Origin: Rhina ancylostomus
Taxonomy: Eukaryota
Length of the DNA stretch: 64,000 nucleotides
Assembly (NCBI GenBank): GCA_030265395.1
Contig: JARFYF010000052.1
Span: forward strand, 116,704,649-116,768,648
Reading direction: 5' to 3'
In this document: positions 1-64,000 of the stretch, piece after piece
Layout: each line of letters starts with the position of its first letter
Position numbering within the stretch: position 1 is the first letter of the stretch
Notes under the pieces: model-generated
Seen by the model: the letters and a program-made list of their open reading frames with translations, nothing else
Database searches by the model: none
Told to the model about the DNA's origin: nothing
Position numbers and translations under genes: made by a program

Positions 1-130
1 GGTAGGTGCATGGATGAGAGAGGTTTGGAGGGCTATGGTCCGGCTGCAGGCAGATGGGACTGGGCAGAAAACCAGGCTGGCATGGACTACATGGGTCAAA
101 GGGCCTGTTTTTGTGCCGTAGTGCTCTATG
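1..130 (+). mobile_element. CR1 LINE 3' tail
   Basis: GGTCAAAGGGCCTGTTTTTGTGCCGTAGTGCTCTATGA ending, homologous to the tails at 14290-14337 and 30150-30215. Confidence 0.8.
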
Positions 131-899
131 AAATATTGATAGTATATAGTAGTATGGGGATGGGAGGCAGTGCACAAGAATAAAGGGTGGTGGGTGAGAG
201 GTGGAACCAGATAGGGAGGGGATGGTGGGGGAAGGGGGTGGGAAAGATGAACAAAGAATAGAAGAAAACTGTGTGTGTGTGCACATATGTAACCACATGG
301 GGAAGGGGTGATGGGCAGATGCAAGGCTGATGCAAATTTCCCACTACCTATACCAAGTGGCTTCTTCTGGGTGTAATTCTGGTGGCTCCTTCAGGTATTA
401 AAATGCCTTTGAGTGAAAAGCTGGTTTATCCTGTGTTTAATGGAGGATGCCATTCTGGTAAAGGAGTTGAAGCTTCTCCATTGAACAGCCACCCAAGGGC
501 TGATTGATACTTAAACTGTTCGATAGTCCACACTGACAATGGGTACAACTTGACCTCTTGCTCCCTTCTGATAGTGACTGGCTGATTGTGAGTGAACAGG
601 TCACTGCTGAGAAATCAGAGCTACTTAACTTGATCAACAAGTCATCTAGAAATTTTAAGGATTACACCTAAAACTTTTGTGGACAGCTTTTGGAGTCTTA
701 AGAAAGGAACTACATGGTCACATGGTGAGGACATTGCTAGTAGTCCTCACAGCAGGAAGAATGACAGGAGAGCGTGCACATGCAGGACAACAGATAACCT
801 ACTTATGCTGTTCTGATATTCCAAGTCCAGACACAACCTTGTAGATTACAGCACCTTAAGCACTGACCTGGGTACTTGTTCACTGCGATGAGGATCTCT

Positions 900-1240
900 G
901 CCACAACCACTCTCTTTGTATAAAAATTTACTCAACTCCCATGTAATCTTGCTACAAATGATCTTAAATTTATGTCTTCTACCTCTCTGCAAGGTGAAAT
1001 GGGTCTTTACTATACAGCTTGTCTAGGCATCTCAAGCTGATACAGCTCCATTAAATCACACATTAGCCTAATTTATTCCAATGACAATAACAACATCTGA
1101 GCCAGTCTCTCCTCATAACTATAATCCTCCCTTCTGGCAGCATCTTCATGAATTTCCTATGTACCATCCCTCATGCAAGTGCTTACTTGCTGTAAAACAA
1201 TGATCAGAACTGTAAAGAGTACTTGAGCAGTGGCCTACTT
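900..1240 (-). mobile_element. Old, degraded CR1 3' fragment
   Basis: Colinear, diverged similarity to the minus-strand CR1 at 4400-4850 (CTCCTCATAACT..., CAGAACTGTA...TACT). Confidence 0.55.
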
Positions 1241-1289
1241 AGCNNNNNNNNNNNNNNTAGCTCACCCTGATATCCTGTATGCCAACTTA

Positions 1290-1450
1290 CCCACATTCCA
1301 TTTCTAACTTCTTTTGACTGGAGGCCAGATGGAGCTGTGTCAGCAGGGTAGGGAAATCAGGAGGGTGTATTGAACTTTGTAGCTGCTCAAGGTACAGTAC
1401 ACGTCTTCTTTTATGGACCTTCTCCAGCAGTACCTCCATGCAGCAAACTC
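1290..1450 (-). pseudogene. Possible relic of a Harbinger-associated Myb/SANT-like DNA-binding ORF
   Basis: Translation MEVLLEKVHKRRRVLY resembles helices 1-2 of NAIF1/MSANTD-type domains (LEVLLEEVxxRxxVL[YF]). A KK motif follows, then a GTAAGT donor at about 1285-1290. Confidence 0.4.
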
Positions 1451-2914
1451 TCACACAGTTGAGCGATTCAGCAACCTGCCTGTGTGTCAGCCAGTGAATT
1501 CCACATCCCTGGTGAAGCAGCTTAGTGGAGCCTACACAAACTGCTGCACAACAGTTGCAATTAATCAGAAGTTCAGTATTAAACTTTAGTTCCAATTTTA
1601 GCAAAAATGAGAGGGAAGAGGAAGAGGAAGGCAAGTTCAAATGATGGTATTACTTGGCATTTGCTGGATGACACAAAGTTGTAGGAAGGCTCAGGAGGAG
1701 CAAAAAATTGCACAGGTTCTCTGAAGCAGCAAACTTTCATGCAAAAAGAAAACAGACTTGCAAAGAGAAATGCCTAAGAGGCAGAGTACCCATTTAACAC
1801 AGGTTTTCACCCCTTCAAAGCAAGCTGAACTGTGCTCAAAATGAATTAAGCTAAAGTGAGAGGGAAGAAGAAGCTAGAGAGTTTAAGTGGAAAGAACTGG
1901 AAAACATGGTGCAAGGATGTTGTCAGGCGAATTCAGATCTCAACATTACTGATTTTAAACAGCTTGCTATCAATCACTGCAGCTGGAGTACCCGAGGGCG
2001 ATTGGCACTGACTGAAACATATCCCAGCAAATTCCTAAATGTCTGGTAGAAGCAGCAACATCAGAAAAAAATAGCGATTTATTTATTTTAAAAGTTAGAA
2101 CCTAACTGAACTGAATTGGACAAAAGTTGACATGGAAAGAAACAAGATTGCCAGTACAACTTCCACATCTATTCCAATTTAAAACTCAAAGCTTTTGGGA
2201 CAGCATAAGCAGCAGCCATTTCCCCACACTTTGTAGCTGGGGTAAAAAAAAACTGTGTTATACATTCACAACACATCATAGCTAGGTTTGGAACGGTCAC
2301 CCAGATGATCGAGAGCCTGCACTCTTCATGGAGTAGTGGTCAAGGTGTATTAATTGCACAGAAGGTGCAGGATATTGTTAGTTAAGAACCTGAACTACTT
2401 AAGACTTCATTAGCATTAACTCAGAAACAATTTTCAGTGAATCCAAAGTACCTACTGGAATTTAATGAATGACCAGTGATGCCACAAACCAAGGTAACAG
2501 ATACAGGAATTAGTTTGCCAGTTTAGTGTGTGTTGTGATCACTCATTACTTTGGAGAAGTTTGCTGATTCATAATTTTCCCTGCAACCAATTGCAAATGT
2601 GACAATAAATCAACAATTTATAAGCAGTTGCTTGTTGCTCAAAGGATGATTGATGTTTTCAATTAGTCAATATCCAGAGTGGTAAAATAGCAGTTTGTGA
2701 CTAGATCTTGAATTCAGAGTAAGGACACAATCTTACAATAGAATCTTACAATACAATAGAAAAACAAGCAAAAGATAACTCTAACCTATCCAATGGATCC
2801 AAATCAGGCAATCGTTTATCTGGAGACAGCTATATATTTTCAGTCAATAACTCATCTCCTGAATCATTACATTTGATCTGTAAAAGCAGACATTTGTCAA
2901 TTTCAAAGGGAGCT

Positions 2915-3312
2915 AGCTCAGTTAGTTGCACTTTCAGAAGTCTGTGAAAGAAGTCTCTCTACTTTGAGCATGAAATCCTTGCTGAAATTTAAACATAGTA
3001 CCTTGGTGGCATTCTGGTCCTGAATCAGCCCCACTGGGGGAAATATTAATCTGAGGCTTCTGATGCTTCTTGAAGTGCCTTGATCCCATGGCAGTGTTCA
3101 AAGAGAAGGCTGTTCTACAAATGTCCTCAGTTGACTGAACTAAAAACAGATCTGCTAGTAAACAAATCTTATTTAATGTTTGTGTGACCCTGCTATAAAT
3201 AAATTGGCTGCCATGTGGGATGCATAATAACAAGTATACTCAATTCAGAAGAATCCAAGGTTTCTGTAATACCTTGAGACATCTTGAGTGCCTAAAATGT
3301 GTATAAATAGCC
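2915..3312 (+). mobile_element. Deu-domain SINE (SacSINE1/AmnSINE1-like), degraded
   Basis: GATCCCATGGCAGTGTTCAAAGAGAAGG ... GTTTGTGTGACCCTGCTATAAATAAATTGGCTGCC matches recalled Deu-domain motifs; related copies at 9100, 16350 and 51430. Confidence 0.55.
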
Positions 3313-4204
3313 AGTATACAAATAACCCAAAGCACATTAGAAAAACAAAGGCTTAATTTTAGCTGCTGATACTGTTACTTTGCCTTTGGCTGTAAGGTTA
3401 CACAATGTGTGCCATGACCTCATTCCAAAAACTATATGCAGTAATGTATCTTGTTCCATATCAGATCACCAGATTCTCTTTCTACAAACATTCAGTTAAA
3501 ATTACTTCACTCTAATCTACTTACACTGCAAAGGGCCCACACAACACAGCTGTCCAATAACAGTCGATACACAGCAACAAACTTGCAGAACACTACTGTC
3601 TCACTCAGGGCATGGAATCTGCTCCAGGAATGAGTCCACTTAGTGCTAAAAGGAGTTATTATACATAGGAAATACATTATGGACAGTACTGATATGTTAG
3701 GAACCCACAGTGATCTTCTGCCTTCACAGCTGCTGTGCAAAGAACAACAATGACTAATTCTAAAGTTTTGTGTGAAGAGGCTTACTAGGAGAACTGGTGC
3801 TGGATAGGGGAGTGGTGCAGTTACTCAACACTTAGATGTAGGGCTCAGGCTGCACCCTGACTGGCCAGTGCAGGCCCCTCCTGGATGGAGTAGGCCCCTT
3901 CAGCAGCTGCTCCATGTTGACTTCCCTGACCCTGTGGTCTTCCTCATCACCAGCTGCCTTCTACCAATCTCATTGCTTGACTACACAGCTCTTCACGCCC
4001 AGAGATTCCTCTATGGCAAGTGACATTTGGGGTAGGTGGGGGTGGGAGGGTAGATTGCCAACAGTGAACAATAATTCTCACCAGGTTCCCAACACATCAG
4101 CTTGCAGCCGGAGCAGATATCTTCTTTAAAAAGTATGGCGTACATGCAGGTGAGACCTTGGGTCGCAGTTCAAGACAAGGTTGGCACTGTAGTCACCGCC
4201 ATAA

Positions 4205-6175
4205 GCATCTAGAATCAGAATTGTACAGCACAGAAATGGGCTCTTTTGACCCACCTTGTCCATAATGCCTATCAACACTAATCCCATTTGCCAGCATAAG
4301 GCCCATATCCCCATGCCTTCCTATCCAAGTACCCGTCCAAATGTCTTGTAAATATTGTAATTATATCCATCTGCACCACCACCTCTGACCGCTCATTCCA
4401 TAAAACCACCACCCTCTGTGTAGAAAAAGACTCGCTCCTCAGATCTCCTTTAAATTTCTCACCTATAACANNNNNNNNNNNNNNNNNNNNNNNNNNNNNN
4501 NNNNNNNNNNNNNNNNNNNNNNNNNNNNNNNNNNNNNNNNNNNNNNNNNNNNNNNNNNNNNNNNNNNNNNCATTTAAATTTCTCACCTATAACATTAAAC
4601 CTGTGTCCTCTATTTCTCTAAGGCCCTGCCCTGGGAAAACGACTCTGACCCTCTATACCTCTCAATTTTATAAACCTTTAAAAGGTCACCCCTCCACCAC
4701 CTATGTTCCAGTGAAAATAAACCTAGCCTATCCAATCTCTCTTCACAACTACAGCCCTTCATTCCAGGCACCATCCTGGACTCGACTGCTACCACATCCT
4801 CCTGTTGCATGGTGACCAGAACTGTACTCAATACTCCAAGTGCAATCTAACCAATGTTTTGTACAGCTGCAACACCCCAACTCTTATAATCAATGCCTCT
4901 GCCTATGAAGGCAAATGCCTTCTTCATCACCGTATCCACCTGTGTTGCTACTTTCAGCGAGCAATGGATTTACACCCGAAGGTCCCTCTGTACATCAATG
5001 CTAAGTTCCCTGCCATTTACTCTATGTGCCCTACCAGCATTTGACTTCTCAAAGTCCAGTACCTCACACTTGGTAATTAGTTCATTATTGTCACATTTAC
5101 TGAGATTCAGTGAAAAACTTTCGCATACCATCCATAAAGATCATTCCAAAACATAAGTACATTGAAGTAGTACAAAGGGAAAGGCAGTAACAGAATGCAG
5201 AATAGTGTTAGTTACCATAGATTTAAAAAAAAACGATTATAATCAGTGTAATGCAGATCTCTGCTGAGACCAGTTTCCAAAGAGTTGCCACGCTCTGGCG
5301 CCATCTCTGGACTAAAGTCCACCTNNNNNNNNNNNNNNNNNNNNNNNNNNNNNNNNNNNNNNNNNNNNNNNNNNNNNNNNNNNNNNNNNNNNNNNNNNNN
5401 NNNNNNNNNNNNNNNNNNNNNNNNCATCTCTGGACTAAAGTCCACCTTTCTGCCCAACTTTCCAGTTGATCTATATCCCGCTGTATCCTCGGACAACATT
5501 ATTCACCACCTACAACACCACCAATTTTCATCCTGTCTGCAAACTTAGTGATCAGACTACATACCTTCTCATTCAAGTTATTTATATATATTACAAACAA
5601 CAATGGTCCCAGCACTAATCCATGATACACCATGTGTTACAGATTTTCAGTCAGAAATAACCTAGCCACCACTACCCTCTGCCACCTATCACCAAGTCAA
5701 TTTTGGATTGAGCTTGCCAACACACCTCTCATTCTTTGTGCTTTAACCTTCTGGACCAGCCACTATGCTGGACCTAGTCAAAAGCCTTACTGATGCACAT
5801 TTAAACCACATCCACCGAGCCAACTTCATCAATTTTCTTAGTTAACTTCCCAAAATCCTCAGTCAGATCCGAGAGACACACAATCTCCCCTGCACAAAGC
5901 CATGCTGACTCCTCCCAATCTATCCCTGCCTTTCCAAATGAACACAATTTCTGTCCCTCAGAATCTTCTCCAATAATGTCCCTTCCACCGATGCAAGGCT
6001 CACAGGCCTGTTGTTTCTAGGCTTATCTCTACTGCCCTTTTTGAATAAGGGGACAACATTAGCTATCCTCCAGTCTCTGGTACTTCACCCGTGGCCAATG
6101 AAAGCTAAAAAATCTCTGCCAGAGCCCCAGCAATCTCTGCCCTTGCTTCCCTGAGCATCCTGGAATAGGTCCTGT
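4205..6175 (-). mobile_element. CR1 LINE, 5'-truncated ORF2 RT C-terminus plus 3' tail, interrupted at about 5073-5306
   Basis: Minus-strand translations EERLDRLGLFSLEHRWWRGDLLKVYKI and FSTQRVVVLWN; colinear with the CR1 at 12700-14337. Confidence 0.9.
5073..5306 (-). mobile_element. Short insertion inside the CR1, probably an internally deleted Rex1/Babar-type element
   Basis: Non-CR1 sequence splits the CR1 colinearity. The minus strand starts AGATGGCGCCAGAGCGTGGCAACTC and ends TGTGACAATAATGAACTAATTAC, resembling the Rex1-type 3' ends (GTGATAATAAATCTG) at 30620 and 40580. Confidence 0.55.
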
Positions 6176-6194
6176 CAATCGACTCCCTTTTCCA

Positions 6195-6495
6195 ATTGTT
6201 CATCCTCACAGCATTTGTTCCCCAATGCTTCTTTGACCGCATTGAAGGACGAGGACAGCAAGTGCATAGGAACATCACCATTGCAATTCCTCCTCCAAGT
6301 TGCAGTATCCTGGTGTGACAATATATTGGTGTTTCTTCATCATCGCTGTGTCAAAAATCCAAAACTCCCAATGCAACAATATTGCAAGAGAACCTTCACG
6401 AAATAAATAGTAATAGTTTATTAAAGGCAGTTCACCATCTTCTGAAAGTCAATTAGTGATAGGCAATATATACTGCTTTGGCCTCACATTCCTTA
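6195..6495 (+). mobile_element. 3' end of a CR1/L2-group LINE (family unresolved)
   Basis: Homologous to 31330-31690, 40650-41060 and 55330-55590 (GGAACATCACCA..TGCAA..TCC..CCAAGT ... AAATCC..AACTCCC ... AAGGCAG.TCACCA). Confidence 0.7.
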
Positions 6496-8069
6496 AAAAA
6501 ATGCACAACATTCTCAATCCAAATGAACTGAAAATATATCAATGACCTGCAAAGAAATAAAACAGGAAGAAAAAGGACACCTCACCCTCCTAGTTTCATC
6601 TCATTTGGACCTCCATTTAACCCACATCTATTCTCTGTTATACAAATCCAGACAAGACAATAACAATGATAATACAATAACAAAATGCAGCAGAGAGAAC
6701 AGAAATGCAAATTTGTAGCTTATAGAAATTCTGCTGAAATTTAATATCATTGCAGGATTTAACAGCTCACCTCAGAATAACATTTAAACAATCAGACAGG
6801 ATAAGCAGGCTTGACAGTAAAGTTAATAGAGCTGGGAGGGCTAGCACTGGTGTTCTACACTATAGATCATATCTTTAAAATTTCTAAAAACGCAAATGTT
6901 TCATAAGTTTTAGCCAATTTCAGAACTTAAGCATCATATGAAATTCTCAGGCAGGCATGAATGGCTGGTTCTCTTGATTCAAGCGTGCATACTTCTGAGA
7001 ATAGCTGACGACAAGCATCAGGGTCACAGGAACAAAGATATTTGCAAGGTGCTAAAATGGAAAGACTACATTGAGGAACCAAACCACAAAATTTGTCATC
7101 TTAAAAAGGAGGAAAATTAATGATACAAAATTGGAAAGGGTCAAGACACACAATTATCACAAATAAATATACACTTGTGCAGTTTACCCATCAAATACAA
7201 ATGAAACATCTTGTGTACCAAGCAAAGAGGCTTTTTTTCACAAGAGCATAGCTAATGGAGAAAAACAGTTCTCCATGCTGGGTATACTCTTTACTACACA
7301 CAACTCTATGCATAAGAATATTATTCATGAATAGGATTGTGTGTAGTAAAGGGTGAAGTGCCTAGGATTGCTGCCAGTTTCAAAGTAAATGTGAGGAATT
7401 AGACTTGCGTATTTAATCTCTGTAGGTTCAAAACTATACAAAGCAGGAACAGGAGACACGAGTGTACTCATCTCAGCCAGAATTCCTGCTTCCAATCATT
7501 AGATAATGATTGCTGCNNNNNNNNNNNNNNNNNNNNNNNNNNNNNNNNNNNNNNNNNNNNNNNNNNNNNNNNNNNNNNNNNNNTTCATACTGGTCTGTCA
7601 GAATATTAATGATAATATGCATAATAGACAAATATTTCCTGGATGAATCTAAAATTTCTGCATGAAAGTGCCCATGTGTGGGAGCACAATCAAGCATTTT
7701 AATAGCTCAGTGGTTTATTGCTAAACAAAGTGGTTTTGGAGCACTTGGCTAAGGGAGTGTCACTTTGATATATATTGTTGCAGATCTTAACATTTCAAAG
7801 CTAGGAACTTGATCAATTAGGATTCGTGATCCACATAAGCATATCAGACATATCCTGCTGTCAAGATGTGCACTTAATGGCATTATTCATACAACACCCC
7901 ATTTCTGGCCCTCAAAGCTATAACCAACCATTGTGGAGCAGGAATTGTACAATGAGGAGCACATTATGCTAGTTTGTTGCTTTTTTACTCCTTGAACAGA
8001 TGCCTTTGACATCAGAAAAACTGACTAAGCATCTTGAAAGTAGACTGCAGGCTGCTCAAACACTTCCTG

Positions 8070-8178
8070 AAATCTGAAATAACAAACCAAATGCTGGAGG
8101 AACTCAGCGGATCAGGCAGCATCTGCAGAGGGAAATGGACAGTCGACATTTTGGGTCAAGACCCTTCACCTGGATTGG
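8070..8178 (-). mobile_element. Penelope-like element terminal repeat with degenerate hammerhead motif
   Basis: Plus strand ATGCTGGAGGAACTCAGCGGATCAGGCAGCATCTG...; near-identical to 49490-49576. Minus strand 8177-8140 reads CAATC CAGGTGA A GGGTC TT GACCC AAAA TGTC GACTG. Confidence 0.75.
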
Positions 8179-8349
8179 GAAACCATTCTATGGCTGCCTC
8201 AGAAATGACACCACTGGCAGCACTCAATAATTGGAGGCATCATTATGGTTATGACTGACCACTAGAAGCAAGTTGGGGCTTGGGGAAGGAGGCAATGCCA
8301 ATCTAGGAAGATCCCATTCTCTGGTTCTTCAGAGATGCCACAATGCCCC

Positions 8350-8520
8350 GGCCTCACTCATGAGCAATGCATTTACAGGATCAGGTTTTCTAAAGCTGTT
8401 ATCACTGGGATATATGAAATGCTGCAGGAGGGCCTTTGAGCCTGGACTGCTCTCTCCATGGAGATCAAGTTTATGCTGAGTTTCAACTTCCTTGCCACAG
8501 GATCTTACATAAAAACATTG
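8350..8520 (+). pseudogene. Harbinger (PIF/HARBI1-like) transposase N-terminal relic
   Basis: One frame reads GLTHEQCIYRIRFSKAVITGIYEMLQEGL*AWTALSMEIKFMLSFNFLATGSYIKTL, matching the recalled Harbinger pattern LSEEQCxxRLRFSKxVVTEIxxLLQxDL...TALxVxVKVxxALNFxATGSFQ; in-frame stop at 8437-8439. Confidence 0.72.
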
Positions 8521-9094
8521 AGCTGTCTCCTCCTGATAATTCATGAAAAACAATTGCTATATGTGTTCCTCTCAGATTACCTCTTAAGATTTCCTTATAC
8601 TTATTTCCCACTCCTTAACTCCAAGTAGGAAAACCTGACTTCAGCTAGTTTTGACCAATCAAGCTGTTTCAGATGTACCTGTCCCTCCAGCATTAGTGGA
8701 CAATCACCACAGCACAGTCCTTCAGTGACATCTTCACAACAAGGATGCCCATCTATCATGTTCTGTGGCATGAATACTGTGTTAAATAACATAGATCCAA
8801 AACAGATCTAGCACCTCATTCATGATACACAATGGAAGAATTGTGCTTCAACATAACCTATAATTTCATCATGCAGCTTTTCTCACATTCATTACATCAA
8901 GTCAAGGAACAAACTGGAAGCATGCCTGGAGCAACCTAAACAAAAATGAGGTGGTAAGTCTGTAGCCAAAACATTTACCCAACAGAACAGCTGGCAGTGG
9001 TTCAAGGAACCAAGGGAATTTGGCTCTACATAGCTCCTTTCACAACAAATGATCCTAGTCCCAATTTACTTTTAAACATGTAATCATCATTTCA

Positions 9095-9435
9095 ATATAG
9101 AAATTGCAGCAGTCAAAGTTCACACAGCAGATTCCCAGAATCAACATGTAGATAATTACCAGAAAATCTCTTTTTGCTGTGACAATTAAGCAGCACTATT
9201 GTAAAAGTTCCCACCTTTTCCAAAATAATTCCACAGGATCTTTAACCTCAAATTGGAAGCTCAGATGGGACCTTGGTTTAAAATCATCATCTGACAAACA
9301 ATACCTATAATTGCAGAGCACCTCCTTGGACAGCACTACAATGCCAGCCGAGACTGAGCTCAGATCTTGAGTAGGACTGGAAACAGTGAACACCCATCTC
9401 AAGAGATGAAGTGCAAGTAGCTAGCCAAAGTTAAC
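9095..9435 (-). mobile_element. Deu-domain SINE (SacSINE1-like)
   Basis: Reverse-complement similarity to 51430-51700 (GGGACCTTGGTTTAAAATCATCATCTGACA, GCAGCAGTCAAAGTTCACACAGCAGATTCCCA). Confidence 0.6.
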
Positions 9436-9679
9436 AGGCTAATGTATGCATTTATGCATCAGTTATAATTTTATTTCAAAATGGCATCTCAAGATGTATA
9501 CCTTGCCATGAATAAGTACCTGAATGGTACCATTAGGAGGTAGTAGAGGTAAATTTTCAAGTCCAAATCAAATATTTTTCACTGTGGTCTGCCAAAGTTC
9601 TGTCAAAAATTAATGATTCTGGCTCAAATTCACATGGGAAACATTGTCAAACTGCAACACAACAATCATCCTTAATTTA

Positions 9680-10230
9680 CAAAGATCTCATATAGTTCAA
9701 TCAAATTGCCTCTCACTTTTCTAAACTCTACAGATACAAACCTAACCAATACAATGTTTCCTCGTAGGATAACCCATCATTCCAGGTATTGGCCCAATAA
9801 ACCCTTCACGAGTTGTTTCCAATGCATTAATATCCTTACTTTAAAAAATGACCAACCTTGTACAAAATACTCCAAATGTGGTCTCACGAACACCCTTCTT
9901 ATTGAGCATAACCTTCTTATTGAATTCTCCTCACAATAAATTGCTAGCTCTTCTAATTACTTGCTGTATGTACACTTGCTCTATTGTAATCATGCACTAC
10001 AGCATCTAGATTGCTCTGCAGTCTCCCAGCATTTAAATACTATCTTCATTTTTGCTGCTAAATTCAACAACTTCAGTTCTTGATATTGTTCTCTATTTGC
10101 TACATCTTTACCCATTCACATAATCCATATCCCCTTGTAGCCTTCTCTTCACAACTTGCTTTTTTACTTATCCTTGCATCATCAGCTAATTTAGCAACCA
10201 AACAGTTGGTGCCTTTATCCAAGTAATTTC
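9680..10230 (-). mobile_element. Old CR1 ORF2 fragment
   Basis: GACCAACCTTGTACAAAATACTCCAAATGTGGTCT and GCATCATCAGCTAATTTAG (KLADD on the minus strand). Confidence 0.75.
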
Positions 10231-10879
10231 TACAACTCATTAACAAATCCCTGCAACTAGAAATCTTGGGCTAACTGTACTGGAGTAGAGCAATATGGAG
10301 GACGATCCCAGTAGGACATTCACTCAGATTCGGAATGATCACCTTAGATTAGGAGGAATTTCTCTATCAGTTGTGCAAGNNNNNNNNNNNNNNNNNNNNN
10401 NNNNNNNNNNNNNNNNNNNNNNNNNNNNNNNNNNNNNNNNNNNNNNNNNNNNNNNNNNNNNNNNNNNNNNNNNNNNNNNTACCAGATCATTGCTCAGCAG
10501 TACAGAACTGCATGTGGCACACTACACAAAATGGATTCATTTTCCTGCCTCTGTTCACCAACTCAAAACTGCACACGACTACAATGATGTTGAACTTTGA
10601 CCCCCACTGTACTAAACATTCTGCCAATGGGGAATAAATAAATAGAACTTTAACCCCTTCTGCACATTTCCAGATACCAGCTTTGATGTCTTGCTGCTCA
10701 ATGTTATTTTAATACCAAGGAGTAAATGTGGTGTAATATGAAGAGTTCTATTTGTGTCATGCTCTGTCACTGGCCTCATCTTCTCCTCATCTGGAATTCA
10801 CTCAGCATAGATCATTTGTGCTAACTTTTTAAAATGAGCTCTTTCTTGGTGCAAAAACCAAGACTTAGGGTAGCTATGA

Positions 10880-11565
10880 AAAAGGAGGCTACAGTAAAAA
10901 AAAGTTAATTGGAAGGCCAATTCCAAATGGGATAAGAGTGGATCTAACCCAGGTAAACTGGAGCCAAAAGTTGACACACATAAAGGCAGTCAATTGTTCT
11001 GGTACAATTAAGGAAGAGAGGGTATAGCTGAGGCAAAACAAAAAAAATCTAGAGCTGCCTGGATAATGAAAAACATAATAAGATAAAGCCAAAAAGGACG
11101 TGTATGACAAATGCTGGGTTGTAATTACCAGTGAGGATATCTCCAATTCTTTTTAAAATCTGCCAGGAAGTGAAATTAAGATAAGAGGCACAGAAAGTTT
11201 CTGAGAAAAGATTAGCTGCCAACATAAAAAGGGCATGAAAGTTCCATAGGTGTGAAAAGGGTAGTACACGAAGGAGTAGGCTATTAAGGACTAAAACAGG
11301 AGCTTGCACAGAGATTCTGAGGGTACCACTAAGGTACTAAAAAAGTACTTTGATCTGTTGTCACCAGAGAAGAGGTGGTTCTAAAGTAACAATGAAGGAC
11401 ACTTGATTAAGTGATAAATTGATAGCACTGAGGTACTTGAAAAGTTGGCTGAACTTAAAGTAGATAAGACACCAGAACAGAATGGTATGCATCCTAATAT
11501 TTTGAGGGAAGCACAGGAGGAAACTGCGAGGGCATTGACCATAACCTTTCAATACTCATTCAGTG
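10880..11565 (+). mobile_element. Older CR1 ORF2, left half of an interrupted copy
   Basis: LAELKVDKTPEQNGMHPNILREAQEETARALTITFQYS is the pre-RT CR1 motif (LKVDKSPGPDGMHPRLLRE...EALTIIFQSS). Confidence 0.8.
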
Positions 11566-11937
11566 GGCGGTGGGGGGGGGGGGGGGGGGGAAANNNNNNN
11601 NNNNNNNNNNNNNNNNNNNNNNNNNNNNNNNNNNNNNNNNNNNNNNNNNNNNNNNNNNNNNNNNNNNNNNNNNNNNNNNNNNNNNNNNNNNNNNNNNNNN
11701 NNNNNNNNNNNNNNNNNNNNNNNNNNNNNNNNNNNNNNNNNNNNNNNNNNNNNNNNNNNNNNNNNNNNNNNNNNNNNNNNNNNNNNNNNNNNNNNNNNNN
11801 NNNNNNNNNNNNNNNNNNNNNNNNNNNNNNNNNNNNNNNNNNNNNNNNNNNNNNNNNNNNNNNNNNNNNNNNNNNNNNNNNNNNNNNNNNNNNNNNNNNN
11901 NNNNNNNNNNNNNNNNNNNNNNNNNNNNNNNNNNNNN

Positions 11938-14337
11938 ATGAGCCTGGCCAGGTGACTGACCTTTCAGTGGGAGAACAGTTAGGGAACAGTGATCACAACT
12001 CCTTATGTTTTAAGATAGCTAAAGATAAACATAAATATGGACCTTGCAGGAGAGTATTAAATTAGAACAGGGCAAATTACGAGAGAATTAGGCAGGAACT
12101 AGGGAGAGTTAATTGGGAACAGCAGCTTATGGGCAAATCCACATCTTACATGCAGAAGGTATTTAAAGACAAGCTGCACAGAGTACAGGACAAGTATGTT
12201 CCCATAAGGGGGAAGGACAAGGATAGCAAGGTCAGGGAACGTTCGATGACAAGACAGGTGGTGAATTTAGTCAAGAAGAAAAAGGAAGTAAGTGTAAGGT
12301 TTAGGAAGCTAAAATCAAACTGTGCACTTGAGGATTATAAAGAAGTCAGAAAAGAACTGAAGAAGGGAATTAGGAGAGCCAGGAGGAGCCATGAAAAATC
12401 CTTGGCAAGTAGGATTAAAGAGAATCCCAAGGCATTCCATACATGCATCAAGAGCAAGAGGATAACTAGGGAGCAGGTAGGACCATTCAAGGATAAAGGA
12501 GGGAACATGTGCTTGAAGGCAGAAGATGTGGGAGAGGTCCTAAATGAGTACTTTGCATCAGTATTCACCAAGGAGAAGGACGTGGAGGAAGGGGAGATCA
12601 GTGTGGAAGCGTGCTAATATGCTGGGGCATTTTGAGATAATGAAGGAGGTAGTGTTGGGTCTCTTAAAGAACATTAAGGTCGATAAGTCCCTAATGGGAT
12701 ATACCCCAGGTTATTGAGAGAGGCCAGAAATGAGATTGCTGGGGCATTGACCAAGATCTTCGTGTCCCCTCTAGCCACAGGCAATGTCCCAGAGGACTGG
12801 CGAGTAGCTAATGTTCCACTATTCAAGAAGGGAAATAGAGATAATCCTGGGAATTACAGACCGGGGAGTCTCACTTCAGTAATGGGGAAGTTACTGAAGA
12901 GGATTCTCAGGGGCAGGATTTATGAGCATTTGGAAAACCATGGCTTAATTAGGTACAGTCAGCGTGGCTTTTTGTGGGGGAAGTTGAGTCTTACTAACTT
13001 GATTATTTTGAGGAGTTGATGAAGGCTATTGATGAAGATAGAGCTGTAGATGTTGTCTACATGGATTGTAGTAAGGCGTTTGACAAGGTCCCTCATGGGA
13101 GGGTCATCCAGAAGATTAAGTTGCATGGGATCCACAGTGAATTGGCCATTTGGATTCAGAACTGGCTTGCCCATGAAAGACAGAGGGCAGTGGTCAATGG
13201 GACTTATTTTGGCTGGAGGTCTGTGACTAATTGTGTTCCACAGGGATCTGTACTGAGACATCTGCTGTTTATGATACAGATGAATGACCTGGATAAAAAT
13301 GCAGATGGGTAGGTTAGTAAGTTTGCAGACAATATGACAAATAGTGGTGTTGTGGATAGCACAGAAGACTGGCAAAGGATACAATGGGATACAAATCAGT
13401 TGCAGATATAGGTGGAGAAATGGCAGATGACATTCAACCCAGCCAAATGTGAGGTGTTGCACTTTGGGAGATCAAATGTAAAGGGACAAATGTGTCGTGG
13501 TTCTGAGTTCTGGCCCTCAATTTGGCTCCATTAATGCCTTGTTGTCNNNNNNNNNNNNNNNNNNNNNNNNNNNNNNNNNNNNNNNNNNNNNNNNNNNNNN
13601 NNNNNNNNNNNNNNNNNNNNNNNNNNNNNNNNNNNNNNNNNNNNNNAACAGTGTTGATGTGCAAAGGGATCTTGGGATCCAAGACCATAGCTCCCTGAAA
13701 GTGGCTACACAGGTTGATAGGGTGGTAAAGGCAGCGTATGGCATGCTTGCCTTTTAGTCGAAGAAATGAGTTCAAGAGTCAGGAAGTTACACTGCAGCTT
13801 TATAAAACTCTGGTTAGGCTGCATCTGGAGTATGGTATTCAATTCTGGTTGCCCCATTACAGGAAGAATGTGGCAGCTTTGGAGAGGATGCAGAAGAGGT
13901 TTACCAGGATGCTGCCTGGATTAAAAAGGGCATGTGCTATAAAGGAGAGGTTGGACAAACTTGGGTTGTTTTCTCTGGAGCAGCAGAGGCTGAGGGGAGA
14001 TCTGATGGAGGTCCATAAGATTCTGAGAGGCATAGATAGACAGCCCGTATCTTTTTCCCTGGGTTGAAATGTCTAATACCAGAGGGCATGCACTTAAGGT
14101 GAGAGGAGACAAGTTCAGAGGAGATGTGCGGGGCAAGTTTATTTTGTGGTGGAGACAAATACGATAGAGGTGTTCAAGAGGCTCTTAGATAAGCACATAA
14201 ATATGCAGGAATTGGAGGGATATGGACTTGAGTAGGCAGAAGGGATTAGTTTAGTTGGGCATTTGATTACTAATTTAATTAGTTTGACACAACATTGTGG
14301 GCTGAAGGACCTGTTCCTCTGCTGTACTGTTCTATGT
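11938..14337 (+). mobile_element. Younger CR1 LINE: endonuclease C-terminus, RT and 3' tail (about 2.4 kb visible, with stops and frameshifts)
   Basis: VGEQLGNSDHNSL (APE end), VLNEYFASVFT, VPEDWRVANVPLFKKG..PGNYRP, VDVVYMDCSKAFDKVPH, VPQGSVL, KFADN, LYKTLVRLHLEY; tail CTGTACTGTTCTATGT. Confidence 0.95.
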
Positions 14338-14825
14338 CACTCTCTTGTTTAAACTAGGGTTCAAGAATAAACCCAGTAACTTCAGGCTAATCAGTTGCAC
14401 ATCAGACGGAAAGCTTTTAGAAACATTGATCTGGGATACGATTAATAGTCAGCAAAATGGATTAAGGAAAGCCACCGTGGATTTCTGAAGGGCAAATGGT
14501 GTTTAACCAATTTGATGGAATGTTTTGATGAGGTATCCTGTACAGTTCATGATGTATTACAACTGATGTCATGTACATGGATTTCCATTACATGATAATG
14601 TGTCACATAACAGGATTATCAGCAAAGTTGAAATATATGGTGAAAAAAAGGAACACTAAAAGCATAGATATGAAGTTTGCTAAATAACTGGCAAGACAAT
14701 GTCATGATGAATAGCTGTGTTTTGGACTGGAGAAAAGTGAATAGGGATCAGCGTTAGGGCCACTGTTTCTATTGATCTATATTAACAACATTTACTTGGA
14801 GTTGCAAAGCACCATTTCTAGCCAC
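14334..14825 (+). mobile_element. Older CR1 ORF2, right half of the interrupted copy
   Basis: VTLLFKLGFKNKPSNFRLISCTS continues where 10880-11565 stopped; later GATGTCATGTACATGGATTTC (DVMYMDF). Confidence 0.8.
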
Positions 14826-15374
14826 AAACATGGACTCGGTGTGTTCATACTTCAGTGATGACCCCGAGCAACATTAAGTCTTCATAAACAGTTCAATCAA
14901 ATCAAATATAAATTTGATAGCAACAAATGCTTTCCTCATGTCAAAAATCTCTGTGTAAACGCACAAATTCAACAGATGTTAAATTTGAAATTTTCTTATT
15001 CCCTATACTGAAATAATCAGTTGCTCATTACCTTCAAGACAATAAAACCTCAAAACTTCTAAACTATCACCTGTCCCTTTGGATGGCCAACTGACCATGC
15101 TATTAACAATGGGAACCTGCAGTGCTTTTCTTTCATTTGCCTTGCATTCCAATGTGTCTACCACTAACTTACTTGCTGGTTTATCATATCCAGTGTTCGT
15201 GGACTGAAGATCATGACTTGACTTAATTATGTCCCACCCCATCTTTTCGGATGTTGTTTAATTCAGTAAACATGTGGTCCGTGTAGTCATCTCTCCATTC
15301 ATTTATGGAGCAAATGATACAAGTATGCTGTTAAAAATAATGCAGCTGAAAATAAATAGAGATAAGGCACTCAC

Positions 15375-15669
15375 CCTCATCAGTAGGATTGAACCCACAA
15401 ATGTCACAGATGCATCGGACCCACTTATTCATTTCTTCTTCAGTGTCTGCTACCAGGTAGAAGACACGGTCGATTGTTTTAATGTCAAAAATGTAACTGT
15501 TCTCAAGATCCTTCTTATTAAAGGACAGCCCAGCATCCACTTGCTCACAAAGATTCAAGTCAATGACACGGATCGGTTTCTTTGCATGATCATTTTTGTA
15601 ATATTCCAACACATCCGGATCTCCTGTCAAACGACCACTTCGAAGTACAAACCAGCGCTTCTTCCATGC
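15375..15669 (-). CDS. GAB1: GAB1 (GRB2-associated binding protein 1) internal coding exon 2, encoding most of the PH domain
   Basis: Translates to [98 protein letters not shown], nearly identical to the vertebrate GAB1 PH domain as I recall it ([20 protein letters not shown] and [14 protein letters not shown] favour GAB1 over GAB2/GAB3). Acceptor TTTTCAG|GCA at 15670/15669, donor GAG G|GTGAGT at 15375/15374; 295 nt, phase 0 to phase 1. Confidence 0.96.
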
Positions 15670-15700
15670 CTGAAAATAAGAGAAAAATTCTGTTAAAGTG
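15670..15700 (-). promoter_or_regulatory. 3' splice-site region of GAB1 intron 1 (branch-point-like TTTAAC, polypyrimidine tract, CAG)
   Basis: Minus strand reads CACTTTAACAGAATTTTTCTCTTATTTTCAG immediately before the exon. Confidence 0.85.
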
Positions 15701-16349
15701 TCAGCACCATTACAATTTTCTGAAGTAGAAGTAATGTATTCACTGCCCTGTAGTGCTTTAATGAAACCCAGACTGTTTAAACATGAAAACAAAAGCTAAG
15801 GTGGAGAAAACTGACTCTGTAGTAAATTTGCTTTGGTCATTCATCTCTCCTACTTGCAAGAATATTTACAACTGGCTTGTAGTTTTTTATGACTGCAATA
15901 AAATATAATTGCCACCCCACCCCAATGCACGGTCATGGGGGAAATAATTTTTTACTTCAGATGCAATAATAGAACCACTTGTTCCAAATTGTCCGCCTTC
16001 TGTTTGATTCACTTTTCCTTAAACAGACAATCGAGGGCTGACAAAAAGAATAGATGTAGAGTCAACTAGCAGTGCAAATGTCCACGTAGATTTCCAGCCA
16101 GAAACCCTTGGTTTGGAATCTGGAGTAGGTATTATGGCCAATGTTCCTTTCCCTGATTAATGTTACTGTCATCTATTGTTCAAACCCTCCTTGTATCAGT
16201 ATATTTGGGTCAAGATGGAGGGGGAAAAAAAACAAAAAGTTATATTTAGAGAGCAAACTTAGATGACACTCAATCGTGCAGAGTCAATGATTTACTTCTT
16301 TTTTCCAAAAAAAAAAGGTGGCACTGCTGTTTTCCAAAATATTGTGTCT

Positions 16350-16610
16350 AAATTATGCACTGCAAGGTCCAACAAATACAATGAGGTAAAAGAGTTTGCC
16401 TGTTTTGTTGGTGAAGGCGGAGGCATAAATGTTCACTCAATAGCCAGCAAACCCCCCCTATCCTGAATAATACCATGGGGTCCTTCACACTCCTCACATC
16501 GTGATATATGGTCCTCAGTTGAATATCCCACTTAATTAACACAAAATCTCTAAAAGCACAAGACCTCTTTGGTATCACACTAAGAAAGTGACAGCCAAGA
16601 TTAAGGACCC
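16350..16610 (-). mobile_element. Deu-domain SINE fragment
   Basis: TGCACTGCAAGGTCCAACAAA ... GAATAATACCATGGGGTCCTTCAC ... CCTCAGTTGAATATC, similar to 9100-9430. Confidence 0.5.
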
Positions 16611-17469
16611 ATTGCAAAGTGCATCTCAAACCCAACACCTTTTCAACCAAAGGAAAGAAGCTGGAGACTTCCCTAGTCATATATTGTTCTCATGTACCAC
16701 TGAGGTGNNNNNNNNNNNNNNNNNNNNNNNNNNNNNNNNNNNNNNNNNNNNNNNNNNNNNNNNNNNNNNNNNNNNNNNNNNNNNNNNNNNNNNNNNNNNN
16801 NNNNNNNNNNNNNNNNNNNNNNNNNNNNNNNNNNNNNNNNNNNNNNNNNNNNNNNNNNNNNNNNNNNNNNNNNNNNNNNNNNNNNNNNNNNNNNNNNNNN
16901 NNNNNNNNNNNNNNNNNNNNNNNNNNNNNNNNNNNNNNNNNNNNNNNNNNNNNNNNNNNNNNNNNNNNNNNNNNNNNNNNNNNNNNNNNNNNNNNNNNNN
17001 NNNNNNNNNNNNNNNNNNNNNNNNNNNNNNNNNNNNNNNNNNNNNNNNNNNNNNNNNNNNNNNNNNNNNNNNNNNNNNNNNNNNNNNNNNNNNNNNNNNN
17101 NNNNNNNNNNNNNNNNNNNNNNNNNNNNNNNNNNNNNNNNNNNNNNNNNNNNNNNNNNNNNNNNNNNNNNNNNNNNNNNNNNNNNNNNNNNNNNNNNNNN
17201 NNNNNNNNNNNNNNNNNACACCAAGAGGGAAAGTCAGTCTGTATTCCTGTTTTTGTCTAGCTGCATTTTCTGGGTACCATGTCCAAATGCAACAATGCAA
17301 GTGGGCCAGTAGCACTCAGCAGATGGGTTTTGTGTATGATAAACTTGCACAAGTTTCAGGGCAATGCCCAACCTTGTGTTTTCCCAACCATGAATGGATG
17401 CTTTCAGGTGGTGGGAAAGATGCTGGTTTAAAAAAATTACCCATGATCAATTTTATTCACAGGATAGGG

Positions 17470-17825
17470 ATTTTGCCAGCTGGGTCAACATTCACTGCTC
17501 ATCCCAAATTGTGCCCAAGTGGCTTACTAGAGGACCATTTCAGATGGCTGTTGAGAGTGAACTAATTTCATGGATCTGAAATCAGATAATGGCTGGATGA
17601 ATTTAGGACATCAAATTTCCTTCCCTCTAGGACATTAATGAAGCAGATTGCTTTTTGAGAAAATCATTATGTTGTCATGATTACTAACAAGAAAGTTTTT
17701 TTTTGCTCCAGTTTTAATTCATTGAATTGAAGTTCTCAGTTTCCTTGGCGAATTTACACTCATGTCTTGGATCACTTATCCCGGCCTCTGGATTATAGTC
17801 TAATAACTTTCCCACTATGCTACCA
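17470..17825. repeat. Degraded interspersed repeat (family unresolved)
   Basis: GGCTTACTAG..CCATTTCAGA..GTTGAGAGT ... ATTTCCTTCCCT..AGGACATTAATGAA resembles a common chondrichthyan repeat; based on recall only. Confidence 0.45.
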
Positions 17826-18269
17826 TAATATATCACAGAAAACGTCATGTTGTTTCAAAATTAATTTTGCACAGTAAAAGATAAAGCACAGATGCTTAAA
17901 AAAATTCTTTGAATCAACTATGATTGAAAGGTTCAGTGGGAATTTGATCTCAAAAGACCAGAACTTATGCATTGTGGCTATCCATTTCTTACTGCTTCGG
18001 TACATTGATTTCCTGTTAAGGATTTGTATGGACAATTTGGATGCAGTGACATTGTGTATTCAAGGCTACAGTAATCAAAGCTGAAGGAGTCAGAACACAA
18101 ATTTAATAGTTTTAATTACCAGAGATCAAGGCTATTGTAAGTTCAACTATTGTAAATTCAAGGCACTGGCCTATTCAGCATTGGCAACTCTTCTTTCTAC
18201 TCAGTTTGGTTCTCCACACCAAAGATCTACCATAATTAAAACAGCTGTGTTTAAATGATTGCCAATGCA

Positions 18270-19270
18270 TATAGAAAGGCAAAAATGAACATGCGTCCGC
18301 ATGACCATTAGACGTTCAAAGAACAGCAGCAGATGGCAAGAGCTACAAGTGGGTTGAAAGAAAAGCAACAAGGATTTCAAAATTAACAAAAAAAAATCAA
18401 TTCTGTTAAGAAAGGAAAGGATTGTCAAGAAGAATGTTGCTGACATGAAAGATAGTAATATTGTAAATATAAAGATATGTTGAATGATCGCTTTGAATCA
18501 GTAGTTACATTGGAGGAAGAGGACAGGACCCTGGACATCCCAAAGGAAACTAATATTAGATTTCAGACAAGAGCTTTCCAGAATTAACATGGGCAAAATA
18601 ACAATGAATAAAACAATACCATTAAAGAATGACAAATTCATAGGACTGGATGCTTCCATGCCAGAAAATTCTAAGACAACCACTTTAGGAACCATTGATC
18701 TAGATTAGAAAACTGTTTATCGCTGTTATTTAATTCAAGTGAGAGGATGAAATTAGAAACCATAAATCAAGTACCCTGATATCCATTGTCAGGAAATTAT
18801 TACTCCATAATGAAAGTTAAAGCCACTGAATATCTTGAAGCTGTTTCAGTTGATCAGTGGTAGCCAAGACGAATTTGCAAGGGGTAGGTAACATGCCTGG
18901 TGAACTGACCAAAGCAATAGGCAGGGAAACATATGATGCAATTTGTATGGGTGTCTAGAAGACATTTGATAATTTGACTATCAGCCAAATTTGAAGCTTA
19001 AAGAGTTAAAGACAAATTATTGCCCTGGTTATGATATCAGCTAAGCTGCAAGAGGTGGTCAGTAGGTACAATGGGAGATTATTTAGAATAATCAAATCTA
19101 TCAGCATGATTAGTGAAAAGCTAATGTAATAGAGGCCCAAAAATGTTTTGCGATGGGGTACATACTGCAATGAATTTTAGCGGGCAGGTAAATAATCAAT
19201 AAGCCTAATTAAGATTGCAGGTCAGCCAATTCATTATTCAATGGCAGAGGTTGCTCCAAGGACTAGATTC
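18270..19270 (+). mobile_element. Very old CR1 ORF2 fragments
   Basis: GACAAATTCATAGGACTGGATGCTTCCATGCCAGA (DKSPGxDG-like) and GATGCAATTTGTATGGGTGTCTAGAAGACATTTGAT (DxxYMDFxKAFD-like). Confidence 0.5.
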
Positions 19271-22200
19271 CTCTTGTTTTTAATAGAAAATTGCTTTCTC
19301 CGTGTGTTTTAGCCACATGCACTGATTTTAGTAGAAACAGATTAGGAAGCACTTAAATTCAGATACAAGTATTTCAGACACACTCACTTAATGTCTATCA
19401 TCATTCAGAAACCAAGTGAAGCATCCAACAATCAAAAATGATCCATTACTTTTATTTTACCATCAAATATACAAACTTTTAAGTACACAGCTTGAGCTGT
19501 GTGAAAGTGAATACTTAGATCATATGACAAGCAACACTACACAATGCTCATTTTTATTTATTCAGGAATGAAATTCACCACATGGATTGCCAATTAGTCA
19601 TCACGTATACAATGGTCAATGCAGTGACTAATCCTGCTGGAAAACAAGATATTCAATTACCTATTCTATAATACAAACTAACTTGCTGGGTAAAGTTCCA
19701 GGTTTGATTTCCATTTAGTGATAACCAGTGTCCCTACTGCTAATCTTTGTTGAGACAGTATTGTCACAATTCATCTCTGTAATATTAAACTAGAAAGAAT
19801 TAAAAATGAGTCAGGATTCCAACTTTTGGTTACTAAGTCTGAAACCACCCCCACGCCCCCCCCACCCACTCCGGAGAATCAGGCTGAGCTGCAGTGGACT
19901 CTGCAAACAAACAGCTTTCCAACATACACCGTCTAAATTTACAAACAGAATGGTGACCTGAAAGATAATGGAACTATCAAATTTTATGAATCCATATCCC
20001 AAGTATCTATCTTTGAAAGAGTGAAAAAGTGAGAAAGCAGGAAAACTGGAGAGTGGAAAGGCATAAACTTTGCCTTTTTATTGCAAAATTAAACAGATAA
20101 TCCAAGTGAAAATAGATTTGAACAAGTATCTTTTATTGAAGTCAATACTCAAATTTACAAATTGTAACTTTGTTCTGGGTTGACAGGTTTCTAAATGAAA
20201 AGCAGGTCTACAAATCTGAAATCAGGCATATGCATAAACAAAAGCCAAATTGCAACCCTACTGAACTCTGCCAACTACAGATTAGCTGACTAAGGGAGAA
20301 ATGGGGAAAAAAAAAGAGGAAAAGAAATTTAGTTGACTGATTGCTTTTCTATCTATCCAGAGATGAAAGTGCAATCTCTGCATTTTCACATCTACACATA
20401 CATACGGATGTAGTGTACACACCCTTTATTCTATGTTAATGTGTTGGAGCAGCTGTCACTATTACAGTTGCATTGACTCCATTTTAATCATTCACCCAGC
20501 TGTAGGCTCTGCAACAGGCATTTGCAAGCATGCATAGCTGCATGAGTAGCCAACCCTTTCCAAAAAATTTACAATTGATTTTTAAAAACTGTGATAGGAA
20601 AAAAGGTATGAGGTTATGAAACCTAAGGTTTCTTGTGTTACTGGGCCTGAAGAACAATTCTAAAACTATTCTCAAATCTCCATATGATCAACCCAGAATA
20701 CCCGATCTTGTAAGTGTACAGATATAGTACAATTCTTAACTAAGTTTAGGTTCAAGATTCTAGAATGGAATTTCAATAACACTCCACACAACTGGACTGA
20801 TGCTCAACCCTCAGTTCGGTATTTAATACACTGCGAATGCTTGATCGTTTGAAACTGCCAAGTTGCAAAGCTCACAAAGGGGTGAATGATGACATAAAGC
20901 CAGCGTAACTGCAGTCCTGGCAGCTGCTCCAGCGTATTAGGGTTCACATGAAGTGCAGCAGTTTGCCCATAACTGTGAAAATGCAGAGATAGCACTTGTG
21001 CAAGTCCATTAGCAATTATATTTTATTCTAATACTGTACAGAGGAGAATTCCTTTTCATACCATATTATATTTCTTCCCAATTAGCAAAGACTTGCTCTG
21101 AAAACATCCCAAATTATACAGCCTGAAAAGCTTAATGCTATAGGAACACCATTACAATGTATTGCATAAACGGCTATGCTTCACTTTGACTATAAAGTAG
21201 TTTCCTTACAAGCTCTTTGTTTTCTATGTTCTGTCTCAAGACTCCAATCTTCTAAAAATTGCACAAAATTTACATTTCGACAAATCAGAAAATTTGTTAA
21301 GGCAATATCAGGTCATTTGATATTGCATCCTGAATTATTCTGTGGAATACTAAAGAGTGTATTGTTAGCATTGTACATGATGAAAACTTTAACAGAAGGA
21401 AGACCAATCAATTTGATACTAAACATAANNNNNNNNNNNNNNNNNNNNNNNNNNNNNNNNNNNNNNNNNNNNNNNNNNNNNNNNNNNNNNNNNNNNNNNN
21501 NNNNNNNNNNNNNNNNNNNNNNNNNNNNTACTAAACATAAAAAGATTACTGGCATTATATTCTGTTGATGTAGAAATAAAGATTGATCAAAATCTGTACA
21601 AATCACACGTAATTTCACAACTAAATAAATACTCATTAACTCAGGTCTATCAATTACCAAGTTTAAAAACTTCAAGACCAGAGGTTTATAGGCAAGAATT
21701 AGCTGCATTTTTAAATGGTTAGCAAACATCTGTCTAACAGTGCTGATGAATAGAAAATACTGACAAACCAAATCTTCAATTAGCCACATATGGATTCTGA
21801 ATTAGCTACAGTAGGCAACATACTGATCAATAGTCAGAAATACAACTATTTTGGAGAGCTTTTCACTAGACATTCTCTTGTAACTACAGCAGATCTTAAA
21901 TGTAACAATAAACAGTGCACTGACTGGACAAAATGAACAATGAATAGTTGTCCAAAGGGAAGCAGCTGCATTATTCCTAGTGGAGACTGAAGGTAAAATG
22001 ATCAGTAAACAGGAATTGCTTCTCTTGCCTTCCTTGCATGGCAGTTCCATAATCTGACCTAGTCTGCTATCCCGTCAACGCCTGCAATTATAGAATGACC
22101 ACTCCACACTTCTTCCTGCTGGGCAAACAACTACAGGAGAATAAGATGAGTTTATTACCACAAGTCTTCTCACAGGAAGTTCCACATGCTGGAAAAACAT

Positions 22201-23159
22201 CCCTGCACCATATATCCCATCAACTCTTATAGTTATAGTCCACTGTGGCTTCAGCATATTAAATATACTTGTCACATTGCAATGAAGCATGATCTTATCT
22301 ATAAGGAAACAAGAAAAATATTTTTAAGGTTGTAACTGAATGTCAAACAGATTATGCTCACATCATTCTGGAAATTCGAGCTGTTGCTGTGTCCCAAAAA
22401 GGCTCCAAAAATATGATGTTTTTAAAAATTTCTTGCACTATATACAAAACATCACTCCAATGGTGGGTTAAATCATGCTTTGTTCCAAGATACAAATTCT
22501 ACTGCACAGATCAAAACTACCATTCAATTTCAGTGGGACCAGTGACATCCATTTCCGAGTAAACACATGTTGCACAATTAAACTACATTTTCCACCTGCT
22601 ATTAAAACTAATAATATGCAAATTTACATGAGCCAAATTGTGATTTTAATACAGCCAACCGGGTATTGTCTTCAGAATGTATAAAATATATCCCAACTAA
22701 ATGTCATGCATTTCCTGATTTAGAGGGAATAATTAGACAAAATGTGGATAAAACAATGTAAGTACCAGTTGAACACAAATATTGCTCATAAGCAAAAAAG
22801 AAAATCAAGTCTCTCTTCCTGTATGCTTCAAGTTTTCAAGTTTTTGTTTTGCCTTCCAGTCCAAGTCTGCTTGAATTGTACTTTGTAGTTCTATTTTTCA
22901 AGTGAACATACATGCCCTTACATAACACAGACACACATATAGACACACACACACTCACTCTATTTTTACTAACTTTCTTTGGTCTCCCATTCCAAGCAGT
23001 TTTCCTTCTAACATCTCCTTTAAGCCTCCAACTATTTTGATATGCAGCTTTCTGTTTGGATGTCACTCACTCAGAATACTATGGTCAAAAAAAATTGCAA
23101 ATATTAGAAATATGATACACTTTCTCCTAAAACAAAATCACTTCTGAAATGATTTAAGC

Positions 23160-23505
23160 CAGAGTCATTGAGTTATATGGCACAGAAACATGCCCTTCAG
23201 GCCAATTCGTCCATGCCAACCAAGGTGCCTAACTGAGCTAGTCCCATTTGCCTGTGTTTGGCCCTTATCCCTCTAAATCTTTCCTAACCATGTACCTAGC
23301 CAAATGCCTTTTAAATGTTGTTACAGTATCTATCTTTACCACTTCCTCTGGCCCTTGTTCTACATAACCACCACCATGTGAAAAACCTCGAGTCCACTTT
23401 AAATCTTTCCCCTAAACCTATACCCTTTAGTTTTAGACTCTTTAGTTTTACCTGGCCTATCCATAGCCCTTGTGATTTTATTAACCTCTACAAAAGTCAC
23501 CCCTC
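23160..23505 (-). mobile_element. CR1 3' end
   Basis: AGAGTCATTGAGTTATATGGCACAGAAACATGCCCTTCAGGCC tail; homologous to 4205-4700. Confidence 0.85.
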
Positions 23506-26429
23506 ACAAGAATCATTCTGGTGAACCGTGCTGTGTTCACTCTATTACAAATATGTTTTTACTTCAGTAATGGGAAAAGATCTATACACAGTACTCCAGC
23601 TGTTGTCTCTATAATAATGTGATTAATTTCTGGTTCTGGAACTATTTGAGTTGATGGGTGATTATATTACGGCATCATATAAACATACAGAGAAAATGCT
23701 ATATATCCAAATAAGAATCGGTGTTCCATAGTTAACAAACAACATGGTTTACATCTGGAACAACAAATTTTGGTTGCACTGGAGCCCAAATTGTACTCAG
23801 CCAAGGCTTGGATATAATGCTCTAATAACTATCAAACTATGGCTTGTAAATTTGATGTGATAGTTTCTTAATGCTTACCTTAGTCTCCAACACACATTGA
23901 ATGGAACCATTAACAACAGCATTCCTGAACCAGTCAAGTAAATCCCCTCCCCATCACAATCTGGTTAAAAAGCATTTTGTAGTAATACATTCAATTAGAT
24001 AGCCTCTGTTTAAAGAGATGGAGATGGAACCTAAATATTGCTTGCCAGGATACACTACTGCATTTTTAGCTTCACCAGAACAGCATCTCAATGCCTGGCT
24101 CATAACTGAAAAGCTGTGGAGTTTCTACAAATCAACAGGAAGTTAGATTTCAAATGATACAAGGAACCCATCCTAAAGTGATTTCATGCTATGTATATTC
24201 ATCTTCATTTGACTAAACAATCAGAGATTCTTTTGATAAAGTTTAAATTTACTATCCAGGCTCTGAAAATTAAGTTAATTTTGTGGAATCTCATTACTTC
24301 CCATTTTAAATGTTTAATTTTAATGGTGGTACATTTAAAATAATATTTATAAATCTTTTCCTTTCAATTTCATCAATTTTCCCTCTCCATTTCCCTTTTA
24401 GTGCCCGATTTGACAAAGAATCCATCCATTCTAATTTACACTTCTATCTCAGCCTTTCAAACTGATTAGTTAAAATCATATGCAGTTTGTTCCCCGTTCC
24501 CTCAGTTTCCAATGACTGGTTTCCTTTGTTGTGTCATTATCAGCTTGCACTTTCAAAATCCCACGTCACAAAAGATCACTGTAATTAAAACATTAACTCT
24601 AACCAATGTCACCACCTGATAATTATGGCCCAATACTGCAGTACGCACAAATTCTAGACTCTGGAATTCCAATACTGAAATTTTAAATGTATATAATATG
24701 CACTTTTAGTGACAATAATGGTGAAAAGTGGACAAATTTTCAGTTCTGTTTTTAAAATATCAGCATTGATTTGGAGAGTCTACGAAATAGATTAGATATA
24801 AAGCAAAAGCAGAAATTGAAGTGCAATGTGACTGGTCACTGAAATTACAAGACCCCATAGATGATAAGAACTTATAAAGAATCTTGAAGCTAGGTATAAA
24901 ATAAATTAAATCCAGCTACAATACTGAAAGTTCTGCAAAATGAAAACTATCAGCTAATCTAACATTTCTGGCAAACATCTTGTCCCATTGAATCATCTGC
25001 ATCAAACTGATTTTTAATTATTGATTATGGGATCTAAAATGTTTGCTGCATTTACCTTCATAAGTGGCATCATACCTCACAGACACGAGGTGCCTCAAAA
25101 CTTTTTTTGAAAAGTAACTTAAGCTGATGCATTAAGACTGTGGTATTTTATAATCCTCTTAAAAGATCTGCCTTACTAAAACTTTCAGAGGAACTATCAC
25201 ATATGAAATATTTTAACTATTCCAGTTTTGCTTTCTCACATTGGCTCATATCTTTAAAATAAATAATCAGTATTGAATACTGGAATGCATGGAAACCACA
25301 ATGAAGTTGCTAATCATCCTGGTCAGAAAAGGAAGTTGCAAATAATGCAATATTTAGCACCTGAAAACAGAAGTAATGCTCTTTTAAAATGAGAAATATT
25401 GAATAGGAACATCGGAATTCAGCCTGAAATTATTTGGAGTTTCATTTGGGGGTTGGGTGGGGAGGGGGAATAAAAAAAAATGGAAATGAATCTTTCTCAT
25501 AATTATAAATACATTCAGCATGCTCAACGATTAACTCAATTCACCAGAACATACAGTTGCCCCAAGAACAACCATTAAAAATTCTCTGTGCCTTTACAAC
25601 TTAGTTTACTGATAGACAAACACATTTTAGTTTTGTGCACTGCATGTTTCTTATCCACACACAGACAAGTCTCATGAACAAATAGAGGAGTGATAAAATC
25701 TTTACTGCCAAACTTCTAATTAAAATAATTACTGATAAATTTTTAAATATGCTGTATGGAATGAATTAAAAATAGGGTTTTTTAAAGTTTTTTTTAATGT
25801 ATTGCAATCCATGTAAAGTGGGGGCCGTTATTTTCTTTGTTAGATAATGAGTTAAACCAATGAGGATCACAAAGAAAATACCATTTACAGTCTTGGAAAA
25901 TGTGGTGCTACAAAGCCTGGTGGGATCAGGTGAGATTGGGTATCAAGTTCAAAGTCCTAATCGTTAGACTATAATAAGGCTAAGCCAGCTCTTCATAGAT
26001 AAATGCACCAAGCCCCAAAGCATAATTTAGAACCTGAACCCAAGTCGGAAACAGTGTCTGCTTAAGGAGTCCGGCTTTGAGTGACTTGTCCAATAGAGCT
26101 GTGTATCAAGCACTTCAATGCTGGGCGTTTTGATTTGCGTATTTTGAGTCTTGTGTACAGTGAACAAATTCTGCCTCAATGTGCACAAAAGCAAGCATTA
26201 TCTGTGTACTGAAGTTGAGATGACCATACTTCTGGAGTGTGTGTGCCAGGCTGAACAGTTTCCCATCAATCCTGTGGTTTAGCTCCCTTCAAACAGAAAG
26301 CTTGTTGGAGGTGAGGAGCACTACTGTGAGAAAGATTGAAAAATATATTGGAACAATAATGCAGTCTTGCTTCATGCTGGTCTTCAAAGACTCCCTCTGC
26401 TGCATATCTATTAGTTTGGATCATGGCTT

Positions 26430-26665
26430 GCATGCCACACAAATATCTGCAGCCTGTGTTCTAGCCCAATAGTGAGTTCTGTGATGGAGGAGGTTGGAGA
26501 TAGTGTGGGTAACGAGACTGAAAGAGGGTGTAAGAGGTAGTAATCGTTAGGGTTCTTAAAAGGGAGGATCTTCCCCACAGACAGCCTGATGATAGGCTGG
26601 AATTCCCTCAAGAATGAAGTAGTAATGGCAAGAGGACTTATGAAAACAGTTGTACTTGATATTCT
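26430..26665 (+). mobile_element. Degraded CR1 3' region
   Basis: TTCTTAAAAGGGAGGATCTTCCCCACAGACAGCCTGATGATAGGCTGGAATTCCCT (FFxQRVVxxWNSLP-like). Confidence 0.4.
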
Positions 26666-27780
26666 TAAGTTACTTTTTTTTAAAACTGCAATTTTTTGGG
26701 GCTCGTTTTATTCAGAGGTTGTATATTTGAGCTTTTCATAGAGTTCATTAAGATACTTTAACATGCAGTAAAACATACACAGGCATAGAATTGTAGGACA
26801 ACATTACTCCAATCAGCCAGTCTGTTGTTCAGCTGATCACTTTGCCAGGAACTTGTTGGCTGTGGTTCACCAGGGGGAATGGAGGAACAGAGATGCAAGA
26901 GTGCACATTGGAGGGGAGCGGAAGGGGAGAGAATGGTTGAGAATAGCTGATTAGGGAATGCAGGAAGTGTTGTCATGCCAAAGGATAGAAGAAAATAGTG
27001 TCAGATATACAAGCCATACACCAGAAACTGCTTAACTGAATTTCTGTAATGATATGAAACAGCCCAAAAATTGTTGCTGTGAAGTTCCATTTCAGGAAAC
27101 TAAATTTTCAATTGTGTAACACCAAAATAAAAAGCACCATGTGATCAAATTCCTAGGCTAATAAGCTAGAGGGCAGGAAGCCACTGTAAGCAGAAATGCA
27201 AGCAGTAAGTGACTGCCATTTGGTGAAAGACATGTGTGCAGCTGTGTGTTTTGGACAAGTTTGAGTTCATGAAGGTAAAGAATGAAAGGCCAGCAAAGAC
27301 AACACTGGAATCAGAGTACTGGGAAGTGTGACAAGACATAGTTAAGTACTTCAGCAAGATAGACAATGTTGCAGTCAATGGAATTAAGTAATAACAGACT
27401 GGAATCCATAGCAGTACCCAATAATTCAAAGTGCTGTGAAGAGTGTGGTATTCAAATGAACAGATAATCACTTAAGGTTTTAGCAGTGTTTGAGCAAAAA
27501 GAAAATCCAAGTACACATACTTGGTCAAAACTCCCAAATGTTTGAATTGCAGTTGGCAATATTGGAGTATATTACAGTTAAACTGGTCCAAACAAAAAAT
27601 GGAGGGAGCATTTTAACCACAAAAATAAAGTTAACAACCTTGCATATCCGAAGCAGCTATGTGCAAATTCCAGAATCTCACAGATTTGCTTTCAATTTAA
27701 ACTGCTTGTGTCAGTCACAATCATTCACAAGCAAGTTATGCTGCTTTATGCCATAGTAAATTCACTGGCGTATGCAAGGA

Positions 27781-27854
27781 AAGGAAGATGTTACATAAAG
27801 ATATTCTTTAATTCTAGGAAGGAAGTGTTGCATAAAGATACTAGCTAATTCTAG
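27781..27854 (+). repeat. Diverged tandem duplication, unit about 37 bp
   Basis: AAGGAAGATGTTACATAAAGATATTCTTTAATTCTAG followed by AAGGAAG-TGTTGCATAAAGATACTAGCTAATTCTAG. Confidence 0.85.
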
Positions 27855-28171
27855 CAAAATATTTGTTAAATTTGATTATTCCACGCAGAGAAAACTTCAA
27901 TGATTTGAAAAGGAACGTCTTATTTTGCACAATTTAACAGATGGAAAAGTTGTAGCTTAAACTAAATCTTGAAATATTTTGTTTTTGGCACCAGTTTGGG
28001 ACTCTAAGTGAAAACCGAAAAGATCATCATACCCCTTTTCACAGAAAGAACATTTCAAAATTCTGCATATTTGTATATTAAAAAAACAGAATATTTCAAT
28101 GTGTTCAGTACAAGTATTCAAAAAAACCTCAACAGCAATGTTCCCTTTTCAAGGAGAAACTGCTCAAGTTC

Positions 28172-28336
28172 AGGTGTAGTGTAGTGGTTAGTGTAATGCT
28201 ATTACTATTACAGTGCCAGCGACCCGGGTTCAATTCCAGCCACTGCCTATAAGCAGTTTGTACGTTCTCCCCGTGTCTGCATGGGTTTCCTCCAGGTGCT
28301 CCGGTTTCCTCCCACATTCCAAAGACGTACAGGTTA
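28172..28336 (+). mobile_element. tRNA-derived V-SINE (HE1-like), truncated by a gap
   Basis: A-box-like TAGTGTAGTGG, B-box GGTTCAATTCC, V-domain TTGTACGTTCTCCCCGTGTCTGCATGGGTTTCCTCCAGGTGCTCCGGTTTCCTCCCACATTCCAAAGACGT. Confidence 0.88.
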
Positions 28337-28769
28337 NNNNNNNNNNNNNNNNNNNNNNNNNNNNNNNNNNNNNNNNNNNNNNNNNNNNNNNNNNNNNNNN
28401 NNNNNNNNNNNNNNNNNNNNNNNNNNNNNNNNNNNNNNNNNNNNNNNNNNNNNNNNNNNNNNNNNNNNNNNNNNNNNNNNNNNNNNNNNNNNNNNNNNNN
28501 NNNNNNNNNNNNNNNNNNNNNNNNNNNNNNNNNNNNNNNNNNNNNNNNNNNNNNNNNNNNNNNNNNNNNNNNNNNNNNNNNNNNNNNNNNNNNNNNNNNN
28601 NNNNNNNNNNNNNNNNNNNNNNNNNNNNNNNNNNNNNNNNNNNNNNNNNNNNNNNNNNNNNNNNNNNNNNNNNNNNNNNNNNNNNNNNNNNNNNNNNNNN
28701 NNNNNNNNNNNNNNNNNNNNNNNNNNNNNNNNNNNNNNNNNNNNNNNNNNNNTTTAATATCACAGTTGA

Positions 28770-29565
28770 TCTGTTACCTTGGACCCCCACATCCTTCATT
28801 TCCATTAAGTGCAAAGATCCATCAACTTCACCTTGAATGTGTCAAGCAACTAACTCCCCATTATCCCCTTGGGATGCAAATCCAAAAATTCACTTCCTAC
28901 CGAATGCAGAAACTTCTCATCCAATTCATGAACTTTGAGACTGTGACCCCTGATTATTATATGGAAATACTGTCCATGCATAAGAATTTTGTATATTTCA
29001 AGAGATGAACTCCCATGCTTCTTAACTCGAGATTAAATATAACGTTTGCTGAATCTCCCCTTGGGGGCATTTCCCAACCCCGATGCAGCATTTAATCTGG
29101 TAAACCTTACTAGCACCGACTATTATAAATGTTCTTCCTTAGAGATACAAGACCTGGATGTAATATTGCAGCTGTAGTCTCACTAGGGCCCTACATCATT
29201 TTCAGCAGTACATCTTCATTCTTGTACTGAAATCCTCTTGCACTCGAGGCCAACATTCCATTTGTCTTTCTAATTACTTGTTAACATGCACTTTCAGTGA
29301 CTTGTATAGAAGAACATGGTGGTCCCTTTGAATACTAACATCTTTCAACTTTCCATTTAAAAAAATTATATTTCTATTTTTTTTCTACTGCATATGTTAA
29401 AATCTCCTTGAAACCCCTTTGTATCCACCCCATAACACTCTCCCACACAGTTTTGCATCATCAGCAAACCTGGATATTTTGCACTTGGAACCCTTATGCC
29501 AATCATTGATAATAGACTGCATACAGTTTGGGGCAGAGCACCAATCCATGCGGGACAACCTCCCN
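28770..29565 (-). mobile_element. Old CR1 fragment
   Basis: TTTGCATCATCAGCAAAC (FADD on the minus strand) and GGCCAACATTCCATTTGTCTTTCTAAT. Confidence 0.75.
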
Positions 29566-29661
29566 NNNNNNNNNNNNNNNNNNNNNNNNNNNNNNNNNNN
29601 NNNNNNNNNNNNNNNNNNNNNNNNNNNNNNNNNNNNNNNNNNNNNNNNNNNNNNNNNNNNN

Positions 29662-29860
29662 AAGTTAGGATGAGGGCAAGAACAAATTTAGACACAAGAT
29701 GCAAATTTTAAATTTCAGGCAATGGAACACTGGTAGCCTTATGGATGAATGAGGACAGGCGCAGGACAAGGTATGAACAACGTGGCTTCTGGTGAGCCGA
29801 ACTTTACACTGGATGGGGGTTTGGAGGCCAGCCAGGAGATCATTACAGACTCTGATCACA
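29662..29860 (-). mobile_element. L2 LINE ORF2 fragment
   Basis: ACAAGATGCAAATTTTAAAT (FKI on the minus strand, WLPV..RIxFKI region) and GGAGGCCAGCCAGGAGATCATTACA (CNDLLAGL, from DYCNSLLAGLP). Confidence 0.65.
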
Positions 29861-30059
29861 AGATGGGCTCATTCAATTTTACCTACATCATTACATCTCA
29901 CAGGTAATTTACTTCCTTTGGTGAAGGTCATTACCAATTCCATTCCAGTTGCTTAACTTGGATGAGTTAACACCTTGGATGAAACACAGTGTGGGGCTAG
30001 AGTAGCAATTTAAATTGGAGCTATCGTCCACAAATCCACTTTGGATCAAAACCCACAAC

Positions 30060-30215
30060 ATGGAGATGACAGGTACTTGAATGAGCAGGGGATAGAGGGA
30101 TACGGAATTAATGCAGGCAAATTGGATTTGGATAGATGGGCATAATGGTTGGCAGAGACACAGTGGGTTGAAGGGCCTATTTCCCCACCGTACACCTCCA
30201 TGATCTATTGTATGA
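30060..30215 (+). mobile_element. CR1 3' tail
   Basis: GACAGGTACTTGAATGAGCAGGGGATAGAGGGATACGG ... GGGTTGAAGGGCCTATTTCC. Confidence 0.75.
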
Positions 30216-30432
30216 CTATCTGATAAATGTTTTAGTGTTTAAGATTGCACATTTAAATCCTCAGTACTGGTTTTTTCCATCAACTTTGATCCCTTACATT
30301 TCTAAATTTTCGGTTTAAAATTTCAGATTTGCACCAACTTTCTACTAATACTCTTACATTTCCAGCAAAACTATTGAGCTTTAAAAAAGCTCACACATAT
30401 ACTTTTGTAAATGGTTAATAAAGAGCTCATAA

Positions 30433-30643
30433 TCCAAAAACGCAAACTCAAAGATTCAGGAACAGCTTCTTCCCCTCCGCCATCAGATTTCTGCACAATC
30501 GATGAACCCATGAACACTACCTCATTATTTCTTTCTTTTTGCACTAATTTTTTTAATTTATAGATTTTTATGTCTTTGCATTGTACTGCTGCCGCAAAAT
30601 AACAAATTTCACATCAGATGTCAGTGATAATAAATCTGATTCT
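30433..30643 (+). mobile_element. Rex1/Babar LINE 3' end
   Basis: GATTCAGGAACAGCTTCTTCCCCTCCGCCATCAG (RFRNSFFPSAI) ... GATAATAAATCTGATTCT; close match to 40405-40600. Confidence 0.8.
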
Positions 30644-31324
30644 TGACAGAACTTGGGTACTCTTATTCTTAGCTGTCAACTAATGGGATAGTAGAAGCAA
30701 GCAGATACAATTGCCATGTTACAAATTTTAGAGTTTAACTAAAATGGTAGAAGGCTGTTCACATTTGAAGGGATGTCTTAAGTGTCAATATATTCTCTGA
30801 CACCAAGGTTAGCACACAGGTGACAGGATCAGTCAGAATTCAGGCATAAGATACAAGATAGAAGCAATTGAATTTCTAATCAGAATCATTTGGTCTGATT
30901 AATCAACAACATAATTCAAATCCAATTCAAGCATGCCTCTTAAGAATGCCGTTCCTCATCTGCAGAGGCCAATATCCGGCTTTTATTTTTGTATCCACCA
31001 AAATTAGTATGACTGATTACTATTAGAAACCCACAGANNNNNNNNNNNNNNNNNNNNTATCTAGATTGCAGACCATGTCCATAGATTGAACTGAGGCGTT
31101 TCTATATTTAGTTTTGTAACACAGGAGACCCAGCTGCATAAGCCACTGCACCTGGAGGAAGTGGGAGTTGGGGATGGGTGAAGATTCCAGTGTTCCCCCA
31201 GTTGCCCTCCAAACTCCCCAGTTTTATAAAGCCCCACAATACAATGCAGTCCAAATCCTGCCCCATACTCTCACCATTCCTGCTGCAAATGACATTCATG
31301 ATTAACAAGTCTTCCAATGCCTGA

Positions 31325-31690
31325 CATTTAGAACTTGCATCTTTGTGGTCAAATTCACCCCAGGCCTTGCTCCTTCCTAACCTATTCCAAACCCCAGTAT
31401 GATCTCACTTCACCAAGGCTTCTTTGATAGCTGCTGGGAAACTTGCAATCTATACCATCTGGGATGGGAGATCACATGGGTACATCACCATCTACAACTC
31501 TGCATGCAAGTGAGCACAATTCTGACATTTAAATCTATCTGTCAATCCTCCATGTTTAAATTCCTTCAACTCCCAACATGTTGTTGGAGAGTATCTTCAT
31601 GAAAGCACTACAAGTTCCCTGCCACCTCCTCAAGGGCAATATGGGATGGATATTAAATGCTGCCTTGACATTGACACACGCATCACAAAG
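31325..31690 (+). mobile_element. 3' end of CR1/L2-group LINE (same family as 6195 and 55330)
   Basis: CCACCTCCTCAAGGGCAATATGGGATGGATATTAAATGCTG tail. Confidence 0.65.
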
Positions 31691-31814
31691 AAAAGCTAAG
31701 TCATTCTTGCATCACAGTTTACCTTCTCTTCTTTGCCGACCATCTCAGGATCCTCTTAGCCAAGTGATAAATGCAACACCACAGAAAATCCAAATTCCAA
31801 ACCACATTTCTTCT

Positions 31815-32460
31815 TGTTCTTAGGCAATCCCTTGGGATTGAGGATGACTTGCTTCCACTATAAACCTGTGGGTTCTGAGGTGACTGATAAGGCAAATATG
31901 TGAACTACGCATTGTTCTACAGATAAGGTAGTATTATGGGTAGGTGGTGCACTCCTATTGGGTTTCTGTGCTCGCCTGACAGATGGGCTCAAGGTTCAGT
32001 GCCATCCTGAATTCTCCTCTTCTGAGTGGTCATGGGCAAGGGATTCCCAGAAGTCAGAGCTGATGTTGCTTTATTTCCTCAAGGAGGCTTCCAGAACATC
32101 TTTGAATCTTTTCCTCTGTTCACCTGGTAATACCTTTCTGCAACAGAGCTCAGAATATAGCATTTGTTTAGAGTCTGATATTGCTCATGCACACTGCAAC
32201 AGTGACTGAGTAATTAGGGCCACAATGCTGGTGATGTTGGCCTTGGAGGGGACACTGGCTCACATACTCTTCCAGTGCATTTGGAGAATTTTGTACAGAC
32301 TGTTTTGGTAATACCTTCCTAGTGCCTTGAGATGTCTACCATGGATAGTTCAGGTCTCAGGAGATTGGTAGGCAGGGATCACTGGTGCCCATTAGGCCAA
32401 GTTTGAGTTCTTTATCTTCAAGCATCCATTCCCCGGGGTTAAGCCATACTTGCATATTCA
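31815..32460 (-). mobile_element. RTE-clade LINE 3' fragment
   Basis: Minus strand 32130-32041 reads LPGEQRKRFKDVLEASLRK*SNISSDFWES (GxQRKRFKDxLKxxL motif of RTE ORF C-termini). Confidence 0.8.
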
Positions 32461-33229
32461 TCACACAGCATACTTGGTCAACTAATCACATGTGCATATC
32501 CAAAGTGCCTTCTTCCCTGAGACTTTGCCTGTTTTACTCCTTTATGCACCATTTCCTTGTGGTTTTTGCTGGGCTGGTGGAAAGCTAATCACTTGGAGTG
32601 CAGGACCCTGCAGAGAGCTGTGAAGGATGACTGATAACTCTAGGCTTGGATGGACAAAGGTTTAGACTGGATAGTTAACAGCTAAACAGTATCCATTCAT
32701 TGCTATTGCATTTCATTCCAAACTGATATGGACTACAATACTTGTTCATGTACCAATTACAGATGCTTCTGCAACTTTCATCTTTGATAGCTTTTAGTCT
32801 TAGTGGCCCATATCCCAAACACTGCACACAGGGTTTTATGGCCAAGCACAATCACCAGGTGGAGTAGGAATTAAAACTGGGATAATTAAATCAGAGCCAC
32901 ACAGATGAAATCCAGTCTTCATTTTAAGGTTATATGAAGTCCTTACTGAGTTATCATAAATCTGTTAATTAACATTCATAATAAATCTGCTGGGCAGTTT
33001 CTGCTATGCTGCAAATACAATCTTTGCTGTATTTTTCTGCTGTCATTGTGAGTGGGGTAGGATGGAGAAGGGAGAAAAGGGATAGGAGCCAATAACAATG
33101 TGCCACATTTAAATAGGAAGCTCCCACTATAAAAAGGTAGACCAAAATGTATGAACAATGGTAGATATTATTCTACTACATTTGCTTATTTCTCACACCC
33201 AAACATTTCACTGCTTACAGCAGGTCATT

Positions 33230-34125
33230 AAACTGAATGCTGGTTGCATGGGACCAGCACCTTTCAGCATCCCAAAAGGTTCTATTCCCCACACTCTAGT
33301 TGATATTTCAGACTGATGACCTTTCATGGAGTCACAAGAGATTGTAGATGCTGGAATCTGGAGCAACAAACAATTTGCTGGAGGAACTTAGTGAGTCAAG
33401 TGGCATCTGTGGGAGGAAAGGAATTGTCCATGTTTCAGGTGAAAACCCTGCAACATGTTGACAATTCCCTTCCTCCCACATGTGCTGCTCAACCTGCTGA
33501 GCTCTTCCAGCAGATTGTTTGTTGTGCGCAATGACCTTTCATGATCGTTAACCTGGAATGTTGGCAGTTTCTCTCTCCACTGCTTCTGCCTGAACTGCTT
33601 ACTTTTTCCAGCATTCTCTATTTATGCTTCAAATTTCCAGCATCTGCAGTTTTTTTTTGCTTTCAGTCTCCAGCCAATTTCGATGTTACTCAATTTTCCC
33701 TTTCACCACAGATGTTACCTGACCCATGGGGCTTTTCCAACATTCTCCTGTATTTCACATTTCCAGCATTGTATGTTTCAGTGCCAGCAATGTTTCATTT
33801 CATTTTGTCTTGTTTTACAATTCTCCTTACACCAGCTCCAGACAGGTTATCTCCACTAACACCACCTGTTAGTGATTAACTATCACCACCTGTTAGCCAA
33901 CACCAAGCCGTGTCATCCATTTTTGTTGGTCGCCACCTTATCACAGACATGCTCTTTGTTCTCTCCATCCCTGCAACTTAAAATATGCTCGTTTTCTAAC
34001 TTTTCCTCATTTGGACAATAAGTTATCAACTTGAGACATGAACTGCAAAGATACAGACCAACCTGCTGAGTACTTTCAAGTGTGTTTTTCTTTCAGATTT
34101 GCAACATCTGCAATCTTTTTCTCAA
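33230..34125. mobile_element. Cluster of several Penelope-like terminal repeats
   Basis: Repeated ...CTGCTGAG..TTCCAGCA...ATTTCCAGCATCTGCA motifs at about 33590-33650, 33710-33770 and 34060-34112, plus the fold-back insert at 33329-33530. Confidence 0.7.
33329..33530. mobile_element. 202-bp fold-back element built from two inverted Penelope termini, with a 13-bp TSD
   Basis: Inverted arms at 33364-33428 and 33460-33524; ATGACCTTTCATG repeated directly at 33316-33328 and 33531-33543. Confidence 0.85.
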
Positions 34126-37099
34126 TGGGAATTGCAAACTGGCTGATTTACTTTTCAGAGAGCCTAAGGCCAAAAGCAGCACCGATCCTTATTTTACGAA
34201 CTAGCAGAGAACCACACTTGTTTCTTCATTACCAGTTAAGCCAAATAGAAATTGTGATGGTGATGCGGAAAGAACAATTTTAGGGCTGTGTTCTTGAATC
34301 AAGACAGAACCGTAGCTGAAAACTGCAAAAGAGACAAGTTCATAAGTCTTCAAATGACAGTTAACCAAGTTTGGTAATGATTTACGCAGAACGGCCACAC
34401 ATAGATTCTTTAAACGCCAAGCAAAATATTAATTAATGTCATCTTTCACATCCAAAGCCACTACTTGGATTACCTGCAGTCCAAATATTTTCATTTTATT
34501 ANNNNNNNNNNNNNNNNNNNNNNNNNNNNNNNNNNNNNNNNNNNNNNNNNNNNNNNNNNNNNNNNNNNNNNNNNNNNNNNNNNNNNNNNNNNNNNNNNNN
34601 NTCCAAATCTTTGCATTTGATTAAATGCTTACAGTATACATCTCCAGGTGCCAATAACAAAACTGCTGCACAGAACTCCAGACTGCAACAATTGTGTGAT
34701 CTTTCTCCAGATTAAACTTGAATTTGCATATGCCATTCTCAAAAATGTCAGGAAGTCATGCTCCACTTCAATGGAAATCATTTGATAATAGTTTGAAAGC
34801 ATAACACCAGTCTTGGCATTATTCCGATTTACAGTCAACACAAAATGAAAACTAGATGTTTCAGGTGTGTCTTGATGTACTTTGCCAGACAGTTACCTCC
34901 AACACAGGTAGCACCTGCAGTTTGAACCAAGTTTCTGTCTGGCATCAACTGAAACTGAACTAGTTGATGACTAAGACTTGACCAGGGGGTATGAATCATT
35001 ACCGTCTCAGTTTCTTAAGTCTTTTACGTGCTAACTGATGAAAAAGCTCTGCACTGTTATCACAAAAGGTATGTGTGAAAGCAAAGGATGATACCAGAAA
35101 TCTTATTTCCTTTGCTAAAGCATGTTATGATGCTTTAGATGCTTAGGGAGAATAAAAGGGGAGAAGGAAAAAGAAATCTTTGCATCTTTGGTGTGCATCT
35201 CAAATATGGGATTAATCACATGTTAAATATCCATAAAAGATTACATTGTTTAGCTTCAATGGCAGTTGTGTTAATATTTTTATATTTATACTTTAATGCA
35301 GAGATGAAAGCACGCCTATTTTATTGCAATAAATTCTTGCTGCTATTCCCTGCTGTCAAGTAGACGAAGTTTAATCCTGCCTTCCAGTTTTCTTCATCTA
35401 GGCACAAGAACACAATGCATCTGCATCCAATTTTGTGAGAGGGAAATGCTCAAACTGGGACCTCAATAAATGCCACACATTGGCAGTACCTTAGATAATG
35501 ACTTTGTTCTTTTTTTTAAAAAGGTTTCTAATTCTATAAAAAGAACTCAACTGCTATTCACTGCATTACTCCACCCCAGCCTGGCCAAACATCTTTCAGA
35601 GAGCTGGATTTCTGAAGCCATTTCATAGAAGTATCTGAAATAGAGATGTCTGCATATGCATATATAATTGATGCAATTGTGCCAATTGAAAATTCTTTAT
35701 TGCTTCTGTAACATCACATTTTGACCCTGCTAAAATATTCTCCATATGAATTGATGCTTGCCACTCCCGTTACGGTGAGATACTGTGCTCATTATTATTC
35801 ACATCAATCTAGATGACTCATGTTCTGCATAAATGGCATGGACAAAATAAAGAACAAAAGCTATCACAAATTAGAGAATTTAATCACTGTTTAAAATAAA
35901 GGTTCCCTGCATCAGGGAACAATGATCAATTTAATGCTAGAATAATGCTGGATGTGAGGCAGGAGAACTGACATCAGCACCCAGTTCAATCACAATACAA
36001 AAGCTTCTCTATGCTTAGTTAAATTGCAGTATGCAGTCATATAAATCATTCTTTGTTATGCACAAATATCTGGGATTTTTTTTTTAAAAAACAGATTCTA
36101 TATTTAAATCTTGAGGCTTGCACTACCACAGAAGTAGTAATGCATCAATACTTCAGGCTCTTTAGTCCTGTTAGACAAAAATATGATAAAAATATGCTTA
36201 ATTCTGTAACATTTACAATTTTACATCTTTTTCATTCGCATCTCACTTCTTTTCAAAAAGGATGATTCCCCTTCAGAACATCTTTGTTCAACTTTCTACC
36301 AGTCAAATTCCTGCTTCACTGAATCTACTTGCATTTATTTTTACTTTTTTTTGTGAGCTTTCAATCTATATTAACTTAATACTAATGACCCCCTGTAATC
36401 TTTGCCTCCTACCCCATCCCCAAGGTGGACATACACCCCATGTTTAGAACCATTGCCCCCAGACAGTTTAAAACAGGCTTTCAAATACAAGCTTTGAGTA
36501 ACCAGTTCTTAACAATCTTCAGCTCTGAGCTAGGATTTCCACACTGTTACAGCAGGGGATGCTAATAATATGGTTTGGGTGTCACAGTGTTCAAAAACAC
36601 TGACATAAGCACTTAGCTGAACAGTACGCGAGTGGTGATCAGCGACTGGGGTGATGAGATTGCTTTCCTGCTGTTAAACTGCAGTGTTTGTGGTTTGGCA
36701 GACGGGCAGTCATATGATGCTTTGTCAGAATTTTCTGTTGACATTTAGCATTTGCAGTTTTTAATCCCTCCCCCAATTTCTTTATGTTTGAATGGATCTC
36801 TCCCACTTCTTTTACCCATGAGAGTGTGGATTGCTTTTGACTTGGTGGAGAGAAGAGACATATTAATCTTTTGGATAGGTCACCAGAATGGTGCCAAATT
36901 AGAATTGTGAAATAACTGTGACAAAATGCAAGAGGACATTTCTTGCATTTTAAAAAGTGGACATGGAAAAGGCAAATTATATTCAATATTAGGCATGAGA
37001 TGGCTCTGAAAATTTTTAAGTGATTTATATACAAAAGAGAAAGTACAGAAGTTTTTTGGGCAACAGGCGTGACCCCCTCAGTTGCAACGTTACTTGTCA

Positions 37100-37330
37100 G
37101 AAAGCAAGGAACAGGCTTGACCTTTTGATCAAGGGAAAATGAGCTGGTGATCAAATTATGATGGGATTGATGCAGCAGACGCAGATACTTCCATTTGTGG
37201 CCAGGATAAAAATTAGGAGGTGAACATTTCAGTCACTAATAAATTCAATAAGGAATTTAGGAGAAACAATTTTTAAATCAGAAGTGGTTACAATGGGAAA
37301 AATCATTATCAATTAATGGGAATCTGGAGA
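37100..37330 (+). mobile_element. Degraded CR1 3' fragment
   Basis: AAATTATGATGGGATTGATGCAG ... AATAAATTCAATAAGGAATTTAGGAGAAAC. Confidence 0.55.
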
Positions 37331-39739
37331 AATCCGAGCTCAGCCATGGACTGTGGGTATCCTATGGTTTGCTACATAACTGCTTGCCAAAGTTCGATGT
37401 GGTCCTATATTTTAAAAACACACTAACTAACAGCACAGATTGATATTCCACAAGTTACTAGTTACGCCACAAGTGACAAACCAATTTGTTCATAATAAAA
37501 AGGATAACAAGCTGTCTAAAATTATAAAGAATTTCAACCAAAAAAATACTGCTTAAGGCAGTCATAGTGTCTCTGGAATTTCTCCACACATCTTATTGTA
37601 GGATTATACTGCAATGATCAGATGGATGCAATTAATATTTCTTGTGACTAAAATTAGATTTTCAACACAAGAGGACTACAAATCNNNNNNNNNNTTCTCA
37701 CACATGTTCATAATGCAGTCAGCAGTTAATGAGGTAAAGATATATGGAACTATAACATATTCCCCTGTAATTTAGCATCAGTGCAACTTGAAAAGCACAG
37801 GTATTAACTGGATTCTTGTTGGGTCAATATGGTTGCAATTGTAAATAAATTCCCTTTCCTATGTTTCTAACCAATGAATTAAAGTCACTGAAATGTCATA
37901 CAAATTTCTGTAAACTGATAAAATATTTATTAGAAATAATGTCCATGGATTTAATTCTGATTTTTGCTCCACGTACGTATTAATATTATTGTTGGATCAG
38001 GCAGATAGTGCTCAAGACGGCACCAAATTGTTTGATGGCTTTCTCTCATTTGTTTTGATGTACTGCTCATCAATTTCACCTAATGCAGGTTTCTAGTCAA
38101 CTGTGCACCTCACATCTCATGAATTCTTTTAACTAATGTCAGTTTGCGAAGGAAAAACAAAATCAGCTTTTTTTTAATAAAAAGTGCATTCAAAGGCCCA
38201 TGAATGCCAGCTGTTATTTTGGATTAAATATAGAATGTTCATAATATGGGCAATTTCACCACAGCACTGCAATCTACCTAATCTTATTTACAGCATCATA
38301 AATCGAAGGCAAATGATGACCAACAATTTTACTACAAATATGTCCAATTTTCGGGACTATTCCAAAATATCTATACAACTTTAAAAAGGTTCACGACAGC
38401 CTCATGCACAAGGTCAACTGGCATGTAAAGCACCTTTTTCCCCACCACATGGAACACTCTTGGTCTAAATATGGCCCATGTTTGAGCAGATGACTCCTAT
38501 GAGCAAAACATTCACTTAAAAGATGGCACCAGCTTCAACGGGAGTTAAGTGGACCAACATGACTTGGCTCATGGCTGTGAAATATGGTGTGTAAATCCTT
38601 CTACAGGCATTATATTTGCCCATCACTTCCACATTGTGATTACCCTTGCCCACTGATCGCATCCTCAATCACCCATTTCCCCAAGCTGATTACAAACCCA
38701 AACCTCACTCCACTGATACCTGAACATAGTCTTCAGCATCATCATCCCCTCCCAACTGAAGCTCCAACGTTCTAGAAGCAGTCATACCCCAGCCACTGTC
38801 AATCCCTAACCTTTACCATCCCCAAGCACGCTGCAACCCAGAAGCTATCCAAGTTCCTCCATCAGCTACTCAATGATTGCAGTGATGCATACAAGGCTCA
38901 ATAATTTAGGTCACGCAAGGAAAATGAACACAAAAGCTTTCGTGTACATTTTCTGTTTTGAGTCCAGTCTTTGACCTTGAGCAATACAACTATGCTGCTG
39001 GAGGCCTACGCACAAACATACATAACCAATATTCCCCCCTCCCCTCCCAACACAGCGTCTGTTCTTTTCTGGTTTATCATTCTATGAGCTGTGGGATAAT
39101 TTCTAGGTGGTTGCTTTTTAGCAATAGGTATCTCAGCTGAATCTCTCAGATCTTCAAGTATCATGGGTAAATATCTGGTAAAAGTTTCTCTAACTCAGCT
39201 ACTGAATGCTGAAAATGTAAAACAACAAAACTTCCAAAATGTCTGTACATCAGAGGTTTCATTCCCTCATTAAATGTCTTGGTTTTTTTAAATAACAGCA
39301 AAAACCACCACCAAACCAAATTTCCACCTCAATGCAAATCAAAATAGGCCAATTTACATCAAGTTGAACATTTAGCATTTTGCCAAACCCTCACATTTTG
39401 ATCATTTCCAACCATAAAATACAATTTATTTATAGCCTAATTAATGGAAAACAATTTTTTAATCTCTATTTCCCCACCTACCTTTTTTTAAAATCATTCC
39501 TCCACAGTTTAAACCCTTTGCTCCTAATAAATGCTTAATTCTCACAAACTTCCTTTGTTTGTCAATAACTTTTTAAATGTAATTTCTTCAGGCTGCTTTA
39601 ATATTCATGCTTCACCATTTGCTTCAGTAATCTGTTTAGTTCTAATATTTACAGAAATAATTTTTTTTAAATCATTGGAACCTTGCCTATAAGCATCCCA
39701 ACAGGGACAAATAACATCCATATTGTAAAAGTGTTTGGC

Positions 39740-41060
39740 GTCGACCACCTCCAATGAGACTGCATCTACGCACGATAATCAACAGCATCACCAAGTTCCC
39801 CATAACCAACATCTTGGGGATCACCATGGACCAGAAACTCAACTGGACCAGCTACATCAATACAGGTCAGAGACTAGGTATCCTGCAGCAAGCGAGTCAT
39901 CTCTAAACATCTCTCAACCATCTACAAGGCAGAAGTCAAGAGTTTGGTGGAATACTCTCCACTTGCTTGGATGAGTATGAATCCAGCTCCAACAGCACTC
40001 AAACGTGACGTTGTCCAGGAAAGAAGTAGCCCATTCATCTGTAACCCCATTCACCATTTCAAACATTAATTTCCTTAACCTATTAACACATTGGTGCAAT
40101 CATGAAGAAGGCATGCCAGCAGCTCTACTTTGTTCAGAGTTTGAGGAAATTTGATATTTCACCAAAGACTCTTGCAAATAGATGTACGCTGTGACCATTC
40201 TGACTGGTTGCCTTACAGCCTGGTATGGAGGCTCCAATGTACAGGATCGCAACAGGCTGCAGAGGGTTGTAGACTCAGTCAGCTCCATCATGGGCACGAC
40301 CCTCCCCACCACTGAGGATATATCTTCAGTCTTCGTTAAGGACCCTCACCTCCCAGGACGTGCCCTCTTTCCAGTACTATGGTCAGGGCAGAGGTACAAG
40401 AGCCTGAAAACCCACACTCAATGATTCAGGAACAGCTCCTTTCCCTCCGTCATCAGATTTCTGGATGGTCCATGAACACCATTGTTCCTTTATTTTTTGC
40501 ACTATTTATTTTGTAATTTATAGTTTATGCCTTTGCACTGTACTGTTGCCGCAAAACAATTTCAAGTCAATTAAGACAGTGATAATAAATCTGATTCTGA
40601 TACACCCTGCCTACAGTGTGTATCATCAACAAAATGAACTGCAGTGACTCGCCAAGGCTACTCTGACTGCACCTTCCAGACTTCCCCAAGACAGACAAGG
40701 ATAGCAAGAGCATGATAATACCATCATCTGCAAGCTCTGTCAAATCATATCCAGCTGACACAGATAAGCATGACATATTAACGCACCCTGGGTACTTGAG
40801 ATGGACAAAAAAAAATTGAATTCTATTTACTTTTGAGGTAGCATACAAACTAACAATTTAAAGTAGCATCCACATTGCAGAATCATATCATTCTGACGTG
40901 AAAACATTACCATTCCTTCAACACTGCTGAGTCTAAATCCTGGAACTTCTTGTGCAACTGCATTGGGGGGAGTACCTTCACCAAAAAGACTGTACTGCTC
41001 AAGATGATGGCTTACTAGCACCTTATCTAGGGAATTTAAGGGTACACAATAAAAGCTTGA
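39740..41060 (+). mobile_element. CR1/L2-group LINE 3' portion, interrupted by a Rex1 fragment and a 129-bp templated insertion
   Basis: CCATCTACAAGGCAGAAGTCAAGAGTTTGGTGGAATACTCTCCACTTGCTTGG (IYKAEVKSLVEYSPLAW); colinear with 54950-55590. Confidence 0.8.
40088..40601 (+). mobile_element. Rex1/Babar LINE, 5'-truncated
   Basis: KKACQQLYFVQSLRKF and ILTGCLTAWYGGSNVQDRNRLQRVVDSVSSIMGTTLP; tail GATAATAAATCTGATTCTGAT. Confidence 0.85.
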
Positions 41061-41460
41061 CTTGGGAGCATTATCCCCACCTTGAAAAGTGAAGTATAAT
41101 GATGAGATATTTTTTTTAAAAGTGACTGGACTAACCTTTGTTGGAATGGAGGCATTGCTTTCCCAAGATCATACTTCCAATTAGGTTGATATACTTTCCT
41201 TTAGATTTAGTTTGTTCGAAGCTACATAATGAACCTCCTCTTCTTGCATTACAAAATGCATCCTGACATTTGGTGCAGTAACTAACAATGCATTAATTCA
41301 ACTCAGTAAATCCACCACCNNNNNNNNNNNATCAACCACCATATACATCAAAATGTGCATTTTTAATCCAACAAATTACAATGCATTTTGGCAAACAATT
41401 AAACCAAGGAGCACATATCCAATCTCTAGGGTCACAGATTACAACTTGAGCAGAAATTTT

Positions 41461-41735
41461 AGGCACAGTAGCGCAAGAGTCAGAGCTGCTGCCACACAGC
41501 TCCGTCATCCCAGGCTCTCCTCGGATGTGTGGAATTTGCATTTTCTCCCTCTGACCTCATGGGTTTCCTTGGGATGCTCTGGTTTCCTGCCACATCCCAA
41601 AGACATGCTGGTAGGTTAACTGGTAACTGCAAATGTCCCCTGCTGTAGGTGGGTGGATCACAGCCAGGTTGACGGGAACATGAGAGAGAATAGCTTATAG
41701 GGAAGAGGGGGCGGACTGGGACTGATGAAAGCAAA
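41461..41735 (+). mobile_element. V-SINE, degraded
   Basis: GTGTGGAATTTGCATTTTCTCCCTCTGACCTCATGGGTTTCCTTGGGATGCTCTGGTTTCCTGCCACATCCCAAAGACATG V-domain, homologous to 28255-28336. Confidence 0.82.
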
Positions 41736-43268
41736 ATGGCCCTCTATATTGTAAGAATATATAAAAACGGACTAAAATTTGTCCTTCCTACCCCAATAAT
41801 GGACAGACCAATTTTATCAGATCCTGCTGAGATTTGCTGATGAAGCAGAAATCAGGCTTAATATCTTGCATTCCATGGTTTCAAAAGCACAAGAGCAGTG
41901 AATCTCTAACCAAATGACCCAATGAGAGAGCTGGATGCAATCTTATAGGAGTCTGTACTATACAATTTTTTTCTTGCAGTCATTAGCAGCCTAGCATGTC
42001 AGCTATTTTAAAACATCAACTATTCTTGAAAGAACCAACAGTAAACACCCAATTTTGTTACAATAGGTTCTACTAATCAAACAGTAAAACAATCTTAGTC
42101 TTGAGTATCCTTTGACCGCAGTGTTTAAAGGTTACAAAACTGTTTGCAAGAAATGATCAGTTCTCACCTCAGAAGAAATAGAAGTGAAATGTAATGGGAC
42201 TAATTTCACAAGAGCCCCCTGCACTTCAGTTTAATTTCAGTTCAAATTAGTGTTTGATGGGAAGAAAATGAAGAAACAAAAGAGTAAAAGACATCCCTAT
42301 TTTCAATTGGCAGTAAACATAAAAGTGAATGCACCCATCCTCAAGATCAGAATAACTTGTCCTAATGTACTCTGAGTTAAAAGGTGAAGTGCTGGTCAAG
42401 CTACACTGGCATATGATGACATGTCTTGCAGTTGAAGCAAACTGCTCTGATGACCTGGTATGTTTAAAAACAAATTTACAACTGTATTTTCAAACTCATT
42501 TCTACAATGTGATAACAATTATTCTAACTTCCTTTTAATTCCCTCAAGTGTAGCAAGAACTTATAGTGCACATAAAGACCATTCATGAACTCGAAAAAAT
42601 TCAACTCTCCTTGGATTTGTTCATCACTATACAGCACAAATAGTCTCATAAATTCATGTTAATTCTTAAAAGAAAAACAAAACACTCACCCCCCCAACCC
42701 AATCTCCANNNNNNNNNNAAACCACATATTAAAATCCAGCTAACTGGCAACAAACCACAGTAGTACATTAAATAATAACACATTTATTGTTCAAGCTTTC
42801 AACATGGTACCTTAAAAATAAAAAATGTACTTTTCTGACTTTGGTGACTTCATCCTTAAGTATTTGAAGTCATGATTTCCTGCTCAGTAATATTATCTGT
42901 CACTAGTATTTGTAAGTGATATAATGCAAAAATAGGAATGGCAACTTGATTACTTGTAAAAAAATGTTTCACCAATTTGAGAAAAGATGTTAAAGCTGAA
43001 TCACATTCTCAGCCACTGAATTAAAAAGAGCTCCTGACCTGTGCCATTTTTCAGCTTGTGAAATCTCGGGAATGATTTGTTTACAACCCTTGTTAAATTC
43101 TACTTAAGGAAACATTTTACAGTTAAGTTTATACATGAAACAACCACTGACAAGCTCCACACATATTTAGCTTCCATTGTCATTAATGCTTTTTATGTGA
43201 TGTTGTATTAAGTAGAAAGATTGATGTTGGGCAGAGAGGGTCACATATTGGAACAACATGCAGTAACG

Positions 43269-43402
43269 TATCCAGCTGACATAGATAAGCGTGACACATT
43301 AACTCACCCTTGGTACTTGTGATGGACAAAAAAATTGAATTCTATTTATGTTTGAGGTAACATATGAACTAACAATTTAAAGTAGAGTCCACATTGCAGA
43401 AT
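43269..43402 (+). repeat. Local dispersed duplicate (probable donor) of 40748-40883
   Basis: By-eye alignment gives 13 substitutions and one 2-nt indel over about 129 bp. Confidence 0.92.
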
Positions 43403-46400
43403 TACAACACCTCTTTTCCTTCCAAAAACCCAAGGTTGTGAGATCTTTTGATCTTTTTCAGTTGTGATTCCAAAACAAATGGGGAAAAAAAACATTTAGC
43501 AAAAGTGGTAAACTGTGCCAGAGAAAAACAAAGTTGCTTCAACCACTGTAACAGTAGTTCAGAGCACAATGGGAAACTATTTTCTGCATGTGTGACTACA
43601 CAAATCTCAAATGATCAGACCATCAGGTTTTATTTTGTATGGGTTTTCCAGGAAGCTCAGTCATGCATTGAGCAAAACAAGGAAAAAACAGGCTTGCTGG
43701 AAGTTTCCACTCAGCTGGCTATCATCCTGATCATCTGTTCCTCACACACACGGAGTGGCTGAGTTTCCTGTTTTCAAAGGATTTTCACATTTGTTAGTCT
43801 CAAAGTTGCAATACAAAAATAGCCCAAAGCTCTCACCCAATTGCATCAACTAGCTTGTAGCAAAGCAGATATTTTAATAGTATCACAACAAATTCATGAT
43901 TCAAGAATGAACAAAGTACACAAGTGTCTTCGACTTATTAGATTTCTAGAGTGTACACTTGACAACAGACTCTTCTCTATGCAAAGACTCAACTAACACC
44001 ATTACAGTTACTGCCAAGCAAAATACTAACCAACAGAAAGCAACAAAAAAAAACCTTTGAAAACACAAGTTTGACAATAGATTGGACCACACTACAGAAT
44101 CCAACTTGAAAACAAAAACGTTCAGGATAAGATGAATTGGCAGGGAAAACAGTAGGCATATTTCAAAATGCTTAAGTGCATATTAATTTTTTCCCCTAGT
44201 TAGTCTTGCTGTTCAAAGATTTTGTCATAAAAGTTTCAAACAGACTGAAACTAACACATATAAATCACACCAGCAATCACAGTGAACTCAAGTCTCGATC
44301 TCAAACACAGTTGTGGATACATCATGAACTACGAAGATTTCAAAGACAATGTACAAGGAGCTTTACAGAAAATATCACAATTCTTACAAACTTCCAACTT
44401 TATACAAGCTTTTTATTTTTTTAAAAAAGTCTAACTGCTACATCTCACAAATAACTGTATACTCCACACAACAGAGNNNNNNNNNNNNNNNNNNNNNNNN
44501 NNNNNNNNNNNNNNNNNNNNNNNNNNNNNNNNNNNNNNNNNNNNNNNNNNNNNNNNNNNNNNNNNNNNNNNNNNNNCACAAATAACTCTATACTCCACAC
44601 AACAGAGTGAAAGGATTTCCACCTTTTGTGGAGAAAACTAGGGCTGGCTGACTTGGCTGCAGCTGCAAGAATCACACACCAAGCCTTGGACTCTCACTTT
44701 CACACATCTCCTACTTCAGGGAAAGCTGCCTGTTAATGCTACCCAGCCCAAAACAAAATGCAAGTCAACGTGAACACTACGACTGGAAGTCTATCCGCAA
44801 TCTGAAGTTATTTTCACCAGTTTTACCCTTTGTCGCCTGTGAATTCAGTCAATGCACCAGCTGTTCCTGCGGTTGAGCTTGCCCTGCGACATGCAATCTG
44901 GTCACTTTCCTGCCAGCTTCCCATCTTTACACCACCCTCCTCCAAAGACCTTTGACACACAGGAAGTAGACACAATGGTCTGAAAATAACAGTCACCAGC
45001 AACGGCAGCACACTCAAATCAACCATGTCTGTGTAAAAAAAATAATCATCCCATCTAAAATCAGCTCAGTCCATTATCCTCGAAAGAATCACCTCAAATC
45101 ATTGCTGCTCTCCCAGATGCCCAATAGAAGATTGGTCTCCTTCCCCACTAAAACAACCTAGATGGGTAGCAACACAAGAATTCTTAATTCAATGGTAACT
45201 TCATAGTGTTAAGTGCAATTAATTTTAAATTGTTAGGAAAAGAATGAGCAAATTTTTGTTAAGCAGAGATCACAGAAGCATAGAATATAGTCACTGGAAG
45301 CAACCGAAGTGGAATATTTTTTTAAGAAGAAACAAGATAGATATGCAAAGTAGAAGATATAGAGCTGTGGGGAATGAAGAGGCAGGCAGCATCATCACTT
45401 AACTTTGTTTTGAGAGAACATTTCCGACTTACACAAACCAAGGGATATGGGCTCAGGCTAAGGGGTCTACCTTTCTCCAAGTCATAAGCCGTAGACACTG
45501 TGGGTGGGACAGAACATTCAAAAGCAGAAAACTGACCGTGAGGTAGGGCACTCCATTCTTTTCTTAAGATAAAAGATTACAGGTGCCCTACTTGAATTCT
45601 GAAAAGGTCCTCACCCAAATAGGCGATCTTTGGATTGCAGTTGTGAAAAATTTGCATGGTCTCTTCTGTGTTGTAAAGATCTATGGAAATGTATGTAATC
45701 AAAATATCTTCACTTTTAAAAGAAATCAAGATATTTTATTGGTTCAATGGAACATCTTGCAGATTGACTGCCGTCTAATGAAATCTGGTTCCCCGTCCTA
45801 AACTAGGACCTCCTGTACTACAGGAGACTACAAGAAGATTGGAACAATTGCACATAAAAGTACAGAATAACTTGAAGGCAGGTTTGCTTAATTACTAGGA
45901 AAACACCTTGAGAAAAGGTGCTTCCCATCATTGGTGGCACTCAGAGCAGCACATTAAATTATGGCATAACCCTTATCTGCAGAAATACATAAACAGATGA
46001 ATATCTGATGTCATTACCTGGGTAAAACAGATGGCCAAATCAAGAAATATGCTTGCCTCAGTTTAGAATATACAAAACAGTGGCTAACTTGACAGAAAAT
46101 GCAACAAAAATGAGCCAATATCACGATCTCACAGATAATGAGTTTGATTCCAGCCCAGCACCATATAACTAGAATGCCTGCAATAAACATTACCATTATG
46201 GAGATAAAATTTAGTAGCTCACTACAGGTGTATTGCTGATGTGGTAATGGCATTATGCTAGAATTTCCATTTATCTTTCAGTTCCCTGTTCCCTAAATGA
46301 CATGACATTTATGAGCATTAACAGATGTTTATGCTACATTAAAACAAGTGCTGATATTAGTTATGCCCGAAAGAGCACAGGAAATGTAAGCTACCATGAG

Positions 46401-48851
46401 TGTGGATTTAACAGCTTCTCACTTCAATTTACCCATTAATTTTTTCACTGGCATTATAATAATTCAAAATGTACTGTACGAAATTGCAATTAAAAGATGT
46501 AAAGGAAAGAAAACAGGTATATCCAGCAAGTTTGCTTGCTTTGATCCTAAACTTTCACACTTCTTTCAAACAATATTCCTAACATTCTTGAGCTAATGCC
46601 ATTAGAATTAAATCAGGATCTTCAGACAGTTGAAGGAAATTAGTACTTTTCATCTAAGTACCGACTTTGGAGAGCTGAACAAAACATTTGTTTTAATTTT
46701 CTTTAGGATATTTTTGTTGAAGATGATTTTATGGATACATTTGTTCAGTTTATGTTTATAACTGTTTCCATCAAATTAGAATTTGAGAATTCATTCAAAA
46801 CTAAGCAAACAATCAACATGTTTGTCAAAATTTAGTTGCAAAGAAACAAGGGGGTTATGAAGTTTTAACTGGTTGTCTTTCCAAAGCAACTTCTTAGAAG
46901 GAAGGTAAATTTCAATATTCATCAAGGTCAGTGATGAAACCAAACAAACTTTTTCCACCCAGTACCAGCAGCAAGCTTTCCCAGATCATGTATGGCATGC
47001 AATGTCAAGCTTCCTTCACTGTGCCCTAACAGAGTAACTCAAAACACAAATTCAGATTACTCTTTAGTTAATTGACGGTAACTCACTGCCTTCCTTAGAG
47101 CCCAAGTTACATTTCAATCTAATGTCAAATAGGTTTTAGGCTATGGACTATTATCCCTATGAAAGAGGTTCAAGAATTTTGCCTTGAGACATTTGCAAGA
47201 GGTCATTTTGGGGATACGAAGCTCAATTCAAAATATTCTCAGTTTACAGACAAATTGATTTCTCTTAATCTATGCATCAAAAAGAAGTTAACTTTACCAT
47301 ACTTACAAAAAAATACTTGTGTTCTTGTTGTCCTTCAAACACTGTGGCTCAGTCTGCCAGAATCACAAATCAGTTGAATTTATATCTTTAAAAAGATTTG
47401 CTGTAACATGATCCAGTATTGGTAGTTTTACCTCATGTCATCACACATGCAAAATGATTTTACAACAGCAGATTTGAGCCAAGATTCAGATCAATATTGT
47501 GCATATACAAAGAGGGGTGTGTTTTGCTTGTAGTCCACGTCTGTGACATCAAACACCTTACTGCACGTTCAACATAAAGTTTATAAATAACAGACAAGAT
47601 GCATGTATGATACTATTGTTTGTGACAAATCAAAAAGAGTTACATTGGGATCAATTCCCAAATCTTCACTGCTACAATAACACAAGGGTAACTGAATGTC
47701 AAATTTCTTTATTTTAATGAGGTTTCATAGTATTTTTCCAATATTAGAGGAATTGAATTTTTAACATTGTTCAATTATATTGGAATAGAATGAAATATGG
47801 TGACAAGCCAGTTTCTATTTTAGTTATATTGGAATCTTAAAGGTGTGTTTTATTATTTGTTTTTCCACAATTCTTGTCACTACGAAATGGCTGTTGTGGT
47901 TATAAGCCATTTTAGATGGATAGGAACCTATGGTGTTTTTGTACAATATTAAACATAAGTATCTGTATTTATTAATCTCAGTTCTGACTCAGGACATCAA
48001 AGACCTTCACATCCAATTTGTGAACAGTAAGACACCACCACCAACACAAGAATAGGTCTCTCCTTAAATTACTCTTAAAATGAACCAAAATGATCACAAC
48101 TTTGGTGTCATATTTGTCCAGAGATGCAAATCTACATCAAGATCACTTATTTCTGTCCCCGTAACATGCCACAACCTCATCTGTATCTCAGCTCAACTGT
48201 GGCCAAAAGCCTCTGAATACTGGACTTGACTTCAACACAAGGCTGCATACTCTCCCTCATTTCACCCTCAATCTTGAGGCTATCAGAAATCTGCCGTTTC
48301 CTAATTAGCACAGAGCTTCACCTCCCAGATTAAGTGGCAGCCATTTGTATTTGTTGAATTTCTTCTCATATCGGACATGGAGGTTTTACCAATTACTGCT
48401 AAACTGCAAGTTTACAGATCAATCTCCACATCACATCTACGGCCTGCTAAAATGAACTGCAGAGATTCCAGACCCTCCCTTTTTAGATAATTAGTAATCA
48501 AATCTTTTAAGCATTCTCGTTCCAGAAAAAAGGTTCCATCTATTTTAGAAGTAGCAGGAACAGATGTAATCAAAAGAGCAGTACATTTACTGCATTTACA
48601 AATCTACCATCAACAAGCCACTATTATAATATCATGGAGCAACAGTTGAAACCAAATCTGAAAAGTTTTTCATCCTTTTTTTGAAAAACACTTACAGGAA
48701 AACTTGACACAGTTCAAACCCTCTATAACTTTAAATATGTTTAAATATTTTTTCAAAGAACAATTGTTAAAGTGCATAAAAATACTTGAAATAGGAACAA
48801 ACCCAGAAGAAAAACCCACAAGTCAATCACATCTGTGGGGAGGAGAAACAG

Positions 48852-48900
48852 GTCATAAGACCATAAGACATAGGAGCAGAATTTGGCCATTCAGCCCATA
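48852..48900 (-). mobile_element. CR1 extreme 3' tail
   Basis: GTCATAAGACCATAAGACATAGGAGCAGAATTTGGCCATTCAGCCCAT, with a repeated 9-mer tail. Confidence 0.7.
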
Positions 48901-49479
48901 ATTTTGCCTTAAACAATTTTGGATTTAAATTGTAGGCGCTACACACATTAAAGAGTAAGAAAGGAACTGCATACAAAAACCAGAGTTGAAATCAGAAAGG
49001 AATTGAAAATGGAATGATGTTTAACAGATTATCCCAGTCCAGTAATGGAAGGAACCAGTGTTTAAATAGCCGTGGAAGTGGGAGGCTTGGGGAAATGAGA
49101 CATATGGAAATTATTGTAACAGCAAGTCTTTTTGCAATTCCTCTGTACACCATCTTAAACAGGTAAAAAAAAATAGTAAAATAAAATGACAACCATCCAT
49201 CTTGAAATTTGACAGTGGAAACATTAAAAGCAGCTTTGATTATTCTGCCACACTGTAACATTGGAAGTGGCTGGAAGGTCANNNNNNNNNNNNNNNNNNN
49301 NNNNNNNNNNNNNNNNNNNNNNNNNNNNNNNNNNNNNNNNNNNNNNNNNNNNNNNNNNNNNNNNNNNNNNNNNNNNNNNNNNNNNNNNNNNNNNNNNNNN
49401 NNNNNNNNNNNNNNNNNNNNNNNNNNNNNNNNNNNNNNNNNNNNNNNNNTCTAATTTCATCAACGTACCATTCCTATTC

Positions 49480-49903
49480 TAACACACAAAATGCTGGAGG
49501 AACTCAGCGGGTCAGGCAGCATCTCTGGAGGGAAATGGACAGTCAACATTTCAGGTTGAGGCCCTTCATTAGGACTTCATTAAGAGCAGAGATATCCAGT
49601 ATAAAAGGGTGGGGGGTGGAGCAAGAGCTGGTGGGTGATAGGTCGCTCCAGGTGAGAGAGGGGGAGAGTGGGAACAATGCAAGAAGCTGGAAGGTGATAG
49701 GTGGAAGTGACAAAGGCCTGAAGATGGAATCTGATAGGAGGGGTCAGTGGTTGATGGAATAAAAAGTGGATGAGGAGGGGAACTGGAGGGAGGAATACAT
49801 AGGTGATGGGCAGGTCAAGAGGGTAGGGGAGGGGAAAGGGAAGAGGTGATGCTGTCGGTGGGATAAGGAGAAAAGAAAAGGGGGACAGCAGTTACCGGAA
49901 GTT
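49480..49903 (-). mobile_element. Penelope-like element 3' region with degenerate hammerhead motif
   Basis: Terminal repeat shared with 8070-8178, followed by a purine-rich UTR. Minus strand 49576-49541 reads AGTC CTAATGA A GGGCC TC AACCT GAAA TGTT GACT. Confidence 0.75.
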
Positions 49904-49904
49904 A

Positions 49905-51030
49905 GACTCCACACCCTGTGTTCCTATTTCTATTCCTTTCATTTTCCCTGGCTAACCAGGTTCCTCCTGTAGATTCATTGATGCCGTCTATCTGTGGTAT
50001 CTGAGGCTCCCTGTGGTAGTGAATTTGACCATCTAAGGTTAAAGAACTTTCTGTTGAATTTCCACCTTGTTTATTAGCGACAATTTCATATTTCATGAAC
50101 CCTGGGGTATGTGGCACATTTGACTTCCTTGGTTGGGCCACTGAGTGTGGGAGTTGGCAAGTCATGTTGCAGCTGTGGTTGGGCTGTGTTTATGGTGTTG
50201 TGCGTGGTTCTGATCACCATGTTGTGGGAGAAGTGTGGAGCTTTTGAACAGGTGCAGAGGAGGTTCACCAGGATATTGCCTGGATTAGAGAGTATTAGAT
50301 ATAAAGAGAGGTTGGACAAACTTGCATTTTTTCCTCTGGACCTTCAGGAGCCGAGAGGGTGACCTGATAGAAGTATATTAAATTATGAGAGGCACAAATT
50401 GGGTAGATAGTCAGAATCTTTTTCCCCCAGGGTGGAAATATCAAATACAAAAGGGCATAAGAGAGGGGGAAAGTTTAGAGGGGGTTTATGGGACAAATTT
50501 GTTACACAGAGAGTGGTAGGTGCCTGGAACGTGCACAGCAATGATTAAAAGGCACTTCAGCAGACACATGAACAGGCAAGTGATGAAGGGATACAAACCA
50601 TGTGCAGGCATACAGGATAGGTTTAGTTTGGCATCGTGGTCAGTACAGACATGGCCTGTTCTTTTGCTGCACTGTTCCACCTTCTATGCAAGTCCTAGTT
50701 CTTGTTTCAAGTACAAGTGGAAACAACATCTCTGCACTGAAATTTGTCCATAAAAATCCCTATCAGAATCAATTTCAGGTGTTTTTGCAGGAAAGCCTGT
50801 TCAACATTTCCTCCCTAAAACAACCTTTCCGCTTGTGTCTTTCAAGTTTTTTTTCCCCCCACCTTCTACAACGCTCTGTTTAGATATTCTAGTTTGGATC
50901 CAAGAACTATTTCTGTCCAAAGTTGAACATAATACTTCTGCCTTTCAATTATATTCCTCTGGAAATCAATCCTAGTGGAGTGTTTATTTCTGAAGAAAAT
51001 TACCATACCAACTCTTAGTGATCAGAAGTA
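49905..51030 (-). mobile_element. Old minus-strand CR1 split by a younger plus-strand CR1
   Basis: CTCCCTGTGGTAGTGAATT...AAAGAACTTTCTGTTGAATT...ATGAACCCT resumes after the insert as CCTAGTTCTTG...ACAAGTGGAAACA and later TCCAAGAACTATTTCTGTCCAAAG. Confidence 0.55.
50104..50688 (+). mobile_element. 5'-truncated CR1 with an A-to-G hypermutated 5' block
   Basis: EQVQRRFTRILPGLESIRYKERLDKL; tail CTGCACTGTTCCACCTTCTATG; colinear with 13730-14337. Confidence 0.9.
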
Positions 51031-51064
51031 TCTGTGAGGTAATACATCTAGGGATACACTTCTC

Positions 51065-51245
51065 TACCAAGCTTCATTTAAAATGTCCTACAACACTTTA
51101 TAACAGCATTAACAAAACATGACAAAGTCACACAAGGAAACTTTGACAGACGACAAAAAGCTTGGTCAAAATACTAGGTTGTAAGGAGCATTTTTAGAGA
51201 AGAAAGAGGCGCCACAGAGATTCTGAAGGAAATTCCAAAACTTCG
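51065..51245 (-). mobile_element. L2 LINE 3' end
   Basis: AAAAGCTTGGTCAAAATACTAGGTTGTAAGGAGCAT (FKxLLKTxLFxQAF region on the minus strand). Confidence 0.55.
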
Positions 51246-51269
51246 TGGTTAGCACAAATGTCGAGGTTA

Positions 51270-51427
51270 GCACAAGAGACTGCAGATGCTGGAATCTGAA
51301 GCAACAAACAAATCTGTTGGAGGAACTCCGTGGGCCGAGCAGCATCTGTGGGAGGAAAGGAATTCGGGTTTCAACTGAGTCCCAGAGATGCTGCTTGACC
51401 CACTGAGTTCCTCCAGCAGACTGTTGG
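51270..51427. mobile_element. Second fold-back Penelope-terminus element
   Basis: Starts CACAAGAGACTGCAGATGCTGGAATCTG like 33333; inverted arms at 51313-51353 and 51380-51420. Confidence 0.82.
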
Positions 51428-51710
51428 TCTAGGCTGACACTTCAGTGCTGCACTGTCAGAGGTGGTGCTTTTCTGATGAGACAGAAAACCCAGGCTCCAT
51501 CACCTCTCAAACATTGACACCAAGCTATCATTTACAGAGTAGGAGTTGATTTCTTCCCACTATTTATCCCTCAACCAATAACAACAAAACCAATTACCAC
51601 ACCTGTGGAAACTTCCTAGGCACAAAATGGATTGATGCATTTTCTACAACAATGGCAACACTTCAGATGGATTTCATGGATGGTAAAGTGCTTAGGAATA
51701 ACCCAATGCC
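51428..51710 (+). mobile_element. Deu-domain SINE (SacSINE1-like)
   Basis: CTAGGCTGACACTTCAGTGCTGCACTGTCAGAGGTG..TTTCTGATGAGAC ... TATTTATCCCTCAACCAA ... TGTGGAAACTTCCTAGGCACAAAATGG. Confidence 0.7.
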
Positions 51711-53879
51711 ATGACTAGCAAAAGAAGTGGAAGTCTTAAAGAAACTGAAGCATCAGCCCAAATTATCAAGACAAAAAGACCAAGTTAGAATTGGAGAGGA
51801 ATGGAGATTAAAGGACCAAAAGGGGGAAACAGTTGCAGATGAGGCTAAAGAGAGATTTGGAAAAAAATACTTTACATGGCCAGATAATGAAACACAAGCT
51901 GTAATTACAAACCTAAAGAAATGAATTACTATAAATAGTACAATACATGATGATTTAAAGAAATGTACCATAAAAAACATACATCAGCTCTTCAATGAAT
52001 CTGTGTTATTTCCATAGAACTTTTGCATTTAATTTTGTCACCAATATGAATTACATATACAGTTATAGTATGGGCAGCAAGATTAAATGCCATTTTTCCT
52101 ATAAAATAATTTCTTATGCAAGAAACTATTTAATATTTTTGATATTAGAAATACATAGCTGAGATTCTTGAAACTATTTTAAACCACTAAATTCTACACA
52201 CTGTGTATTTCAGAATCAAAATAGACATTTAAAAAATCAATGGACAGTTATAAATTTAGCATTAACACACCAAGTCTTACCATTATAAAATATTCTCCTA
52301 CCTGGTAAAAAGTGACTGCAAAAGATTTTCTGTTCAATATGGAAAGATTACTATAAAAGCTACTTCAACCCATGAGAACTTCTTTATCCTCTAAGCAAGG
52401 AACAGTCCTTCTGAAGCCTCACAAAGTCTCCAGTGAGAGTGTGCATATCACTGTCACTAAAGGAGCAGCACAAAGAGCCCTACCTCTTTCAGTGCCTTTA
52501 CAGCCAATCAATAAAAACAAGCATTACAAAGCAACCACTGGAAAAGCAAGCAAAGTCCGAAGGGATTTCTTACATTTTCCAGTCACCACTTAACTCTTAC
52601 ACCCTCTGTGCTCCACTACATACAGCTGGTGAACTTTATATTAAGCTAACAGATTTCTTTGCTTCTCATCCAAAGTTACACTAACAATGTGGGCAAATCT
52701 GAAGTAAATATCTGAAACAAAACAATTGAGGAAAGAAATGCTTTAGTATTGAATCCAAGGTTGGAAATCAAAGTGGAGGATAAGCAACATAATTACAGGA
52801 TAAGATTCCTTCCATAACAACCCACCAGGCACTCATCCTCTCAACCCAACACGTGCCCACAAACTCAATTTCTTTCCAAAAATAAAACTTTCTATATTTT
52901 GTTAATTAAAAATCTGAGCATGTAAATGGATCCATTTAAACATTCTTTTCAAAATGTTTCATTTATTTATCTCACCTCTATCTGAACTATGCCACATATT
53001 TCATTCCTCCAGAGCAACTCACATGGTTGACTACAAGTAGGACTAGTGGAAAGATGGCCAAAACCTTCCAAAGGCAGAGCATAATTACATTTAGAGACAG
53101 AAATGGACCAGGGAAAACCTTTAAATAAAGCAACAGAGAAATGGGACTAAGTGAGGAAGAAACAGAAATTGATAAAAGAAAGGAAAAAAGGCAAGAATAT
53201 TAAACTCAAAATCAAAGCATGCAAATCTAGAACCACCATTACTTCATGTAAAAGTTAATGAATAATCTTGTGGCATGTATTTAAAAATAAGTTTTCTTGA
53301 AATTAGTATCTAAAGATTCATAATATTATGAAACACAGCTTTATTCTCGATGACTCAAAAATCACTAGTCCATCAATATTTTTTAAACCAATTTCAATTC
53401 TTGGTTAAGGAGAAAGGCATGCTTTAAAAGAGAAAGGATTTTAAATGAAGAACAAAGAAATATACACTCACCAAATCCATAAAGTCAATTCTGATGAGTT
53501 GTAAACATCTGACTTCAGTTTGCATTGCGAGTAGTGTGACATAATTTCAATTCTTAAAAGACATCCCAAAATAACTTCTTTAAAACATAATTACTGAGTT
53601 GCATAAATGTTTTTTTAACTTATATTTGGAAATGCTGATTAACTGCAGGAAGGAACTGAGTTTCTATTCTATTTGCAGGATGCAACTTATCCTGAAACTC
53701 TTAAATTTAATAAATAATGCAATGCTTAATAATGCCGCATTACTACAATTTAACAAAGTCATCAGAAAGGAGAACAGGGCCAAAACAGAGAGCCGAATTG
53801 CAGATTGACTTGAGGACTTAATTTCAAAAGCAACTTTATCCAGCACTTCAATCTGGAACTTGGATTTGGAATATTCAGA

Positions 53880-54090
53880 ACACCAAATCTCAAGTAATAG
53901 CAAAAAATATTGAAAACAAATCAGCAAGCAGTTGGCATCTTTGGAAGGAAAAATGACTGTTTCAGATCAAAGACCTTTCATCAGAAATAGTTTTTGAACA
54001 CACACACGCACAAACACAGGCTTGACCTGATCTGCCGAGTGCTTCCAAAAATGTGCGTTTTCATTTCATATTTCCAATATCGGCAGTTAG
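53880..54090. mobile_element. Old fold-back Penelope-terminus element with hammerhead core
   Basis: Minus strand 53984-53955 reads CTGATGA A AGGTC TTT GATCT GAAAC AGTC; degraded inverted arm at about 54020-54085. Confidence 0.6.
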
Positions 54091-54504
54091 TTAAATTTTA
54101 CCAATCTTCAAGAGGCTAATGTTCTTACAACCCAGTCGAGTGTCAAAGTAGCTTTGGGAAAGTTTCACATTAATACTCTTGTTAAATGGAAGTTAACAAT
54201 AGGTGGAGCAGACAACAGCCAAACTTGAAAACTGCAAAATTCTATTCTAGAAGACAACAATGAGCAGACACAGCAAACTTACCACGGTATTTGCTTACCT
54301 GCTTATACAAAGTCGTCTGCTATGAAGACAGAAATGGCTGCACAAGTAAATATTCTTGTATTTCACTTTGTATCATCAAAATAGCTAACTGATTTGCTTG
54401 TGTTGGAAAGTATCATCACCAGTGTTATCGAGTGATACTTAGTCACCAATAACCTAGTCACTGATGTCCAGGCCTCATCACAGCCTTCATCCAAACATTC
54501 CAGA

Positions 54505-55590
54505 GGCAAGGTAGGAGGAACTGCCCTTGACGTTAAGGCAATATTTGACCAGGCTGGCATCAAGGAGCCCTGGCGAAACTGAAGTCAATGAGCATCAAGG
54601 AGACAATATCCAGAAGTTGGAGTCATAGCATGCACAAACTAAGATGGTTGTGGGTGTTCAAAGTCAATCACCCCAGACTCAAACTACGATCTGGAGGAGT
54701 TCCTTGGTAGTGTCCCAAGCCCAATTCCTTTAGGTCCTTCAATAACAATGCAAGAAGAGGGGATACTCCCAGATAATTGCATAATATCCAATTTATTTGC
54801 AACTCCACAGCAAATAAAACAATCCATACCTGAATGTAGCAGGACCTAGACAGCATTCAGACACATGCTAGTAAGTGGTAAGTCACAATTGCACCACAGA
54901 AGTGCCAGGCAAGAACCATCCCCAACAGTGAGAGTCTAACCACATATTCCTGACATTCAATGGCACTACCTTTGCAGAGTCCTCCATCAATATCCTGGGG
55001 TCACAAATGACCATTAACTCAACCGGACCAGCCACATAAATATTTTGGCTGCAGCAAGTAATTCATTCCCTGACACCCCAAACGCTTTCATCATCAGCAA
55101 GGCACAAGTCACAAGACTGATATAATACTTACTACTTGCCTAGATGAATGCCATTTCAAAAACTGACAAAGCTTGACACCACCCAAAGCAAAGCAGCCAG
55201 CTGATTGGTGTTCAAACTTGAGTGATGTTCACCACTGTGAACATTTATTTGCTCCATTACTTTCACAAAATGGCTGCAGTGTGCAACATCTACAAAATGC
55301 ACTGCAATTACTCGCCAAGTATACTTTGATGGCACTTCCCTAACCTCTATCACTAAGGAAGACAAGGACTTCAGATGCAAGGGAACACCACCACTTGCAC
55401 AGTCCTGATATCCTGACTTTGAAATATTTCACCAATTCTTCCTTATTGCTGATATAAATCCTGGAATTCCCTGTACAACGGCACTGCAGGAGTATCTTCA
55501 CTAGACGAACAGCAGAGATTCAAGAATGCAAATCTCAAGGGCAATTATGGATGGCAATAATCGCTAGCTTTGACAGCAATTCCCAGATAC
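54505..55590 (+). mobile_element. CR1/L2-group LINE RT plus 3' end, degraded
   Basis: CTGCCCTTGACGTTAAGGCAATATTTGACCAG (ALDVKAIFD) and GGAGTTCCTTGGTAGTGTCC (GVPQGS-like); tail shared with 6195, 31325 and 40900. Confidence 0.8.
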
Positions 55591-57139
55591 AGAAAATAAA
55601 AATACAAAAAACATTAAGATTTTTTGATGATGTAGTCTGGCATCTCAAAATAATTATAGAGGAAAATAGATCAGACATCGTTGCCAACATATTTTTCCAA
55701 CTTCATCTCCTTCATATCTGGAGGATGGTTGTTTTGTGCATTGTGCTTTCATACCAGTCCTGTGGTACTTGTATTTCTTGCCAAGACTTGACAGTAGGTT
55801 TGCGTAAATCACCAATGAAACAAACAAATGCTTGATGCACGGTGAAATCAATGGAATTAAGGCAANNNNNNNNNNCAACATTTAAAATAATCTGGTATTT
55901 CACCTTTCCACAGCAAGCTGAATCCAGTCAGTGCCAATAAAAACCACCCACACATACCAAAATTAGACATGCACTCCAACGAGGATGGTTAAGCAATAAT
56001 TGTAAGCAGCTGATTTTTCCTGGTTGGTCTATCAACCTTGGGAACTAGTTTTAAGTCACCACTGGGTTTAGTTCAGCTGAGTTAACTTAAAGTCCAAGTG
56101 TCTCATTGTCAGGACAATGTACCTCATTTCTATCATTCAATTTCCCAACAGACAGCACCCGAGTTTACTTCTAATGTGGCTCAGTTCACAGCATGCCGAG
56201 CATAATCTTGGCCAAGTGCTTTCACTTCAAAATGCCAGCTTGAAGAATACAGACAGGGCTCAAGAAGGAGTGCAGCGAAATGTATGAGGACCCAAATTTT
56301 TAAAAATCTGCTTTTGTGAGGAGGCATTTTGCATTACAATGGAAATCTTTTCACAATAATGAGAAAAACAAAGCTACAATGATTGTAAACAAAGTGAGGT
56401 AATAGAATGGCTTAAATATCCTTGCCCTGTTTTTCTAACAGTATAATTTACCCATCCCTGTGGATACTGCCCATCCCTGGAGAAAGACGAAACTCTGGAT
56501 CCTTTTAAGTTATTCCCTAACTGCTGTAATTGCAAGAGCCCTGGAATGATGCATCAAGTACTCCATTTTATGTCCACTAATGCGATGAGGTAATCTGTGT
56601 GGTTTCAAAATGCAATCCTACTAACAGTCCATTATACTAATCCCCTGACAGAATAAAGTATCAGCACTCACAGAAGCTAATTAGTTTATTAATACCATTC
56701 CAGAATCTAAAAGGCACTGTACCATGTGGAAAGATCAGAATTATATGTACCAAGTTAATGCTAAAAATTAAATCCAAATGAAAAATATGCAGTTTTATTT
56801 TAACTGAAGAGTAATAACAGGAAAATCACAGTAACCAGGACATGAAATCCTTTCCTTTTAGGACAATCTCATATTGCATCCCTTCAGTAAAGAGAGAGTC
56901 ATTTCTGAAGAGCTAAATCAAAGACTTTTCCACTTTCATCCTTAATAGGAAAAAGGTACTCCATATAATTAAAACACACACAAATACCAAGTATTACAAC
57001 AACCACTGCTTGTGCAGGCTCTCAGAAAATTCCTGCCTATTTGGTCAGCTTAACATTATTCATGATCACAAGAATAAAACTGACCTTAAATGCACAATGT
57101 AGCTTAAAACAGTGTATTACCCTATTATGACATTTCCAA

Positions 57140-57214
57140 TTTCACAAAATGACAACCATCTCAACAAATGTTGTTTTCACAAAATGACAACCATCTCAAC
57201 AAATGTTGTTTTCA
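57140..57214 (+). repeat. Perfect 35-bp tandem duplication
   Basis: TTTCACAAAATGACAACCATCTCAACAAATGTTGT twice (57140-57174, 57175-57209), followed by TTTCA. Confidence 0.95.
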
Positions 57215-59231
57215 TCCTTTATTGTTGGAATGTTTGTTTTTATTTTTTATATATAGATAGATAGATAAAAAGAAGATATTCTTATCCTGTCACCAGCTGA
57301 TCCAATCCTTCTGTCTTTCCATAAACCATGTTCAATTATTGTTTTGCAAATATTTATTCTCTTCCAATTTCTGTGGGGTCATCCACATCTACTAAACACA
57401 AGCTTAAAAAAGTTCTTAAAATAAAAAAAAATCACAACTTGCGTGTATAATGTGTGCTAGTTGTAGGAAAAATAGTTATAATTTATTAATGCTGAATGTT
57501 NNNNNNNNNNNNNNNNNNNNNNNNNNNNNNNNNNNNNNNNNNNNNNNNNNNNNNNNNNNNNNNNNNNNNNNNNNNNNNNNNNNNNNNNNNNNNNNNNNNN
57601 GAATGTTAATAGCTTGTTAATAACAATGTTAATAACAAACATCTCTGTCCAGACATGGATTCACCTATGTTTAATTGCCAGTTTCTCAAGGCATAGATGA
57701 TGCACACAATGTACAGACACAGGAGGGGTATGGTAGGGAAAACGTGGGACAAGGGAAGAAAGCACTGGGGGTGGGTGGGGGAGGTGTTACTTGGGGGTGG
57801 AGGCAGGGGAACAAGTGGGCACAGGATATTTCAGTGAGCATGCAAGTGTGGGTGTGGCAAAAATGTGTGTGTACACAAGGGAAAGGGCATCCCAGCCACC
57901 AAGAGAGAGGCACATGAGTCAGCCAATGTGTGTGTGGGTTGATGAAAGGGAATGGCTGCCAGGTGTGAATGAAGCACAGTGGAACATAGTGAACAGACAT
58001 GGAGGAGATGGAAAATGGCAAATTCAAGGCAGGATAACATAAAATAGGGCCACCGAGCATCCAAAGGGAGTGCCTAGGATAGAGGAACAGCACTGAGTGA
58101 GCGTGGACGAGGGGAAGGGTGATGGAGCTAATGAACGAACACAAGAGATGTTGGGGTGCGAGTATGCAAAGAAGGAAAAAAATACAAGCATCTACAAAAG
58201 GTAAGGGGTTGCAAGTGAGCATGTGCAGGAGTGGGGGTGGTTTGACTTGTAGATGAGCTTGGGCGAGATGGGAATGTCAGCCAGTGCAGTGGAGAGGGAA
58301 AACTTCAGCTAGCAGAAGAAGGTTAGGAGGGAACAGAATGGGAATAATAGTGAAGTGGGAGGAAAAACAGGAGAGAGCACAAGAGAAGTGGCACTGAGAT
58401 TCGGAAGCATCAGTTCAGGAAATTGGATAATGGTGGTATTAGGATCCACTTCCTGCCTCCCCAGCTTCCACGCCTCCCAACCCAGAAATGAAATCTCCCC
58501 TTTATGCTCTTAAAAAAAACATTAGAAACTTATCTAGAAACTAATGTCTCCTGATTGCATTGTTATTGTTTGTCTATGTTGTAGGTTTAAATTCACAAGT
58601 GTATGAGAATCGTTTTTGAAGGTGTTGGCAAATTTTTGCTAATTGTTAGTATATTCTGATGAATATGAAAAGCTTTGTCTTTATACACACTAATGCCTGT
58701 ACAGATTGGAAGGCTGAAAAAGAGATTGACTGCAAGGTTATAATCTTCAGCCATTACAGCTATCGATTCACGCTTAACATTTTATGGCTGTGACAATCAG
58801 CAAGGTAATTGAATATTCCATCCATTATTTAAGGGATGCATCCAAATATTTGTATATCGTGCACTGAATTATAAAAATGGCCCAGTGTAACTTCAGGAAA
58901 ATTCAGATATAAATCAATACTTTAATCACACCTAGTTAACTGCAACTCCAACCCATGTTAGTTAAAAAGTACTAACAATTCACAGGATGAAAGATCCCAA
59001 TGAATACTTAAGAGTCTAAGAAATTTGGGCAGTCTTAACATTATTCATAAACACAAAAACAATATTGTTACTAAATATAGTAATGCAGCTTGGCTACAGT
59101 TTAAATTGTTCTGTTACCTGGAATGACATTTTCAGTTTAAGAAAATGACTGTCGTCTCTAAACAACATCCTTTTTATCTTTCACTGTTGATGTCAAGTTT
59201 CCTTATATATCAAGAGCTTAAGTAGGAACCT

Positions 59232-59284
59232 TGATCGGCATCGACCAGTTGGGCCGAAGGGCCTGTTCCATGCTGTGGCACTCA
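59232..59284 (+). mobile_element. CR1/HE1-type extreme 3' tail
   Basis: GATCGGCATCGACCAGTTGGGCCGAAGGGCCTGTTCCATGCTGT. Confidence 0.7.
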
Positions 59285-60619
59285 GAGGAAAATAGTTACG
59301 ACACCCTCTAAATCACAAAATTTAATTTGGGATGTTTGCTTTTGGAAATTATTGTAAAATTATGCTGTATAGATTTTAGAGTGGCAATTTACATGAACTT
59401 TTGCAAGATACTACCACATATCAACAGTCTGAAATAAAATTAATTTTTGCTCATGTGACTTTCACATGAAGAAGAAAGCATTTTTACCAACTAATAAAAA
59501 CCAATTTGCTTCAAACAATATAAAATGGAGAGAAAACCTGAATTACAATCTGCTAAATGGCATTTCATATATGTTAGCACTATTGGCTTCCCAAGTTCCT
59601 GTTTAGCTCACAGCAGAAATGAAAATTGAAGTTCTTATGTGCATAAATGCAGCAGCAGAGTCCCAATTTTTGCTAGATCTATTCATTTTCTACTGATCCT
59701 GAAGTAATCCAAGTTGTGTTCAGTACTGCGTAGCCTTGATGCAAGTTTCTAAATCTTGTGGCAACAATCATAACTGACACCGTCTCTTTACGTCAGCTCT
59801 AAGCAGTGACCAAAATTCCAGAACCGTGAACGGGTTCACTTTATTTTGAATGCAGAGTCCTGGCCTTACTTCAAGCTTCCCTTCTATTGGTTAAATATTC
59901 AATGGCAACATATTTCAGTTGCTTACAAAACAAGTTCATCTCAAGAAGCGGGCAGAGAACATCTGCTTATTAAAGAAAGCTGTTGGTTTAAAGTCACAGA
60001 TTACAGAGGTTACAGATTACAGTGGTCACCAACCTAAGTGGGGAGGAAGAAAAATCACCTCAGATTTAAATGTTCAAGATTGTGCTGTGATTAAGTAATA
60101 GAATAAGATTCAAGTTCAGTCATAATACAAGGCAATATAATACTGTTGTAGTTGACAAAATATGTATATTTTGCAAAATTAGTTTTGTTTAGAAACATTG
60201 TTAATTCTTATGACTAATATTCAAATTAGAGGAATCACAAAGGACAAACAGCAAAGTTGAGCAAAAGAACCAAAATTATGATGCAAAGTGAACTTTCTAT
60301 GAATATTGGGCCTATTTTGCTGTTATATATCTTTGAAAAAACAGCTAAATTCTCCAGACTGTTGCTCCATCATTTTTATCTGTACCCTCCAGAAAGTTTA
60401 GAGATTCTACAAAGACTTATAATAATTCAAAAGACTTTTTTTAAATGACTTCATGGGGACCAGTAAAAAGTTGCTCAATGGACTCTTATGGGGAAATGGA
60501 ATTCTTATGGGGGTGGAGGTGGCTGGCCGTGGGTATACAAGGGAAAACTAGCTTCAAATGATTCCAAAAACTCACTTTGTCATTGCACAATTCAGCTAGA
60601 AGAGCAGATATTATAAGAG

Positions 60620-60755
60620 CAGCAAAGGACTACAAATGCTGGAATCTGGATGAAAAACACAATGATAACACTGGAGAAACTCAGCAGGCCAGGCAGCATC
60701 CGTGGAGAAAAGCAGGTGGTCAACGTTTCGGGTCAGGACCCTTCTTCAGGAATGA
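60620..60755 (-). mobile_element. Penelope-like terminal repeat
   Basis: ATGCTGGAATCTGG...GAAACTCAGCAGGCCAGGCAGCATCCGTGGAG...CAACGTTTCGGGTCAGGACCCTTCTTCAGG. Confidence 0.78.
60717..60754 (-). ncRNA. Minimal type I hammerhead ribozyme motif (catalytic boxes intact, stem I weakened)
   Basis: Minus strand reads CATTC CTGAAGA A GGGTC CT GACCC GAAA CGTT GACCA: CUGANGA box, stem II, GAAA box, ACGT palindromic stem III. Confidence 0.6.
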
Positions 60756-63564
60756 AATATTACAACTTTATCCCAATGACAGAGCTGGTCAGGTACATAA
60801 ATGGATAGCAGCCTGGCTTTGTATTAAGAACTTCACTTAATCTTCCAAATCAAAGCGAATACTCAAACTAACAGGCATAACACATACTTAGTCACACTTA
60901 GTGTAAATAGAGCAGCTCTTTTTGCAACATTGAAATTTAGCCAGGGATCCAAACACTTGCAAATATCATTATTACATGACTCAACTGTGTTAATGAGAGA
61001 TGAAATGAAGAAAAGAGCAGAGGAACTGTGCATCAGATTGCTAACCAAGTTTAGCAAAACCTCAATCCACCAAAAAGCAGGCAGATAACAGAGATTAGTC
61101 AGATCAATTACAGAATGGATTTGAAGGTTATTTGACTCCCAGAATTTCGTTACAATTTCTCTGGCATCAGTACTGAACAACATNNNNNNNNNNNNNNNNN
61201 NNNNNNNNNNNNNNNNNNNNNNNNNNNNNNNNNNNNNNNNNNNNNNNNNNNATATTTCTAGACTTAAAACAAGTCTTAAAATACACATTTTATAGAAAAT
61301 ACTTAATTAGTCAACTGAAACAGAATCATATTATGATATAGCCTTGCATTAGGACAGCACTCAATTGCCATTGTAATATTTAATATAGCACAAGCTTGAG
61401 CATTAAAAAGAAAATAAATTTAAATCCAAGATAACAATTTCTGCAGGTACAAATGTGGTCAGGATTAAATAATTCCAATATAAGTAGGAGTTCTCCTAGA
61501 TCAGTTTTTAAATCACTTGATCAACACATTTTACTGTTAATGATCAGTTCATTTGAAAATCTGCTTACTTGTACAGAAAAACAGCACCATGAGCTGTGGG
61601 TGAAACTATTGCCAGCTCCTGGTCCCTTTTCAATGGAAATCAACTTTGAAAAATCCCAGAATTGAACCATCTACATCAAAACTTGCCAAGACACAATCAA
61701 GCCTTATCTCCACACTCCCTAACCAGCAATGTATTGCTTTTAAAAGATTCTTATCCTATTTATCATGCTCTTCCACAACCTCCTCTGCTCTCTATCCCTG
61801 CTAGCCCCACAAACCTCCACAATCTCTGTGCTACACCAATTCTGGACTCTTACACATGTATATGGAATCCAGCTATTTAATACAGATAATGAAAAGTACA
61901 GGATCACCGTACAAGTCCTTATTAAGCTTTCGACTGAATGCTATTTAATTACATTCTTGAAAGTTGATGTTGTTTTGAACCTCTGACTCAATTACCTTTA
62001 AATAATTCTCGATTTTCTGTCAATAATTAAAACTGTTTGATTAATAAATCAACAATGAATTCGGAAAGCCATACCAATTTAAATGTCAGTTGTAGGAAAA
62101 ATTCCAGAATCATTGCTAAAACAAATAAAAAGACCAAACATCTAAAAGGTGGGAATGATAGTAGAAATAACCTAACATTAATTCCAATGCTTAAACAACC
62201 TAATCAAAGTTTTTGCGATTGTAACAGAAACAGAAAACAATAGCAATAGAGTGGATCTAGTAAAGGTTAACCAAAGGTGCCGCTTATAAGATCTGGATCA
62301 AGTTAATGTTAGATAAAATTAGCAGTATGGAAAAGTAACCTGCAGATAATAGCCAATAATGAGGGGGAAGAATTGGGAAGAGGACAGGCTGGTGTAAATT
62401 AATAACAAGATTGGATTCTTTTCTAGAGGGAAAGAATACCAGAGGGATAATAGATTTATATACTTACTTGGTACCGATTGCAGTTCCAGTTGCTATGGAC
62501 AAACACAGTTGAGGCTGATATCAACTTCAAACCCTCGGACTATGCTTAGTGCAGTGGTATGGTAGACGCTGTACACAGCTGACCTTTGAGACCATTTTAG
62601 CAATTAGGCACAAAATGTTGATTAAAGTCAGAGCTCACTCCAAGTCAAGAATGTTTGCCAGATCTACATCATCAATTTGATATTCTATTTTTAAATGGTT
62701 AGTCTAACAAAAGGTACAGCTGCACCAAAGCAAGCAATGGCCTAAACAGGAAGGGAAAACCTTGGAACTAATCCCATTCCTCAATCCTGATGATTTTTTC
62801 CCATCAGATTATGCAACACTGGGTAAGTGCAGGAAACAGAGTAAAAAAAATTAAAATATTCAAACTTGAATTGAGCACCTTATCCCATTTAGAAAAGCAT
62901 CACTTACAATAAAAGGATTCCCAATTCCTGAACACATTTAGAAATTTAAAAAGAGTTTTATATTGGAAGTCTTGTGCTGGATTAGTATATAAACATTTGT
63001 TCCTGTAGTTTCAGGAAGAAGTACATCCTGTCAAGTAATGCTTTTGTACACATTTGGGGAAAATTAATAGTTGTTCACAGCTTTCAAATTTCTATCTCAA
63101 GTGTAGGCTAATATGTAAACTTCTGAAACTGATAAACATTTAATAAAATCAAATTAAAGTCCAACAATTTGTAAACTTGTGCAACTATCATTTTTTTTAA
63201 TCATTTCACTATCAAAAAGCAAAACAGTGTCGGCAGAACTATGAAATAACAACAGGATATGCTTGAAATATACAGTGGGTTCTCTAGCATGTGTGGAGTG
63301 GGGAATGGTGTTAAACTTCTTACTTAGATCAATGGCTTTACGTTAGATTTAGGGGGAAAAAAATCAAACTAAAAAATGCTTAAAATTACACAGAAGAGGA
63401 AGGAGTGTAGAAAATAAAAGGTAATGCCTGTGGAAAGAGTTGAAAAACTGAAGAACATAAATGGGGGTGATGCTGGCTGGGAGAGGGTGGTGAGGGCTTG
63501 TTAATCACAGCTCACTTTCTTGGGGAGATGCAAATGGAAAGCGATAACGGCAACAGACTGGGGA

Positions 63565-64000
63565 GAGAAATGCTACTGGAAATGAAATAAACACAACTTT
63601 ACAGGTGTTGGAAATACTCCAGAAGTCAGGCAGCATCTTTGGAGAGAGGAAAACTGAGTTAACATTATGGGTTGATAAGCTTTTATCAGAACTGCTAGAA
63701 AAAAAACTGCAAGGGCTGATTTTCTGAAACTGATGAAAATTCAACTTTGAGTCCTTAGGATCAACATGCTGAGATGTTGTCCCTCAAGCTTAAGTCAGGT
63801 TTCATTGGCACAGTGCAAGAAGCCAAAACTAGAGTTAAAGTGGAAGAGGGATGGAGGATTAAAGTGACAGGCAACTCTAAGATCAGAGTAACCTTGCAGA
63901 CTGAGCAGAGATGTTCTGCATAGCAGTCATACCATCAGCGTTTGATTTATCCAATGCAGTGGAGATCACACTGCAAGCACCAAATGCAGCCACACCAAAT
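63565..64000 (-). mobile_element. Penelope-like retroelement: GIY-YIG endonuclease relic plus terminal repeat
   Basis: Minus strand reads GCIWCLQCDLHCIG*IKR*WYDCYAEHLCSV, then (frameshifted) DLRVACHFNPPS, matching YCIxCxxCxLxYIGETKRxLxDRFAEHL...PVACHFN. The terminal repeat with a decayed hammerhead is at 63657-63693. Confidence 0.8.

Follow-up and report, generated by a model that had tools for sequence, protein, structure and literature searches.

The five hammerhead-like motifs in the window (the whole stretch of 64,000 nucleotides of Rhina ancylostomus DNA that was analysed) are very probably decayed fragments, truncated at the 5′ side, of the 3′ terminal repeat of a Penelope-like element (PLE) present in high copy number. 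Its consensus forms a minimal type I hammerhead of the known kind; the copies in the introns are probably inactive passengers. Six direct observations carry this reading: linkage of the motif to reverse transcriptase (RT) and GIY-YIG frames, a complete element unit, two alternative 3′ ends, target-site duplications (TSDs), fold-back pairs, and decay of the catalytic core at the CpG rate. From published work on PLEs, the element's protein would be expected to nick DNA and to begin reverse transcription inside the tail that follows the motif, approximately 65 or 100 nt 3′ of it; copying would usually stop early, leaving stubs of 100-500 bp, and cleavage by the motif of the parent element would depend on dimerization or on help from the element's protein. 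A published feature of PLEs is thereby extended to a cartilaginous fish in which the family is very abundant. No description of PLE hammerheads in cartilaginous fish was found in the literature; the supplements of PMC4209133 (file 1) and of a 2026 preprint, or Repbase, may hold one.

Copies of the motif in the window

The window includes coding exon 2 of GAB1 (15376-15669, minus strand), which encodes the PH domain and is 100% identical to a ray GAB1 protein. Exon 1 lies approximately 50 kb beyond the end of the window and exon 3 before its start, so intron 1 holds four of the five motifs and intron 2 the one at 8.1 kb. A sequence-only reading of the window had described the motifs as a family scattered through GAB1 introns; their location in introns 1 and 2 stands, but a tie to GAB1 does not, because the repeat is genome-wide, and nothing points to a regulatory role in GAB1. 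All five motif strings were found where that reading had placed them on the minus strand, and all five are followed by a common tail of approximately 100 nt that it had missed. A profile of the five motifs yielded 12 family matches in the window, a number that one iteration raised to 13, seven on the minus strand and six on the plus strand, so the family has no strand restriction.

The copy at 60.7 kb is an insertion of approximately 140 bp (60617-60756, minus strand) that consists of a motif and 3′ tail of PLE subfamily A. Upstream of 60756 it has no homology to any of the other loci compared. Its 5′ junction falls inside the truncation hotspot of the family, between about -35 and -33 relative to the predicted cut, and its 3′ end is the second of the two family 3′ ends. 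It is flanked by a likely TSD read from the sequence, the 5′ copy of which (60755-60765, minus strand) matches the 3′ copy (60606-60616, minus strand) at nine of 11 bases. The minimal type I hammerhead relic (60717-60754, minus strand) has a CUGAAGA box (60749-60743), one bulged A, a stem II of 4 bp, GAAA and the ACGU palindrome, and the cut is predicted between 60722 and 60721. Both catalytic boxes are therefore kept, as had been claimed, but only two of the five pairs of stem I are left and N17 is U. The tail that follows the motif on its 3′ side is more conserved than any other part of the family, the hammerhead included. From fold prediction, a long hairpin is predicted at 60632-60703 (minus strand), with fold z-scores (0.8 to -1.5) that are not significant; such a hairpin is also predicted for the tails of the family, in three subfamilies. 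The tail may be the RT initiation region and is a candidate RT-binding element.

The other four copies, all on the minus strand, are decayed in different ways. In the copy at 8049-8182 (motif 8177-8140) the first box is broken (CAGGUGA) and U4, A6 and G12 are lost. The copy at 49481-49906 (motif 49576-49541) includes approximately 330 bp of upstream terminal repeat; its G5 is changed and its stem II damaged. The old copy at 53929-53997 (motif 53984-53955) has both boxes, with decay in stem I and in stem III and the cut site, and a weak inverted partner on the plus strand (54026-54089). The copy at 63572-63717 (motif 63693-63657) is of the oldest type and has lost G8, G12 and A13. By clustering of the window copies, the 60.7-kb copy falls into one group, the 8.1- and 49.6-kb copies into a second and the 63.7-kb copy into a third (the 54-kb copy did not span the profile), so that three or more subfamilies are represented among the five.

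Two features with fold-back pairs, each on both strands, are additional to the sequence-only reading. One (33328-33778) comprises a fold-back pair (33328-33455 on the minus strand, 33455-33529 on the plus strand) and further copies of the family tail, and the region 33328-34120 holds at least five family fragments inside 800 bp. The other (51270-51434) is a fold-back pair of tails from which the motif itself has been lost. Sub-threshold Rfam matches to miRNA families there (MIR2118_2 and mir-5856, 51314-51419) were rejected as being in reality the fold-back palindrome of PLE tails. Elsewhere in the window, broken reading frames on the plus strand (11418-14067) resemble the reverse transcriptase of a LINE, putatively of the CR1 type.

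None of the five copies is intact; in every one, a box, stem I or the cut site is disrupted. The description of a complete type I hammerhead thus fits the consensus but no single copy in the window. Both boxes and the UH cut site are kept in 13/36 and 17/51 motif-spanning copies of two genome samples, and the stems as well in 4/36 and 4/51, so retention of the boxes at 60.7 kb is ordinary, being seen in about a third of copies. These figures bear on the idea that one or more of the intronic copies, above all that at 60.7 kb, have stayed active or been domesticated as ribozymes and cleave the GAB1 pre-mRNA, either singly or paired with another copy. That idea would suit the orientation of the five listed copies, which are all sense to GAB1, and the survival of the boxes, stem II and ACGU at 60.7 kb, but it is very unlikely: the same copy has two pairs in stem I, U at N17 and a fold z-score of +0.86, about a third of ordinary copies keep both boxes, the strand split of family matches in the window is nearly even, and in its closest neighbours (63.7 and 54.0 kb) the core or the stems are broken. 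G12 is changed in 9/27 and 18/43 copies of two samples, like other CpG bases, compared with 0-5 copies for the core bases outside CpG. Decay of G12 at the CpG rate indicates neutral decay after insertion, and from their sequences the intronic copies of the window are likely dead.

Consensus and abundance of the family

The composite that had been assembled from the five copies proved to be, letter for letter, the majority sequence of a 100-copy sample (sample B, defined below), and the minimal type I hammerhead holds at the level of the family. The CUGANGA and GAAA boxes and the UH cut site are present in the majority sequences of sample B and of a second sample (sample A), and in an intact element (L110). 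The ACGU palindrome of stem III, which had also been proposed, and the bulged A between positions 9 and 10.1 occur in all four sequences that were parsed. When 236 motif-spanning copies were clustered, eight groups resulted. Both boxes survive in five of them; of the other three, one differs by a change that CpG decay accounts for, another has an altered A9 and the last is too old. The proposed covariation in stem I is borne out by pair 2.1-1.1, which is CG in 145, TA in 34, CA in 28 and TG in 15 of the 236 copies (Fisher p 3e-12, the copies not being independent). Covariation of pair 10.1-11.1 in stem II is weaker (p 0.007); CpG decay confounds it, and here too the copies are not independent.

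The sequence-only reading had also proposed Rfam as a check, in which no hammerhead appeared among 11 matches with E up to 10, probably because loop III is missing. In the predicted minimum-energy folds of monomer and dimer, the core is mispaired. For each of the four sequences modelled, perfect ones included, the active dimer is less stable than the cofold minimum by 13-17 kcal/mol, so folding gives no support for activity.

Judged by its sequence, the family consensus is the minimal hammerhead of type I that PLEs are known to carry. As described for metazoan PLEs (PMC4209133, Cervera and de la Pena 2014), such minimal hammerheads are of type I, lack loop III, have a palindrome at 15.2-16.2, one base between 9 and 10.1, a G10.1-C11.1 pair and a short stem I, lie in terminal repeats, and occur as several consensus families per genome, mostly as single dispersed motifs, and the ray family agrees in each of these respects. 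It differs from that description in its short stem II (4-5 bp) and, among the hosts which that paper names, in its host, a cartilaginous fish. Single motifs did not cleave in that work, and dimers cleaved weakly in vitro.

That the family occurs far beyond chance is evident from exact matches in the 2.2-Gb assembly: 65 for a perfect 38-nt motif (as in L066:1501-1538), 91 for a 36-nt tail word of the 60.7-kb subfamily and 2,800 for a 33-nt tail word of another subfamily, compared with none for the reversed control of each. Extrapolation from the density in the window (13 matches in 61.5 kb of called bases) gives a copy number of about 10^5, a rough figure that rests on one window. If decayed copies are counted, this is far above the 4,000-9,000 copies given for coelacanth and Xenopus in PMC4209133.

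Alternatively, the resemblance to a hammerhead could be incidental, the region being kept as a promoter, splice signal or protein-binding site without ever cleaving, the parent element included. The better conservation of the tail than of the motif would be expected in that case, as would the spread of subfamily A despite an A-C mismatch in stem I and U at N17, the cluster with A9 changed, and the report that ribozyme mutants of an Anolis element had no effect on insertion in vitro (PMC11167929, Frangieh et al. 2024). Against it, differences between subfamilies fall on N7, loop II and N17, positions that are free in a hammerhead, and the changes in stem I are compensatory. An incidental resemblance is accordingly judged improbable, and descent from a PLE whose repeat carries a true hammerhead remains the preferred reading.

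The parent element

A Penelope origin of the motif had been proposed from a GIY-YIG relic beside the copy at 63.6-64 kb. The relic, interrupted by stops and frameshifts, belongs to the same element; it occupies 63770-63989 (minus strand) and runs approximately 215 bp past the end of the window. Its translation has no Pfam match and no database homologue, and its identity was established by DNA comparison, in which 63770-63989 is 73% identical over 224 bp to the endonuclease of L110 (E 1e-29). The origin itself is upheld by motifs behind RT/GIY-YIG open reading frames (ORFs) and by a complete element unit. A GIY-YIG search of the genome found nine loci, and a fragment from one of them retrieved a protein with RT and GIY-YIG domains (P0003), which has 95 matches in the genome. 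Among the 25 of these loci that were inspected, 18 match to residue 465 or beyond, at the C-terminus. A motif on the same strand follows the end of the ORF by 269-523 bp in nine of the 18, or in 11 if distances of 770-870 bp are counted; none was seen downstream of the remaining seven, one of which stops at the end of its contig. The sequence of the 60.7-kb subfamily itself sits behind ORFs at four loci (L097, L100, L101 and L107).

The complete unit, L110, is a contig that represents a circular unit of 3,210 bp. Its ORF of 917 aa is 48% identical to P0003, and the motifs DKG, YIDD, a CX4CxxC linker (residue 783) and YIGET can be recognized in it; the Pfam matches to RVT_1 (E 4.6e-5) and GIY-YIG (E 2.3e-4) are both below the Pfam cut-offs. 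The hammerhead motif lies at 924-962, between the stop codon and the next start. L110 is an unplaced contig, and its nearest copies in the genome are 70-79% identical over the main matches. The link to PLEs does not rest on it. Together with the perfect motifs, this intact element provides material for assays.

Several observations on L110 (C2762) concern its own history and sequence. Of the words sampled from 560-1500, 74-82% occur in six other organisms, and one contig is identical to L110 over 455 bp. L110 may be a young family that was collapsed in assembly and is common to close relatives, or a transfer, or a contaminant. Just 3′ of the cut, at L110:950-975 and in older subfamilies, a branch-point-like sequence, a pyrimidine tract and CAG are followed by ATG, and a second pyrimidine tract and CAG precede the true start at 1096. 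These splice-like patterns may mark an intron in the 5′ UTR. Other frames of PLE type with RT and GIY-YIG, unlike L110, are found on small contigs (L049, L050, L051 and L047; 315, 377 and 671 aa, and pieces), and no family motif was found beside them.

L110 has the single ORF with RT and C-terminal GIY-YIG domains that characterizes EN+ PLEs, and the family has the motif in its terminal repeat and insertions that are tandem, inverted and tailed. EN+ PLEs of the Neptune and Nematis clades, as described in PMC8557442 (Craig et al. 2021), likewise have an RT, a Zn-finger-like linker and, at the C-terminus, a GIY-YIG domain, as well as partial tandems, an inverted 5′-truncated copy, an optional tail of 30-40 bp and a hammerhead in the repeat. 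The CX4CxxC sequence of L110 agrees with the CX2-5CxxC linker before GIY-YIG that defines these clades, and points, by the linker definition in PMC8557442, to Neptune or Nematis as the likely clade. In contrast, the clade of the Anolis Poseidon element PAc lacks the linker according to PMC11167929; the ORF of PAc is reported there to start inside stem II, whereas the ATG of L110 is approximately 140 nt 3′ of the cut.

Ends of the insertions

The ends of insertions were mapped in samples anchored on the 3′ side of the cut, which leaves the 5′ ends unbiased. Sample A comprises 90 of the 91 matches to the tail word of the 60.7-kb subfamily, and sample B the first 100 of the 2,800 matches to the 33-mer, on one contig, reduced to 97 when three duplicated or gapped rows were dropped. 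In sample A there are two 3′ ends approximately 35 nt apart, as expected from the two internal RT start sites of PAc (PMC11167929). The hammerhead of that element is reported to cleave only with the element's protein and to be dispensable for insertion in vitro, and its main substrate to be uncleaved RNA; most copies here likewise run through the cut site.

At the 5′ side, junctions pile up at -36 to -27, on the 5′ strand of stem I. In sample A there are 17 events in 434 nt at risk (p 7e-7, for an interval picked after the data were seen), and in the independent sample B 23 events in 545 nt at risk (p 5e-7). The hotspot rate is about 4% per nt, compared with 0.4% and 1.2% upstream in the two samples. 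Approximately 8/29 older copies that run into the ORF also start at -35 to -30, with flanks that are unrelated or inverted, as judged by eye with a divergent query. An excess of junctions at -1 to +2 in sample A (eight in 293 nt, p 0.005) was considered as a fossil of cleavage in vivo at the cut site and rejected when it failed in sample B (three in 376 nt, p 0.71), although the GUC site of B should cut better. This failure to replicate also favours the incidental reading of the hammerhead, which is kept as improbable on the grounds of the subfamily variation given above.

The sequence around the hotspot suggests, with a probability just short of even, that it marks the 5′ terminus of the element's transcript. 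In three subfamilies (A, B and L110), the hotspot bases fit an initiator-like pattern, YYANWYY. The same bases also form a pyrimidine tract followed by AG. A cause linked to splicing is less likely but keeps a fair share of the probability: helix I is where an intron of the Penelope element of D. virilis ends (PMC4209133), although no shared upstream exon, as a spliced template would leave, was seen in the flanks of hotspot copies. A fuller version of the start-site idea is tentative: the transcript would start at the first base of stem I, with the ribozyme as the 5′ tip of the RNA, and RT primed internally at the 5′-proximal tail would copy no more than the first 100-140 nt. A large part of the very numerous short hammerhead stubs in ray genomes would then be accounted for. 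If so, the ribozyme could act as a decapping or monomer-release switch, and the stubs would record, as fossils, where PLE transcripts start. The hotspot makes one question testable: how the start of PLE transcripts is placed with respect to the hammerhead, and if RNA that has been cleaved ever retrotransposes.

A hotspot of this kind could also mean that the short copies are a separate non-autonomous family, similar to a retrozyme or SINE, with its start at stem I and with the PLE protein mobilizing it in trans. The TSDs in 7/26 non-fold-back hotspot copies agree with such a family, and retrozymes derived from PLEs have been reported in vertebrates including one chondrichthyan (10.64898/2026.07.22.740005). 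As far as described there, these non-LTR retrozymes resemble the ray family in coming from PLE terminal repeats and in having a type I hammerhead, but they are tandem non-coding units, whereas the copies in the window are dispersed truncated monomers or fold-backs with no tandem arrays among them. Within one subfamily the 5′ ends are spread continuously between +20 and positions beyond -160, and that same subfamily sequence lies behind ORFs at the four loci named above. A separate family is therefore quite unlikely, and truncation of the PLE itself is preferred.

TSD-like repeats flank 10/71 non-fold-back copies, compared with a mean of 0.15 in a shuffled control. Inverted partners are present at 22/55 and 28/68 resolved junctions of the two samples, and an inverted partner is a known layout of PLEs according to PMC8557442. 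The fold-backs at stem I look as if cDNA ending there had primed on itself. At six loci (L021, L026, L162, L225, L242 and L244), the fold-back junctions use both strands of stem I as microhomology.
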